Both the position numbers and the translations under genes were made by a program. A stretch of 64,000 nt of DNA from an uncultured delta proteobacterium (lineage in GTDB: Bacteria > Desulfobacterota > Binatia > UBA9968): positions 1 to 64,000 of the forward strand of contig CAWJZV010000034.1 in assembly GCA_963847445.1 (NCBI GenBank), written 5' to 3'. Positions 1 through 64,000 of the stretch are shown in pieces. Every line of letters starts with the position of its first letter. The first letter of the stretch is position 1. The notes under the pieces were generated by a model. It had not been told where the DNA came from. It saw only the letters and a list, made by a program, of their open reading frames with translations, and ran no database searches.

Positions 1-971
1 AATTTCTCCTGCTTCAATCTCTCGATGATGGACCCGTCGGCGAACTCTTTGGGGTCGCGCTTTGGCGCGTCGGGGTATTCTTTGCCGAAGTTTTCTAGGA
101 TGACTTTGAGTCCCTCCAACGTCGGCGCCATGTAGTCGGGCATCAGCGAGGAGACGAAGTCGAATTCTGTCGCGATCAGTTTGGGATCGCTGATCTTCAT
201 GTACTTGGCGATGGTGCGTTCGCTGTCGGCGCGGTTGCGTTTCAACGTGACGACCGCCTCGGTGGCGCATTTCATGTAGCGGTAGGCGAGCTCGCGATTT
301 TTCAGCAACCAGCCTTCTTCGACCACCACTGAAGTCCACGGGAAAGGGATCGCCATCTGCTGGGCAGTAGACAGGACGCGGAAACCCAGTGCGCGCGCGT
401 TGTCGGTGGCGGCGGCGCCGAGGAAGGTGAATTGGATCGTGCCGGTTTTCAGGGCTGCGACGCGGCTGGAGTCGCCGCCCATCTGCAGCATCCTCAAATC
501 GCGGTCGACGTTCAAGCCATTTTTCGAAACAGATAGCGGAAACCCTGGTCGGTGGAGGAGCCGAAGCGCGAGATGCCGGCGAGCTTGCCGGCCATGTCGG
601 GGATGGATTTGATGTCGGGATGAACGACCAGATTCGACGCCAGCCAGGGCAGCGGATTGCCCAGGATCGTCAGCTTGATGCCACGCAGCCGCGCTTCGAT
701 GGACACCGGGCCGCCGCCGGCGATCTGCACGCTGCCGCCGAGCAGCGCGGCGATGTTCATGGTGCCGCTGTTGATGTAAAGGAGCTCGCCTTCGAGACCA
801 TGCTTGGCGAAGATGCCGCGGTCCTGGGCGACCCAGAAAGGCCTGGGTGGCGTTAACCGCCGAGTAGGATATCCGCAGCTTGTCGGCGGCGAAATTCTCA
901 GTGGCGAGCGCAAAGAAGCCGACCAACACCAGGGCGACAAGCTTCGGAAACAGGAGTTTGGGGTTTTTCAT
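1..971 (-). CDS. ABC transporter substrate-binding protein, NMT1/TauA/SsuA family (frameshifted; 3' end runs off the window)
   Basis: ATG at 971 gives a signal peptide, MKNPKLLFPKLVALVLVGFFALATENFAADKLRISYSAVN. After a shift it continues WVAQDRGIFAKHGLEGELLYI...GISRFGSSTD, typical of this family. Apparent indels near 835 and 520. Confidence 0.85.
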   Translation of the reverse strand, partial: MKNPKLLFPKLVALVLVGFFALATENFAADKLRISYSAVNATQAFLGRPGPRHLRQAWSRRRAPLHQQRHHEHRRAARRQRADRRRRPGVHRSAAAWHQADDPGQSAALAGVESGRSSRHQIHPRHGRQARRHLALRLLHRPGFPLSVSKNGLNVDRDLRMLQMGGDSSRVAALKTGTIQFTFLGAAATDNARALGFRVLSTAQQMAIPFPWTSVVVEEGWLLKNRELAYRYMKCATEAVVTLKRNRADSERTIAKYMKISDPKLIATEFDFVSSLMPDYMAPTLEGLKVILENFGKEYPDAPKRDPKEFADGSIIERLKQEK

Positions 972-1095
972 GGGACTGTGGATACAGCGATTCAGCCACC
1001 GCGGTCAAGGGCATGTACAGCTGTGACAGAACGGAATTTCTTGGACAACTCGAAAGACGGTCTGTTAGGACAGGCCGTTCCAGTAGGGAGGTCCA

Positions 1096-2124
1096 ATGCA
1101 GCTAAACGGCGAAGCATCGATGCGAAGCATTTGTTGCTTCATGATCTTATGTGCGGCGGCTTTTTTCTCTGCTTTTTCCGGTCGTGCCCAGAGCATCGAC
1201 GAGACTTACAAACAAGCACTGAAGGAAGGCGGCGTGTTGAACGTCTACGGCACTTTGACGCCGGATACCGCGGAGAAAGTTTTTGCCGATCTTCGAAAAA
1301 CGCTTTTCCGGCATCAAGACAGTCAACACCGGAGCGAGCTCCGATAAAATCGTCGCCCGGGCGATCTCCGAAGCGCGCGGCGGCCGGACTATTGGCGATG
1401 TGTTCCACATGAACCTCGAAAACATCATGCAGGTTCATGAACAGGGTCTGGTGCTCGAAAAGCTGCCGCCGGAGGCTGACGTTTTTGCCAGCCACCTCAA
1501 AGGAACTTACTGGGTCGCGACGCGTTTCAATACCTTGGTAGCGGCGTGGAATACGCAGTTGGTCAGTAAAGCGGACGAGCCGAAGAGCTTTGAAGAGCTT
1601 GCCGAACCAAAATGGAAAGGCAAGCTCTTGGCCGAGCCGCGCGACGCCGAGTTCCTCATCGCTTTTGCCGAACAAAGATATAAGAGTGCCGACAAAGCCA
1701 TCGCTTTGTTCAAAAGAATCGCCGCCAACAATGTGGAGTTTCACGCGGCCATCCGCAGTTGGTTGAACTGCTGATGGCCGGGCAGGGCTCGGTCTGCCTG
1801 ACCTGCTACACGCATCATTTGTTGCCGCGAATGCACAAAGCGGCGCCGCTCAATTACCTGCGCTCCCTCGGCGTCGGTTTGATCAGTGCAACGGCGGTGT
1901 TCAAGAACGCGCCTCACCCGAACACGGCCTGGTTGTTTCACCGCTGGGCCGCCTCGGACGAAGGGCAAAAGGCGTTCGGCATCGAGGGCCGCGTGCCTGC
2001 GAATCCGAAAGTCGAACCGGCCGAGCCCATTGGCCTCACGACGGTCTATGGCTTGGGCGAGAAAGAGTACCGGGAGTTCGCCAGATACGAAAAGATTTGG
2101 AAGCAGATTTTCAGCTTGAGGTAA
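1096..2124 (+). CDS. Extracellular solute-binding protein, Fe(III)/AfuA-like family (frameshifted)
   Basis: Three overlapping ORF pieces (1096-1347, 1283-1774, 1759-2124) join into one protein: signal peptide, ALKEGGVLNVYG, AWNTQLV..EPKSFEELAEPKWKGK, KNAPHPNTAWLF..W..SDEGQ. Confidence 0.85.
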
Positions 2125-2464
2125 CGTTAATTACGTTTTCACAGCGGCTTGGCGACGATAGAGCCGCATTGCCGTTATGATATAGGTCGGTCGGTTAGTT
2201 TTCTGCGGTTCTTACGCCGCGCGATTCAGTCGCGCGGCTATCTCCATTGGTCGCGGATCTCCCAATCGCGGTTTCGATAAAGCCAAACGCGCTGTTAAAT
2301 CCGATTTGCTTGCTGGTGTTTGTCCCCAGCTCGCGTGGATGAACGAGCGCGAGTTGAATCAAGCCCCTCTCTCGCCGGCAAATCGCCACAAAGGCACCTA
2401 TCGTCAAGAGTTTGTATTAGTACGCGCTGGTGATTTATAACGCTCGTGTAGGAGGAGAAGTTTC

Positions 2465-2878
2465 ATGGCAACCCGTTGGTTATTCAAGACCGAACCGAGT
2501 GTTTATTCATACCAGCAGCTGGTCAAAGACAAATCGACCATGTGGGACGGGGTGGCGAATAATCTCGCGCTGATGCATTTGAAGGATATCAAAAAGGGCG
2601 ATCAGATTTTTATTTATCATACCGGCGATGAGCGCCAGGCGGTGGGCATCGCGCGGGCTTTGGGCGGCGCCTATTCCGATCCCGGCAAGGACAATCCGCG
2701 CATGCTGGTGGTCGACATCGAGCCGGTGAAAGCCTTGGCCAAGCCGGTGACCCTGGCGGAAGTCAAAGCGGACAAGAAGCTGGCCAAATTCGACCTCGTG
2801 CGCAATTCGCGGCTGTCGATCATGAAGCTGACCGACGAGCAGTGGGACGCGATGATGGAAATGTCAAAAAGAAAGTAA
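2465..2878 (+). CDS. EVE domain-containing protein (PUA-like)
   Basis: WLFKTEP..YS...L......WDGV.N..A...L, YHTG and RLSIMKLT..QW signatures; GGAGG RBS upstream. Confidence 0.92.
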   Translation: MATRWLFKTEPSVYSYQQLVKDKSTMWDGVANNLALMHLKDIKKGDQIFIYHTGDERQAVGIARALGGAYSDPGKDNPRMLVVDIEPVKALAKPVTLAEVKADKKLAKFDLVRNSRLSIMKLTDEQWDAMMEMSKRK

Positions 2879-2885
2879 AAATTAA

Positions 2886-3045
2886 AGGGGCTTCAGGCTT
2901 ACCCGTGAACCGGGGCTCGGAAATTTGCACCGCGGAGGCGGCGGAGGACGCGGAGTAAAGAGTTTTTGATTAAGATATTCTCCGAACTCAGCGGACTCTG
3001 TGTCTCTGTGGTGAATATTTCTGCACAGGAAACCTGGAAGGCCCA
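2886..3045. repeat. Palindromic MITE/REP-like element (CACCGCGGAG...CTCTGTGGTG family)
   Basis: Imperfect inverted arms at 2928-3013; related copies near 11188-11355, 12870-12945 and 35520-35595. Confidence 0.7.
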
Positions 3046-3078
3046 ATTTCAAAGGCAAAGTAGAAAAGGGATACCAAG

Positions 3079-4101
3079 ATGGCTGACGAACATAAACACG
3101 AGCATAAGGGTGAGCATTCGCACGATCATGGTGACGCCCATCATGACGACAAACATGGCCACAGCCATTCTCATGAAGCGCATGGTCACGAGCATGAGCA
3201 TGAAGCGCACGGGCAAGATCACGCGCACGGTTCGGAGCATGGTCATAAACATGATCATGGGCATGCCGACGATCACGGGCACGATCACGAACACGGCCAT
3301 TCCCACGATCACAAATCGCGCTTCAAAGATCCCGCCCATGCCGCCGAGTTCGACCAGCGCGGCCTGTCGGACATGCGCAGCCAGCTGACGACCAAGTTGA
3401 TCGAGGCGCTGACGCTCAAGGGCGGCGAAGCGATCCTGGACTTGGCCACCGGCACCGGGCGTGTCGCCCGGCCGTTGTCGAAGCAGATGCAATCCGGGCG
3501 CATTGTCGGCGTCGACGAGGCGCTGGCGATGCTCGACGTCGGCCATCATCATAAAGATCCGATCGCGCGCTATGAATTGAGCGCCGGCGAGGCCGACAAG
3601 CTGCCGTTCAAGTCCGGCATCTTCGACCGCGCCTTCGTATCGTTCAGCTTGCATCATTTCGGCAATCCCCCCGGCGTCGTTGGCGAAGTCCAGCGCGTGC
3701 TCAAACCAAGCGGCCGCTTTGTCGTCCTCGATCCGGTCATGGAAGAATCCAAAGACGCCATCGACGTGGCGCTAGAGGCAAAGGTCAATCAAGTGTTTCG
3801 CCGCACCCACGGCGAGGGCTTTCGCTTTCACACGGTCAGCAGCATCGAGCGCTTGCTGACCAAGGCCGGCTACCGCGTGCCGCGCAAGAGCGTGATTTCC
3901 TATCCGTTCAATCAAGAAGGCATGGACGGCATCCCCACCGGCCGCCACTGGCTCGAAGCCGCGCTGGAGTTGGAAAAGGAAGCGCCGGAGTTGGCCGAGC
4001 GCATGAAGAAAAACTATTTTACCTGGCACTCCCACGGCGACCACGCCCATGTGAAGGGAAGTTTTTCCTACGCGCTGATCACCGGCGTGAAGCCGGCTTA
4101 G
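3079..4101 (+). CDS. Class I SAM-dependent methyltransferase (UbiE/Methyltransf_11-like) with a His-rich N-terminal extension
   Basis: Motif I ILDLATGTG, DKLPF..GIFD, LHHF and RVLKPSGRF; 31 His in the first 78 residues. Confidence 0.9.
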   Translation: MADEHKHEHKGEHSHDHGDAHHDDKHGHSHSHEAHGHEHEHEAHGQDHAHGSEHGHKHDHGHADDHGHDHEHGHSHDHKSRFKDPAHAAEFDQRGLSDMRSQLTTKLIEALTLKGGEAILDLATGTGRVARPLSKQMQSGRIVGVDEALAMLDVGHHHKDPIARYELSAGEADKLPFKSGIFDRAFVSFSLHHFGNPPGVVGEVQRVLKPSGRFVVLDPVMEESKDAIDVALEAKVNQVFRRTHGEGFRFHTVSSIERLLTKAGYRVPRKSVISYPFNQEGMDGIPTGRHWLEAALELEKEAPELAERMKKNYFTWHSHGDHAHVKGSFSYALITGVKPA

Positions 4102-4114
4102 AGGACAGTACCCG

Positions 4115-4170
4115 GAAGTCAGCAATCAGAAGTCAGAAGTCAGAAAGCCGACCTCTGACATCTGACCTCC
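4115..4170. repeat. Heptamer tandem repeat (AAGTCAG)n with inverted counterpart (CTGACMT)
   Basis: gaagtcag caatcag aagtcag aagtcag ... ctctgacatctgacctc. Confidence 0.7.
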
Positions 4171-4197
4171 AGTGCATGAAAACCAAGGAGCAGTAAC

Positions 4198-4458
4198 GTG
4201 AAGAAAGCTGACTTTCGGACATTCTACAAAGACGCCCACGCCGTCGAGTGCCTGACCGAGCGCGAGAAGATGCTCATGGGGCTGGCCGTGGCGATGATGC
4301 GGCTGTGCGATCCGTGAGTGGATCGGCGCCTTGCGGACGCAAGGAAAGCGGGGATGACGGAGGAGGAACTGGACGCGGCAGTTGACGTAATCTCGGCGGT
4401 GGACGCGGGAGTGTTGCAGTCGCTCAATCAGCGGGTGAAGGCAAGAGCGAGGGGCTAA
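4198..4458 (+). CDS. Carboxymuconolactone decarboxylase/AhpD-family selenoprotein (CxxU), 86 aa
   Basis: AAGGAG RBS at 4185-4190 and GTG start. Translation: MKKADFRTFYKDAHAVECLTEREKMLMGLAVAMMRLCDP(TGA)VDRRLADARKAGMTEEELDAAVDVISAVDAGVLQSLNQRVKARARG. The CMD pattern (L..REK.L..LAVA....CxxC.....A.KAG.T.EE) continues through the in-frame TGA at 4315-4317. Confidence 0.88.
4329..4344 (+). promoter_or_regulatory. Bacterial SECIS-like hairpin
   Basis: CCTTGC-GGAC-GCAAGG: a perfect 6-bp stem starting 11 nt after the TGA, with an apical loop beginning with G. Confidence 0.75.
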
Positions 4459-4611
4459 TCACGAGGGCCGCGGGAACGCTGGGACAACGGATAGCGCTAC
4501 CAGCCCACCAGCGGTCAGTGAATGTACGCGCCTGAAGGGCGCATAAGAAGAGTTTCGAACGCGGATCGGCAGAGAAGCTGGCCTTCAATTACGAAATACG
4601 GTGATTTCGGA

Positions 4612-5303
4612 GTGAGAAGAAGCGCGACTTGTTATATGTGTGATTCGGTTGAAACTTCGCGGGAACATGCTCCCCCGTTATGTTTCTTTCCAGAAGCTAA
4701 AGAGTTCGGTCGAGATTTACGGCGCAATCTCATCACCGTGCCTTCCTGTGACCAGCACAACTCACAGAAATCGAAGGACGACGAATCCTACGGTCCATCG
4801 TTTTGATGGCAGCAGGAAACAACGAAGCAGGGCAACACCAATTCCATTGGAAGATGCTCCCCGCCACGTCTCGAAAGCCCCATACTTACCGAACATTCTT
4901 CAAAGATAAGGGAACAGTCGCACACGGAGAAGGCCACGCGTCTCAGATTGATCGAGATCGCTTTGATGGCTGCATCGACCATTTAGTGCGAGCGTTGTTC
5001 TTCCACAGCTACAAACGTAAATGGCAGTTGCCCATAGTCACCTTTTCGCCTAACTTTTTCAGCGGGACTAGCTCGAATGAAATAGTTCCGGACCAGCAAT
5101 CAATGAAGGCTATCGAAGCATCCAGACAGTTCCTTAGTAATGAGCCATATCTTAGCGAGAATCCTGACGTGTTCCAGTATCAAATCCGATACGATGAAGA
5201 TGGTGCTGATGAAGGGTTTGCTTGCGCCGCCATCTTTTACGCTAGTTTTGAAATCTATTCGTACTCGTCTAAGGATTTAACCACAAATAAAATGCCAATC
5301 TGA
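4612..5303 (+). CDS. HNH-like / Zn-binding nuclease-family protein (frameshift near 4785)
   Basis: CYMC....TSREHAPP..FF...LITVPSCDQHNSQKSKDDE, then continues in the 4803-5303 ORF; lower GC than the flanks. Confidence 0.6.
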
Positions 5304-5590
5304 AAGAAGGGGCGAAGGATATTTTTCAGCTTGCGTACTGCCGCACATCTTAACGATTCTTGGCTTCATAGGCAGGCTCATTTTTGCAAGCGGATTCCTT
5401 TCACCACGTCCACTTGGGAGTTGAAGAACGTTGCCAAACACTTCCTTTGCCCCAACTGCTACTACCTGTGGAATCTTTCCTGTTTTTTCATCATAGTTGG
5501 GTCTCATATCCAATTGTGGAATGTGGCCAGCAGTGCGTGGAAGGCGTGAGGACGCATGGACTGAGTAAGACGTTTACTTTTTCTTGCCAT
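5277..5590 (-). other. Possible small hypothetical gene or fragment (low GC)
   Basis: ATG at 5590 (MARKSKRLTQ...) could join the 5277-5513 ORF through one indel; no recognisable domain. Confidence 0.2.
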
Positions 5591-5712
5591 GTTTCTTTTA
5601 GTTACATCAACTGCCTATGCCTTTAATAACGTGTATCAGTGCACCGCTGTGACTGAGACAACGGTGGGTTACGCTCCGGCGCTCCAACGAAGTCGAAGCT
5701 AACGCCGGTAAA

Positions 5713-6039
5713 GTGAAAAACCCGTACACCGTGCAACTTTCTGGCGTAATCCGCGATGCAACGGTCCTTCACGCGCAAGAACCAGTCCAGCTATTAAAGG
5801 TTTCCGAGACTCAGCGCGTGATTTGGTTTACGGAGAAAGCCCTTGCCGGAACAGTTATCGTTTGGACTCTGTTCGAGAAGGATGGCGGCCGCCCGGTAAC
5901 GCTTATCAGCACGAAAAGTTACGATTTGTCTGGTGCTGTCACGGTTTACTGCCTTTTATACTGCATGGTGAATTGCCGGGCTGTTGTACCCAAACGCCAG
6001 GATGCCGGTATGACCACCAAGAACTCGACGCTGTTGTAA
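5713..6039 (+). CDS. Hypothetical protein
   Basis: 108-aa ORF in the low-GC insert; no recognisable motif. Confidence 0.25.
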   Translation: MKNPYTVQLSGVIRDATVLHAQEPVQLLKVSETQRVIWFTEKALAGTVIVWTLFEKDGGRPVTLISTKSYDLSGAVTVYCLLYCMVNCRAVVPKRQDAGMTTKNSTLL

Positions 6040-6051
6040 TGCGATCATAGC

Positions 6052-6088
6052 CGGTGGATGTGGGAGTTCTGCAGTCGCTCAATCAGCG
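6052..6088 (+). repeat. Diverged direct repeat of the selenoprotein gene 3' end (4397-4433)
   Basis: 33/37 identical; the last 19 nt (TGCAGTCGCTCAATCAGCG) are identical. Confidence 0.85.
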
Positions 6089-6347
6089 TGCTCGAATAGG
6101 TGTTCAGGCTTTGATTATTTGATATTTGCGCTTCCTCCTCGTGTCGCAGTTGTGTGCAGCTAGTTTCCAACTGCTTGCTGGTATGCATTACAGTGCGAGG
6201 GGTCAGCACAGAGCGATGGTAGACGCTCAACGCTGATAGTCGGATTTCATAGCGACTTGTAACAACGGCGTTACTCTGGCCGGTGGCCTTTGTGACATTG
6301 ATATAGGCGAACGTCGGTCTATATTATTGATAGTTAGTGTTTGGAAT

Positions 6348-6998
6348 ATGGACGATTGCTGTATCGATAAGAGTTGCGCTATCGACGGGCTGCGCGGGCG
6401 GCAAACGGCGACACTTCGCCTCGTTTTGCTCGTGAACGCTGCGATGTTTGTCGTGGAACTTGTGTCGGGCTTGCTCGCTGGGTCCGTGGCTCTGCTCGCC
6501 GACTCCCTCGACATGCTCGGCGACGCGCTTGTTTATGGCTTTAGTCTTTACGTCGTCGCGCGCGGTCCCGTATGGAAAGCGCGCGCCTCTCTTGCGAAGG
6601 CAGCGGTGATGGGGCTGTTTGGACTTTTCGTCTTTGGGCAGGTCGCGTACAAGCTGCTTTTCCCTCAGCTCCCGGTGGTAGAGACAATGGGTGCGATAGG
6701 CGCTCTTGCGCTGGCCGCGAACGGCGTCTGCTTCGCCTTGCTCTGGCGCCACCGTGCCGAGGACATCAACATGCGGTCGGTCTGGCTCTGCTCTCGAAAT
6801 GATCTCATCGCAAACGCTGCGGTGTTGTTAGCGGCATTGGCCGTGCGGATCACGCTTTCGCCTTGGCCGGACATCGCGGTCGGCGCGTTTATCTGCGCCA
6901 TTTTCTTGCGCTCGGCGTTCCTTGTCGCGCGCGAAGCTCATGCCGAGCTGAAGTTGAATCACCTCCAACCATCCGCTGCAGCAGGACCTATACGTTAG
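6348..6998 (+). CDS. Cation diffusion facilitator (Co/Zn/Cd efflux) family transporter
   Basis: NAAMFVVE...G..AGSVALLADSLDMLGDA, DINMRSVWLCSRND.IAN and WPD; Cys-rich N-terminus MDDCCIDKSC. Confidence 0.9.
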   Translation: MDDCCIDKSCAIDGLRGRQTATLRLVLLVNAAMFVVELVSGLLAGSVALLADSLDMLGDALVYGFSLYVVARGPVWKARASLAKAAVMGLFGLFVFGQVAYKLLFPQLPVVETMGAIGALALAANGVCFALLWRHRAEDINMRSVWLCSRNDLIANAAVLLAALAVRITLSPWPDIAVGAFICAIFLRSAFLVAREAHAELKLNHLQPSAAAGPIR

Positions 6999-7142
6999 CA
7001 TGTCGATTTCTCGGCGTGTCGCATTCCTGATTCGACGCATATCAACCGAGCAGGAGCAGCCAAAATCAAGTGTACGCTCCGATCGAGTTGGATGCGAAAA
7101 GTTTGACGATGCTTCTGACTAGACTATTAATATTATAGGTGG

Positions 7143-7499
7143 CTAATGCGCCTCCTCGACAAAGTCCAAGATCAACAAAACTTTGGTTCTTAGTTCACTT
7201 AAATAGGGATCGGGGAGAGCGCCGAGCTTGCGCCGCAGACGCCGATTGTCGATCGACTTGATCTGATCCACTAACACATCCGACGCTCGACTCAGTCCCG
7301 ACACTCCTTTCGGCAAAGCCACTCGCAACGGATTGTCAAATCCGGCAGTCTGGGTCGTCAATGGACAAACGATGGTCGAAGGATGGAAGCGATTCAAGGC
7401 GTCAGTTTGCACGACCACAACCGGGCGCACCTTACCGGGTTCTGTGCCGAAACGAGGATTTAAGTCGGCCACATAAAGATAACCATATTGCGGTGTCAT
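7143..7499 (-). CDS. Type II TA toxin, PemK/MazF family
   Basis: ADLNPRFGTEPGKVRPVVVVQ, TIVCPLTT and DQIKSIDNRRL. Confidence 0.93.
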   Translation of the reverse strand: MTPQYGYLYVADLNPRFGTEPGKVRPVVVVQTDALNRFHPSTIVCPLTTQTAGFDNPLRVALPKGVSGLSRASDVLVDQIKSIDNRRLRRKLGALPDPYLSELRTKVLLILDFVEEAH

Positions 7500-7738
7500 T
7501 GCTCGTCGGGAAGATCTTCGAGGAGCTCGGTCTCCTTAAGATATTCCAGGTGAGAAGCGCCGAGGCGCCGAGAAGCCTTGCGATATTCTCCCTCCAACAG
7601 CTTGCGGGAATAGAGCGCGTTGTAGTGGCTTACGGCTTTGCGCAAGTAGGTGTTGCGGGGCACCTTGAGCCGTTTACGAATCTTTTCCGCGGCCAAATAC
7701 GTCGGCTCATCGAGCTTCAAAGATAGAGCCTTTGCCAT
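7496..7738 (-). CDS. Cognate antitoxin (ribbon-helix-helix-like)
   Basis: MAKALSLKLDE...PRNTYLRKAV; GGAGG RBS; 4-nt overlap with the toxin start. Confidence 0.8.
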   Translation of the reverse strand: MAKALSLKLDEPTYLAAEKIRKRLKVPRNTYLRKAVSHYNALYSRKLLEGEYRKASRRLGASHLEYLKETELLEDLPDEQ

Positions 7739-8095
7739 TGAAAGACCTCCAGCAAAATAGGGTATCACGAAAAGTATATCCTACCGTCGAGGATGTCAAA
7801 TAAATCCGGGCATTTCGCCTGCGTCGGGGAGACTAGGCACGTTGTCGACTAGCTGATAAAGCTATCAAGAATCGACTCGCCTCAGGATCGGAGCGTCACA
7901 GAAAGGCTAAAACGGCTAGTCTGCGACGAATCACGATTCTGATGATCGGATTATCTGCGGAGGCGTGCGAGGCGGACAGGTTCATTATCGCTAACAGAAC
8001 TCAGAGCGGGAGACATCGGCCGTGCGGACTCACGCTGTTCCCCGATGGCGCGGACAGTCGTGGTCGGCAGCTTATCCGGTTACGCGAGGTACAAG

Positions 8096-8365
8096 ATGAA
8101 AGAGCCGTACTTAGAAGTGACGTATAGACATGGAAAGCCGTTCGCGGCGTACTTTTACTTGCCGCGGCGCGCCGGGGATCGCAGCGCGCGCGTTCGCGAG
8201 GCTTGGCCCGGGACTGCTGGTCGACTTTCGGCGCGACGGGAAACCAATCGGCATCGAGATGACTGCACAGAAAAGGTATCATTGGCGAAGTTAAATAGAG
8301 TCCTGCGTGAGCTTGGGCTCCCGGCCGCGAAGCGAGCGGATATTGCGCCTCTGCTGGCGGCATGA
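8096..8365 (+). CDS. DUF2283-family small protein (putative antitoxin), with two compensating indels
   Basis: MKEPYLEVTYRHGKPFAAYFYL...; the alternative frame at about 8208-8270 reads PGLLVDFRRDGKPIGIEMTA, the D....G..IGIE pattern of DUF2283. Confidence 0.65.
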   Translation: MKEPYLEVTYRHGKPFAAYFYLPRRAGDRSARVREAWPGTAGRLSARRETNRHRDDCTEKVSLAKLNRVLRELGLPAAKRADIAPLLAA

Positions 8366-8427
8366 CGTCCTACTCTAGCTCAGAAATGATAGCGCTTCGC
8401 TCATTCCACAACCATTGGAGTGCGGGT

Positions 8428-9431
8428 GTGAGAGAGTTATGGGCGTGTATTCGGAGCTTTCTCATTGCCAGCTATGCGTTCATCGCCTTATTCTTGACCG
8501 CCGCGGAAGCGTCCGCCGCCGATAAACTGCGCATTTCTTACGCCTCCGTCACCGGCAACACTGCTGGGATTACCTATATCGCCCAGCGCGCCGGGCTGTT
8601 CGAGAAACAGGGGCTCGACGTCGAGTTGATTCTTATCACCGGCGGGCCGGCGTCGATCAGTGCGCTGCTCAATAACGACGTCGACCTGGACATGCGCGCG
8701 CCGGTGGCGGCGCTGCAGGCGATGGCTCATGGGGTCAAGCTGACTTTCCTGCTTTCCCAATCCAATACCCTCGAATACGACGTGGTGACGCGGCCCGAGA
8801 TCAAAGACATCAAGCAGCTTAAAGGCAAAAAGGTCGGCATCATCCGCTTCGGCGGGATTTCAGCGAACTGATGGTGCAAGTCTACCTGTGTTCAAAAGCT
8901 GGGATTGGACGCGGACAAAGACATCGCCATCGTCCAGGTCGGCCAGGCCCGCTTCGTCGGCAATGGAAAAGGGCGTCATCGACGCGACGGTTTTTGCCTC
9001 CGCGGAATCCGCCTTTGCCAAACGCAGCGGGTTTCGCGTGCTCGATATGCGCGACTCTGCACGTTTTTCGGCAGACAGCCATCGTCACCGCGCCCGCCAT
9101 CGCGGGAAGAAGCTGAGTGATGCAGCGATCAATGCGCGGCTATCTCGAAGGCGGTGCGACTTCTTCCTGAGCGAAACAGAGCGAGCAGCCAATATTTCGC
9201 ACGATCTGTTGCGCACCAAAGACCGCGATATGATCGATCTCGCGTACAAGAACCACCCGCAGCATCAGATGGGCCGAAAGCCCTATCCCGATATGAACGC
9301 GGTCAAAGCGACCCTCGATATTATGGGTGCTGCGCGAACCGGCGTGAGAAACTTGAAGCGAGGAGCTATTCAACCTGACGTTCTTGCGCCAGCTCGACCA
9401 GAGCGGCTTTATCGATCAGTTGTACAAATGA
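8428..9431 (+). CDS. ABC substrate-binding protein, NMT1/TauA family (multiple indels)
   Basis: AADKLRISYAS, GLFEKQGLDVELI, LKGKKVGIIRFGG and KPYPD; C-terminus SGFIDQLYK with stop at 9429-9431. Confidence 0.8.
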
Positions 9432-9450
9432 TTGTCGGATTACTGAAGCG

Positions 9451-9490
9451 GTTCAAGCCGTTCAAACCGTTCCAGTCGTTCAAACCGTTT
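9451..9490. repeat. 9-mer tandem repeat (GTTCAARCC)n
   Basis: gttcaagcc gttcaaacc gttccagtc gttcaaacc gttt. Confidence 0.75.
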
Positions 9491-9502
9491 AGGAGTCGTC
9501 CT

Positions 9503-11179
9503 ATGTGGCAATGGTTGATGTTTGGGGCTGTGCTTTTGATTGGCGTTCGGACCGACTTGGTTGCGCAGACGCGGCCGGTCGCCGTTGTCGGCGGGATATT
9601 GATCGACGGCACCGGGCGGCCGGCGGTGGAGGACGCCGTCGTTGTCTTCTCCGGCGGGCGCATTCAAGAGGTCGGCAAGCGCGGCGAGGTGACGATTCCG
9701 CGCGGCGCGCAGGTGATCGACGCCAAGGGCAAAACGATTTTGCCGGGGCTGATCGACGGCCACTGCCACTATTGGGAGTGGCTCGGCGAACTTTATCTCG
9801 CCTACGGCGTGACCACCTGCCCCGATATCAATAATAGCCCGACGGAATGGATCATCGCGCAGAAGGACGGCATTCAAAAAGGCAAGATTCGCGGTCCGCG
9901 GCTGTGGATCTCCGGCCATGCGCTCGATGGGCCGCGGCCGCAGGGGATGCCGGAGCAGCGCTGGCAGCGCGGCAGTATCATCGTGCGCACCGACGAAGAA
10001 GCGCGCGCGGCGGTGCGCGCCCATGTCGAGAAGGGCATGGACGGTTTCAAAGTTCTCGAACGGGTGTCACCGGAAGTCGCCAAGGCGATCGCCGACGAGG
10101 CGCGCAAGTTGGGCAAGCCGGTGATCGGCCACTCGGTCAATATGTGGGAGACCATCGACGCCGGCTACACGTCCATCGAACATACCTGGGCGGTGATGTT
10201 CACGACCATCAAGGACCCGAAGAAGCGCGCCGAAATCGACATGAACCGCATGGTCGGCAAGGTCGGCACGGTGGAGGCCCATGTCAACATGGTGCCGGAG
10301 CAGTTCGACGAGATCATCAAAGCGATGATCGCCAAGGACATTCACTGGAGCCCGGCCTGGGCGACGCAGTTTCGCGCGCTGTCGCCGCGCGCGGCGGAGA
10401 TGAAGAAACGCGAGTTGGCGACGCTGAAGATTCCCAATCTGAGTCCTATTTGCCGGCTTACAATCTGGAAGCCGTGGAGGACTACTTCGCCGGCTTCGAA
10501 AAGATGACGCCGGAAAGACGCGCGCCGCTGGACGCGGCTTACAAAATGGTCCAGGACTTTGCCCGCCGTTACGTCGCCGCCGGCGGCAAGATGCATTCCG
10601 GGTCGGATCCGGGCACGCTCTTGCCGGCATATGGCCTGCACGCCGAGCTTGAACTCGCCATCGACGCCGGCTTGAGTCCGCTGGTGGCGATCCAATCGGC
10701 GAGTCTTAACGTCGCCCAAGCCTGGGGCAAAGACAAAGACTTTGGCAGCGTCGAGAAAGGCAAAGTCGCCGACTTGGTGATCGTGCGCGGCGACGTGATG
10801 AAAGATATCTCGGCGACCCAGAATATTGAAAAAGTATTCAGCGACGGCAAAGCGGTGGACACGTCGTTCCATCGCCAATTATCGCAATCCGATTCCGCGG
10901 CCGATGTCGGATCGTTTTATCACCAGTTTATCGCAAGTTTCCCCCGCGGCGTTGACTGAGGGCGCGGCCGGCCAGGTGAAGTTAGCCGGCGCCAACTTCC
11001 GCCCGTCGCATCAGGTGCTGGTGAACGGCAAAAAAGCCGCGAGCAAATTCGTCAACGGCAGGGAGTTGGAAGTTCAGGTGCCGGCGCTGGCGGCGGGCAC
11101 GCATAAAATTACCGTGATCGATCCGGGCGTTGCCGCTTCGGAGTCCAACGCCGTCTATCTGGTGGTTTCATTCAAGTAG
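9503..11179 (+). CDS. Exported amidohydrolase-family protein with a C-terminal IPT/TIG-like domain (indels near 10445 and 10875)
   Basis: Signal peptide, LIDGTG, DAKGKTILPGLIDGHCH, GSDP and GSVEKGKVADLVIV; tail ITSLSQVSP..L.....VKLAGANF.....VLVNG. Confidence 0.85.
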
Positions 11180-11187
11180 CAGAAAAT

Positions 11188-11355
11188 TAGGTCGTTCAGC
11201 TTTCGCTATGACTCAAGGATCGGAGATTGCACCGCAGAGACGCTGAGGACGCGACACGCAAGTCGGATCCTGCATAAAGTATTCGCTCGCTGAACGTCTA
11301 ACGGCACCTCTGGCCGCCGCGGTAAATACTTCTTCACATCAAACCCGGAGGAAAC
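11188..11355. repeat. MITE/REP-like element, copy of the 2886-3045 family
   Basis: Shares (c)ggaRaTTGCACCGC.GAG.CG..GAGGACGCG and the downstream ...GGTRAATA.TTCT.CAC...AAACC.GGA.G. Confidence 0.6.
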
Positions 11356-11363
11356 AATCACTT

Positions 11364-12805
11364 ATGACTATGACTGGCTCTTTGTTTCGCTGCTCATTGC
11401 TGGTGCTGAGCCTGCTATTCTCTGCCTGTTCCATGGTCGGCTCGAGCCGGTCGATCGTCATTCAAGGCGCCACGTTGATCGACGGCACGGGGCGCGCGGC
11501 GATCGCCGATTCGGTCGTCGTGATTCGCGATGGCAAGTTCGCGGCGGTCGGCAAGCGCGGCGAGGTGGCGATTCCGCAAGGCGCCGAAGCTGATCGACGC
11601 CAAGGGCAAAACGCTTCTGCCAGGCTTGATCGACGGCCATTGCCACTACCGCGATTGGATGGGCGAACTTTATCTCGCCTACGGCGTGGTCACCTGCCCG
11701 AATATCTCGAATAATCCGGTGGAATGGATCACGGCGCAGCGCGAGGGCGTGAAGAACGGCAGCGATACGCGGGCCGCGGGTGTGGGCGTCGGCCAACATC
11801 ATCGACGGGCCGCCGCCGGGCGGCACCGGTATGCTCCGGCGCCAGCGCACCAGCATCATCGTCGACAGCGAAGAAGAGGCGCGCAAAGCGGTGCGCGATT
11901 TGGTCGCTCAGGGCGTCGACGGCATCAAGCTATTCGAGCGGCTCAAACCGCATGTCGCCAAGGCGGCGGCGGACGAGGCGCATAGGCTCGGCCGGCCGGT
12001 GTTCGGCCACTCTCTCGATATTTTCACCGCGGCGGCCAACGGCTATCAGTCGGTGGAGCATTCCTGGTCGGTGGTCTATACGTCGATTCAAGATCCGAAA
12101 AAGAAAAACGATCTCGATATCGGCCGCATGCTCGGCAAAATCGACACCGCCGAAGTGCACGCGCACATGGAACCGGCGATGTTCGACAAGATCATCAAGG
12201 TGATGATCGACAAAAACGTTCACTGGAGCACCACCTGGGCGACTTGGTTTCGGCCGCTGTCGAGCTATGCGGAGAGCATGAAGAAGCGCGAGTTGACGTT
12301 GCTGAGAAATCCGCAGCTGAAATATTTGCCGCCGTACATTCTCAAAGACACCGAAAGCTTCTTCGCCAAGTACGAAAAGATGGCGCCGGCAAAGCGCCAG
12401 GAAGTGGTGGGCGGCTTCAAGATGCTGCAGGAGTTCGTGCGCAGGTTCGTCGCCGCCGGCGGCAAGATCCACTCCGGCTCCGATCCCAATCACGTCGTGC
12501 CCGGTTACGCGCTGCATGCCGAGCTGGAGATGTTCGTCGAAGCCGGACTGACGCCGGTGCAAGCGATTCGCACCGCGGCGCTCAATGTCGCCGAGGCGTG
12601 GGGCAAGCAGAAAGATTTTGGCAGCGTCGAAACGCGGCAAGGTGGCGGATCTGATTCATTGTCGGCGGCGATCCGCTGAAGAATATTTCGGACACGCAAA
12701 ATGTTCAGATGGTATTCAGCGAAGGCAAGCAGGTCGATACTTCGTTTCACGCGGATTATAAGAATCCGAATGCCGCGGCCCATCGAAGACCGGCCGGAGC
12801 CATGA
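11364..12805 (+). CDS. Amidohydrolase-family lipoprotein, paralog of the upstream gene (several indels)
   Basis: Lipobox-like LLFSAC, LPGLIDGHCHY and GSDPNH; ends RPIEDRPEP with stop at 12803-12805. Confidence 0.85.
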
Positions 12806-12829
12806 AGTGAGTAGTGAATGGGATTTTTC

Positions 12830-13246
12830 AGATTCTTGGGTGAACGATGTGCGACGTTCAGTTGGGATGTGCACCACGAAGACGCGAAGATCACGAAGTT
12901 CGGAATTTTGATCTCCGAAACCTTCGCGCGTTCGTGCTTGAAACACCTGTGACGGTAAGCCAGGAGCCTTGAATGAAGACCAGCGACGGAGTCCAAGCTT
13001 TGGGCGCTTTTCTGATTCGCCGTCGCGGGATGCTGAATCGAAGGCTGCAAATGCCACCATCTGTCATCCGCGAGCGCAGCGAGGGATCTCGTGTTACGCA
13101 GCCACGGTACGAAGAAGAGATTGCTCAGCTCGCGTCGGAATCACAGGTTGCGCCAAAGTCTCCAGAGCAGGGAGAGGATGAAGGTGAGGGTGGTTAATCT
13201 TCGAAGAGCCCTCACCCTGCCCTCTCCCACTTTGTGGGCGAGGGGA
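12830..13246. repeat. Cluster of several REP-like palindromes
   Basis: CACCACGAAG-type (about 12873), GTCATCC.GAGCGCAGCGAGGGATCTC-type (about 13062), and GGGAGAGG..G.GGTGAGGG / CCCTCACCC.GCCCTCTCCC-type (about 13168-13246). Confidence 0.65.
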
Positions 13247-14264
13247 TCGGATTATGCGGGCGAGCCTTGATCGGTGCACAGTTGCTGCTTGTTGCGTTTA
13301 CAGTTCCTGCCGTGATTGCCGCGGAGCTGCGAACTGTCACTGTGCTTTCCTATCCGGACCGGCCGGCGAAGTTGCCGTTGTGGCTGGCGCAGGACGCGGG
13401 GATTTTCAAGAAGTACGGACTCAACGTTGAAATCAAAACGCCCAACTCGGGCGAGGCGATCGCTGACGGCGCGCGCAATAATGCCGCGGATATTTATGTC
13501 GCCACCGCCAACTGGATGGTGTCGGCCATCGGCGACGGGGCGGATTTGGTGTTCTTCGCCAATACCGGTTACAGCGTGCTCAAGCTGTTAGCGCAGCCAT
13601 CGATCACTCGGCCCGAGCAACTACGCGGCAAGCGGGTCGGCACCGGCGAAGCGGGCAGCTCGCAGGACCGGATTACGCGCGAGACCTTGCGCCGTCTCGG
13701 TCTCGATGCCGACAAAGACGTTACGCTGGTGCCGTTCGGCAGCCGGAGCGTTCTGCGGCTCAACGCGCTGGTCAAAGGCGAGATCGATGCGACCACCAGC
13801 AACGAAGACAATATCTTCGACCTGGAACGGCGCGGCGAGATCGACAAGGTTCGCGTGCTCGCCGACAACGACAGTCTTGAAACTGTTCATCGGCGCCGGT
13901 GTCGACTTCGCGGTCACGCGTAAGTCTGCTGGTTAGCTCGCGCGACACGGTGAAGAAATTCGTCCAGGCGCTCAGCGAAGCGATCGCGCTGGCGCGGCGC
14001 GACCGCGCGGCGGCGAATGGCATTTACACCCGTTATTTGAAAGTGAGCGACTCGGGGTTGCTCGAATTCATGTACCGGACCTATGTCCAGCACGCGATCC
14101 CCGAAAAGCCTTACCCGAAGTTGGATAACGTCGCGCTGGGTATCGCGGAGTTCGCAGCCAAGCCGGGCCTTAAAGGAAAATCAGCCGAAACGCTGACCGA
14201 CTCGACCCTGGTGCGCGAACTCGAGCAGGAAGGTTTTTTTACCGGGCTCTATCCGCCACGTTGA
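13234..14264 (+). CDS. ABC substrate-binding protein, NMT1/TauA family (indels near 13880-13925; start uncertain)
   Basis: LWLAQDAGIFKKYGLNVE, QLRGKRVG, KPYP and ELEQEGFF. Confidence 0.8.
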
Positions 14265-14289
14265 GCTGGCGGTGCGATTTTACTTGGCG

Positions 14290-14752
14290 ATGATTCGAAT
14301 CATTAGAATTTCAGCTTGGCTCGCCGCCGGTTTGCTGTTAATGCTCGGTGCCGCGTGGACATTCGCGCAAGCACAGGTGGCGCCGACGGGCGACGTTCAA
14401 GTGTTCAGGAACGCGCTGGAGACCGTGTTCGTGTTTCCCAGGGTCGGACCGGTGGACAAGAAGGGTGAGTTGGTCGCCGCGGCGGATTTGACCGGGCAAG
14501 TAAGACAAGCGCTGGTGAACCTGCGGCTGATGGCATCGAGAGTAGGCGTCGCGCCGGCCCATTTCGTGACGTTGACTCTCGTATGGCGCCGATAGCTCGT
14601 TGCGCGAAGTGTTGGAAAAAAGCGCCCGCGAGGCGTTCAGCGATTGGGGCCCGGCGACCGCCTTCGTCGAAGCGAAAAACTTGCGTCCGGCGGGCGCCTT
14701 GGTGGAAGTTGAAGCGGTTGCCGTTGTCAGAGGATTGAAACCAGGGAAGTGA
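14290..14752 (+). CDS. RidA/YjgF-family protein with an N-terminal signal peptide (indel near 14585)
   Basis: GELV...DLTGQVRQALVNL, then PAT.FVEAKNL...GALVEVEAVAV in the shifted frame. Confidence 0.7.
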
Positions 14753-14766
14753 CCAAGGAGGATCCC

Positions 14767-15680
14767 ATGAAGACCGTTCGCTTCGGGCCGCTGTTCACGA
14801 TGCTCGTGTTGGTTCTATTAACCAGTCTGGCACAGGCCCAGGATCTCGGTCCAAACATCCGCAAGATCTCGGACGGGATCTACGTCTACGTCGGCACCAA
14901 TTTCAATTCCAATTGCGGCATCGTCATTACCCAAGATGGCGTGGTGTTGATCGATAGCGGGCACAATCCGACAGATTCGATCGCGATTCTTGCAGCCGTG
15001 AAGAAACTCACGCCGCTGCCAATTCGCTACCTGATCGACACCGAGCCCCATGGCGATCACACGACCGGCCATTTTGTTTTCTCGCCGCCGGCGATGATCG
15101 TGGCGCATGAAGGAGCGACGGAATCGATGAAGGCGAGCTTGCAATCCGAAGCGAAATGAAAAACTCATGGCCGAGTCGCCGGAGATGCGCGCGGCCTTCG
15201 ACGGGTTTCGTTTGGTTGTGCCGCAGATCGAGTACCGCGCAAAAGATGACGCTCAACGTCGGCGAGCGGACTTTCGAGCTGTTCCACCAGAAAAATGTTC
15301 ACAGCGAAGCCGACACGGCGGTGTGGCTGCCGAAGGAGCGCGTGCTTTTCTCGGCCTCGGGCATCGTCGTCAATCAGATCAATATTTTTCGTCCTTTCGT
15401 GACCATTCCCGACATCTTGGCGGCGGCCAAAATGATGAAAGCGTTGAATCCCGAGCATGTGATTCCCGGCCACGGCAACCCCGGCACGGTGAAAATTTTC
15501 GACGACACGGAGAAATATTACGCGCTCTTGCTGGAGCGCGTCGGCAAGCTGATGAAAGCCGGCAAGTCGCTGGACGAGATTCAGAAGGAAGTGAAGATGC
15601 CGGAATACGATCACTGGGCGAGCAAGGAGCGCTTTCCAACCAATGTCGAGGCGGCGTATAGAGCGTTGCAGACTAAGTGA
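14767..15680 (+). CDS. Exported metallo-beta-lactamase-fold hydrolase (cyclase-like; indels at 15140-15245)
   Basis: NCGIVITQDGVVLIDSG, TEPHGDHTTG, HSEADT.VWLP.ERVLF and VIPGHG. Confidence 0.85.
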
Positions 15681-15937
15681 TCCGTTGCCCCGGATGATAT
15701 TGATTGGCGAACATGTTCCGAGTCTCCCCTTTGGCAAAGGGGAACCATAGGGGGGGGGTGTAAGGTCTTCGTGTACACCGGGGACGAGATTTATTCACAT
15801 TCGACCTATCTAATTTAAGGGGCTTTATTGCCCTCTTTCCATAACTGCAAAAGCGAATCAGGTTAGTTCTCACCAGTCGAATTCGTTTTCTGGGTTATTC
15901 AATGCAACTATTGAGCCTTTTCAGGATCTTTCATTAA

Positions 15938-15952
15938 TGGCGCACTCCTTGC
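15938..15952 (+). promoter_or_regulatory. Sigma-54 (-24/-12) promoter candidate
   Basis: TGGCGCACTCCTTGC matches TGGCAC-N5-TTGC with one mismatch, just upstream of 15971. Confidence 0.5.
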
Positions 15953-15970
15953 CTTGTCATTGGCCAAGGT

Positions 15971-16180
15971 ATGAAAAAAATTGACCACCCCTCGCAACCC
16001 TTGCTTACCCTTGAGCAAGTTGCCGAATACCTCAACGTCAACAAATTCACCGTCTATCGGCTGCTGGCGCGAAAGGGTCTCCCAGCGTTTAAAGTCGGCA
16101 ACCAATGGCGATTTAAGCGAGAATTGATTGACGCTTGGCTGACGAAGAACGCGAGGAACCGCAGACCCATCGAACCATAG
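15971..16180 (+). CDS. Excisionase-like helix-turn-helix DNA-binding protein (HTH_17)
   Basis: LLTLEQVAEYLNV...TVYRL.....LPAFKVGNQWRF....IDAWL. Confidence 0.88.
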   Translation: MKKIDHPSQPLLTLEQVAEYLNVNKFTVYRLLARKGLPAFKVGNQWRFKRELIDAWLTKNARNRRPIEP

Positions 16181-16223
16181 GAGGAACTAGCTGAAAAATT
16201 AGTCGCAATTATTTTAATGCCAA

Positions 16224-16387
16224 CTAAGATCCCAATTCCGCTATGGGCCGGTGCTTCTGGCGTGGCTGGGATTCGGTCTCGGCACCCTCAACTGTCCGGC
16301 GTACTCGCTTGCCCGATATTATAGTAATCCACCAACCAGGATTGGCCCCGACTGATAGACTGTTCCCATGCCACGTTGCGTTTTCAT
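16224..16387 (-). pseudogene. N-terminal fragment of a tyrosine (phage) integrase
   Basis: GGAGG RBS. With two shifts it reads MKTQRGMGTVYQ/RGQSWLVDYY/ISGKRVRRTVEGAETESQ, resembling integrase arm-binding N-termini. It lies next to a tRNA. Confidence 0.6.
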
Positions 16388-16473
16388 TTTTCGTCCTCCA
16401 TTAATATATTATTGGTCACAAGACGGCCGCAGTTGAAGCTTTGGGTTCCAGGTGTTAGATAAGATTTCCTAGT

Positions 16474-16550
16474 GGTCGCATAGCTCAGTTGGTTAGAGCG
16501 CGCGCCTCACATGCGCGAGGTCGTAGGTTCAAGTCCTACTGCGACCACCA
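16474..16550 (+). tRNA. tRNA-Val(CAC)
   Basis: GGTCGCA/TGCGACC acceptor stem, TAGCTCAGTTGG D-arm, CGCGC-CTCACAT-GCGCG anticodon arm, GGTTCAAGTCC T-arm, encoded CCA. Confidence 0.97.
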
Positions 16551-16682
16551 TTTCAAACCGTCAGCGTGTCAGCTTCGACTGCGAGTAGAGTTGCTCGCGC
16601 GAAAAGTTGGGGCCTGACGACGAGCCGGTCTAGCGAATCGCGAAGGCGCCTAACCCCAGCCAATTCCCTCATCGATTCACCT

Positions 16683-17906
16683 ATGGCAGCGACCAAACGG
16701 CCGATGAAGCTCTCGCTCGCAGATCTCCCTCATGTCGGTCGCGGCACTCCTGTCGGCGCATGGTTCCGGCGTCATTGGCTGGTGGTGGGCACGACACGCG
16801 AGCTGCGCGACATTCCTCAAGCCGTCAATGTGCTCGGCGAAGAGCTGGTGCTGTTTCGCGACGATACTGGCGGCATCGGTTTGCTCGGCTTAAATTGCCC
16901 GCATCGCGGTGCGTCGCTGGAATATGGCGACATCGAAGACGGCGGGATTCGCTGTCCCTACCATGGTTGGCTGTTCGACGTCGGCGGTCGCTGTTTGGCC
17001 ATGCCGACTGAACCAGTGGAACGCGGCTTTACCCAGAAGGTGCGCCATTTGTCCTATCCGGTTCGGGAGCAGGGCGGTTTGCTCTTCGCCTATCTCGGCG
17101 CAGAATCAGAAAGTCCGCCGCCATTGCCGCAGTACTTGCCGCTCGTCAGCGAGGAGGGGCAGCGCTCCCTCGAAGCGACGCGTCTGTACAGTTACAACTG
17201 GTTCAACTTCATCGAGAACGGCGCCGATCCGGCGCATTTTTCGATCCTGCACCGCGCCGACCCGAACGACGGCACCTGGCGCAGTTGGTTTTTCAACTTT
17301 CGCGACATTCCGCCGTTCGATGCCGTCGAGATGCCTTACGGCATGAAGGTGATCTCACGCAAACCGGGACCGACACCGGATTGTGAATATGTCGACGAGA
17401 AAAGCTTCGCGCTGCCGGCGATTTTGCAGATCGGCGACACCGAGTTCACCCATTTCAAAGCAACCCACGAAGCGCTCGCCGCCGGTTCGCATAACGCGCA
17501 CCTGATGTTCGTGACGCCCAACGACGACAGCAGTTTTACCTTGTACACGGTGAACCATTACACCGGTCCCGATCACGAGTTTTTCGACAAGCTGGCGCCC
17601 AGTCGCAAAGTTGAAGCTCAAGCGGAGCAGCGGCCCGTCTACGACCGGCGCAAGTTCGCGCCGTTCCGCGGCAGCGTGCGCACTGAAGACATCGCCTGTC
17701 AGTCGACGCAAAAAGTTTTGGGCGAGCGGCGCGAGCAATTGGCGGCGTCGGATCGCGGCGTGATTATGTTGCGCAAGTTAATTCTTAACGATATTGAATC
17801 GGTGCGCAGCGGCAAACCGCCGCGCGCCCTGGCGCACGCTCAAGAGCAGGATGGAGCCGTGAGGATAGATTCCTACACCGGCCTGCGCAGAAAAGGGATG
17901 AGCTAA
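16683..17906 (+). CDS. Rieske non-heme iron oxygenase alpha subunit (phthalate 4,5-dioxygenase/LigX-like)
   Basis: CPHRG...CPYHGW Rieske motif, ENGADPAHFSILH iron motif, SDRGVIMLR. Confidence 0.92.
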   Translation: MAATKRPMKLSLADLPHVGRGTPVGAWFRRHWLVVGTTRELRDIPQAVNVLGEELVLFRDDTGGIGLLGLNCPHRGASLEYGDIEDGGIRCPYHGWLFDVGGRCLAMPTEPVERGFTQKVRHLSYPVREQGGLLFAYLGAESESPPPLPQYLPLVSEEGQRSLEATRLYSYNWFNFIENGADPAHFSILHRADPNDGTWRSWFFNFRDIPPFDAVEMPYGMKVISRKPGPTPDCEYVDEKSFALPAILQIGDTEFTHFKATHEALAAGSHNAHLMFVTPNDDSSFTLYTVNHYTGPDHEFFDKLAPSRKVEAQAEQRPVYDRRKFAPFRGSVRTEDIACQSTQKVLGERREQLAASDRGVIMLRKLILNDIESVRSGKPPRALAHAQEQDGAVRIDSYTGLRRKGMS

Positions 17907-17909
17907 ATC

Positions 17910-18881
17910 ATGTTGCAGATTGCTTCGTTCGCTTTTGCCGTGCTGATCGCCACGGTGGATTCGCTTGCCGCAGCGCCGCTGCGCATCGCCTACAGCGCCA
18001 TCAGCGGCGCCATGTCGACCTTGTGGGTGGCGCAGGAAGGCGGGTATTTTAAGCGCGAGGGATTGGACACGGAGCTGCTTTACATCGGCGGCGGAACGCT
18101 TTTAATCCAGTCGATGCTGAGCGGCGACGTGCCCTTTGCCTATGGCCCGTCGGTGCCGGTGATCAATGCAACGCTACGCGGTTCGGACTTGGTGCTGATC
18201 GGCAACACCGGCAATAGTTTGGTGTTTTCGATCATGTCGCGGCCGGAGTTCAAGCAGCCGGCGCAGTTGCGCGGCAAGAAAGTCGGCGTGACTCGCCTCG
18301 GCGGTTCCACCGATTGGGCTTTGGATGCGGCCCTCAAACAGTGGGGTATCGAGCGCAATCAGATCACCGTCATTCAAACCGGCGGCATGCCGGAAGGCTT
18401 GGCGGCTCTCACCGCTGGCGCCTTGGACGCCGTGGTGTTGTCGCCGCCGAGTAACTTTCGCGCCGCCAAAGCCGGCATGCATGAGTTGGAAGATGTCGGT
18501 CAGTTGAAAATCGTCTTCCCCAACACGCCGCTGTCGACGACGCGTTCTTACATGCGCGCCAACCGCGACACCAGCCTGCGCTTCATGCGCGGCTTCGCCC
18601 AGGGGTTGCAGCGGTTGCGCACGGACAAGGAGTTCAGCATGAAAGTCCTGTCCAAATACACCAAGGTCACCGACACGGAGACCCTGGCCCAGCTCCATCA
18701 AACTTTCGGTGTGCGCTACAGCGGCGACCGGATTCCCTATGTGCGGGCCGAAAGTATCGACGAGATTCTCCGGCGCACGCCCGGCAAGGAAGCGCGCGAA
18801 GCCAAAGCGGCGGACTTCATCGATAACGGATTGCTGCAAGAGTTGGAAAAGTCCGGCTGGTTCAAAGGGTTGGGACGGTGA
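17910..18881 (+). CDS. ABC substrate-binding protein, NMT1/TauA family
   Basis: LRIAYSAISG...LWVAQEGGYFKREGLD and LRGKKVGVTRLGGSTD. Confidence 0.92.
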   Translation: MLQIASFAFAVLIATVDSLAAAPLRIAYSAISGAMSTLWVAQEGGYFKREGLDTELLYIGGGTLLIQSMLSGDVPFAYGPSVPVINATLRGSDLVLIGNTGNSLVFSIMSRPEFKQPAQLRGKKVGVTRLGGSTDWALDAALKQWGIERNQITVIQTGGMPEGLAALTAGALDAVVLSPPSNFRAAKAGMHELEDVGQLKIVFPNTPLSTTRSYMRANRDTSLRFMRGFAQGLQRLRTDKEFSMKVLSKYTKVTDTETLAQLHQTFGVRYSGDRIPYVRAESIDEILRRTPGKEAREAKAADFIDNGLLQELEKSGWFKGLGR

Positions 18882-18885
18882 CTTG

Positions 18886-19770
18886 ATGCGCGTGGTGGTC
18901 ACAGGCGGGTCGGGGCGGTTAGGGCAGTATGTCGTTCGCGAGCTGTTTACCCATGCCCATCAAGTATCGTCGCTCGACAGCGTCAAGCCGAGGGAGTGCC
19001 CGGCGCCGACTTACGCCGTCGATCTAGGGAAATTGAATTCACTGCTCGATCATTTCAAAAATGCCGATGCGGTGATTCACCTGGCGCGCATTCGCTTTCC
19101 CTACACCGAAACCGGCTTCGATGCCGCGACGCAGAAATGGCGCTTTGCCGATCTCGCCGGCGATGCCGAGCGCTTCAATCAAAACCTGGCGATGACCAAT
19201 AATGTCCTGACGGCCGCTGAAATCGTCGGCGTAAAGAAAATCATCTGCGGCTCGAGTCTGGCGGTCTACGGACTTTACTATCCGTCCACGGAACTACTGC
19301 CGGACTACTTGCCGATTGACGAAGCTCATCCGCTGCGGCCGCAAGATCCTTATGGACTGACCAAACTGCTGGGCGAAAAACTCTGCGATGCGTTGAGCCA
19401 AAGGAGCGGTGTCGCGGTGACGAGCCTGCGTTTTTCCGGGATCTATACCGAAGCGCACCGGCCGATGCTGCTTGAGCGCAAGAAAAATCCGCTGGCGCGC
19501 GGCACCGGCGCGTTGTGGAGTTACATCGATGCCCGCGATGCCGCGCGCGCCTGCCGGGTGGCGTTGGAAGCTGATTTATCCGGCCATCAGATTTTCAATA
19601 TTGCCGCGCCGCACAACCTGGTGGATATCCCCACCCGTGAGCTGATCGGACGGTATCTGCCGCAGGTCGGCGATTTGCGCACCGGCTTGGACGGCGCTTG
19701 CAGTGGGTATAGTGTGAGCAAAGCGAAAAAAGTTTTAGGGTTCGAAGCGAACCTGTCGCTGGTGGATTGA
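18886..19770 (+). CDS. NAD-dependent epimerase/dehydratase (extended SDR)
   Basis: VVTGGSGRLG and YGLTK motifs. Confidence 0.9.
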   Translation: MRVVVTGGSGRLGQYVVRELFTHAHQVSSLDSVKPRECPAPTYAVDLGKLNSLLDHFKNADAVIHLARIRFPYTETGFDAATQKWRFADLAGDAERFNQNLAMTNNVLTAAEIVGVKKIICGSSLAVYGLYYPSTELLPDYLPIDEAHPLRPQDPYGLTKLLGEKLCDALSQRSGVAVTSLRFSGIYTEAHRPMLLERKKNPLARGTGALWSYIDARDAARACRVALEADLSGHQIFNIAAPHNLVDIPTRELIGRYLPQVGDLRTGLDGACSGYSVSKAKKVLGFEANLSLVD

Positions 19771-19792
19771 TTGAATTGGCTGGTCATTAGAA

Positions 19793-19864
19793 CCTGGATA
19801 CCCGCCTGCGCGGGTATGACGGACCTGGTCCGTCACCTGGATGCCGGCCTTCGCCGGCATGACG
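19793..19864. repeat. Two tandem REP-like hairpins (CTGGAT.CC.GCCT.CGC.GG.ATGAC)
   Basis: ctggatacccgcctgcgcgggtatgac and ctggatgccggccttcgccggcatgac. Confidence 0.75.
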
Positions 19865-19929
19865 AACGAAGACGCGAACGATGAGGTCTGATCAGCAGAG
19901 GAACTCGCAGCAGGAGTTAAAAACGTAAC

Positions 19930-21305
19930 ATGATGGATCTACGGGAATTTCTCAAAGTTTTAGAAGAAGAGCATGAACTGCAGAAGATCAAAGCCGAGGT
20001 CGATGCCAAGCACGAGCTCGGCGCGATTTGCAAGATCCACAACGAGCGCGCCAACAGCCCGGCGCTGTTGTTCGAAAACGTTAAAGGCCACAGCGCTCCA
20101 GTCGTCGGTCAGTTGCTGGCGAGCGACCGGCGCGTCGCGTTGGCCTTAGGTTTATCGCAGGAAAACGTCTTCGACGAGACCGTGCGGCGGGCCAACAAAC
20201 CGTTGCCGACGCGACTGGTGCCGAGCGGGCCATGCCAGGAAGTGGTCATGGAAGGGGACGACGTCGACGTTACCAAGTTGCCGCTGTGCACCAACAATCC
20301 GCGCGACGGCGGACCGTATATCACCGCCGGCCATGTGATTCTCCGGATCCCGAGTACGGCATGAATCTGTCGATCTACCGGATGATGTTGGTGTCGAAAA
20401 ACGAAGTGACGATTCGTTTTACTCCGGGGCACGACGGTTATGACTTCATGAAAAACGCCGAGAAGCGCGGCCAGAAAAAATTCGAAGTCGCTGTCTGCGT
20501 CGGCGTGCCGCCGGCGGTTTACGTCGCTTCGCAGTTCGAACCGCGCATCGGCGTCTATGAATTGGAAATTGCCGGCGGCTTGGCCGGGGAAGCGGTGGAT
20601 GTGGTCAAATGCCGGACCCTGGATCTCGAAGTGCCGGCGCTGACGGAATACGTGCTCGAAGGCGAGCTGACGATTCCGGCGAAAACCGGTGACGAAGGTC
20701 CCTTCGGCGAGTTCTGCGGCTACACCACCCAGCAGGTGCCGGGCGAGCGGATCATGACGATCAAAGCGATCACCCATCGGCGCAATCCGGTCTATCATAA
20801 TATCTGGCTCGGCAAGCCGCCGCATGAACATCTTTACGTCGATGCCTTGACCTATGCGGTGGCCGCCTATCAAGAGTTGAAACCGGCCTATCCGGCGTTG
20901 AAAAAAGCCTATGCGCCGCCCTGGGGCGTGTCGATCGTGTTGCTGTTGCAACTGGAAAAACGTCTCATGCGTCCCGGCATTGTCGACAATATCCTGGCCG
21001 CTTCGCTTTATACCCGCAGCGGCAAATGGAAACATGTGTTCGTCGTCGACGAAGATATCGTCATGGAAGATCCCAATGAAGTCTTGTGGGCGCTGACGAC
21101 CCGGTTTCAACCGGCGACGGATATGTTTATCATCCCGCGCGGCATCACCAGTTCGCTGGAACCGTCGGCGACAGTCGATGGGCTAACGTCAAAGCTGATG
21201 CTCGACTTGACCCGTAAAGCCAACTTTCGCGGCGAAGTCGCCGAGCCGACGGAGGGGATGCGCGAAATGGTTTTGCAGAAGTGGCAGGAGTATGGATTCA
21301 AATAA
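19930..21305 (+). CDS. UbiD-family (prFMN-dependent) decarboxylase (indel near 20345)
   Basis: DLREFL..LE, PALLFENVKG, DGGPYIT, EGPFGEF and VVDEDI...DPNEVLWALTTR. Confidence 0.92.
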
Positions 21306-21321
21306 GAGCGCTAAGCGCGCC

Positions 21322-21429
21322 GGTTCAAGCCGTTCAAAAGTTCAAAGGTTCAAGGTTCGGAGCATGACATCGGAGCATGGACTGAACTGATTTCCGACTC
21401 GTTGAACTTTGAACCCTTGAACCTTGAAC
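21322..21429. repeat. GTTCAA-core tandem repeats in inverted arrangement
   Basis: gttcaagcc gttcaaaa gttcaaag gttcaag gttc ... ttgaacttt gaaccctt gaacctt gaac. Confidence 0.8.
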
Positions 21430-21454
21430 AAGCAAGAACTATGGAAGTCTGACC

Positions 21455-22687
21455 GTGAATAAATCTAAGAAAGCGACAAAGAATAAACTGACTGTTGCCG
21501 ATATTCCCCACGTCGGTGCCGGCACGCCGGCCGGGGAATGGTTTCGCCGCTACTGGCTGGTGGTCGGCACGGTGCATGAACTGCACGACATTCCCCAGGC
21601 CGTGAAAGTCCTCGGCGAGGAGCTGGTACTGTTTCGCGATAGCAACGGCCAACTGGGTTTGCTCGGCGAGCATTGTCCGCACCGCGGCACCTCGCTTGAG
21701 TATGGCGATATCGAAGACGGCGGATTGCGCTGTCCTTATCATGGCTGGCTGTTCGACGTGCACGGCCGCTGTTTGGAAATGCCGGCGGAACCCAAGGACA
21801 GCAAATTCTGCGAGAAGGTTAAGCAGCTGTCCTATCCGGTGCGCGAGCTGGGCGGGCTGATCTTCGCCTACATGGGACCGGACCAAGCGAATCCACCGCC
21901 GCTGCCGCAATACGCGCCGCTGCTCGAGCGCGGCGGCCAGCGCCAGGTCGAGCCGGTGCGCCAGGCCGATTACAATTGGTTCAATTTTTTTGAAAACTCC
22001 GCCGACCCGGCGCATGTTTGCGTGCTTCATCGCCACGCCGGCTACGGCCAGCAGTCCTGGGGCGATCATTTTTTTAGTTACACCGATATGCCGGACTTCG
22101 AGTTCGTCGAGATGGACTACGGCATGAAAGTGGTGATGACCAAGCCTGGGCCGCAGCCAGGGACGGAGTTCGTCGACGAGATGAGCTTGGCCTTGCCGGG
22201 TATCGTGCAGGTGGGCGACACCGAGTTCGTCCATGCCAAGATGGATGCGGCGGCGTTGATCAACGAAGGCTCGCGCTGCGAGCACTGGATGTTCGTCACG
22301 CCCAACGACGATGACCACTTCATGTTGTTCACCGCCGATAATTATCTCGGGCCGGTGGCGAATTTCTTCGACAAATTGCGGGAGATGCGCGCCAAGGAAA
22401 CGCCGATCCAGGAAGTAAAGCCCTACGACAAACGCAAATACATGCCGTACAAAGGCAACGTGCGCAAAGAAGACATCATGACCCAGGGAACCCAGGGACT
22501 CTTGGGAGAGCGTCAGGAGCAGCTCGGCCGATCGGACCGTGGGGTTATCAAGTTTCGCAAGATTGTGATGGACGCGATTGCCACGGCGATGAAGGGTGGC
22601 ACGCCGAAGGGTGTGCTGGCGCAGGAACGGGCGCAAGAAACGATTCATTTGGATACGGCGGTGGGAGTGCGGCAGAAGGTCAATTAA
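21455..22687 (+). CDS. Rieske oxygenase alpha subunit, close paralog of 16683-17906
   Basis: CPHRG/CPYHGW and ENSADPAHVCVLH. Confidence 0.93.
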   Translation: MNKSKKATKNKLTVADIPHVGAGTPAGEWFRRYWLVVGTVHELHDIPQAVKVLGEELVLFRDSNGQLGLLGEHCPHRGTSLEYGDIEDGGLRCPYHGWLFDVHGRCLEMPAEPKDSKFCEKVKQLSYPVRELGGLIFAYMGPDQANPPPLPQYAPLLERGGQRQVEPVRQADYNWFNFFENSADPAHVCVLHRHAGYGQQSWGDHFFSYTDMPDFEFVEMDYGMKVVMTKPGPQPGTEFVDEMSLALPGIVQVGDTEFVHAKMDAAALINEGSRCEHWMFVTPNDDDHFMLFTADNYLGPVANFFDKLREMRAKETPIQEVKPYDKRKYMPYKGNVRKEDIMTQGTQGLLGERQEQLGRSDRGVIKFRKIVMDAIATAMKGGTPKGVLAQERAQETIHLDTAVGVRQKVN

Positions 22688-22759
22688 AAAATTCAAATTC
22701 AAAATTAAAAAATCGCATTGCTACAACAGCCATTGAAGTGGTTATTTGTGATTTCCAGT

Positions 22760-22860
22760 TCCTTCGCCCTCAGGGAGAAGGTTAGGATGAGGGCGTCTTC
22801 TAGGGGCGACCGGCGGTCGCCTTTGCCCTCACCCCAGCCCTCTCCCAGAGGGCGAGGGGG
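22760..22860. repeat. REP-like palindrome (GGGAGAAGG..AGGATGAGGG / CCCTCACCCCAGCCCTCTCCC)
   Basis: Inverted arms; same family as 13168-13246. Confidence 0.75.
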
Positions 22861-22913
22861 TAAGAGACTCGGGAGACTCACTAAGAGTTGCTTCGTTGCA
22901 CTAGGAGGAAAAC

Positions 22914-23804
22914 ATGATTCGTGGGGTTTTATTGCCGATCATCACGCCGTTCGATGACAAGGTTCAAGTCGATGAGCAGATGATGCGCCAGTTGGTCGAT
23001 TTTCATATCAAGGCCGGAGTTCAGGGGCTGTTCGTGCTCGGTTCCACCGGTCAGGGGCCGGCGATGACCACGGAGGAGCGCAAGCAGACCGCGGCGATCG
23101 CGTTGGATCAGGCCAAGAAGCGCGTGCCGGTGGTGATTCATGTCGGCACCGCCGACGCCGGCAGCGCGGTGGAGCTGGCCGAGCATGCGGCGGCGCATGG
23201 CGCCGATGCGGTGGCGATCGTGCCGCCGTATTATTATTCCGATCACACCGAGTTCGAAATCATGGCGCACTACAAAGCGGTGCATAAAGCGATGCCGCTG
23301 CCGATCTATATTTACGAGAATCCGAAATACTCCGGCATCTCGATCCCGCCGGGCTTCGCCGTGCGCATGAAAGAGCAGGTGCCGGCGTTGCAGGGCATCA
23401 AAGTCGCCTACGGCCAAGGCGCGCTGCTCGAATACGTGCGCTTGATGCCGGACGTTTCGGTCTTCACCGGCAATGCCGATTTGTTCGGCCTGGTTCCGTT
23501 TGGCGTCGCCGGCATGATCAACCCACCGACCAGTTTCGCGCCGGAAATCTGCGTCGACTTGTTCAAGAAACTCGATAGCCAGGACTACGCCGGCGCTGTC
23601 GAAGCGCAGCAGAAAGTCGATACCGCGGCGCGCATCGTCGCCGCGCGCTTGCGCAAATGGGGCCGGGTGCCGCTGCAAGAGGTCTATCGCATGCGCGGTT
23701 TCGCGGTGAAGCGTTTCCCCAAGTGGGAAACCGAGCAGATGCCCAAGGATGAGATCGCCAAACTGGAGCGCGAGCTGCGCGACAACGGCATTCTCGGTCA
23801 GTGA
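22914..23804 (+). CDS. Dihydrodipicolinate synthase/N-acetylneuraminate lyase family aldolase
   Basis: ITPFD, LGSTGQG, IVPPYYY, IYIYENP and GIK. Confidence 0.92.
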   Translation: MIRGVLLPIITPFDDKVQVDEQMMRQLVDFHIKAGVQGLFVLGSTGQGPAMTTEERKQTAAIALDQAKKRVPVVIHVGTADAGSAVELAEHAAAHGADAVAIVPPYYYSDHTEFEIMAHYKAVHKAMPLPIYIYENPKYSGISIPPGFAVRMKEQVPALQGIKVAYGQGALLEYVRLMPDVSVFTGNADLFGLVPFGVAGMINPPTSFAPEICVDLFKKLDSQDYAGAVEAQQKVDTAARIVAARLRKWGRVPLQEVYRMRGFAVKRFPKWETEQMPKDEIAKLERELRDNGILGQ

Positions 23805-23816
23805 AGCGAGGCGAAT

Positions 23817-24324
23817 TTGACGCCTGAAGCTGCCAACAAAGTTGTCGCCGGGCTCAAGCAAGCCGGCATCGACTTCGTCGCGTATCTTCCCGAGACGCGG
23901 TTGAGCGAGATCCTGCCGGTGCTTGAAGGCGGACAATTCGTTCATGCTCGTGCCGGTGGCCAGCGAAGCGGAAGCGGTCGGCATCGCCGCGGGCGCTTCC
24001 CTCGGCGGCAAGCAGCCGGCGCTGTACATGGAAGGCACCGGCCTGTTCGTCTCGTCGTACAATTTGCTCACTCTCGGTGAGCGTTACGGCGTGCCGATGC
24101 TGTTGCTGATCAGCTATATCGGCGGCATGGACGACCGGCGCAGCACGTTTCTTTACTCGCATTACGGCACGCATATGGTGCCGCAACTCGAGGCGTTGGG
24201 TATCCAGTACGAAATCGTCAAGGAAGCCACGGACATTGAAACTCATATCAAGAACGCGGTGCGGCTGATGCATGGACTGAAGCAGCCGGTGGCGCTGCTG
24301 TTTACCGGTGAGTTTACGATTTGA
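23817..24324 (+). CDS. Sulfopyruvate-decarboxylase alpha-like (ComD-like) TPP enzyme subunit (indel near 23925)
   Basis: GIDFVAYLPE, VASEAEAVGIAAGASLGGK.PALYM and PMLLLISY. Confidence 0.8.
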
Positions 24325-24385
24325 TGCAGGTAAGGGGTGAAGGGTAAGGAGTTAGGGGCAAGATGAAGATGACGAACTTGACAAG

Positions 24386-25345
24386 ATGCGATTCGTAATC
24401 GCCGTTGCGATGATTTTCTTTGTCGCTGCTTATCTCTTCGGCGCAGGCGCAGAAGATCAACATCGCCGTCTCCAACCCCGATATGTCGTTTCTCAGCGGC
24501 GGCGTGGCCAAGTTCAAAGGCTTTTTCAAAGAGGAAGGTTTGGACGCGGAGCTGGTGCAGATCACCGCCAATGTTTCGATTGCCGCGCTGGCCAGCGGCA
24601 ACGTCGATTACAATCTGATCCTGCAATCGGTGGTTACGGGAAACCTGCGCGGATTGCCGATCAAAGTCGCGGGGATTTTGATCGAGCGGCCCAATCATGT
24701 CGTTTGTCGTCAATCCGAAAATCACCCGGTTTGCCGATCTCAAAGGGAAAAAGATCGCGGTGAGTTCCTTTGGCTCGGCGACGGATATCTTGGCGCGCCT
24801 GACGGTGGAACATTTCAAGCTCAATCCCAGCAAAGATGTCCAGTTCATCGCCGCAGGCGGCGGTTCCGGACGGCTGGCCCAGTTGGAGTCGGGCCTGGTC
24901 GACGCCGCGGTGGTGGCGCCGCCGTCGGATGCGAGTCGCCGAGTCGCGCGGTTTCAAGAGCTTGGTGCGGACTCGCGATATTCTGCTGTTCCCGGTCAAC
25001 GGCGTCGGCCTGCACGAGCAGAAGTTGAAGAATCATCGCGGCGAAGTGAAGCGCGTGCTGCGCGCCCTGCTCAAGGCGAATCGGTTCATTCTCGACGATC
25101 AAGAAGGGCGCCGTCGATATTCTGCAGCAGTGGGGACGCACGTCCGGCGGTGGCGGAACAGGGCTATCTATCGTCGTCGGCACAATTTCACCCGTAACTT
25201 GCTGGCGCCGCGCGATGCCTTGGAGAAAGTCATTCGACAGCACCAAGCTTAACATCGATCTGAAACGCGACGTGTCGTTGGACGAGGTGTTCGATTCAGC
25301 CTTGTCCGGGAGATTCTCAAGGAAATGGGCGAGACGCCGGGGTGA
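24386..25345 (+). CDS. ABC substrate-binding protein, NMT1/TauA family (many indels)
   Basis: KGFFKEEGLDAELV, DLKGKKIAVSSFGS and ALLKA..FI. Confidence 0.8.
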
Positions 25346-25395
25346 GGCGTGATCGTGGATCGTGTTCGTGCTGCCGGAATTTCAATGAATGGACC

Positions 25396-25997
25396 ATGCA
25401 GCGTTACGAATGTCTCGAGCAGTTGGCTCCGTTGATCACCGACCAACTCGTCGTCACGTCTCTGAGCGGCCAGCGGGTTGAGTGGGGACATCTGTCCAAG
25501 CATGACGGCAATCTGCTGCTCGGCTCCATGGGCAACGCGCTGGCGGTCGGATTGGGGCTGGCGCTGGCGCTGCCGAAAAGAAAAGTGATCGTGCTCGAAT
25601 CCGACGGCAGCCTGCTGTTGTCGCTGTTCAACTTGCCCACGGTCGCCAACATGAATCCGGCGAATCTGGCGGTTTTTGTCTTCGACAACCAGGCCTACAG
25701 CGGCACCAAGATTAGCGAACCCACGGCCACGGCGGGCAAGACCGATCTAGCCGGCATGGCGCGCAGCGCCGGCATCGAACACGCGGTCGACCGTGCGCGA
25801 TGTCGTGTGCGTTCAAGAACGAAGCAGCCGGAGCGATCGGCGAAGCTGGGCTCAGATTTGTCGTCGCCAAGGTCGAAGAGAGCCGCGGTCATCGCAAGAT
25901 CGAGAGAACCAACGTCGATCTGCTGGAAAATAAGTATCAGTTCGTTCGCTACCTGGAGCGCACCGAAGGCAAGGCGATCTTCAGGGGAAGGGGTTAG
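25396..25997 (+). CDS. Sulfopyruvate-decarboxylase beta-like (ComE-like) TPP-binding subunit (indels near 25790)
   Basis: GSMG.AL.VGLGLALA.P.RKVIVLESDGSLL....L......PANL..FVFDN. Confidence 0.82.
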
Positions 25998-26003
25998 TTT
26001 TTC

Positions 26004-28410
26004 GTGGCAGTGAACCCGCGCAAGATCATTGGCGTGCCGACGCCAAGATCCGAAGGCCGCGAGAAAGTTTCCGGTGCGGCGATCTATGCCACGGACGTAG
26101 TCCTCCCCAACATGCTCTGGGCGAAAGCGCTGCGCAGTCCAATCGCTTACGGGCGAATCAAAAAAATCGATGTCAGCAAAGCGCTGGCGCTGCCGGGTGT
26201 TCACGGCGTGGTGACCGGCGCCGATGTCAAAGGCCAACTCATCGGGCGCAAAATCTACGACATGCCGGTTCTGCCCGATGAGGTCGTGCGCTTCATCGGC
26301 GAGAAAGTCGCGGTGGTCGCGGCGGAGACTGAGGAGATCGCCGAGGCGGCGACCGAATTGATCGATGTTGCATTATGAAGAGCTAGACGCGCTGCTCGAT
26401 CCGCTGGAAGCGGTGCAGCCGGGCGCGACGGTGCTGCATCCCAACGTGCAAAGCTACCGCGGCTTGCTGCACGAAATCAAAACGCCGAGCAATGTCTTCG
26501 TCGATCTGACTTGGACCAAGGGCGATGTCGAAGCGGGGTTCCGCGACGCTGACTTGATCATCGAAAACACTTTCACCACCCAACCGATGCATCAGGCTTA
26601 CATCGAGCCCCATTCTTGCGTCGTGCAGGCGCATAGCGCGGGCGGCGCCGATGTCTGGGCTTGTTCCAAAGTGCCATTTGCCCTGCGCGAGCAGGTCGCG
26701 ACGGCGTTGCGCCGGCCGGTGGGCGATTTTCTCATGCACCCCAGTTACATCGGCGGCTGCTTCGGCGGCAAGGGCGACTTCATGGACGTGCCGGTGTGCT
26801 ATTTGCTATCGCTCAAGAGCGGCCGGCCGGTGAAGATGGTGATGGATTATGCGGAAGAATTTATCGCCGGCAACCCGCGCCACGCCGCGGTGATCAAAGT
26901 GAAGACCGGCGTGAAGAAAGACGGCCGGCTGATCGCGCACCGCATGGACTTATGTCTACGACAGCGGCGCCTACGGCGCGTTCAAACCGCAAGGATATTT
27001 AGTCGGACCCAAGGAAGCGGCCGGGCCGTACAAGATCCCCAACGTCCATATCAACGAGAAAATCGTTTACACCAATAAAATCCCCTGCGGCCATATGCGC
27101 GCGCCGGGCGAGCCGCAGGGCTTTTTCGCCAACGAATCGCAAATGGACCTGGTGGCGCGGCGGCTGGGCATGGACCCGATCGCATTTCGACGGAAAAATC
27201 TCATGCACGACGGCGATGTTTCGCCCATCGGCCATGCGCTGCCGCATATCAAGAGCGAGGAGACTTTGGCGCAGGCGCTGGCGGCGTCGGGTTACGGTAA
27301 GCCAAAACGAAAATATGTCGGCCGCGGCTTGGCGCTGGCGCAATGGCTGCCGCTGGGCGGTGAAGGGCATGCGTTCGTGACCGTGGATGGGGGCGGCGTC
27401 ATCACCGTGTCGACCGCCATGGTCGATCAGGGCGCGGGCACCTACACGGCGATGCGGCAGATCGCCGCCAATGAGCTGCAAGTGCCGGTAGAGCAAGTTC
27501 GTTGTCAAATTCTCGACACCAGCGGCGCCGCCGCGGATACCGGTGTCGGCGCCAGCAGGGCGACGCGGATATTCGGCAATGCGACGCAGGCCGCGGCGCT
27601 TCAAGTCAAAGCAGAAATTGTTGCAGGGCGCGAGCGAAATTCTCGGGGTGCCGACGGATGACGCTTTCCTTCACCGGCGGCGGATCGATACGCAGCCGCA
27701 GCGGCAAGCCGGTTTCTTACGCCGCCATCGTCGAACGGCTCGGCGGTTCGATTCGCTGCGAAGGCGCGTACAAAAATTTCGCTAACGGTCCCGAAGCCGC
27801 TCTGGTCGTGCAAGTTGCCGAAGTCGAGGTCGACCGTGAGACCGGCCAGGTGGCAGTGAAACACTTTACCACCGCGCATAGCACCGGCACGATCATCAAT
27901 CCGTTGATGCACCAAGGGCAGATCGACGGCGGCGTCGTAACCGCGATCGGTTATGCGCTGATGGAGCAGCTGGTCATTGAGCAAGGCAAAGTAATCACGA
28001 CCAACTTCGGCGAGAATAAGATTCCGTCGATCCGCGACATCCCGCCGCTGAAAACGGTCATCCAAGAATTTCCCGTCGGCAACGGCCCCTATGGCGGCAT
28101 GAGCATCGGCGAGCCGCCGGTGCTGGTGGCGGCGGCGGCGATCGCCAATGCGGTTCACGATGCGGTCGGTGTGCGGATTTACGATCTGCCGATCACGGCG
28201 GAGAAGGTGCTGACGGCGCTGAAAGAATCTTCGGATGATGGAGTAATGGCAAGGATCATTGGAGATGATTGGGTTCCGAGTGTTAACCGCAATGAACGCA
28301 AAGTACGCAACGCATTCCGGGACTCGCAGGGCAACTCCGCTTGTCGCCCTTTCGATTCGGCTCCATTGCGCCGGATGATTTTCCCTGCTAATTCAGACTA
28401 CCATCTATGA
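26004..28410 (+). CDS. Xanthine dehydrogenase/CoxL-family molybdopterin-binding subunit (several indels; homology ends near 28230)
   Basis: KVSG.A.Y..D, HQAYIEPH, IGGCFGGK, MRAPG, DQGAG, IINP...GQIDGG and GPYGG..IGE...AAAIANAVHDAVGVR..DLPIT.EKV. Confidence 0.9.
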
Positions 28411-28914
28411 AAGACGAACTTGCCAAAAGACTGGTTCAGAGTCTCAAAGACGCTGGGATTAATTTCGTAACCTATTTGCCGGAGACTCGTTTGAGCCAGA
28501 TCGTGCCGCTGATTCGCGATGACCCGGACATGGAACTGATCGCGGTGGCCAACGAATCAGAGGCGATCACCATCGCTGCCGGAGCGACGCTCGGCGGCAA
28601 GCAGGCCGCGGTGTATATGGAAAACACCGGCATCTATACGTCCTGTTACCCATTGGTAACGGTGGGCAAGCAATTGGGCGTGCCGCTGTTGCTGGTGATC
28701 GCTTACCTCGGCGGCGTGCCGGATTGGCGCAACAGTTTTCTCTACGCCACCATCGGCAAGCATTCGATCCCCGTGCTCGACGGTTTAGGCATCGACCATA
28801 TGCTACATCGAGGATGGCGCGAAGCTTGAGATCAAAATCAAAGACGCGGTGCGGGCGGCAAATTCCTTGCGCGGTCCCTACGCGCTGTTGTTCGCCGGGG
28901 AGTTTTCCGAATGA
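28407..28914 (+). CDS. Second ComD-like TPP decarboxylase alpha subunit (indel near 28805)
   Basis: AGINFVTYLPETRL and ANESEAITIAAGATLGGK; ATGA overlap with the next gene. Confidence 0.82.
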
Positions 28915-29513
28915 TTCGCTATGAATGTTTGCAGCTCTTGGCCACTAAGATGACCGATCAATTGGTCGTGACCTCGCAAAGCGGCCAGCGCATCGAGTGG
29001 TCGCATCTATCGCGCCATGAAGGCAATTTGCTGGTCGGCATGATGGGCTGTGCCATCGGCGTGGCCACCGGGTTGGCGTTGGCGCTGCCGCAGCGAAAAG
29101 TGATCGCCCTCGACTCCGACGGCAGCGTGCTGCTTTCCCTGTTCAACTTGGCCACGCTGGGCAACTTGCGGCCGAAAAACTTGGTCGTCTATGTGTTCGA
29201 CAACGGCGTTTACAGCGGCAGCCGCATCAGCTACCCCACCGCGACCTCCGGCAACACGGATTTGGCCGCCATGGCCCAGGGCGCGGGGATCGAGAGCGCG
29301 CAAACGATCCGTGACTTCGAGGAATTCAAGCAATCGGGTATCGACGCATTGAGCAAAAGCGAGTTGGGCTTCTTTGTCTGCAAGGTCGAAGAGAGCTTGC
29401 TGCATCGCGAGATTCCCCGTCCCAACACCGATCTCGCCGAAAATAAGTACACCTTCGTCAGATATTTGGAGCGCACCGAGGAAAGAGCGATGCCGTTCGT
29501 CGGCCGCGGCTAA
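28911..29513 (+). CDS. Second ComE-like TPP decarboxylase beta subunit
   Basis: GMMG.A..VA.GLALALP.RKVIALDSDGSVLL...VFDNG. Confidence 0.85.
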   Translation: MIRYECLQLLATKMTDQLVVTSQSGQRIEWSHLSRHEGNLLVGMMGCAIGVATGLALALPQRKVIALDSDGSVLLSLFNLATLGNLRPKNLVVYVFDNGVYSGSRISYPTATSGNTDLAAMAQGAGIESAQTIRDFEEFKQSGIDALSKSELGFFVCKVEESLLHREIPRPNTDLAENKYTFVRYLERTEERAMPFVGRG

Positions 29514-29544
29514 AGTTGCTCGCTCTTGAAGAAGAATGGCCGCA

Positions 29545-29630
29545 CCCTTCGACCGCGCTCAGGGCGATCGGAATGCAATGAACACAAAGAAAGAATTCCG
29601 AAATGTCGGGGCGGGTTTTAAACCCGCCCT
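29545..29630. repeat. Two REP-like elements
   Basis: cccttcgaccgcgctcagggcga and gtcggggcgggttttaaacccgccct. Confidence 0.6.
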
Positions 29631-29688
29631 CTTGGCTTTATCCACATACGAACCTGAAGCACCAAGTTTCTAATCACGAGGAGATTTT

Positions 29689-30714
29689 ATGAACAAGTGT
29701 TTGCGCGCGCTGGCGCTGGCCGGCGTCGTTATCATTGCGAGTCAGTCAGCCGTCGGAGCGCAGGAGTACAAGGACAAGACGTTGACGATCATCGTCGGCT
29801 ACTCGCCGGGCGGTTCGTTCGATCTTTATGCGCGGGTGCTGGCGCGTTACATCGGCCGCTACTTGCCGGGCAATCCGACGCGCATCGTCGAGAACATGAC
29901 CGGCGCCGGCGGCATGATCGCGGCCAATCATCTGTACAATCGCGTCAAGCCCGACGGTTTGACCATCGGCGCCTGGGCGTCGCCGCTGGTGTTGCAGCAT
30001 ATCATGGGCAATGACGCGGCGCAGTTCGACGGCAGACGCTTCGGCTATCTCGGCATTCCATCCGAGTACGATACCGTGTGCACCTTCAACCAGAAGAGCG
30101 GCATTACCAAGATGGACGATTGGGTCAACGCCAAACGGCCGCAAAAAATTTCCACCATCGGTCCCGGGACCAGTACCTCCGACATTCCCAAATTGCTTAA
30201 AGTCGCGCTCAACCTGCCGATGGACGTGATCGACGGTTACAAGGGCGGCGCGGACGCGCGCCTCGCCGTGGAGTCGGGTGAAGTCGACGGTTACTGCGGC
30301 TCCTGGGGAACGGTGGAGACGGTATGGCGCAGCGCCTACGACAGCAAGAAAATCATTCCGGTGCTACAGGCGACGCTGAAACCCAATCCCAAGTACAAAC
30401 AAATTCCGGTGGCGATGAGTTTCGCCAAGACCGAAGAGTCGCGCGAGCTGCTGAAGATCGCCGACGATGTCCATGGCGCGCAGTTTCCCTTCTCGGTGCC
30501 GCCCGGAATGGCCAAGGACCGGCTGGAGCTATTGCAACGGGCGTTTATCCAAAGCTTCAAAGATCCAGATCTTGTCGCCGAAGCAAAACGATCCCAGCTC
30601 GATATCGGTCCGGTGGATGGACCGACGATCGCGAAGACCTTATCCGGCCTCTACGATCTCAAACCGGCGACGGTGGCGCGGTTAAAGGATATTCTCTTGC
30701 CGAAGAAGAAATAG
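29689..30714 (+). CDS. Tripartite tricarboxylate transporter substrate-binding protein (Bug/TctC family)
   Basis: YKDKTLTIIVGYSPGGSFDLYAR, VENMTGAGG, KPDGLT and GYKG.....LA.ESGEVD. Confidence 0.93.
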   Translation: MNKCLRALALAGVVIIASQSAVGAQEYKDKTLTIIVGYSPGGSFDLYARVLARYIGRYLPGNPTRIVENMTGAGGMIAANHLYNRVKPDGLTIGAWASPLVLQHIMGNDAAQFDGRRFGYLGIPSEYDTVCTFNQKSGITKMDDWVNAKRPQKISTIGPGTSTSDIPKLLKVALNLPMDVIDGYKGGADARLAVESGEVDGYCGSWGTVETVWRSAYDSKKIIPVLQATLKPNPKYKQIPVAMSFAKTEESRELLKIADDVHGAQFPFSVPPGMAKDRLELLQRAFIQSFKDPDLVAEAKRSQLDIGPVDGPTIAKTLSGLYDLKPATVARLKDILLPKKK

Positions 30715-31029
30715 GAATGGTTTTAGTGGTTCGTGATCGTTTCAAATACGGGATCGTATTTGGACGGGCGCAGCGTGCTGCGCCTCTACGGCCGGGAAAG
30801 ATTTCGATCAGGTGGCGATTCTTGAATATTAACGGCCTAATCAAGTTTGCGGTGATACAGTAACTGCAGCGGATGCCCCGATGACACTAAAGTATGCTCT
30901 GTGCCTGCTAGAGTTCTTCTGACTGTTTCGCGGTTGATCGGTGAGGGCGAAGATCATGATCATTACATGATTGCCGGCCAAGCAATCGTCGGCGACGCCC
31001 GACGTTGGTGTCTTGTTGCCGTGCGCATG

Positions 31030-33078
31030 TTAGTTCTGGGCAACCATGACCGCTGTGTCTTGACGAATGAAGCCGGGCGGGCGTCCGTATCTGGAGCGAA
31101 TCTCTAACCAACCGCGGCTAGAGTTTACAACATTGACTTTCATCCCGGCCTGGATCGAGGCGACCAGCGCTGCGTTCTCACTTGGTCCGTCGTAAACTTG
31201 GGTTGCAAGGACGGTTTCAAATGTCCCGCGTCTTGGCGTTGGACGAACGGTTTGAACGACGCCACGTTGTTGCGGCGCTGATTTGCTCTCGGGCTTTGCG
31301 ACAGCTTGCGCCCGATATTCCGGCGCGGTGCTTTTTGGCGAAGAGGTGTCTCGCAGTTGCGGCTCAGGTTCGCTTTGGGGTTTCGAGGCGGCTTCAGCTG
31401 GATATTCCTGAGAGCTGCGTGTGATCGCCACCGTCGCCTCTTTTGGCGGTGAAATTCGGTTTCCCAACATTCCCAGGGCGACTGCGCTAGCGACCGCAAC
31501 CACTGAGGCGGCGAGGGCTCCGAAGTGCCATTGTTGCTTGCCTGACTTCGAGGCCCGCCAATTCGCATCTTCTTCTGTTTCCATGGAGCCTCCCAAAGGC
31601 GAATCTCCTGAACTGAGTTGCGGGTGTTGGCGCCCGGTTCTCTGATAGAGCTTATTCGGCGATTTTGCTTCCCAGCCGGAAATTACGGCTGGCTTAGATT
31701 CGTCGCTATTGGCGGGCAACAAACTGTGCCAATCCACGGACAATTCGGCGCCGCCATTTGCTCTGGTTTGAACAACCTTTATGTCATTGGAGTCAGATGC
31801 CATGCGAGTTGCCAGGCTAACAGCGAAGCTTTCCTGCCATCGCGAAACTTCTTGCCCTAGCCGGCGATTCTCATCGGCCAGTTCCTGACAGATTTTCTGG
31901 GTGTCGAGCAAGCGCCGACGCGTATCATCGAGCACTTGAGCTTGGTTTTTTGCGTCGGTGATTTCGCGCTCCTTGTCTGCGAGTCGCGCCTCCAACTGCG
32001 GTAGTTGCTTGCTACGATACTTTTCGCGATCTTCGAGATCGGCTAGTTGTTGGCGCGCGGTTGCTAATTCTTGTTCCCTTGACTGGTTCTCGTTGAGCCG
32101 CCGGTGAAGGTCGTTAACTTCCGTTGCAAGACGCTCGTAACGATCGGCGCCCTCGAGATTCTGGCGGGCCAATTCCCGCAACTGCGTGTCTCGCGCATTG
32201 AGTTGGAGTCGTTGGCTAGTCGCTTCATCGCGCAATCCCTGGTTTTCAACGCGGAGTTCTTGAATCTCAATTTGTCTTCTCGCCGCGTCTTGTGCGGCGC
32301 TCTGGAGTATTTCTACCCTGTGATCTCGTTCCGCGAGATTTCGAGTCAACGCCGCAACGGTGCTATGCAACCTCTCATTGACAGCATCGGCTTCGTGAGA
32401 TCTGGCCGTCGCTTGTTTGAAATCGCCCTGGCTTGTTTCGAGCTGGTTTCCCAGATTGTCGATGATTTCGCGCAGCTGGCGGATCTCCATTTGCGCACTC
32501 ATCAAACTACCCTCCTGCTGCTCGTATTCGGCTAACGTTCTTGGGCTTTCCACCGGCCGGTCGGAATGGTCGGCGCCCTGGTGCGCGAGTTCGTCGATGT
32601 GAGCGGGCAGCTCTCCCGGCGACTGCTGTTCAGCGAGAACGTTCTTGATGGGCGCTCTATCGGAACGGGTCGTGTGCGCGCGTAAATATTCGCTGCACGC
32701 TTTGATTAATCGTTGTGATTTTGCCAGTTCGGTGAGTAAAAAACCGATGTAGACATACACGGGCACGAGCTTATGCTTGGCTGCCAGGAAGATCCCGGTC
32801 ATTTCGCTTAGCAATAAGCCGGCGAGCATGAAGCACATGGCGAGCCTGGTTTCCGACGCAAGCTCTCTAAGGGCGTCCCATCTGGCACGCCAGCAGATGA
32901 CGAGCACGATTGCGTAACATGGGGCAAGTAAAAGAACCATGAGAACCTTTAGTTCCTGACTCGCTGAATCGGAGGCAGTCATGAGCAGGATTGGGCCGAG
33001 GGTGCACCATATTCCTAAGGCTCCCAGAAGAAATCGAGAAAATGCCAACTTTAGCGCATCGAAAAGTTTGGTTTTCAT
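31030..33078 (-). CDS. Hypothetical membrane-anchored coiled-coil protein with a C-terminal SH3-like domain
   Basis: N-terminal hydrophobic segments, long heptad-rich middle, TM-like ALAASVVAVASAVALGML, and tail VYDGPS....VASI..G.KVNVV...GWLEI......GFI. Confidence 0.7.
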   Translation of the reverse strand: MKTKLFDALKLAFSRFLLGALGIWCTLGPILLMTASDSASQELKVLMVLLLAPCYAIVLVICWRARWDALRELASETRLAMCFMLAGLLLSEMTGIFLAAKHKLVPVYVYIGFLLTELAKSQRLIKACSEYLRAHTTRSDRAPIKNVLAEQQSPGELPAHIDELAHQGADHSDRPVESPRTLAEYEQQEGSLMSAQMEIRQLREIIDNLGNQLETSQGDFKQATARSHEADAVNERLHSTVAALTRNLAERDHRVEILQSAAQDAARRQIEIQELRVENQGLRDEATSQRLQLNARDTQLRELARQNLEGADRYERLATEVNDLHRRLNENQSREQELATARQQLADLEDREKYRSKQLPQLEARLADKEREITDAKNQAQVLDDTRRRLLDTQKICQELADENRRLGQEVSRWQESFAVSLATRMASDSNDIKVVQTRANGGAELSVDWHSLLPANSDESKPAVISGWEAKSPNKLYQRTGRQHPQLSSGDSPLGGSMETEEDANWRASKSGKQQWHFGALAASVVAVASAVALGMLGNRISPPKEATVAITRSSQEYPAEAASKPQSEPEPQLRDTSSPKSTAPEYRAQAVAKPESKSAPQQRGVVQTVRPTPRRGTFETVLATQVYDGPSENAALVASIQAGMKVNVVNSSRGWLEIRSRYGRPPGFIRQDTAVMVAQN

Positions 33079-33546
33079 CGGCTTGCCCTCTCACTCACCG
33101 CGGACGGTTAATCGTAAATGATCGATGTACGACGCGAGGTTGATACCGTAGCGATTCCGTTGGTGCGCTCGTCGATCAATGGCCAACACTAGTTCTATCA
33201 GGATCCGCCGGCCAAAAAAACCCTGTCGATGTTTGTCTCGCAGTGTAAAACGCTACGCTCGGATCACTGCTACATCGCGGTTGGTTCACCTTGATGTTTA
33301 GCATTTGAGCCGAAGAGAAGTTGCGTCAGGTCCGCACAAACGGACTGCCACGCTCTGACGCTCTGGGTTGCATCCCTCGCCGTATTCACGGCCGCCGCCG
33401 CCACTGAGATTGGCCAACACCGCTATCGCTGCGCGCGCTAGCGGCACTGCATTCAAGTCGAGGTTTGTCCAAAATTGTTATCTCACAAATCAACCTTCGC
33501 TAATAAGATCGTTAGTTTTCGATAGGTTAATCCCGGGCTCTGGCGT

Positions 33547-33562
33547 CGGCATAGGATATGCT
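33547..33562 (+). promoter_or_regulatory. Sigma-54 promoter candidate
   Basis: CGGCATAGGATATGCT (GG-N10-GC), 80 nt upstream of 33641. Confidence 0.4.
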
Positions 33563-33640
33563 CTCTCCGGCTAATCTGGCCAAACGCAAGCAAACTAACC
33601 AGACGAGTTGTGACAAAAGCATGGCCACACCGGAGGCAAT

Positions 33641-34283
33641 ATGAGCAAAATCTATGATGCCCTTAACGAGGTGGGAGCGAACCCTTTCGAGCCGAGTAAC
33701 GCCCCTCTACCCGATGGGATAATTCGCAGTACCGCTACCGGCCTGCGCAAGGAGTTAGTGGAGTTTGAAAAACTACTTGGCGAGCGCGTCGGTAGATTAA
33801 GGTTAGCCGCCGACAGAGGCTGACACGGCAGCGGCCACTGACAGCCAGCAGGCCGTCCGAACCATCGAGAAACTCAACGGTGAAATCAGCGCGCTTGACA
33901 CCAAGTTAAAAGAGACAACGGATCTCCTTGAGAGAAAGGAGTTGGCCAGTCAAGCACTCGAACGGGAATTGACCGCGACAGTCAGTGAACTGAAGACCGA
34001 GGTAAAAACCAAGGACGAAACTTTGGCAAGCCGGGTTTCCGAAGTAAACGCGCTTACCGCCGAAGTGAATCGCTTGCGCGACGGCATACGGGGAATGGTG
34101 TCGGTCTTTAATCAGCAAGCCCAAGCGTTAGGCGGACACCTCGCGGCGAATAGTCGCATGGCTGCGTTCGCGCCGCCGGCAACGAACTCAGCAAAGTCCG
34201 AGCTTGCGCATCCCTCCGCCCTGGCCGCAGTATCGGAAGCAAACTCAAACGAGGGCGTCGACACATCCATACTCGAACGATAG
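33641..34283 (+). CDS. Hypothetical coiled-coil protein (indel near 33815)
   Basis: GGAGG RBS and MSKIYDAL start; the shifted frame EADTAAATDSQQAVRTIEKLNGEISALDTKLKE joins the 33942-34283 ORF. Confidence 0.6.
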
Positions 34284-34327
34284 CTCTGAAATTTCCCGCG
34301 CGCACCGCCGCACCCACCGCAGTAGCG

Positions 34328-35420
34328 TTACGGCTTAATCAACGCCTTCACCGGATACAGCCCTTCGATCTCGCCGCCGACGGCGCGGATGCATTTTTCG
34401 GTTTCATCGAGCGGAAAAGTGTGAGTGACCATTTGCTGGACGGGAAACTTGCTCGCTTGGATGGCGTTCATGGCGATCTCGGTGGCGTCGTTGTCGGTGG
34501 TGAAGGCGCCTTGAAAACGGATTTGCCGGCGGACGATTAGATTCACGTTCAACGGCACGTCGATGCCGTCTCGCGTCAGGCCGCCGACGACGAGCGTGCC
34601 TAGGGTGCGGACGCATTCGACCGAAGTGCGGATCGCTTGGACGTTGCCGGAAACATCGACCGCGACGTCGACCAGTTCGCCGTCGGTTTCTGCGCGGATC
34701 GACTTCAAGGACATTTTCTTTTTCGACGTCGATCGTGCGCGTGGCGCCAAATTTTTTGGCGACTTCCAAGCGTTCGGCGTCACGGCTTAATCCGGTGATG
34801 ATAATCTTTGCCGCGCCAGCCATCTTCGCCGCGAAGGTGCAGGCGAGGCCTTGCTGGCCCGGCCCCTGAATCAGCACGCTGTCGCCCATCTTGACGCCGC
34901 CTTGGCGCACCGCCCATTGATAGCCGTTGGCCATGACGGCGCCGATGAGCACCGCCGCTTCGGCGGGGAGGTCGTTACTGACTTTGGTGACGAGAATGTC
35001 GGGCACAAGATAAAGATAGTCGGCGAAGCCGCCGAATAGATGGGGCGGGTTGGCGCAGGTGGTCTGGCCGCCGTAGCCGATACGCGCTTTGCAAAAGCGC
35101 GCCGCGCCGCGCCGGCAGTGGGCGCAGCGGCCGCAGCCCTTGGCGCCTTTCATGATGATGCGGTCGCCTTCTTTGATGCCGTGGATCGCTGCCGCTTCCT
35201 TGCCGAGTTTTTCGACACGGCCCAAAATCTCATGGCCGAGGATAAGCGGGTAGGGCAAGCCGTTCTTGCCGCCGTGGAGATATTTGAAATCGGAACCGCA
35301 GACGCCGCCCATTTCGACTTTGACCAGGCCGCCGTCGGCGCCAATGTCAGGGATGGGATATTCCCTGATTTCCAGTTTGTCCGGTCCAAGTAATGTCGCG
35401 CCTCGGCTGGTTGCCGCCAT
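34328..35420 (-). CDS. Zn-dependent alcohol dehydrogenase (MDR family; indel near 34710)
   Basis: GVCGSD, ILGHE, CGRCAHCRRG..RFC and QGPGQQGL. Confidence 0.92.
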
Positions 35421-35519
35421 GGGTCACCTCCAAGCTTTTGGGTAATTGTTACGGCAACGCAGGTATTCGCGTCAAGTGGGCAGATGAAAGTGACTGCCTA
35501 CGACGGGAAAAGTAACGTT

Positions 35520-35595
35520 TCACCACGAAGAGCGCAGAGCACGCCGAGAAGGAAAGTTTTTGAATCTCTGCGAACTCAGCGTCTCTGCGGTGAAA
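35520..35595. repeat. MITE/REP-like palindrome (CACCACGAAG...CTCTGCGGTG)
   Basis: Same family as 2928-3013. Confidence 0.7.
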
Positions 35596-35734
35596 TCTCT
35601 TAATTACTTCGGTTACGGGTCGTCGCGCAACGTGCGACTTGCTTGACAGGGACGGAAGTTTGCTTGTAGATCAATTACACATTCCAAGCTGCGCGACCGG
35701 TTCGATGGCCCAATGGCCAAGGAGGAGAAAATTT

Positions 35735-36691
35735 ATGGCAGAGATCGTTATCGGTATCGGCACATCGCATAGTCCGCAGTTGAGCATCCGGGCCAAGGAC
35801 TGGGATCATCTGCTTAAAAAGGATCAGACCGATCCGCGGCTCGACTACCAAGGTTTGCTGGCCAAGGCGAAGCCCGGATTGGCGGCGCAGCTCACGCCGG
35901 AGAAATTTCACGAGCGCGATGAAGCTTGTCTGAAGGCGATTAAAAACCTAGGCGACGCATTGCAAAAGGCCAACGCCGATGTGGTGGTGGTTTTCGGCGA
36001 CGATCAGCAGGAACAGTTTCACGACGACAACATGCCGATGTTCGCCATCTACCACGGCAAGGGTTTGCCGGTGGTGAAGCATAACAACCTGCGGCCGGCG
36101 GCATGGAAAAATGCCGAAGAGCAGGGCTGGGCGGAAACCGCGCCGGAATACGAGACCGCATCCGACTTGGCGGATCATTTGATTCGCGCCCTCACCGACG
36201 CGGAGTTCGACATCACGCGCTGCAACAAACTGCGCGCCGAGATCGGTGTCGGCCATGCGTTCAGTTTTCTCTATCGGCGCATTTTACCTGGAACCAAGTT
36301 GCCGATGGTGCCGGTGATGGTGAACACTTACTATCCGCCGAACCAGCCGACACCGAAGCGCTGTTACGCCTTCGGCCAGGCGGTGCGCAAAGCCATCGAG
36401 TCTTGGGATAGCACCAAGCGCGTGGCGCTGTTGGCGTCGGGCGGGCTGAGCCATGTGGTGATCGACGAGGAAATCGACGCCATGGTGATCGATGGACTGA
36501 AAAATAAGAAGCCGGAAGTGCTGTTTCAGTTGCCGCGGAAAAAATTGACCGGCGGCACGTCGGAGATTCTCAACTGGGTGGCGCTCGCCGGCGCGATGGA
36601 GCATCGCGATCTGAAATATCTCGAATATGTCACGACCTATCGCTCGCCGGCGGCGACCGGCTGCGGCATGGGCTTCGCCTACTGGCAGTAA
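35735..36691 (+). CDS. LigB-family extradiol ring-cleavage dioxygenase
   Basis: GIGTSHSP, GDDQ.E.F, GHAF, VNTYYPPNQP, ASGGLSH and GTSEILNW. Confidence 0.92.
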   Translation: MAEIVIGIGTSHSPQLSIRAKDWDHLLKKDQTDPRLDYQGLLAKAKPGLAAQLTPEKFHERDEACLKAIKNLGDALQKANADVVVVFGDDQQEQFHDDNMPMFAIYHGKGLPVVKHNNLRPAAWKNAEEQGWAETAPEYETASDLADHLIRALTDAEFDITRCNKLRAEIGVGHAFSFLYRRILPGTKLPMVPVMVNTYYPPNQPTPKRCYAFGQAVRKAIESWDSTKRVALLASGGLSHVVIDEEIDAMVIDGLKNKKPEVLFQLPRKKLTGGTSEILNWVALAGAMEHRDLKYLEYVTTYRSPAATGCGMGFAYWQ

Positions 36692-36697
36692 AAGATT

Positions 36698-36730
36698 GGT
36701 TCAAGGTTCCAGGTTCAAAAGTTCAAAGTT
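36698..36730. repeat. GTTCAA-core tandem repeat
   Basis: ggttcaa ggttcca ggttcaaaa gttcaaa gtt. Confidence 0.7.
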
Positions 36731-36788
36731 AAATCGGATTCAAGACGCTAAAACGCGTCATTGGCAGAAATTGGCTAGTGGAGTTGTA

Positions 36789-37457
36789 ATGGCACGTGAG
36801 CCGATAATCGACAGACTGATCAAACTCGACACCTGCGCGGTGTCGGATGCGTTGGACAGTTTGAGTCTCAAGGGGGCGACCTGGGGCGTGCGGCCGCAGT
36901 GGCCTTGCCCGAAGATCGCCGGCCGGGCGGTGACGATGAAGATCAAGCCGGCAGGCTTGCAGCAGCCGACGCAGCATTTGGGCACGGCGCCGATTGAAGC
37001 GGCGCAGCCGGGCGATGTTATCGTCATCGATAACGGCGGCAAGCTGGAGTTCTCCTGTTGGGGTGGTCTGCTGGCGCTGTCGGCCAAGCTCAAGGGCCTA
37101 AGCGGCGTGGTCATCGACGGCGCGTCGCGCGACATCGACGAGGCGCGCGATTTGGAGTTTCCAGTGTACGCCCGCGGCGTGGTGCCGATGACGGCGCGCA
37201 ATCGCGTGGTCCAGGAATCTTACAATCAAGAAATTCAGTTCGCCGGCGTGCAATGCCGTCCCGGCGATCTGGTTCTCGCCGACGGCAGCGGCATCATCAT
37301 TATTCCCAGGGAAAAAGAGCAAGAAGTGGTCGCTGCCGCCGAGGGGATTTACGCCAAGGAACAGGAAATGGCCGCCGGTATCCGCAAGGGTTATTCGGGC
37401 CGCGAAATGTTGGAGAGGCTCGGATACGAGCAGATGCTCAACAAGAAGCAGGAGTAG
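36789..37457 (+). CDS. RraA/HMG-CHA aldolase (LigK-like) family protein
   Basis: VSDALD, GRAVT, PGDVIVIDNGG, WGGLL, VIDGASRD and PGD.VLAD.SG. Confidence 0.92.
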   Translation: MAREPIIDRLIKLDTCAVSDALDSLSLKGATWGVRPQWPCPKIAGRAVTMKIKPAGLQQPTQHLGTAPIEAAQPGDVIVIDNGGKLEFSCWGGLLALSAKLKGLSGVVIDGASRDIDEARDLEFPVYARGVVPMTARNRVVQESYNQEIQFAGVQCRPGDLVLADGSGIIIIPREKEQEVVAAAEGIYAKEQEMAAGIRKGYSGREMLERLGYEQMLNKKQE

Positions 37458-37464
37458 AAGTTAA

Positions 37465-37576
37465 ATGGACGCAGTCGTCGAAGCTTTCAAAACACTTTCG
37501 CTGGCAGATGTTTCCGCTGCGCTTGGACGAAGCGCGCAAGATTCACCAGTATCATGAGTTGCAGCGCAAGGCTTAG
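37465..37576 (+). pseudogene. Internally deleted remnant of a second RraA-like gene
   Basis: MDAVVEAFKTLSLADVSAAL is fused through one indel to DEARKIHQYHELQRKA; these resemble the two termini of RraA-like aldolases. Confidence 0.5.
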
Positions 37577-37651
37577 CTTAGAATCTTGTCGAGGAGCGAA
37601 AATCGAGGAGAGCGGATCGGCGAACCTGTTTTGCCCTGGTGAGAGCCTAGT

Positions 37652-38831
37652 ATGCTGACGCATGAAGAAAATTTATTGTTGACGCAAGTTGGCCGGGGCA
37701 CGCCGTGCGGAGAATTGTTGCGGCGTTATTGGCATCCGGTAGCCGCGGCCGCCGAATTGACCGATGAAAAGCCGATTCGCGCCGTCAAGATTCTCGGCGA
37801 AGAGTTGGTGGTCTACCGCGACAGGTCGGGCAACTACGGATTGGTCGGCGAGCATTGTCCGCATCGTTTGGCATCTCTCGCCTACGGCCGAGTCGATGAA
37901 CAAGGCATTCGCTGCCCCTATCATGGCTGGAAGTTCGACGGCGCGGGGAAATGTCTGGAGCAGCCGGCGGAACCGGCCGACAGTACCTTCAAAGACCGCA
38001 TCAAACAGGTCGCCTATCCGGTGCAATACTTGGGCGGGCTGATTTACGCTTACCTTGGTCCCGCGCCGGCGCCGCTTTTGCCGCGCTGGGATGTTTTGGT
38101 CTGGGAACATGGCAGGCGGTGGATCGTCAAAGAATCGGTCATCGAATGCAACTGGCTGCAACCGATGGAAAACTCCGTCGATCCTTCGCACCTGTTCTGG
38201 CTTCATGGCGACACGGCGCACTTGGCGCCGCGGGTGAAAAAATATTCCGAGCGGCATGAATTCATCCGTTTCGAATATGGCATCAAAAAACGCCGCACGA
38301 CGTTATCTCTCGCCACCGGCAGCGAGCCGGAGGTCGACGAGCATCCGTTGTTGTTTCCGTCGGTGCTGCGCCATGTCGCGCCGTTCAACGAAGGCAAGTC
38401 GGTACGGCATAATCTACAGATTCGCGTGCCGGTGGACGATCTTCATACGCAGGTGTTTCGCGCCAACTTCGTGCCATCCGAGACTGAGCGCTCGCCGCGC
38501 CGACGCGCCGGTGCCGTATCGGTTCACGCCGCTTAAAACCGCGCCGCGCGAATACCGCATGGACATGGTGTCGGCGCAGGATTCCATGGCGTGGGAAACT
38601 CAAGGTGGGCTTACCGATCGTGCCACCGAGCATCTCGGCATCGGTGATGAGGGGGTCATCGAGTTGCGCAAGCTTCTCAGAGAGCAGATCGAACGAGTGC
38701 AGCAGGGTTTCGACCCACTCGGCGTGATCCGCGACCCGGCGAAGAACCAGCTGATTGATCTTGGCGTGATCAATGAACGCATCGGTCTGTTCGCTCAAGC
38801 AGCCGCGCCGCCAGCGCGCGCGGTATCCTAA
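37652..38831 (+). CDS. Rieske oxygenase alpha subunit (indel near 38500)
   Basis: MLT.EEN..LT.VG.GTP.GELLRRYW, CPHR/CPYHGW, ENSVDPSH..WLH and QDSMAWETQG. Confidence 0.92.
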
Positions 38832-38962
38832 CGTCGATCCTTCACTCGCTTCCGGTCATTCCTGGCGTGGCTGGTGCGTTGGCAATTAGCGCACGGCACC
38901 GCTTGATCGGCAGCTCGCCTCTGCCACCCGATCGTTAATACATTAAAATTCCATACCTAAGA

Positions 38963-38975
38963 TAACTTATTGATT
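38963..38975 (-). promoter_or_regulatory. IHF consensus site
   Basis: AATCAATAAGTTA on the minus strand matches WATCAANNNNTTR, in an AT-rich patch. Confidence 0.45.
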
Positions 38976-39037
38976 TTGCAAGCTTTTTTATCAAAAAGTC
39001 TTGCGCTAGTAGGACGGTTCCTTGGCTAATATTCTAG

Positions 39038-39160
39038 CGTCCGAGCTCGATCCCGAACGAAAAAGGCAAATACTTCAACACCAGTCTGCTGCAGTACCAA
39101 AAAATGGACGCGGCATTGAAGATCGTCGACGATGCACTGAACAAAGCGGGTAAAAAGTAA
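39038..39160 (+). pseudogene. Orphan 3' end of a gene (probably a solute-binding protein)
   Basis: Start-less frame RPSSIPNEKGKYFNTSLLQYQKMDAALKIVDDALNKAGKK* with host-like codon usage, beginning abruptly after an AT-rich patch. Confidence 0.45.
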
Positions 39161-39189
39161 CTCGAATCGTTAATCGTAGGAGTAAGGTC

Positions 39190-40356
39190 ATGCTGACGAG
39201 AGCAGAAAACGAAATGTTGACACGAGTCGGGCCGGGCACGCCGGCGGGCGAGTTGCTGCGCCGCTATTGGTTGCCGGTCGGCGTGGCGAGCGAACTCACC
39301 GCGGAGAACCCAACCCAAGTGGTGCGTATCCTGGGCGAGACCTTGGTGTTGTTTCGCGATAAGAGCGGCAATGTCGGCTTGCTCGACGACCGTTGCCCCC
39401 ATCGCGGCGTGTCCCTGTCTTATGGCCGGGTCGAAGCGCGCGGTATCGCCTGCGCGTATCATGGCTGGCTGTACGATACCAAAGGGAACTGTCTGGAGAC
39501 GCCGGCGGAGCCCTGCGATAGCAAATTTTATCGCACCGTCAAACAGAAATCCTATCCGGTGCAAAAACTGGTTGGGCTTTACTGGGCTTATCTCGGTCCA
39601 TTGCCGGCGCCGCTGATCGCCAATTTCGACGTGTGGTTTCGCAAAGACGGCCGCCGTAAGGTCTTCATCCAACCGCAGCTCGACGCCAACTGGTTCCAGC
39701 CCATGGAGAACTCCATGGACCCGGCGCATTTGCAAATTCTCCATCAGGATACCGCCAATCGCGGTCGGGAAATTCAGGACAGCACGCGCGGACTCACCGA
39801 CGATGTTGCTGAGTTTGACTTCTATGAAGTGCCTTACGGTTTGATGAAACGGCGCACCTACAAAAACGGCATGATCGACGAGCATCCGGTGATCTTCCCG
39901 AACGTATTGCGCCAGGGCAACGTCGGACAGATCCGTGTGCCGATGGACGACACCCATACCAAAATCTATTTTGTGCGCTTTTACCCCACCGAGAGCGGTG
40001 AGATTGTCGAGAACGACGAGCCGCCGGTGGAGTACCTCAAGCCTTACAAGAACCCGCCCGACGCGCTCCATCCGTTTACGCGCTTTCGCATGGATGCGGT
40101 GCAGGCGCAGGACCATATGGCGTGGGAAACTCAGGGACCGATTTGCGACCGGACTGAGGAGCGGCTCACCAGCTCGGACCGCGGCGTGATTCTCTTGCGC
40201 GAGGTCATGTTTCGCGAGATGAAAAAAGTGCAACAGGGTCTAGATCCCATGGGCGTTGTCCGCGATCCGGCGAACAATCCGTTCATCGATACCCATCTCT
40301 CGGAATCCATTTTACTGGGTGACTACGATCGCTCGCCGCTCGCCGTCAACCAATAG
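39190..40356 (+). CDS. Rieske oxygenase alpha subunit
   Basis: CPHRG/CAYHGW, ENSMDPAHLQILH and QDHMAWETQG. Confidence 0.93.
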   Translation: MLTRAENEMLTRVGPGTPAGELLRRYWLPVGVASELTAENPTQVVRILGETLVLFRDKSGNVGLLDDRCPHRGVSLSYGRVEARGIACAYHGWLYDTKGNCLETPAEPCDSKFYRTVKQKSYPVQKLVGLYWAYLGPLPAPLIANFDVWFRKDGRRKVFIQPQLDANWFQPMENSMDPAHLQILHQDTANRGREIQDSTRGLTDDVAEFDFYEVPYGLMKRRTYKNGMIDEHPVIFPNVLRQGNVGQIRVPMDDTHTKIYFVRFYPTESGEIVENDEPPVEYLKPYKNPPDALHPFTRFRMDAVQAQDHMAWETQGPICDRTEERLTSSDRGVILLREVMFREMKKVQQGLDPMGVVRDPANNPFIDTHLSESILLGDYDRSPLAVNQ

Positions 40357-40684
40357 CGTCGCGCTTTGCCCGGCGCGCCGCTGTGTTGCCTCCGGTCGGG
40401 CGCATCAAGTTTCACGATTCGCACGGATTCTTCAATTCTGTTAGGTCATTAGCTTGAAATCTCCCGGTCCATTGCGCGGCCCGCGACTACTCGGAAGGGA
40501 TCGACTTTCCCAGCGCAAGGTTAACGCTGCGTTGATCACGCTTTCGCAGATGGCTGGGCTCGGGTAACGGTCGCCCAGCAAAGTTGTTCGGCTCGCCTGT
40601 CCCAAGTCGGCGGCGGGTTGGGGCTTCCGTACCTCGCCATTGAATTGAACCCGAGCGCAGCGCTTTGAGCGCGTCCGGCGCTTC

Positions 40685-40925
40685 TCTGTGCGCCACATCA
40701 CGCTCTGCGAATGAGTGCGCTCGCTGGCACCGGGTCCTGCGGCACGCAGAGCCCTGGCGAGTTTCGCTGCCACTCCGATGATCGACGTGCACTTGCCGAC
40801 GACCGCCGGTCGCGAGCTGATCCTGACCCGCACCAAACCGCCCGAGCTCGAACTCCAACTCCTGCTGGCTAAACTCAAGCTCGGACTCCCAGCACGGCCG
40901 TCGCCCAGAATCACCACCGCTTTTG
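40685..40925 (+). mobile_element. IS1634-family transposase C-terminal remnant
   Basis: HITL..*.RSLAPG...R.AL..FAA..MIDVHLPTT.GRELILTR...PE.ELQLLL.KLKL.LP..P.PRIT matches the IS1634 C-terminus; contains an in-frame stop. Confidence 0.75.
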
Positions 40926-41461
40926 GCGCGCCCTCGGAGCGGAATTTTTCTTTGCTGGGATTCAACGGTCCGCCGCCAAGGCCTCGCCAAGCGGTCTCTT
41001 ACGGAATCGTCAGTCCGAATGAGATTGGCGGTATGCCGGACCACGCGCTGGTCAGTTTCCCTGCGGCTGAGGTCATCACATAGACCGGTAGACTAGCTAG
41101 AGCTTGCGGCGGCGGCAGAGGGGATCAAGTACAAGCAGAGCATTCTACCCAAGAATAACCCAAAGTTCATTGGGCATAGCTGCAAGTGCACGGCCGAAAG
41201 GCAATTTGACGTGTACATCGGCAGGGACTTTTGGACTCCCGGATAGGATTTCATCGACCCCCGGCATCAACAGAAGTATTTAAAAACAAATGTCAATTTT
41301 AAGTAGGTCGGAGAAACCGGGCAAAATGATGAACCCAGTTGGATTTACATTCCAATCGGGCGTTGCTAATCCCAATGCCGCGGGTGTAACCACTAAGAAA
41401 TCTATCCACAACCAGACCAAATTCTGATGGTAGTCCGCGGTGACTTTGCCAACCCTAGCTT

Positions 41462-41557
41462 ATCGGACTTTAATGTCAGTAAAGTAATAACGATAAAGTT
41501 CAAGCTCATCAAACGTTTGCACTGGCTACGTGATCATTACTGACACCAATGTCCGAT
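41462..41557. promoter_or_regulatory. Inverted-repeat pair, candidate sigma-54 enhancer (bEBP UAS)
   Basis: 41462-41482 ATCGGAC-tttaa-TGTCAGTAA versus the reverse complement of 41537-41557, ATCGGAC-attgg-TGTCAGTAA. Confidence 0.6.
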
Positions 41558-41633
41558 TTATTTAACACTGCTGTTGCTATCCCGTCATCAAGTTCTTTTT
41601 CATTGCAGTTTTCAATTAATTTTGTTTCGGAGT

Positions 41634-41648
41634 TGGCATTTACCTTGC
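41634..41648 (+). promoter_or_regulatory. Sigma-54 (-24/-12) promoter
   Basis: TGGCATTTACCTTGC(T), near-consensus, 35 nt upstream of the nusG-paralog ATG. Confidence 0.7.
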
Positions 41649-41682
41649 TCAAGTCAACTTCAACAATTGAATCCACATCACG

Positions 41683-42180
41683 ATGCAAGCTTGGTACGTT
41701 ATTTATACAAAAGCGCAGAAGGAAGAGTTTGCGCAATTCCATTTGAAGTTAAAAAACCTCGAATCGGTTTTTCCTAGACTATTGTTACCGGTATTTTCGC
41801 GCAGGCAAAAGAGAGTTGTTCCGCTGTTCCCCAACTATCTTTTTGTTCGTATGGATTTTGCGAAAGAATATGACTTTGTGCGTTGGTCGCCCGGTGTAAA
41901 ATGTTTCGTTTGTTTTAAGGACACGCCCAATCCTGTGGAAGACGGTGTAGTGGAACATCTTTTAAGTCGGGCGGATCCAAACGGGATCATCGCCGCGCGA
42001 CCTAACCTAAGAAAAGGCCAAGAGGTGAGACTTTGCGGTAGTTCACTGGCTGGGCTTGATGGAATTATTAGAAATCCTCCTGACGCAAAAGGGCGGGTTA
42101 CATTGCTCTTGAGCCTCTTCAAGCGCGATATCGAAGCGGAGGCGCGTTTAGAGCATATCGAGAGTAGTTGGCTGATTTAG
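41683..42180 (+). CDS. NusG-paralog transcription antiterminator (RfaH/UpxY/LoaP-like)
   Basis: WYVIYTK...E..A, PLFPNYLFV, VRWSPGV..FV and a KOW-like C-terminus; heads a polysaccharide locus. Confidence 0.9.
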   Translation: MQAWYVIYTKAQKEEFAQFHLKLKNLESVFPRLLLPVFSRRQKRVVPLFPNYLFVRMDFAKEYDFVRWSPGVKCFVCFKDTPNPVEDGVVEHLLSRADPNGIIAARPNLRKGQEVRLCGSSLAGLDGIIRNPPDAKGRVTLLLSLFKRDIEAEARLEHIESSWLI

Positions 42181-42217
42181 GGCTTACTAGGTAAGCAGAC
42201 CCGATTGCATTTTGTTC

Positions 42218-42263
42218 TCCGAAGCACATGCTTCGGAAGTTGATATTTTTTTGGTTTTTTTTT
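42218..42263 (+). terminator. Hairpin plus T-rich tract between the nusG paralog and wza
   Basis: TCCGAAGC-ACAT-GCTTCGGA followed after 8 nt by T7-GG-T9. Confidence 0.5.
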
Positions 42264-42320
42264 AGTGTGCAAAGCCAAGTGGCCTTGAGGGGCGGAGCTA
42301 TAACATTAAAATAAGGAAGG

Positions 42321-43112
42321 ATGGCTCCATTGATTATGCGGTTACTAAACAAATCGTCTCTGGCGGGGAAGCGTGCAACGGTTCCCTTTCGAAAAGTTTT
42401 GGCCGTGGCAACGCTTCTGATCTCGCAAACATTCTCTTTGTCGGGTTGCGGGGCTCCAACCAACGTCCAGCCGTTAACGCCCGCAGATATTCCAGTATTG
42501 CACGGTGCGGGAAATTTTCCCCATGAAAAGTACGTAATCGTGCCCGACGATACAATCCAGATTCGTTACACTTATCATCCTGAAATGAGCCAGGAAGTGG
42601 TTGTTCAACCGGACGGTAAAATTACCGCGACCCTTGTGGGACCAATCATCGTCACGGGGATGACGACGGCAAGGCTCGAAGAATTGCTTGTAGAAAAAAC
42701 ATCGGACCAACTCCGGAGACCAGAGGTGGTAGTCGGCATTACTAAATTTGCCGAAAGAAATGTTTATATCGGAGGAGAGGTCGGCAAACCGGGGCTGGTT
42801 CGCTATCGACAGGGACTGACCCCACTTCAGGCGGTCATCGCCGCGGGTGGTTTCCTTGAATCGGCGAGCACCGATAATGTGGTGTTGACACGCACGGGAG
42901 ATTCCCTTAATGAGTCCATCAGCCGCAGATTGAATCTTAGGGAAACAGTCGCCGACGGCATCAAGGAGCCACTCTTTCTTGCCCCGCACGATGTTGTTTA
43001 CGTACCCAGGACTTCGATCGCGGAAGCAAATCTATGGGTGAAACAACACATCACAGAGTTATTCCCTTTTTTGAAAGGGTCCGCCGGTGCGAGCTATCGA
43101 CTGGGACAATAA
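42321..43112 (+). CDS. wza: Polysaccharide export outer-membrane lipoprotein (Wza/OPX)
   Basis: Lipobox LSGC, Y.I.PDD.I.I, V.PDGKI, GEV.KPG, QAVIAAGGF and L.P.DVVYVP. Confidence 0.88.
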   Translation: MAPLIMRLLNKSSLAGKRATVPFRKVLAVATLLISQTFSLSGCGAPTNVQPLTPADIPVLHGAGNFPHEKYVIVPDDTIQIRYTYHPEMSQEVVVQPDGKITATLVGPIIVTGMTTARLEELLVEKTSDQLRRPEVVVGITKFAERNVYIGGEVGKPGLVRYRQGLTPLQAVIAAGGFLESASTDNVVLTRTGDSLNESISRRLNLRETVADGIKEPLFLAPHDVVYVPRTSIAEANLWVKQHITELFPFLKGSAGASYRLGQ

Positions 43113-43171
43113 CCGATAAGCGTATAAACCGTTTCCAAGCCGATATCGTGTAATCCTCGGCATCGATCGAA

Positions 43172-44437
43172 ATGTATAAATCCTACTTTGGTTTTGACGA
43201 AAAGCCGTTCAATGTCACCCCTGACCCACGGTTTTTCTATACCAATCCCGGGTACCAGGAGGCCTACGCAAACCTACTTTACGGCGTTCGTGAACGTAAA
43301 GGCTTTTTGCTGTTGACCGGCGAAGTGGGCACGGGAAAGACTACCATCCTGCAAAGATTGATGGAGGAACTGGAGTCTACGGTTCGCTTCGTCTTCTTTT
43401 ACAACACCAACTTGTCTTTCGAAGAGCTCTTGACCTTCATTTGCCAAGAGCTTGGGTTGCCGGTTAAGGAAGGCGGCCGACTTGAAAAAATCGGCGCCCT
43501 TAATGAATTTCTGCTAAATCAATTAAGGAACGGATCGACGACGGTTTTATTCATTGACGAGGCGCAGAATCTCAAAGCGGAGGTCTTTGAGAATCTACGC
43601 TTACTCTCGAATCTCGAAACGCCCAGGGAGAAGCTTTTGCAGATTGTCCTGGTCGGCCAACCCGAGCTTGAAGCAAAACTCGATCGAACCGACTTGCGAC
43701 AGCTGAAACAGCGAATCTTCTCTCAATCGCGGCTTGGCTCATTGAGCGAGGAAGAGGTGGCGTCCTTTATCGATTATCGACTCAAGGCAGTTGGTTGTCG
43801 TCGAAATGACCTTTTCCCGCGCGATGCGGTCAGGGAGATTGCGCTGTATTCAAAGGGGATCCCGCGCCTCATCAACATCATCTGCGATAACGCATTGCTC
43901 ATAGCCTATGCCGCGTCCGAAACGAAAGTGACTGCCGACATCATAAAAGAGGTCGCTCGTGACATGCGATTGGATACGGGAGTTAAGGTGGGTTCCAGGG
44001 CTCAAGCAGCGAATCTCCAAATCCCGTCTAAAAAAATCAACGAACTCAGTAATCATCCCGCGACCCTTCGGCGCGAATCGCCGGACCCAGCAAGGCCTCT
44101 GACCGCGGCGCCGGAAACGCAGGATGCCACAGTTTCACTGGCAAAAGAGGCGCCGGCACAGGCGAAATCAGAAACCGAAGATATCTCGCAAGCCTTTCTG
44201 GATTTGCTGACTAGCGCACTGATCGAGGCCATGGGGCCGATGGCCCCGCGGGTCATTCGGGATCAACTTACTACCCTTGGTACTTCTTCTGCGACTTTGC
44301 CGAAGGGATCGATCAAAAGGCTTGTCGAGTCAGTTAGCGCGGAAATTCTTGATGATGTGCTACGAGCAGGTTTTCAAAAAAAAATCTCCACCTTGGTGGG
44401 CACCCTAAACGGGAACGGTAGGAATGCTAACGCCTGA
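43172..44437 (+). CDS. ExeA/GspA-like AAA ATPase with an extra C-terminal helical domain
   Basis: MY.SYFGF..KPF..TPDPRF, GEVGTGKTT, IDEAQNL, LVGQPEL, LRQL.QR and GIPRLIN.ICDNAL. Confidence 0.92.
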   Translation: MYKSYFGFDEKPFNVTPDPRFFYTNPGYQEAYANLLYGVRERKGFLLLTGEVGTGKTTILQRLMEELESTVRFVFFYNTNLSFEELLTFICQELGLPVKEGGRLEKIGALNEFLLNQLRNGSTTVLFIDEAQNLKAEVFENLRLLSNLETPREKLLQIVLVGQPELEAKLDRTDLRQLKQRIFSQSRLGSLSEEEVASFIDYRLKAVGCRRNDLFPRDAVREIALYSKGIPRLINIICDNALLIAYAASETKVTADIIKEVARDMRLDTGVKVGSRAQAANLQIPSKKINELSNHPATLRRESPDPARPLTAAPETQDATVSLAKEAPAQAKSETEDISQAFLDLLTSALIEAMGPMAPRVIRDQLTTLGTSSATLPKGSIKRLVESVSAEILDDVLRAGFQKKISTLVGTLNGNGRNANA

Positions 44438-44472
44438 GAAGTGCGGGATCATGGCTCGAGAGCCGGGGGGGT

Positions 44473-45189
44473 ATGAATCTAATCGGAACGGTCAGGCGTA
44501 ACCTTGTTGTTTTGATTGCGATCCTTGGGCTTATCATCCCAGGCATCATATACCATTTTTTGGGTCGTATCCTGCGCGAACGATTCGAACAACAGGCGTC
44601 GGTTGTCGCGATTAACTTGGCTGATTCTGCGGCGGGTTATGTCGTTAGCAGAGATGTTTTGCAGCTGCGCACTTTAGTGGCGAAGTACGGCCGTCTCGAT
44701 GGAGTCGCATATGCCCTTATTCAAGACCGTGAAGGAAATGTGCTAGCGAACAGTCTGGGAGTTATGCCACCGGGACTCCACGAAGACTTTCCCTCCGGTC
44801 AGCAGCGGGAAGTCATCCGACGAACGCTGACCCTACAAGAGAAAATCGTCTACGAGTCTCGGGGGCCGATTCTCGAGGGGCAATTGGGAAGCGTACGTCT
44901 AGGAATCTGGGCGGATACGGTCCAAAGCGGGATTTACCAAGGGTTTCTGCTTTTGCTGGGTCCTATCGCATTAGTTCTCATCGCCGCGGCAGCCGTCGCT
45001 GTCCTCATGGCAGGACGATTAATTAGACGCCTTCGCCGGTTGATGGAAATTGCCGGAAGGATGAGCACGGGAGACCTCGATACGCCGGTTAGAGCGGAAT
45101 CACAGGACGAGTTCGGAGAATTGACCCATTCTCTCGAGCGCATGAGGGCGAGCTTGAAGGCCGCGATGATGCGTCTCGATCAGAATTGA
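44473..45189 (+). CDS. Membrane protein with two TM helices and a terminal HAMP domain (no output domain)
   Basis: RL...A.RMSTGDLDTPV...SQDEFGEL..SLERMR, then ends. Confidence 0.82.
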   Translation: MNLIGTVRRNLVVLIAILGLIIPGIIYHFLGRILRERFEQQASVVAINLADSAAGYVVSRDVLQLRTLVAKYGRLDGVAYALIQDREGNVLANSLGVMPPGLHEDFPSGQQREVIRRTLTLQEKIVYESRGPILEGQLGSVRLGIWADTVQSGIYQGFLLLLGPIALVLIAAAAVAVLMAGRLIRRLRRLMEIAGRMSTGDLDTPVRAESQDEFGELTHSLERMRASLKAAMMRLDQN

Positions 45190-45365
45190 TCACGGCGTGT
45201 GCCCTGGACGAAGCGTAGAAGAACGAAAAATCAACCGAAGACAAGAAAAATAAGCCATTATCCTGTGGCAGTCCTTCCTTGCTCAAATAGGTAAACTGGA
45301 CATGAAGTTGTCACCAAACCTCCCTGGATTTTGATAATTCTTACTAATTGAATGCGGAGATCGCC

Positions 45366-46873
45366 ATGGCCCAAGAAATCACACCCGTTGGCTCTTTCTA
45401 TCCAACCTATCTCCCTCCCGCCCAGAGGCTGCCGGGATAGGCGAGATCACGAAACAGGTTTGCTTCGTGGCGTTTAAATGGAACCGTGTAATCGTCGGCG
45501 TTTTTCTTGTTTTCACCATCGCAGCCGCAATTGCCATGTGGCTGAAACCACCGGTTAGAACGGCGACCGCGGAGATCTTGATTAAGGTGGATCGAGCGCC
45601 GATGCAGATTTCAGGTCTGGCAGGAAGAGCTGATAAGAGCCAGGTTGTCCAAATCATGAACTCGGAAGTACAGTTGATTGAAAGCCGGCAAGTCTTGGAA
45701 GCCGTCGCTATCAAGCTTTTGTCCCGTCCGGGCGAGAAGATCGATAAGGACGAACTTGAAGATAAGATCAGTTCCCTTGCGGGCAGTGTATTTCCGGTTC
45801 CCCTACCGGATTCCAATGTCCTGCAGGTCACGTATTTGGCGAAGACCGGCGAGGAAGCCGCGAAGACTCTCGGCCTGATCATTGAAGAATACATAGAGGC
45901 GCAAGCTGCGATTCAAAGCGGTTCAAATAGACTGCTGAAATTCTACGAGCAGGAGAAACAGAGAGTCGAAACCGAACTCCGGCAGGCAGAAGACCAATTG
46001 AATCAATGGCAGGGGAAGAACCAAACCGTTTCAATCGTTCAAGAGATCACTACTCAGATAGATTTACTGGAGCATCGAACAAAAGAGCTGCAGCAAGCGG
46101 ACGCCTCGCTTCAAGGGACAAAAGCAAAAATGGCTATGGTGCGGAGCCAACTTAACGTACAACCGGAGCGCTTGTTGACGGGACAAGATCAGGTGAGTAA
46201 TCCGTTGGCTGTCAAACTGAAAGAACAACTCGTTACGGCTGAAGTTGCGCTTCAAGACCTGCTCGGGCGCTTTACCGAGAAGCACCGTACTGTTGTCGAG
46301 AAAAGGGAGCAGATCGCCCTGCTCAAAAAGGAATTGGCGGCGGTACAGGAAAACATCATAGGGCGGGAAACAACCGCCTTAAATCCGCTCAAAGAGAATC
46401 TCAAACAACAGTTCTCAGATGCTCAAGCCCATTTGAGTTCTCTAACGTCGCAGAAGGAAACTCTGCAAAAACAGGTCGACGAGGCCTCGAGCGTGCTTGC
46501 CGGTATGCGCGAAAAGAAGGTAAAGATCGATGAACTGTCCCGCCTGGTGGAACTCCACAAAGACGCTTTCATGCTTTATGGGAAGAAGTTGGAAGAAGGT
46601 CGGATTGCCACCGGCCTGGGCAAGGAGCAGTTAGCCAATGTTGCGCTCATCGGGCCGGCTCGCGCGACCACCGGCACGGATCTTACTAAACGACTTACCA
46701 TGATTTTTCTAGCTGCTTTCGTCGGTTTGGCGCTGGGAATGGCCCTTGCTTTCGGACTTGAGTTTATGAATAGTGCGATCCGCACGCGACAAGACGTTGA
46801 GTACTATCTCGGCCTACCCGTGTTGGCAACGGTTCCAGAGTTGTCTGCACGGCCATTGATGTTGAATGAGTAA
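45366..46873 (+). CDS. Polysaccharide co-polymerase (Wzz/GumC/Wzc N-terminal part); 5' end frameshifted
   Basis: TM-coiled coil-TM layout with VE.YLGLPVLATVP. The ATG at 45366 has the same GGAGATCGCCATGG context as 46888 but is out of frame with 45467. Confidence 0.85.
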
Positions 46874-46887
46874 CACGGGAGATCGCC

Positions 46888-47697
46888 ATGGGTAGAACAC
46901 ATGAAGCGTTAAAAAAAGCCGAGAGAGAAAAGAGCAATGGCACTGCTAAAGAGAACGGCAAAGCGACTCGCGGAGAAGACGGCGCTCAGTTTAACGAGAA
47001 AAACTTCTCGTCAAATGGTCATCCCGCGCCGACGAGCTATCTTCGAGATCCACAAGGATCTGTTTTGGAGTACGAAAAAATCGGCGCTTGGCTAACCAAT
47101 CCGGCGCTCCGGGGCAAGCGGCTTCAAACCGTCATGGTTGTGGCTCCCCGGTCAGGCACAGGCAATACCACTACCGCAGCTTTACTCGCCGAAACCCTTG
47201 CGAACGTCAAGAAAAGACGCGTGCTGATCATCGATAGTAATTTTCGCACGCCCGCGCTGAATATGGTTTTTCAGGTAAAAAACGATGGCGGGTTCATTGA
47301 GGTTGCATCCGATGACTTGTCGTTTGACGCGCATATTCAAGCCACCAACCGCCCCAATCTTTTTGTTTTAACCAGCGGGCAGATTTCGATCAGCCCGGCA
47401 GAAGTTTTCGAAGGAGATGCGGTCGATCGGCTCATGGCCAAGCTTAAGGAAAGGTTTGACTTCATTGTTTTCGACGCCGCCCCCGTGATGGAGTTCCCAG
47501 ATTCCTTCGCGCTCGCCTCCAAGGTCGATAGCGTCATCTTGGTGGCCCGATCCGAAAAGACTTCGATTGAGGATGCCCAAAGGGCCAAATTGAATATCGA
47601 ACAGGCCGGGGGACGAATCCTCGGCGTCGTCTTAAATGGCCAGAAAGATTATACGCCGTCTTTCCTGAAAAGGTTTTTCTTCCTGCAAACAGCCTAA
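46888..47697 (+). CDS. CpsD/CapB-family BY-kinase homolog with a degenerate Walker A
   Basis: GTGNTTT, RVLIIDSNFRTP, FDFIVFDAAP and ILGVVLN. Confidence 0.88.
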   Translation: MGRTHEALKKAEREKSNGTAKENGKATRGEDGAQFNEKNFSSNGHPAPTSYLRDPQGSVLEYEKIGAWLTNPALRGKRLQTVMVVAPRSGTGNTTTAALLAETLANVKKRRVLIIDSNFRTPALNMVFQVKNDGGFIEVASDDLSFDAHIQATNRPNLFVLTSGQISISPAEVFEGDAVDRLMAKLKERFDFIVFDAAPVMEFPDSFALASKVDSVILVARSEKTSIEDAQRAKLNIEQAGGRILGVVLNGQKDYTPSFLKRFFFLQTA

Positions 47698-47730
47698 CCG
47701 GATTGCCACCGCTCCGGTTTTTCCTATTTC

Positions 47731-49179
47731 ATGATTGAGAATCAACATTCTCTCCCAGCCCATCCGAGAGCATGGCTCGCCGTCCAAGCGGCGACGCTGC
47801 TCTTGGTTATCTCCCTATTAGTCCCCCTAGTTTCCGGGGGTAAGGGGATGCTCTTCCTGCTGGCCCTGTTGGGCGGGATTGGCGCCTTATTGGTGGTACG
47901 GAGACCTCACTGGGGAGTACTCCTAATCCAAGCCATAATGTTCGTAGAACTCGACTTTCTATTCGGCGTCAACTACGCATTGACCGCCATTTTACTGATA
48001 CCTTTCGCTTGGGCGATCCTGCGCGATCGTGGAACTTGGCTTCTGGGAGTGCCGCAGATTCAAATTCTGTTAATCATCGGGTTTCTTTTCATCGTCTCCA
48101 CGTTGTGGAGCGAATTTAAGTATCCAGTAACCTTGAATCCTGATAAAGATCAGACGGCAAAGCAGGCGCGAGAGTTTATCACTCATCTCGGTTGGCTGGT
48201 GTTTTTTCTTTACTTTATAAACACCCGGCAAAAGATTGAGCTGACTGCCAAGCTGACCGTGGGGCTGATCGCTGCCGCAGCCATCAGCGGATTGTTTCTC
48301 TTTGTGACAGGCAGCGGGGGTGGCGGGGCTGGCCGTGCCGCAGCCAATTTTAGTATGGCGAAGAATTCGAACCGCCTTGCCTTCCTCTGTGTCTTTGCAA
48401 TCTCTCTCATCTGGTTCTACCGCTCCTATGCGCAGACGCGTAGCTGGAAGATTTTGACTCTACCGCTGCTTTTTGTGCTACCCATTGCGACGCTGGCAAC
48501 CGGCTCACGCGGCGGTCTCTTGCAGATGGCAGCTCTGGCGGCGTCGATCGTCAAGGACCAGAAGGGCTGGTCGGTGGCGAAACGAATGTATTGCATTTTC
48601 TCGATGGGGTTTGTCGGACTCTTGATGGTGGCTCTTGTGCCAGCAGCTTACATCGAGCGAGCCACTACTTTCGACCCTGCGGCGGATGGCGCCGGGCAGG
48701 AATCACTGCAAAATCGTGCTCGGGTGGCCGTCGGCGCACTGAAAATGATTGCCACCGATCCGATCTTTGGCGCCGGTTTCGGCAACTATCCTTGGGTCGC
48801 TCGCGCGTATTTCAACGTCAGCGGGGCCACTCATAATTCTTATCTATGGGCCTTTACCTCAGGCGGAATAGGAGTCTTTGCCTCATATCTGTTCCTGTTC
48901 TATGTGACCTATCGCATGCTGAAACGACTGGAGCGAGCTGGCCCGCGCGAGCTGCTATGGTTGGTCAAGGCGACAAAAGTGAATATACTCCTGTTTCTCA
49001 TCTGTTCCATATCCACAGACTTTTGGCTCAGCGACTTTTTGTATTTAATCGTCGGTCTCACTGTCGCCATGAATCATCTATGGCGGCGCCAGCAGCAGAG
49101 TAGTTCCGATCCGGTTTCAGTTCGCTCGATGGAGTTCAACTCTATCGGTCAGTTAGCCGCCGCTCCCCCTCGGGGATAA
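47731..49179 (+). CDS. O-antigen ligase/Wzy-family polymerase
   Basis: Multiple TM segments, NSNRLA, TGSRGG, PIFGAG.GNY and HNSYL. Confidence 0.85.
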   Translation: MIENQHSLPAHPRAWLAVQAATLLLVISLLVPLVSGGKGMLFLLALLGGIGALLVVRRPHWGVLLIQAIMFVELDFLFGVNYALTAILLIPFAWAILRDRGTWLLGVPQIQILLIIGFLFIVSTLWSEFKYPVTLNPDKDQTAKQAREFITHLGWLVFFLYFINTRQKIELTAKLTVGLIAAAAISGLFLFVTGSGGGGAGRAAANFSMAKNSNRLAFLCVFAISLIWFYRSYAQTRSWKILTLPLLFVLPIATLATGSRGGLLQMAALAASIVKDQKGWSVAKRMYCIFSMGFVGLLMVALVPAAYIERATTFDPAADGAGQESLQNRARVAVGALKMIATDPIFGAGFGNYPWVARAYFNVSGATHNSYLWAFTSGGIGVFASYLFLFYVTYRMLKRLERAGPRELLWLVKATKVNILLFLICSISTDFWLSDFLYLIVGLTVAMNHLWRRQQQSSSDPVSVRSMEFNSIGQLAAAPPRG

Positions 49180-49207
49180 TCTCTCTCTTCTCTCTCTCTT
49201 CTCTGTC
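49180..49207. repeat. (CT)n microsatellite-like tract
   Basis: tctctctcttctctctctcttctctgtc in the intergenic gap. Confidence 0.7.
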
Positions 49208-49224
49208 TTTCAAAAGCTGGAATT

Positions 49225-50136
49225 ATGACAGTGAATGACGCCTCGAGTGTCGCGCAGGCCGCGATGATTTTACCGACCTGGCGCTCCACACATCTCGACT
49301 GTACCAGTCAGGTGTGTAACGCACTGACGATCGATGTCGAGGATTATTACCACGTCGAGGCCTTTCAGGCGGTCATTCGTCGCGAGGATTGGCATCGCTA
49401 CGAGCCGCGGATTTATCGCAACACGGTGAAGATCCTCGAACTGTTAGCGCGGCACGGGATCCAAGCGACTTTCTTTATCCTGGGTTGGGTCGCCGAGCAG
49501 ACGCCCGGCATTGTCAAGGAAATCCAGGCCGCCGGACACGAGATCGGCAGCCACGGCTACGCCCATCAGGTAATTTACCAGCAGACTCCGGACGAATTTG
49601 CCGAGGACCTGCGGCGATCGTTGGCAATAATCGAAGGGATCACCGGCGAGCAAGTATTAGGGTTCCGCGCTCCTTCTTTCTCCATAACCAATCGCTCTCT
49701 GTGGGCGATCGAAATCATGCAATCCTTTGGGCTTGCCTACGATTCGAGTGTATTTCCTATAGTGCACGACATCTACGGTATTCCCGATGCGCCGCGACAT
49801 CCCTATCAGATCGCTGACGGGTTCTGGGAATTTCCCATGACCACGGTTCAGCTCTTTGGGAAGAATATTCCGATCGGCGGCGGCGGGTATTTGCGGATAT
49901 TCCCTTATTGGTTGACGCGTTGGGGAATCGATCGGGCGAACTCCGCGGGCGAGTCGGCCGTCGTCTATCTACACCCCTGGGAATTGGATCCCGGCCATCC
50001 CAGGATCAAGACTTCGCCGCTCAACCATTTCCGTCACTACATAAATCTGGAAAAGACCGAAAGTCGGCTTGACGCATTGTGTAAGGATTTCAAGTTCACG
50101 TCTCTGCGAGGGCTATTAGACCATGTTGCGTGCTGA
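49225..50136 (+). CDS. Polysaccharide deacetylase, PEP-CTERM/XrtA-locus type (DUF3473)
   Basis: NALTIDVEDYYHV.AF, ATFFILGWVAE, GHEIGSHGY, GFRAPSFSI, GGGYLR and YLHPWELDP. Confidence 0.92.
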   Translation: MTVNDASSVAQAAMILPTWRSTHLDCTSQVCNALTIDVEDYYHVEAFQAVIRREDWHRYEPRIYRNTVKILELLARHGIQATFFILGWVAEQTPGIVKEIQAAGHEIGSHGYAHQVIYQQTPDEFAEDLRRSLAIIEGITGEQVLGFRAPSFSITNRSLWAIEIMQSFGLAYDSSVFPIVHDIYGIPDAPRHPYQIADGFWEFPMTTVQLFGKNIPIGGGGYLRIFPYWLTRWGIDRANSAGESAVVYLHPWELDPGHPRIKTSPLNHFRHYINLEKTESRLDALCKDFKFTSLRGLLDHVAC

Positions 50137-50782
50137 CCTCCACCTCCACACTCGATATTCCTACGACGCCTCGTCCTCCCTCCGCGCCATCGTGGACAAG
50201 TGCCAGAAGTCGGGGATCACCTGCGTTGCCATCACCGACCACAACGAGATCGAAGGGGCGCTCGCCCTCCAGGCTATTGCCCCCTTCAAAGTTATCATCG
50301 GAGAGGAGGTCCGGACGATTCAGGGCGACGTCATAGGTCTCTACCTGCGCTCGAGGATACCTCCCGGCCTTTCTCCCGCCGAGACCATCGCTGAAATTCG
50401 TTCACAGGGTGGAATTGTGTACCTCCCCCATCCATTCGCCGACGACCGAAGTGAAAACTTCTCCAGGTCCTATGTCGAAGAGATCCTGCCGCAGGTGGAT
50501 GTCCTCGAGGTCTTTAATGGCAGAACCCTTAACCCTCGAGCCAACGCTTTGGCATTGGAGGCCGCCCGTGGTGGAGGACTCATCCAAGGCGCCGGAAGCG
50601 ATGCGCATACTCCATTTGAGATCGGCAGGACCTATGTGGAGATGGCCGAGTTTAACACTGCGAATGAGTTTCTCGATAGTCTGCGAGGGGCACGGCTGCG
50701 CGCCCAGCGCACGCCTTATCTGCTCCGGGTGACCATGAACCGCTTCGCGCGCAAGGCGTTACGGTGGACTCAGCACGACTGA
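50123..50782 (+). CDS. PHP-domain metal-dependent phosphoesterase
   Basis: DLHLHT.YS.D, AITDHN, GEEV, PHPF, EVFN and GSDAH. Confidence 0.92.
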   Translation: MLRADLHLHTRYSYDASSSLRAIVDKCQKSGITCVAITDHNEIEGALALQAIAPFKVIIGEEVRTIQGDVIGLYLRSRIPPGLSPAETIAEIRSQGGIVYLPHPFADDRSENFSRSYVEEILPQVDVLEVFNGRTLNPRANALALEAARGGGLIQGAGSDAHTPFEIGRTYVEMAEFNTANEFLDSLRGARLRAQRTPYLLRVTMNRFARKALRWTQHD

Positions 50783-50803
50783 ATCTTGAGGTTTCGAGAC
50801 TAA

Positions 50804-51976
50804 ATGGCGCATGTTTTTGTTACCGACGCTCAACGGAGAAAATCGCTCGCGGTTGTCAGGTCCCTGGGCCGCCACGGCATTCGCGTGACGGTGGGCGAGG
50901 AGACGAGCAACGGCGTCGCCTCTTACTCGCGGTACTGTGACCAAGCCGTCGTCTATCCATCGCCGACGCGCACGCCGGAGCTCTTCATCGAGTGGCTCAT
51001 CGATCACGTGCGCCGGCACCGATACACAGCGGTGATCCCCACCAATGAGCAAACCCTTACACCGATCGCCCAACATCTCGAGGAATTATCCAAGTACACT
51101 GTCGTTCCGATCGCGGACTTTCAAACGTACATGACGGTTCGGGACAAAGCCCAAACTATGCGAATCGCCGCCGAGCACGGCATCCCATGCCCGCGAACGT
51201 ACACGGTGGACGACACCGATTCCCTCGACGCGCTGGAGAAGAATTTAGATTTCCCAGTGGTGATCAAACCCCGCGAGGGATCCGGGTCGAGTGGCGTCAC
51301 CTATGTCAAGCGAAGAGCAGACTTCAAGGCGAGCTATCTCAGAATCGACCGGCAATATCCCAAACCGTTGATTCAAGAGTATATCCCGCCGGGTGGCGCA
51401 GCCTGTGGGGTCTCAGCTCTCTTCGACCGGCACTCCGAGCCGGTGGCAGTTTTTGTTCATAAACGTCTCCGGGAATATCCGGTGTCGGGGGGGCCCAGCA
51501 CTTTGCGCGAAAGCGTGTGCGATCCTCAGCTTGCCGCTTTGGGCGTACGGCTGCTGAAGGCCCTCAAGTGGTACGGCGTCGCCATGGTGGAGTTCAAAAC
51601 CGATCCCAGGGACCAACAACCTAAGCTCATGGAAGTAAACGGGAAATTCTGGGGATCTCTTGAGCTGGCGATCCACGCGGGAGTGGATTTCCCGTATCTG
51701 TTATACCAACTCGCCGTCGAAGGCGTGGTCGAGCCCGTGCGCGATTATCGAGTCGGAGTCCGATGCCGCTGGCTTCCCGGGGATTTTCTGCACTTCTTGT
51801 TCGCCCCCAATCGACTACAGCTCATTCCCGAGTTTTTTAACTTTTTTGACGAGAGAACCTATTACGACGTCGTCGCTAAGGATGATATCAGGCCGATGCT
51901 CGGTCTGCTGCGTTTTTCTCTTGCGCGGTCATTCGATCCGAGCATGTGGAAATATATCCTTTATAGACAGCAGTAG
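50804..51976 (+). CDS. ATP-grasp carboxylate-amine ligase
   Basis: LAVVRSLGR.G, DK, FPVVIKPR, IQEYIP, R.YP..GGPS, MVEFK and MEVNGKFWGS. Confidence 0.9.
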   Translation: MAHVFVTDAQRRKSLAVVRSLGRHGIRVTVGEETSNGVASYSRYCDQAVVYPSPTRTPELFIEWLIDHVRRHRYTAVIPTNEQTLTPIAQHLEELSKYTVVPIADFQTYMTVRDKAQTMRIAAEHGIPCPRTYTVDDTDSLDALEKNLDFPVVIKPREGSGSSGVTYVKRRADFKASYLRIDRQYPKPLIQEYIPPGGAACGVSALFDRHSEPVAVFVHKRLREYPVSGGPSTLRESVCDPQLAALGVRLLKALKWYGVAMVEFKTDPRDQQPKLMEVNGKFWGSLELAIHAGVDFPYLLYQLAVEGVVEPVRDYRVGVRCRWLPGDFLHFLFAPNRLQLIPEFFNFFDERTYYDVVAKDDIRPMLGLLRFSLARSFDPSMWKYILYRQQ

Positions 51977-51979
51977 GAG

Positions 51980-53227
51980 ATGTTCATGCGCAATATCCTG
52001 TTCATTTTGGTCGATTGTCTCAGAGCCGATGCCGTAAGCGGCAAAGATCGCGGCACCGTGACACCAGCTATAGATAAGCTCATGACCCGTGGGACGTACT
52101 TCAACCAGGCGATCTCAACAGCAGGGACTACGACAACCTGCGTGGCTAGCATGCTGACCGGGAATTACCCTTTCGCCCACGGCATCCGCACTCTGAGCGG
52201 GTATAAATTGAACAGCGAGTGCGTGACCCTTCCCCAGGTGCTGAAGCACCATGGCTACCACACGTACGCGATGGTGAGCGGTCCGTTATCGCCTATCACC
52301 GGCCTGGACCGCGGCTTCGATGAGTACGAGTACCGCACGGACGGTGTCTACCTCTCCGACGACTGGGGTGAAGATCTGAGGAGGCGGTTTCAACAAAAAC
52401 AGCTTCGACAGCCGTGGTTCGCCTTTCTCCACCTATGGGAAGTACATAAACCCAGAAAAGTGCTGCCACAGTTCGACTCCAAGCAATTTGGCGCCGACAA
52501 ATACGAGCGCGCAGTTTCCAGCCTTGATCCGGAGCTGGAAAAACTGATCAACCTACTGGGTGACGACACGATCATTATTCTCCACGGAGACCATGGCGAG
52601 AACCGGGAAGTCGCCCGACGGAATCTCCTCGCCCGGTTTTACCGCTTGAAGAGACGATTCTCCTATCCCGTCGACCCGAGATATTACAAAGTCGGCCATG
52701 GATTTCATGTTTACGATTTTATCGTTCGGGTTCCGTTGCTGTTCTACGGCCCGGGGGTTTTCCCCAGCGGGAAAACCATAACCGATCAGGTCCGCCAGAT
52801 CGATTTCTTTCCCACGTTGGTTGAAGCGCTAGGCCTGCCGATGCCACTACCCGTACACGGCCGTAGCCTGGTGCCTCTGATAAAAGGCGAGCCATTGCCG
52901 GAGGTGCCCGCGCACGTAGCGGCGGTGGGTGGTCCGCTTCAGGGCTCAAAGAATTGGCGTGTAGGTATACGGACGCGCGAGTGGAAGTATGTATTCGCGC
53001 CTCAGAATCCGACTATTCCGGAAGAGGTTTACCACCTTCGAACCGACCCCCAGGAGTGGCGGAATCTGTCCAAGACTCAGCGGCCAAAGGCAGAGGAGTT
53101 AAAACGAGAGCTGCTCGACATCATTTCCGGAACTTACTATATGACCGGCGCTACGGCCGGCGAGGAGATGTCGGCGCAAGAAAAGAAGACCATGGAAGAG
53201 CGCTTGAAGCAGCTCGGCTATCTTTAG
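51980..53227 (+). CDS. Sulfatase-like (alkaline phosphatase superfamily) hydrolase/transferase
   Basis: NILFILVDCLRAD, TP..D, ASMLTG.YP..HG, HLW.VH.P, GDHGE and RLKQLGY; no CxPxR motif. Confidence 0.85.
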   Translation: MFMRNILFILVDCLRADAVSGKDRGTVTPAIDKLMTRGTYFNQAISTAGTTTTCVASMLTGNYPFAHGIRTLSGYKLNSECVTLPQVLKHHGYHTYAMVSGPLSPITGLDRGFDEYEYRTDGVYLSDDWGEDLRRRFQQKQLRQPWFAFLHLWEVHKPRKVLPQFDSKQFGADKYERAVSSLDPELEKLINLLGDDTIIILHGDHGENREVARRNLLARFYRLKRRFSYPVDPRYYKVGHGFHVYDFIVRVPLLFYGPGVFPSGKTITDQVRQIDFFPTLVEALGLPMPLPVHGRSLVPLIKGEPLPEVPAHVAAVGGPLQGSKNWRVGIRTREWKYVFAPQNPTIPEEVYHLRTDPQEWRNLSKTQRPKAEELKRELLDIISGTYYMTGATAGEEMSAQEKKTMEERLKQLGYL

Positions 53228-53230
53228 ACC

Positions 53231-55591
53231 ATGACGCAATTCACATTGCCATCTTTTAGTACGTCGGATTCCGCCCTTTCGGCGGCCGGTACGGCGAGCG
53301 AATCGCTGGGCGTCGCCATGCTCATGCGCAAATTCTATCCGCTCACTGGCGGATATCAGAACCAAGCATTACGGCTCGCGACGGAACTGAGGAAGAATGG
53401 CTTCACAGTTCATGTGGTCACCCAGCGTCATGGGACGCTTCCGCCCTATGAAGTTCATCAGGGCATTCCCATTCATCGGGTTTTTGCGTTTCCGTCAGGC
53501 CATTTGGCCGCCTGGTCTTATCTGGTTTCAGCGTTCTTGTGGATGCTGCAGAACCGATCGCGCTTTCAAATCATCCATGCGAACCGCTCATCTTCCGGCC
53601 TGGTGGCCGGTATGATCGGGTTCGTGCTTCGGAAACCTGTTCTATACAAATTGACTCGCGGAGACGAGATCGATGTGAAGGGTTTCCGGACTACTTTGCT
53701 AGGCCGATTCAAAGTGCAGTGCTTGAAACATACCGTTGGTAAGTTCGTTGCAATAACCAAGGGGATTGAGGAAGACCTTCGACGGCTGGGTATTCCGGCA
53801 AAGAAACTTGCCAGGATCCCCAACGGAATCGAAATTAAAGATTTTTCAAAATGCTATGACCGCGAGAAAGTCAAGTCAGAATTGGGTTGGGGACCGGAAA
53901 CTAAAGTGGCGACTTTTGTCGGAAGACTCATCGCGGTGAAAGGCGTCGACTGGCTGCTTCGAATTTGGCGGGATGTGATTCAGCAGGAAACCCTGGGGCG
54001 TCTCTTGATCATCGGAGATGGGCCGGAGCGATCCGCCCTGGAAGATCAAATTCGCTCTTCCGGCCTTACAGACTCTGTAGCATTGGTGGGGAGGCAAGAA
54101 GATGTTTTTAAATTCTTAGCCATCACCGATGTCTTTGTGCTTCCGTCACGGTTGGAAGGCGTTTCAAATGCCCTTTTAGAAGCAATGTCTCAGGGATTGC
54201 CGGTAATCGTCGCGGACGACGAGCTGGGTGGGAATCGGGAAGTGGTCGATGATTGCATTGACGGCCACATCGTGAAGATCGGTGATGACAGGTCCTTTGG
54301 CGAAATTCTGGTTAGACTTCTTCGAGATGCAGAACTGCGAAACGACATGGGACGAAAGGCAAAGCAAAAAATCGAGCAAAGATTTTCCATGGATAGCGTC
54401 GTCAATGGGTATTGCCGTATCTATAGTGAATTATCCACGCTCCACGCCCGACCCATGGCTGGCCAAAAACCATCCGTAGGAATTTTTTTGGCCAGGCCGG
54501 ATCGTAGCTTTCACATGGCCAGGAAACTCCGTGAGAAGGGTTTCGATATCATTCATTACAACAGGGTTGGATATAAAGATGATTCTTATGTCAAAGTGCG
54601 CGGCGGGCCGCTAGCGGCATTAGCGTATCTTTTGCTCCGGACAAAGAACGACATATACTTTACTTCTCTAGGTTTCGTACCTTCCACTTGGTTGTATCTG
54701 AACAAGTGCTTGCGCGGAAAACCCTACGTCTTCAATGCTACCGGCCTGAGGTGGGAGACGTTCGACGACAGGTCGTCTCGAAGGCCTTTCTCAAGCTTTT
54801 TTTCGCACCGGTTCTATCCTTATTTATTGGACTGTACTTTCGCCGGAGCGAGCAGGATCGTCTGTAACAGCCACTTCCTCGAACGGATGATCAGCATCCA
54901 CTATCCAAAATATAAAGAGCGATTGCTGACGATTTACAACGGTATTGAGTTTGACCGGTACTCATCGGGGCGGCGTCAAGCCCTTCCCCGCGTTAATCAT
55001 GGAGACTTGACTCTTCTCTGCGTGACGGCGCTTAATTTCAAGAATAAATCGAAGGGGCTGCAAATCGTTATGGACGCCTTCGATCATGTCAGAGCTAAAA
55101 GAACAGACGTCAAACTGGTTATCTCCGCCAAGACCTCCAACCCTCTCTATCAAAAGGACGCGGAAAGTTATTTGCGGTCGAAGCCGTGGAGGGAGTCGGT
55201 CACGCTGATGTATAACCATAGCGATATCCCAGACCTGTTGGCGAGCGGCGATATTTTTGTATACGCCACCCCCAACAACTCCAACGACAGCCTTCCCAGA
55301 GCATTGTTGGAAGCTCAATCGGCGGGTCTGCCGGTCGTTACAACCGACACCAGCGGGTGCCCGGAGATTGTTCGTGACGGAAGAACCGGCTTCGTTGTCC
55401 CGTATGAAGCCGCCGCGATGGCGGAAAAAGTTTTGCTGCTGATGGACAATCCGCAGTTACGGCTTGATATGGGTAGAGCGGCCCAGGAATGGATCCGACG
55501 GCGTTTCAATTGGGATCAGATGGCTTCCGGCTATGCCAAGGTTTTTCTCGAGGTCGCCGCCGGTGAACAGCCTGCAAATGGAAATCAATAA
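53231..55591 (+). CDS. Tandem (double) GT4-family glycosyltransferase
   Basis: Two GT-B modules, DVFVLPSRLEGVSNALLEAM and DIFVY....DSLPRALLEAQ..GLPVV, in one uninterrupted ORF. Confidence 0.88.
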   Translation: MTQFTLPSFSTSDSALSAAGTASESLGVAMLMRKFYPLTGGYQNQALRLATELRKNGFTVHVVTQRHGTLPPYEVHQGIPIHRVFAFPSGHLAAWSYLVSAFLWMLQNRSRFQIIHANRSSSGLVAGMIGFVLRKPVLYKLTRGDEIDVKGFRTTLLGRFKVQCLKHTVGKFVAITKGIEEDLRRLGIPAKKLARIPNGIEIKDFSKCYDREKVKSELGWGPETKVATFVGRLIAVKGVDWLLRIWRDVIQQETLGRLLIIGDGPERSALEDQIRSSGLTDSVALVGRQEDVFKFLAITDVFVLPSRLEGVSNALLEAMSQGLPVIVADDELGGNREVVDDCIDGHIVKIGDDRSFGEILVRLLRDAELRNDMGRKAKQKIEQRFSMDSVVNGYCRIYSELSTLHARPMAGQKPSVGIFLARPDRSFHMARKLREKGFDIIHYNRVGYKDDSYVKVRGGPLAALAYLLLRTKNDIYFTSLGFVPSTWLYLNKCLRGKPYVFNATGLRWETFDDRSSRRPFSSFFSHRFYPYLLDCTFAGASRIVCNSHFLERMISIHYPKYKERLLTIYNGIEFDRYSSGRRQALPRVNHGDLTLLCVTALNFKNKSKGLQIVMDAFDHVRAKRTDVKLVISAKTSNPLYQKDAESYLRSKPWRESVTLMYNHSDIPDLLASGDIFVYATPNNSNDSLPRALLEAQSAGLPVVTTDTSGCPEIVRDGRTGFVVPYEAAAMAEKVLLLMDNPQLRLDMGRAAQEWIRRRFNWDQMASGYAKVFLEVAAGEQPANGNQ

Positions 55592-55603
55592 GAAAGAGCA
55601 TAT

Positions 55604-56998
55604 ATGATACGGCGCCCTAACATCTTGCTTATCGTCTTGGATGCCACACGTTTTGATTACCTGTCCGCTTACGGGTCTTCCAATACGACCCCGAACCTCA
55701 ACCGCTTGGCGCAAGACGGGGTCCTGTTTGAAAGAGCATTTGCCTCTGCGCCCTGGACCCCGCCATCCCACGCGTCTCTGTTCACGGGCAACTACCCGTC
55801 GCGGCACGGTGTCGACGTGAACGAAAACCTTTACTTGAGCAAGGAAAATCGAACCGTAGCAGAAATTTTGTCCGAGAATGGATACCGGACTTTCGGGGTC
55901 CTGCCCGATGCTCACCTGAGCAGTGATCGAGGGTTCCATAAGGGATTCCAGGATTATATCGAGCTATGGCGGATTCCCTACCTTTATCCGGAATACGACT
56001 GGAATGAGTGCTTGTTGCGCAACCTCCTGTTCGGGCGTGATAAGCGGACATACTATACCAATCGGCTGATTCAGCGCTGGTTAAGAGCGAACTGGCGAGG
56101 CACTGACCCCTTTTTCATCTTCTTGAATTACAAAACGGCTCACAACCAGTATCAGCCCCCGCGCGCGTTCAGGCGCCGGTTTGAGAGTAAACCGGGAGCG
56201 GGCGTGGACATGCGCAAGGTGAAGTTCTATTCCCGCGAGGGCGGCTATCCGTACATGGCCCGGCGTTTCGAGATGTCAGAAGAGGAATTGGCCATCCTGA
56301 AGTCGTGGTATGCGGGCGCCATCGCTTACATGGACTTTCGGCTCGGGGAACTGATTCAGTCTCTTAAAGATGCCAGGGCGTATGAGGATACGCTGATCAT
56401 CGTTACGGCTGATCACGGCGAAAATTTTGGCGAGCACCATCTCGCCTATCACATGTTCTGTCTCTACGAGAGTCTGATCCACGTCCCCTTGATTATGAGC
56501 TGGCCGGCAGGCCTGCCGCACGGACGGCGCGTCCCGGGATTGGTATCCCTCACCGATGTGGTGCCGACTCTTGTAGAGCTGTTGCAGCTCGAAGGGGCAG
56601 GGGACGATCTCCAGGGAACCAGCTTGGTTACCTTTGATAGCCGGCAGTACCACGACCATGTGTTCGCTGAATTTGGCCGTCCCCACTATATGCTGAAGCG
56701 GCTGCAATCCCGGTTTCCGGGCGACGATTTCTCGCTGTTCGACAAAGGGCTTCGCTGCATCCGAACGGAGCAGTTCAAGTTGATCGTTGGTTCAGACGGG
56801 AGTGAGGAGTTTTACGATTTAGCGACCGATCCCGAGGAGATCTGCAATCTCTCCAGCAAGCAGCCAAACGTTGCCGCAGAGCTCCGCGCTACCCTCGCCA
56901 ACTGGAGCGGCTCGACGAAAAACTCTAGCCCAGTTGCCAAAGAACCAGAAGAAAATGAATCCGTAAGACGGTCCCTGGAGAAACTGGGATATTTCTAA
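55604..56998 (+). CDS. Sulfatase-like hydrolase/transferase
   Basis: PNILLIVLDATR.D, APWTPPSHASLFTG.YP..HG, TADHGE and LEKLGY. Confidence 0.88.
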   Translation: MIRRPNILLIVLDATRFDYLSAYGSSNTTPNLNRLAQDGVLFERAFASAPWTPPSHASLFTGNYPSRHGVDVNENLYLSKENRTVAEILSENGYRTFGVLPDAHLSSDRGFHKGFQDYIELWRIPYLYPEYDWNECLLRNLLFGRDKRTYYTNRLIQRWLRANWRGTDPFFIFLNYKTAHNQYQPPRAFRRRFESKPGAGVDMRKVKFYSREGGYPYMARRFEMSEEELAILKSWYAGAIAYMDFRLGELIQSLKDARAYEDTLIIVTADHGENFGEHHLAYHMFCLYESLIHVPLIMSWPAGLPHGRRVPGLVSLTDVVPTLVELLQLEGAGDDLQGTSLVTFDSRQYHDHVFAEFGRPHYMLKRLQSRFPGDDFSLFDKGLRCIRTEQFKLIVGSDGSEEFYDLATDPEEICNLSSKQPNVAAELRATLANWSGSTKNSSPVAKEPEENESVRRSLEKLGYF

Positions 56999-57076
56999 CA
57001 GTGCTCGATGATTGCCGGCGCTTTACTCGCCTGTCGTCCAACCCAGTCAAAATTTTTTAGAGAAGGTAGTGAAACC

Positions 57077-57994
57077 ATGGAATGGTTGAATCTTATCCGG
57101 TGCCCGACATGTTCCGGGCCCATTCGCGACGATGGCGAAGGAATGTTCCGCTGCAGTGGCTGCAATGTCAGCTTTCCGGCTGCGGGGCACGTGCCTGACT
57201 TTCTCGCTAAAGAAGGCGACACGGCCGCCCCGGGGATTGAGCTTGATTATGACTATCACCTGCGCCGCCGTCACGGCTCCCTGCGCGGTTTATACAACCG
57301 GTTCTGCCGGTCGCTGGAACTTCAATTGATCAAGCGTGAAGCTGATCGGCTCGGTAGATCGATCGATATGCTTGATGTGGGCTGTGGGAATCCGACTCGC
57401 TCCAATACCACCTATCATGCACAACTCTTCCCGCTCGCTAGGTTGTACCTTGGGGTAGAACCCTCTCTGCCGCTTGCGTGCCGCGTCCAGCCTCTTCCAT
57501 CGGTCGGGCTGGTTCGAGCCAGCGGAGAGCTCCGCGTGTTGAAAGATCGAGTTGTCGACATGGCAATGTCATTCAGGGCACTTGATCGATGCGCGGATCC
57601 GGACCGCACACTGGCCAACATGGCAGCAGCTATACGGCCTGGAGGCCACATCCTGATCAGCCTGGTCAATAAAAATATCTGGTATGGAGCGCTGTCCAAT
57701 CGCTTGCGCGGGATATTGGCCCAACGCTTGTCACCCGAAGAGACGAGGCGCGGCGCGGAAATGTCGCCAAGCGATTTGCGCCGCCGCCTCGAATCTGTTG
57801 GCTTTCAGGATGTCGAACTCTATGACTTGCTCTACTTTTCAGGCCCGCTGAAAAGCAAGGCTTTTAACCGACTGTTGGACTTGTTCGGAGAACGGCGTTG
57901 TGCCGCCGCTCTCCGCCAGGTCGACCAACTTGGCCGGCGCATCGCCCCCGGCCGGGGTGGCATGTTTGTCGCCGTGGCACGCAAGCCGCAATAG
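57077..57994 (+). CDS. SAM-dependent methyltransferase with an N-terminal Zn ribbon (Trm112-like)
   Basis: IRCPTC.G.......FRCSGC..SFP....VPDF, LDVGCG and RPGG. Confidence 0.8.
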   Translation: MEWLNLIRCPTCSGPIRDDGEGMFRCSGCNVSFPAAGHVPDFLAKEGDTAAPGIELDYDYHLRRRHGSLRGLYNRFCRSLELQLIKREADRLGRSIDMLDVGCGNPTRSNTTYHAQLFPLARLYLGVEPSLPLACRVQPLPSVGLVRASGELRVLKDRVVDMAMSFRALDRCADPDRTLANMAAAIRPGGHILISLVNKNIWYGALSNRLRGILAQRLSPEETRRGAEMSPSDLRRRLESVGFQDVELYDLLYFSGPLKSKAFNRLLDLFGERRCAAALRQVDQLGRRIAPGRGGMFVAVARKPQ

Positions 57995-58116
57995 TTTGCG
58001 ATCATCCCTTGCCCCTCTGTCTGGAGACTCCGGTTTCAAAGAAATTCTAAAGTCTCTCCTCTCACGGGCTCGAGTCAAAATCTACCTGAATTTAGATTTA
58101 CAATCAGGAGGCAACC

Positions 58117-59112
58117 ATGTTTCAAAATCAGAAGTGGACGTACGGTTTTCTCATGATCGTCAGCGCAATCTTCATGGGCCTAGGGTTTTCTTCGCCGACC
58201 CTAGCGCAAACCTGCGGCGGCAACATCCCATGTGAATGCGGGAATAACGTGGTGGCCAACCGGACATTGGTTTCCGGTCAAGATCCTATCGTAAGAGCCG
58301 TGTGCCCGGGCGATGGGCTAATTATGAACACCCCAGGGGTCGTCTTAAATCTTAACGGCAACAAAATCTTTGGTTCAGGTAGCGGTGTGGGTATTCTCAT
58401 TGGCGACGGGGTTAATAACGTCACCATCGAGAACACGGGCGGAGGGGGGGCGGGGCCTGATAACTTTGGCGTCGGCATCGCCACCGCTGGCCAGACCAGT
58501 GGCTCAAGAATTAGCGCGGTCAGGCCCCATGCGAACGGATTAGGGACAATACCACGAGGCGATGGGATATTCCTGAATGGCGATGGGAACGTGTTGATTG
58601 GCATCCTGGCAAAAAACAACGGCAACAATGGAGTCACGGTGATCGGCAATAGCAACAGGCTCGAAGGGCACAATGATGAATACAATGGGGTCCATGGGAT
58701 ATTTGTCGATGGTAATGGCAACGAGCTGATTGCCAACCTGGCAAGCGAGAATCGGAAGAAGTCCCCCGGCGCGGGGATCATGGTGACCGGCGACGGCAAT
58801 ACGATCGAACGAAGCAGGATCACCAAGATGAACACCTGGGGGATTGTCGTCCAGGGCGATAGCAACACCTTGACTCAGAACTCGGTCACAAAGCAGGACA
58901 TCGATGGGATAATAGTGCATGGGGATGGCAACGTGCTGACGGACAACAAGTCGCAGAGTTCCAAGGGCGTTGGCATTAGCGTTGAGGAGGATGACGGCGT
59001 CCCCAGCTCCGACCCCGCCGCCAGTACGGGAAATATTGTCAGCGGTAACCGGCAGAATCCTCAGTGCAGCATTTACGGAGTGACATTGCCAAAAACTTGT
59101 ATCGTAAAATAA
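58117..59112 (+). CDS. Secreted right-handed parallel beta-helix protein
   Basis: Signal peptide, CGG..PCECG, LNLNG..I.G and repeated GI.V.G..N.L..N units. Confidence 0.85.
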   Translation: MFQNQKWTYGFLMIVSAIFMGLGFSSPTLAQTCGGNIPCECGNNVVANRTLVSGQDPIVRAVCPGDGLIMNTPGVVLNLNGNKIFGSGSGVGILIGDGVNNVTIENTGGGGAGPDNFGVGIATAGQTSGSRISAVRPHANGLGTIPRGDGIFLNGDGNVLIGILAKNNGNNGVTVIGNSNRLEGHNDEYNGVHGIFVDGNGNELIANLASENRKKSPGAGIMVTGDGNTIERSRITKMNTWGIVVQGDSNTLTQNSVTKQDIDGIIVHGDGNVLTDNKSQSSKGVGISVEEDDGVPSSDPAASTGNIVSGNRQNPQCSIYGVTLPKTCIVK

Positions 59113-59175
59113 CCTTCAAAGGGCCTGCAAGGAGAGTCACATCGGGATCACACAACATGAACAGAGGAAAATGTA

Positions 59176-60390
59176 ATGCGCGCGGCTAAGCTGACCGTTG
59201 CGGCCTACAGCCATTTCGGCGCGAGAGGCTTGAAAGGGGTCGAGACGTATTACCTGGCGCAAGAGGCCTGGAGGAGAGGATATCTAGAAAAGGTGATTGC
59301 CGTATCGAAAAAGCGTTGCCGTTTTGAGTTCGACCTCGACCTTGTCGACACCCTTCCGGGAGAGTCACGCCTAATTTCCGGACTGGTCCAGATCAAGGAA
59401 AAGGCCTGGCAGGCGTTCCCATCGAGGTGGTTCGGCGAGATGATCTTCGACCGTTATGCGGCTTCACGGTTGAAGCGCTCAGGTGGCATCCTGATCCTGA
59501 CCCCAGGAATGATCCACACAGCGCGGAAAGCTAAAGCCCTCGGGTATACGATCTTACTGTACGGTGCCACTCCTGACCCTAGATATCTTATGGAGCAAAT
59601 CCAGACCGAACGGGCGGCCCTCGGCTTTAAAGGCGGGGAAGATGATAAAGATCGCTCCCGGATGGTGGCACGATGGACGGCCAGCCTGGCATTAACAGAC
59701 CACCTCCTCGCCGTCTCGGAGTTTTCCAAGGACACGTACGTCAAGTACGGTTTTCCGCAGGAAAAGGTATCCGTAGCTCCACTTGGGGTCGCTCTGCAAC
59801 GTTTCCCGCTAACAGCCCCTCCCACGGATAGCTGTTTCACCTACCTCTTCGTTGGTCACGTGAATGGAACCACTGGAATCGTCAAAGGGCTGCAATATCT
59901 CTTGCCGGCATGGTCTGAGCTTAGATTGAAAGACGCTAGGTTGCTGGTCTGCGGGAAAATAGGCGCCGAGGGACGGGAAGTGATTCGGAGATATGACGGA
60001 AGGCTGCACAACGTCGAGTTCACTGGGCAAGTTAGTGACCCGGCGGAGTATTATCGCAAAGCGGCGGTGTTTGTCTTGCCATCGGTTGCCGAAGGGATGG
60101 CCAAGGTAACAATCGAGGCTATGGCCACCGGACGCCCTGTCATTGTCACTCCGAACTGCGGCGCCGTGGCGCGCGATGGCGTTGATGGTTTCTATGTCCC
60201 AGCGCGAGATGTGGAGGCCTTGAAGGATAGAATGCTCTATTTTTACAACCATCGCGAAGAGATCGCGAGGATGGGCGCCGCCGCCAGTGAATGGGCTCAG
60301 AGGTTTACCTGGGAGAGATTTAGTCGGCAGATCGCTGATGTCATCGTCGGACCTCCAGTCTGCAATAAGGCAGAGGTCGAGAAACGATGA
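59176..60390 (+). CDS. GT4-family glycosyltransferase
   Basis: KGLQYL and VFVLPS.AEG......EAMA.G.PVIVT. Confidence 0.9.
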   Translation: MRAAKLTVAAYSHFGARGLKGVETYYLAQEAWRRGYLEKVIAVSKKRCRFEFDLDLVDTLPGESRLISGLVQIKEKAWQAFPSRWFGEMIFDRYAASRLKRSGGILILTPGMIHTARKAKALGYTILLYGATPDPRYLMEQIQTERAALGFKGGEDDKDRSRMVARWTASLALTDHLLAVSEFSKDTYVKYGFPQEKVSVAPLGVALQRFPLTAPPTDSCFTYLFVGHVNGTTGIVKGLQYLLPAWSELRLKDARLLVCGKIGAEGREVIRRYDGRLHNVEFTGQVSDPAEYYRKAAVFVLPSVAEGMAKVTIEAMATGRPVIVTPNCGAVARDGVDGFYVPARDVEALKDRMLYFYNHREEIARMGAAASEWAQRFTWERFSRQIADVIVGPPVCNKAEVEKR

Positions 60391-61952
60391 AATCGGTCCG
60401 AGGCAAGATCGCTAAGGCAGCCGGCCTGCTTCTAGTGTTGCAAGTCTTTGAGCAGGCCACCGGACTGCTCAAACAGATGGTGATCGCCGCCCAGTTCGGA
60501 ACTTCGGAAACGATGGACGGCTATCTGATAGCGACGACCATTGTCGGGCTCATTCTTCTCTGGGTCGGCCTGCCGATCCGCCAGACTCTGATCCCCATGT
60601 TCCGCCACGATCTCGCGAAGCGGGGCGAACGAGCGGCTTGGGCCAACGCCAGCGTTCTCTTCAATAACCTACTGCTGGCTCTTATCGGTATCGTTCTCTT
60701 GGGATCGTTATTAGCCCCTTACCTGGTGAGCATCCTGGCTCCCGGTTTCGACGAGTCCGCGTTATCCTTGGCCACTTCATTGGCCCGGATCACCATGGCC
60801 AGTGTGGTCTTTGTCGGCATGGGAAACGTGTTGTCCCAGATATTTTTTTCTTACGAAAGGTTCTTACAGCCCGGCATCGCGGGCAGCGTGAATAACGTCG
60901 TGACGATGTTGGCACTGCTCGCTTTAGGTGGCACGTACGGCATCTATGGTCTGGCCGTCGCCGTCGTGATAGGCGGAGGTTTTCACTTCGTGCTGCAGTT
61001 GCCGATTCTGTGGGAGAAGCGGAAATTTTATTCTGCCACGGTGGACTTTCGCCACCCGCACATGGTCGAGACCGGCAAGCTCAGCTTGCCGCTGCTGATT
61101 TCCACTGGCGGCAATGAGCTGGCGAGAGTTACCGATCGGATCTTTGCCTCGCTTTTGGCTGCCGGAAGCCTCTCGGCCCTTGCGTTTGCCCATAGGCCAA
61201 TCACGGTGCTGATCGAATTTCTTATCCATCCGCTTAATACGGCGACTTTGCCTCACTTCGCCAAGCTCAGTGCCGAAGGAGATTTTCGCACGCTGTCCCG
61301 CCAGCTCTTCTACTATGTTCGCCTTATTGCTTTCTTTACGCTTCCCATCGCCGTCGGCCTCATGCTGCTGGCAGAGGACGCCGTGAGAGCGCTCTATGGA
61401 CGGGGGGCCTTTGATGAAGCCTCGGTCCGCTTAACCGGTCAAGCGCTGTTCTTCTATGCGATCGGAGTGCCGGCCCAGGCGATAATGAGGATCTTCAGAA
61501 ACGCTTTTTTTAACCTGAAAGATACCTGGACGCCGACGAAAATAGCCCTTGGTCGTATCGCGCTCAAAATCATCCTCTCTTGGATTCTGGTCCAACCGTT
61601 GGCCCATCGGGGTATCGCCCTGGCCGAGTCTCTCTCGCTGATTGCCAACGCCTTTTTTCTCTTCTGCTTTCTGCCAAGGGAACTGAAGGGCCAAGAGGGC
61701 TGGAAGACTCTGGCGGCGTTCGCGCAGACTCTGGCAGGCTGCGTCGTCATGGGATCCGTGGTGTACTTCGTGCAGGAGAAACTTAACGGAATGATCAGTC
61801 TACCGCTGGAGCTCGTTTCCTTGGTCCTGCTGGGTGCAGCGACTTATGGCGCTACCGCGCTTCTCTTTCAGGCGGAGGTGAGCCACTCGATCCTAAAGAC
61901 GGTGACGGAGTTGGGCGGGAAATATCTCAGAGGAGCTGCCAAAACAACATGA
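60387..61952 (+). CDS. MurJ/MviN-family (MOP) flippase
   Basis: IAAQFG....D.Y, APGF, DRIFAS.L..G..SAL, L..RGAFD, F....DT.TP and H.GIALA. Confidence 0.88.
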   Translation: MKSVRGKIAKAAGLLLVLQVFEQATGLLKQMVIAAQFGTSETMDGYLIATTIVGLILLWVGLPIRQTLIPMFRHDLAKRGERAAWANASVLFNNLLLALIGIVLLGSLLAPYLVSILAPGFDESALSLATSLARITMASVVFVGMGNVLSQIFFSYERFLQPGIAGSVNNVVTMLALLALGGTYGIYGLAVAVVIGGGFHFVLQLPILWEKRKFYSATVDFRHPHMVETGKLSLPLLISTGGNELARVTDRIFASLLAAGSLSALAFAHRPITVLIEFLIHPLNTATLPHFAKLSAEGDFRTLSRQLFYYVRLIAFFTLPIAVGLMLLAEDAVRALYGRGAFDEASVRLTGQALFFYAIGVPAQAIMRIFRNAFFNLKDTWTPTKIALGRIALKIILSWILVQPLAHRGIALAESLSLIANAFFLFCFLPRELKGQEGWKTLAAFAQTLAGCVVMGSVVYFVQEKLNGMISLPLELVSLVLLGAATYGATALLFQAEVSHSILKTVTELGGKYLRGAAKTT

Positions 61953-62782
61953 TGCATACAACACTTCCGATCCCGACGCTGGTGCCTCAGCTCGTTACCC
62001 TCGCTCACCAAGCGGGCGAAGCAGTAATGAAGTTTTATTGTCAAGAAGAGTTGGGGACAACCTATAAAGAATTCGACTCGCCGCTGACCTGCGCGGACAT
62101 TGCATCTCATGATTTAATTGTTGAACAATTGCAAGCGCTGACTCCAAGCGTGCCGGTATTGTCAGAAGAGTCCAAGGAGGTTCCCTATCATGTGCGACAG
62201 GCATGGCGGACATTCTGGCTAGTAGACCCACTGGATGGGACCAAAGAATTCATCAAACGCAATGGCGAATTTACCGTCAACATCGCGCTCATCGAGGACG
62301 GGCGGCCGGTTTTTGGTATCGTGCATGCTCCGGCCTTGAGTGTGACCTATCTCGGCGCTCGCGGAATGGGCGCGTTCAAGCAAACCGCTCAGCGTCGAAT
62401 GCAACGGATTCAGGTCGCGCAATGCGAGCTGACGCGGCTTAAGGTGGTGGTCAGCCGTTCCCATGCGGGCGATGAGGTCGAAAGGTTTCTCGATAAAATC
62501 GCTCCTCTCGAGTGCCTCAGTATCGGTAGCTCGCTAAAAATCTGTCTGGTCGCGGAGGGCGAAGCGCATCTGTACCCGCGCCTCGGACCTACCATGGAGT
62601 GGGACACCGCAGCCGCCCAGTGCGTGGTTGAAATGGCGGGTGGGGCGATCACCGATCTGACGGGGCAAACTTTGAGATACAACAAGCCCGATTTGCACAA
62701 TCCCCACTTTATCGTTAGCGGCACTCCCGACTTTCCCTGGCAGCGGTATTTTGAGAACGGGGAGTGTGGAGCCGGACGGTGA
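61949..62782 (+). CDS. cysQ: 3'(2'),5'-bisphosphate nucleotidase CysQ
   Basis: SP.T.AD, LSEE, WLVDPLDGTKEFI..NGEFTVNIALI, SRSH, GSSLK.C.VAEG.A..YPR and EWDTAA. Confidence 0.95.
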   Translation: MMHTTLPIPTLVPQLVTLAHQAGEAVMKFYCQEELGTTYKEFDSPLTCADIASHDLIVEQLQALTPSVPVLSEESKEVPYHVRQAWRTFWLVDPLDGTKEFIKRNGEFTVNIALIEDGRPVFGIVHAPALSVTYLGARGMGAFKQTAQRRMQRIQVAQCELTRLKVVVSRSHAGDEVERFLDKIAPLECLSIGSSLKICLVAEGEAHLYPRLGPTMEWDTAAAQCVVEMAGGAITDLTGQTLRYNKPDLHNPHFIVSGTPDFPWQRYFENGECGAGR

Positions 62783-62813
62783 TAAACATGTGTTGTGATC
62801 GCGCTGTTCATGG

Positions 62814-63687
62814 ATGCGAGACGTGAAATCCTATATCAACCCTAAACTGCTTCCTACCTTGCAGAAGCGCTCCATAGAGGCTTACCGAATGGCGACCGCG
62901 CCGCTCCGGCTCATGCCTGATTTTCTCATTATTGGGGGCAACCGATGCGGCACGGCCGCGCTCTATGAATACCTGTGCGGCCATCCCTGCTTCGCGCCGT
63001 CGCTCCATCGAGAAGTGCATTTCTTCGAGCGGCACTTTGAAAAAGGCGTGAACTGGTATCAAAAGCATTTTCCTTCGGCGATTTACAAATACTACATCAC
63101 AAAATCAGGTAGGAAAAGTTTTGTCACCGGCGAGGCCACGACGTATTACATCTTCCATCCCCATGCCCCCCGGCGGATTCTGGCAACGGTTCCGAAGATC
63201 AAGCTCATCGCGCTCTTACGCAACCCCGTCGACCGCGCCTACGCGCAGTATCATCAAAAGATCAGGAGGGGTTACGAGCCGCTCTCGTTTGAAGATGCTA
63301 TTGACGCGGAGCCGGAGCGGCTCAGAGGCGAGAAGGAAAAAATGCTCGCCAATGAAACCTATAACAGCTTCAACTACCGTCACTATTCCTATCTCACCAG
63401 GGGCGTCTATGTGGATCAACTCACGCACTGGATGAATCTGTTTCCCAAAGAACGGCTGCTGGTCCTGTGCAGCGAAGACTTACGCAGGGATCCGAGCAGG
63501 GTTTTGCAAGAGGTTCTACAGTTCCTCGAGCCTGCCGGCGTGGCAACCGCAGGCGCAGAACAATTATGGTCAAGCCGAGTATCCGAAGATGGGCGCTGCC
63601 GTGAGGGCACGTCTCATCGAATACTTCCAACCGCACAACCGGCGTTTGCATGAGTTCTTAGGTCGGGATTTCGGCTGGAACCGGTGA
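62814..63687 (+). CDS. Sulfotransferase (indels near the 3' end)
   Basis: PDFLIIG..RCGT (5'-PSB loop), EVHFF, GEAT..Y, LRNPVDRAY and Y..RG.Y; the shifted tail ends GRDFGWNR*. Confidence 0.9.
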
Positions 63688-63745
63688 TCCATGGAGCGCG
63701 CGGTGGCTCGCCGCCGCGCTCCTTGATTCTTCAGGAGTTACAAAA

Positions 63746-64000
63746 ATGAGGCGACCGGATTTTTTCATCGTCGGCGCACCCAAGTGCGGCACGACCGCAA
63801 TGATCGATTACCTGAAACAACACCCGGAGGTCTTTGTCCCGGACCGCAAAGAGCTTGACTTCTTTGGCAGGGACCTTGTGTTTAAAGGCCATCGACTCAC
63901 CGAAGAAGAGTATCTGGGTTTTTTTTCCCGGGCGACGGCGGAAAAGCGCGCCGGCGAAGGCTCGGTATGGTATCTGCACTCAAAAACCGCGGCGTTAGAG
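63746..64000 (+). CDS. Sulfotransferase (partial; runs off the window)
   Basis: AGGAG RBS; MRRPDFFIVGAPKCGTTAMIDYLKQHPEVF....KELDFF...GEGS.WYL. Confidence 0.9.
   Translation, partial: MRRPDFFIVGAPKCGTTAMIDYLKQHPEVFVPDRKELDFFGRDLVFKGHRLTEEEYLGFFSRATAEKRAGEGSVWYLHSKTAALE

Follow-up and report, generated by a model that had tools for sequence, protein, structure and literature searches.

Positions 4198-4458 of the window (the whole stretch of DNA analysed, 64,000 nucleotides long) represent, with a probability of about 0.85, a genuine selenoprotein gene, in which the UGA at codon 40 is followed by a bacterial SECIS and would be read as selenocysteine (Sec). The gene has homologs, with the same UGA at the same codon, in most of the related genomes, and the family, lineage-wide and well supported, is an addition to the selenoproteins of Candidatus Binatia, an uncultured group of soils and sediments.

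Structure of the Gene

The elements of the gene are the following, all on the forward strand:

4185..4190 (+): Shine-Dalgarno-like AAGGAG, read from the sequence, with a 7-nt spacer to the GTG
4198..4458 (+): putative selenoprotein coding sequence of 86 sense codons, with the GTG start at 4198-4200, the TAA stop at 4456-4458, and Sec at codon 40
4306..4308 (+): codon of Cys37, the first residue of CxxU, aligned to the first Cys of the CxxC of 3bey, 1vke, and 7y4r
4315..4317 (+): UGA, putatively selenocysteine U40, assigned from the conservation of the TGA and its alignment to the second Cys of CxxC
4329..4344 (+): SECIS hairpin, with stem 4329-4334 pairing with 4339-4344 (6 bp) and loop 4335-4338

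A preliminary description of this DNA had proposed a ribosome-binding site, a GTG start, and an 86-codon frame interrupted by one TGA at codon 40, and all of them were found where it had placed them. The TGA is the single internal stop of the frame and lies in the context C37-D38-P39-TGA-V41; the motif at the Sec site is, thus, C-D-P-U (C37-x-x-U40). According to translation table 11, the locus harbors only two ORFs of 39 (4198..4317) and 46 (4318..4458) amino acids, both shorter than the usual listing threshold of 60 residues. Ordinary gene finders cut such selenoprotein genes in half. As for the codon of Cys37, the T in the first position and the G in the second are invariant, and the C in the third is at least 90% conserved (118 distinct sequences).

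Selenocysteine Machinery in the Related Genomes and in This Genome

The presence of the Sec machinery was checked in a set of 31 genomes of the same order, this genome counted. A full-length selB without stops is harbored by 24 of the 30 relatives, and 26 have a selB over the cut-off; a tRNA-Sec scoring 73-78 bits was retrieved from 22 of the 30, including all 15 high-quality genomes. Among the 24 relatives possessing the AhpD-like gene with the TGA, selB is over the cut-off in 23 and tRNA-Sec is present in 21, the exceptions being genomes with a completeness of 81-93%.

The preliminary description had suggested searching this genome for the sel genes, and selA, selB, and selD were found clustered on contig C14, the selD gene having an in-frame TGA of its own. 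To restore the reading frames of the three genes, +1 corrections are needed at six places, four of them in selB and one each in selA and selD; every frame break is a single-base insertion with respect to relatives that are 88-91% identical. Furthermore, no intact tRNA-Sec is present in this assembly, which represents a 91.8% complete genome; it contains two fragments only, that is, the 5' flank with the first 23 nt of the gene (C4:239,397-239,486) and the last ~25 nt with the 3' flank (from C12:77,602 onwards); the ~43 nt that join them are absent from the assembly. A tyrosine recombinase (integrase) gene is located 50 nt from the 3' fragment on C12, and the close relatives G003 and G004 lack the DNA adjoining the two junctions on their inner side. 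The split is what an island inserted at selC, or a break of the assembly at such an island, would look like. Two other candidates for the missing gene were discarded: the ARAGORN "tRNA-SeC" call at C2:139122-139203 falls within a frame of 1,030 aa, shows mismatching in its acceptor stem, and has no Rfam match, and the best Rfam tRNA-Sec matches within this genome (45 and 44.6 bits, under the cut-off of 47) correspond to long-arm tRNAs of the ordinary kind.

These data raise the possibility, in our opinion a distinctly unlikely one, that the gene has been freshly orphaned, i.e., that a mobile element broke the tRNA-Sec, that the sel genes are decaying, and that the UGA now terminates translation. 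The splitting of the tRNA-Sec between C4 and C12 next to a recombinase, and the lack of the inner-side DNA from both close relatives, would agree with this scenario, and so would the six insertions in the 4.4 kb sel cluster: their density (~1.4/kb, all of them +1) is 4-6 times the sampled background (0.24-0.35/kb, with ten "+1" and ten "-1"), and both the density and the one-sidedness point away from an artefact. However, other data point to an artefact. The substitutions of selB with respect to the relatives are dominated by the third codon position (30/11/111). The sites hit by the insertions are variable among the relatives (for instance, GTC/GTT read as GTCT), which would agree with a mixed-strain consensus. 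At five of the six positions, the extra base is missing from contigs of related strains that come from four independent studies, and gapped contigs cover the sixth. No sequencing run searched contained more than 0.29 of the sampled words, and these contigs bear on the relatives, not on the reads of the source sample. Moreover, the assembly is error-prone overall, since, of 79 ORFs found intact in two close relatives, 26 have an altered frame in it. Given the incompleteness of the genome, it may simply be that an intact tRNA-Sec has been missed by the assembly.

The orphaning scenario has also to be compared with the other TGA-containing genes of the genome, which is rich in selenoprotein genes of the CxxU CMD type. 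At least 10 selenoprotein candidates with a TGA were found, most of them with a hairpin after it:

this gene and its copy on C14
FdhA, with the motif "ARIUHSSSV"
SelD
a cluster of three CMD genes with CxxUxxxH, on C16
three CPYU CMD genes, on C42, C29, and C8

The retention of the TGA in all these genes argues against a real loss of the Sec trait, and Sec decoding is probably active in this population. The earlier statement that the organism decodes Sec has in its favor the presence of the sel genes and the intact machinery of the relatives; for this assembly, with its six insertions and a tRNA-Sec that is not intact, it is supported in part.

Conservation of the UGA Codon and of the Downstream Coding Sequence

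A homolog of the gene was found in 25 out of the 31 genomes of the order. All 27 near-full-length matches in these genomes, sharing an identity of 67-99%, have exactly one in-frame TGA; in the 21 genes that were aligned, it invariably falls at codon 40, within an invariant C-D-P-U-V context. The preliminary description had called for homologs with a Cys at this site. The comparison also covered named MAGs, mostly labelled Candidatus Binatia (the remaining ones bear older delta-proteobacterial labels), and metagenomes. The TGA is present in 56 out of the 57 site-spanning MAG copies, corresponding to 56 loci; the 57th is a Cys-containing relative sharing an identity of 41%, whose alignment is offset. 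Out of the 80 metagenome loci, 78 have a TGA and two a TGC. The related-genome and named-MAG sets overlap, the same species representatives occurring in both, and the counts include the genome G005, which is flagged as unpublished and on which alone no claim rests. The pooled alignment consists of 118 distinct 57-nt sequences. On the whole, the TGA has been kept at one codon in well above 100 distinct sequences, down to a protein identity of 67%.

The analysis of the variable sites revealed that, downstream of the TGA, they are distributed among the three codon positions as 18/7/39 (of 45 each), and upstream of it as 8/8/38 (of 38 each). The variation downstream is, therefore, dominated by the third position like that upstream, and the region past the TGA evolves as a coding sequence. 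Hence, it is very improbable that the TGA is an ordinary stop closing a truncated pseudogene, or separating two unrelated small ORFs, with a hairpin that is there by chance or plays an unrelated regulatory role. The two small ORFs obtained with table 11 would agree with this possibility, but the TGA is fixed at one codon and followed by a downstream half that is coding in the same frame; moreover, a single CMD domain spans the TGA, which is aligned with a catalytic Cys and has TGC variants at the same site.

The SECIS Hairpin

According to the preliminary description, a hairpin begins 11 nt after the TGA, and it was indeed found at that distance. It consists of a CCTTGC stem, a GGAC loop starting 17 nt after the UGA, and a GCAAGG stem, and a 36-nt piece comprising it has an MFE of -10.4 kcal/mol. 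The bSECIS model, as given in a recent account, embeds a loop of 3-9 nt and a stem of 4-16 bp, with a G in the loop's first two positions, a distance of 16-37 nt from the UGA to the loop, and an MFE not above -7.5 kcal/mol (PMC13188914). The values obtained here (a 4-nt GGAC loop, 6 bp, 17 nt, and -10.4 kcal/mol) fall within all these limits, so that the earlier suggestion of a spacing and a G-initiated loop fitting a bacterial SECIS agrees with the published constraints, to which a constraint at the nucleotide level can be added.

The energy in itself is unremarkable: the 66-nt fold has a z-score of -1.12, and 25 of 200 shuffled sequences are at least as stable, a result that speaks for the ordinary-stop reading. 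It is conservation, not thermodynamic stability, that raises the observation above chance. In total, 52 degenerate codons encode an invariant residue, i.e., six in the hairpin (codons 44-49) and 46 elsewhere; all six hairpin codons are synonymously fixed, in comparison with none of the other 46. In the 118 distinct sequences, the proportion of paired stem cells is 99.6%, the slid controls giving 33.5-49.4%. Three of the six stem pairs never vary, and the pair 27-36 is U-A in 115 sequences and C-G in three, through two synonymous changes that compensate each other. The number of compensatory cells was reached by none of 500 shuffles, and the count of compensatory pairs by 48 of 500; the three C-G sequences may represent one event, and covariation is, thus, supportive but thin. 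The hairpin is under strong nucleotide-level constraint.

The core of the hairpin occurs only twice in the genome, in the two copies of this gene. Two extensions of the model were not retained. A longer lower stem (G21-C44 and C22-G43, alignment A3) was rejected, since column 21 varies freely and C44 is invariant; a SECIS in common with selD, sharing a CCUUGC..GCAAG core, was also rejected, since the hairpin of selD is not the same across the 12 relatives inspected. With its 20 nt almost invariant, the SECIS of the present gene would be a clean reagent for studies on SelB recognition in this lineage.

The remaining possibility, that a reassigned code or a suppressor tRNA lets the UGA be read as Trp, Gly, or Cys, is still less probable than an ordinary stop: TGA terminates 633 of the 1,444 long frames of the genome and is, therefore, its commonest stop, which implies that the code is not reassigned; it is also the ordinary stop of seven of the 21 aligned selenoprotein genes themselves; ARAGORN retrieved no credible tRNA with a UCA anticodon, the sole call lying inside an ORF and having poor stems; the constraint on a SECIS-type hairpin would be left unexplained; and the W at position 40 of a few database homologs (entries P0003, P0005, P0013, and P0016), which would speak in its favor, is best explained by gene callers working under an alternative code.

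Fold, Family Membership, and Proposed Activity

The read-through protein was compared with domain, family, and structure collections. The Pfam CMD domain (PF02627) was recognized with 39.8 bits (cut-off 23) over residues 6-69, that is, across the TGA; the family pattern had earlier been said to continue past this codon. The AlphaFold model (pLDDT 85.2) predicts four helices, at residues 3-14, 21-34, 38-50, and 55-85, with U40 at the N-terminus of the third one. The 29 Foldseek matches listed (through rank 47) are all of the CMD/AhpD type, the best among them being 3bey with a TM of 0.67. On the basis of the Pfam threshold and of the all-helical predicted fold, the 86-residue protein is a member of the CMD/AhpD superfamily.

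In a sequence search against solved structures, C37 and U40 aligned with both Cys residues of CxxC (CDAC in 3bey, CDDC in 1vke/1p8c, and CDGC in 7y4r). The TGA had been said to fall on the second Cys of the AhpD/CMD motif, and an aligned Cys does occupy that position in the solved CMD structures. The fourth residue after the Sec, Arg44, is invariant in the 21 aligned genes. The selenoprotein is not a canonical AhpD, Arg44 and Pro39 replacing the relay His and the middle His, respectively. At neutral pH, a selenol exists mostly in its deprotonated form; this, in turn, would imply that a proton relay is dispensable.

In the NCBIfam search, every specific family model remained far under its cut-off; the best matches were the AhpD domains of the fusion selenoproteins MduS and ArsM/AhpD, below cut-off, and TIGR04169 reached 37.2 bits against a cut-off of 120. 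Since no NCBIfam model captures the family, a dedicated one would correct many database records.

According to the mechanism that we propose, which is the standard one, SelB carrying Sec-tRNA(Sec) would bind the hairpin downstream of the UGA and would deliver selenocysteine to UGA-40. The product would be an 86-residue four-helix protein with the CMD/AhpD fold, in place of a 39-residue fragment, with the Sec in the second position of a CxxC redox motif at the N-terminus of helix 3. Such a protein might work as a small thiol/selenol oxidoreductase, cycling between the selenol/thiol and the selenenylsulfide forms in order to reduce a peroxide, a partner of the peroxiredoxin type, or some other oxidized substrate. 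Both the redox chemistry and the substrate of the CxxU protein are those suggested by its family.

Comparison with Known Systems

CxxU selenoproteins of the AhpD/CMD type are long known, and the protein described here is another member. They have been catalogued since 2005-2008, and the 2008 GOS survey lists the families AhpD-like 1 (299 genes) and AhpD-like 2 (70 genes), both with a CxxU motif (PMC2398784). A table in a 2026 review includes the CMD-like PF02627 CxxU proteins, the GSU3128 family, MduS, and ArsM/AhpD (PMC13188914), and the AhpD-like family serves as the browsing example of BSepDB (PMC13326102). What is particular to the present family is its minimal size, Arg44, the almost invariant SECIS, the linkage to EVE and methyltransferase genes, and an occurrence, as sampled, in Binatia-type genomes only.

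As they are described in these sources, the CMD-like or "AhpD-like 2" proteins share with it the PF02627 domain, a CxxU of which the Sec is the second residue, and a SECIS immediately downstream; the protein analysed here differs from that description in being a minimal single domain of 86 residues, in coming from soil/sediment Candidatus Binatia, and in having Arg in the place of His. With MduS (NF045649) and ArsM/AhpD (NF041537), the likeness is limited to the C-terminal AhpD domain (E of 3e-10 over model positions 237-311 of 338, and of 2e-9 over 267-343 of 345, respectively) and to the SAM methyltransferase, which is here an adjacent gene. The scores are far from the respective cut-offs (39.6 against 380 and 36.9 against 510), and the organization differs: MduS and ArsM/AhpD are fused methyltransferase-AhpD proteins with two to three Sec residues, whereas the two genes are here separate, with stops between them. 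Moreover, the methyltransferase found here lacks Cys and Sec and is UbiE-like, unlike the ArsM-type enzyme of NF041537. The GSU3128 family (NF041047) also comprises small (84-position) CxxU selenoproteins related to AhpD, but a score of 26.3 bits against a cut-off of 110 assigns the present protein to a different subfamily.

Among the solved structures, 3bey (O27018), 1vke/1p8c (TM1620), and 7y4r (RclX) have the same fold, the same size class, and a CxxC aligned with the CxxU; 3bey, which is 96 aa long, shares an identity of 32% with the 86-aa selenoprotein. In contrast with the latter, all of them have a Cys in the place of the Sec, and the position of Arg44, four residues past the second Cys, is occupied in them by a His. 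The AhpD of M. tuberculosis (1knc) belongs to the same fold superfamily and has a CxxC-type redox center, with a relay described as Glu118/Cys130/His132/Cys133/His137 (PMC3141380). It is a protein of 177 aa with a His relay, whereas the one studied here has 86 aa, Pro39 in the middle of the motif, and Arg44; with the canonical AhpD model TIGR00777, the score is 15.8 bits against a cut-off of 191.95.

The earlier note that AhpD-like selenoproteins are known but usually mis-annotated is in line with the 2008 catalogue (PMC2398784) and with the database records: out of the 120 homologs listed, 97 cover about 44-53% of the protein, and nine are full-length. Most of the homologous records, thus, hold halves of the protein, which represents a systematic annotation error. 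Six of the nine full-length database proteins have a C at position 40, although the database may store U as C. No paper pairing Binatia with selenocysteine, or Binatota with selenoprotein, was retrieved from the main texts of the openly accessible papers searched.

Genomic Neighborhood

The following elements surround the gene in the window:

2465..2878 (+): EVE-domain gene (Pfam EVE, 127 bits)
3079..4101 (+): class I SAM methyltransferase of 340 aa (Pfam Methyltransf_11/25/31 and UbiE; NCBIfam matches)
4129..4170 (+): spacer stem-loop (102-nt fold of -27.4 kcal/mol, z of -2.92, 2 of 200 shuffles as good)
6327..6998 (+): downstream CDF (Cation_efflux) gene (Pfam PF01545, 62.8 bits)

The EVE gene is the most widely conserved neighbor, being located upstream and on the same strand in 41 of the 56 loci; where the methyltransferase is missing, it ends ~55 nt before the start of the selenoprotein gene. 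The methyltransferase gene lies directly upstream of it in 26 of the 56 loci, belonging to this genus and family. It encodes a protein lacking Cys, with a His-rich N-terminal region of ~80 aa containing conserved His clusters, and ends with a TAG. The spacer of 96 nt between the two genes follows this TAG and includes a further in-frame TGA; it contains no T-tract on the forward strand and no promoter-like site, which is compatible with the co-transcription of the selenoprotein gene with the methyltransferase. A CDF gene occurs within the flanks of ±3 kb in five of the 56 loci. The ORFs at 4522-4803, 4803-5300, and 5713-6036 had no Pfam match, and no AhpC/peroxiredoxin partner gene was found among the six neighboring ORFs scanned with Pfam.

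This organization leaves room for a speculative proposal, which we consider rather unlikely. The CxxU protein might be a detachable redox/chalcogen-ligand subunit of the His-rich, Cys-free methyltransferase, acting on a metal or metalloid substrate, perhaps together with the CDF exporter; the two genes would then correspond, as separate units, to the fusions MduS and ArsM/AhpD. The methyltransferase, which has no soft ligand or reductant of its own, would be supplied with one by the Sec, and the replacement of the relay His by Arg would reflect a selenol requiring no base for its activation.

The end of contig C14 harbors a second block with a nucleotide identity of 92-95%, embedding the EVE, the methyltransferase, an MBL-fold gene, the second copy of the selenoprotein gene, and the CDF gene; it could represent either a paralogous duplication or a co-binned strain.

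Selenocysteine machinery of the source genome

The selA, selB and selD genes lie together in a single cluster of the source genome (locus L021), whose reading requires six +1 frame corrections. Each of the six frame breaks is a single-base insertion compared to the relatives, and their density, of about 1.4 per kb, is higher than the sampled background; the in-frame TGA of selD is at positions 194,917-194,919 of contig C14. The tRNA-Sec was found solely as two fragments, one per contig, the second of which adjoins an integrase:

C14, 191,462-195,913: selA-selB-selD cluster
C4, 239,464-239,486: tRNA-Sec 5' fragment (23 nt)
C12, 77,602-77,578: tRNA-Sec 3' fragment (about 25 nt)
C12, 77,653-78,855, minus strand: integrase (tyrosine recombinase gene)

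The inner sides of both fragments consist of accessory DNA that is missing in the close relatives G003 and G004. The split tRNA-Sec looks like the outcome of either an island inserted at selC or an assembly break at the same gene.

Further TGA-containing genes

In six more CMD-domain genes of the source genome, the CxxC position holds an in-frame TGA:

C16, 39,980-44,493, minus strand: three clustered CMD genes with CxxUxxxH motifs
C42, 99,815; C29, 23,393; C8, 151,741: three CMD genes with CPYU

All six also possess a hairpin 3' of the TGA, and this combination points to a large AhpD-like selenoproteome in this organism. Moreover, a formate dehydrogenase alpha-like gene (C34, 150,014-153,297, minus strand), likewise broken into several frames in the assembly, carries a TGA whose surroundings read as the canonical ARIUHSSSV.

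The public gene calls of the AhpD selenoprotein family are mostly half-length and labelled as hypothetical proteins, and some full-length database proteins (P0003, P0005, P0013 and P0016) have W at the Sec site, presumably because the genes were called under a code in which TGA is read as Trp.

Assembly quality

Frame changes affect 26 of the 79 ORFs that G003 and G004 keep intact, two of them within the window (27,002-28,239 and 33,614-34,280). Indel errors are widespread in the assembly of the source genome, so that any apparent pseudogene needs read support.

Flanks of the AhpD selenoprotein gene

The region that separates the selenoprotein gene from the CDF gene (4,460-6,300) has a lower G+C content (0.43-0.52); its ORFs gave no Pfam matches, and no counterpart of it was retrieved among 56 related loci. 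At 6,018-6,095 it retains a decayed piece of an AhpD gene, from the part for the C-terminus (26 amino acids at 61% identity), and it is probably an insertion into a one-time tandem AhpD copy.

Upstream, the methyltransferase (3,079-4,101) may bind metal, since it combines a hypervariable N-terminal region, some 80 residues long and composed of Gly, Lys, His, Asp and Glu, with conserved His clusters (GHHHKDP, SLHHFGN and WHSHGDHAH) and the complete lack of cysteine. The spacer between this gene and the selenoprotein gene contains a stable stem-loop (4,129-4,170) made of GAAGTCAGA-type repeats, with a folding energy of -27.4 kcal/mol (102-nt fold) and a z of -2.9, which is terminator-like on the minus strand only.

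Additional copies

A second block (locus L209; C14, 286,754-292,335, minus strand) shares 92-95% nucleotide identity with window positions 1-7,050. The amino acid identity is 100% for EVE, 91% for both the methyltransferase and the AhpD selenoprotein, and 95% for CDF; the block also holds a frame-broken MBL-fold gene. It could have arisen by segmental duplication, or it could belong to a related strain that was binned together with this genome, whose contamination is 6.9%.

In some relatives, the TGA-containing gene is repeated in tandem, with two to four copies within a few kb (loci L090 and L092, and contig C14, 67,653-77,941, of another genome, G018).
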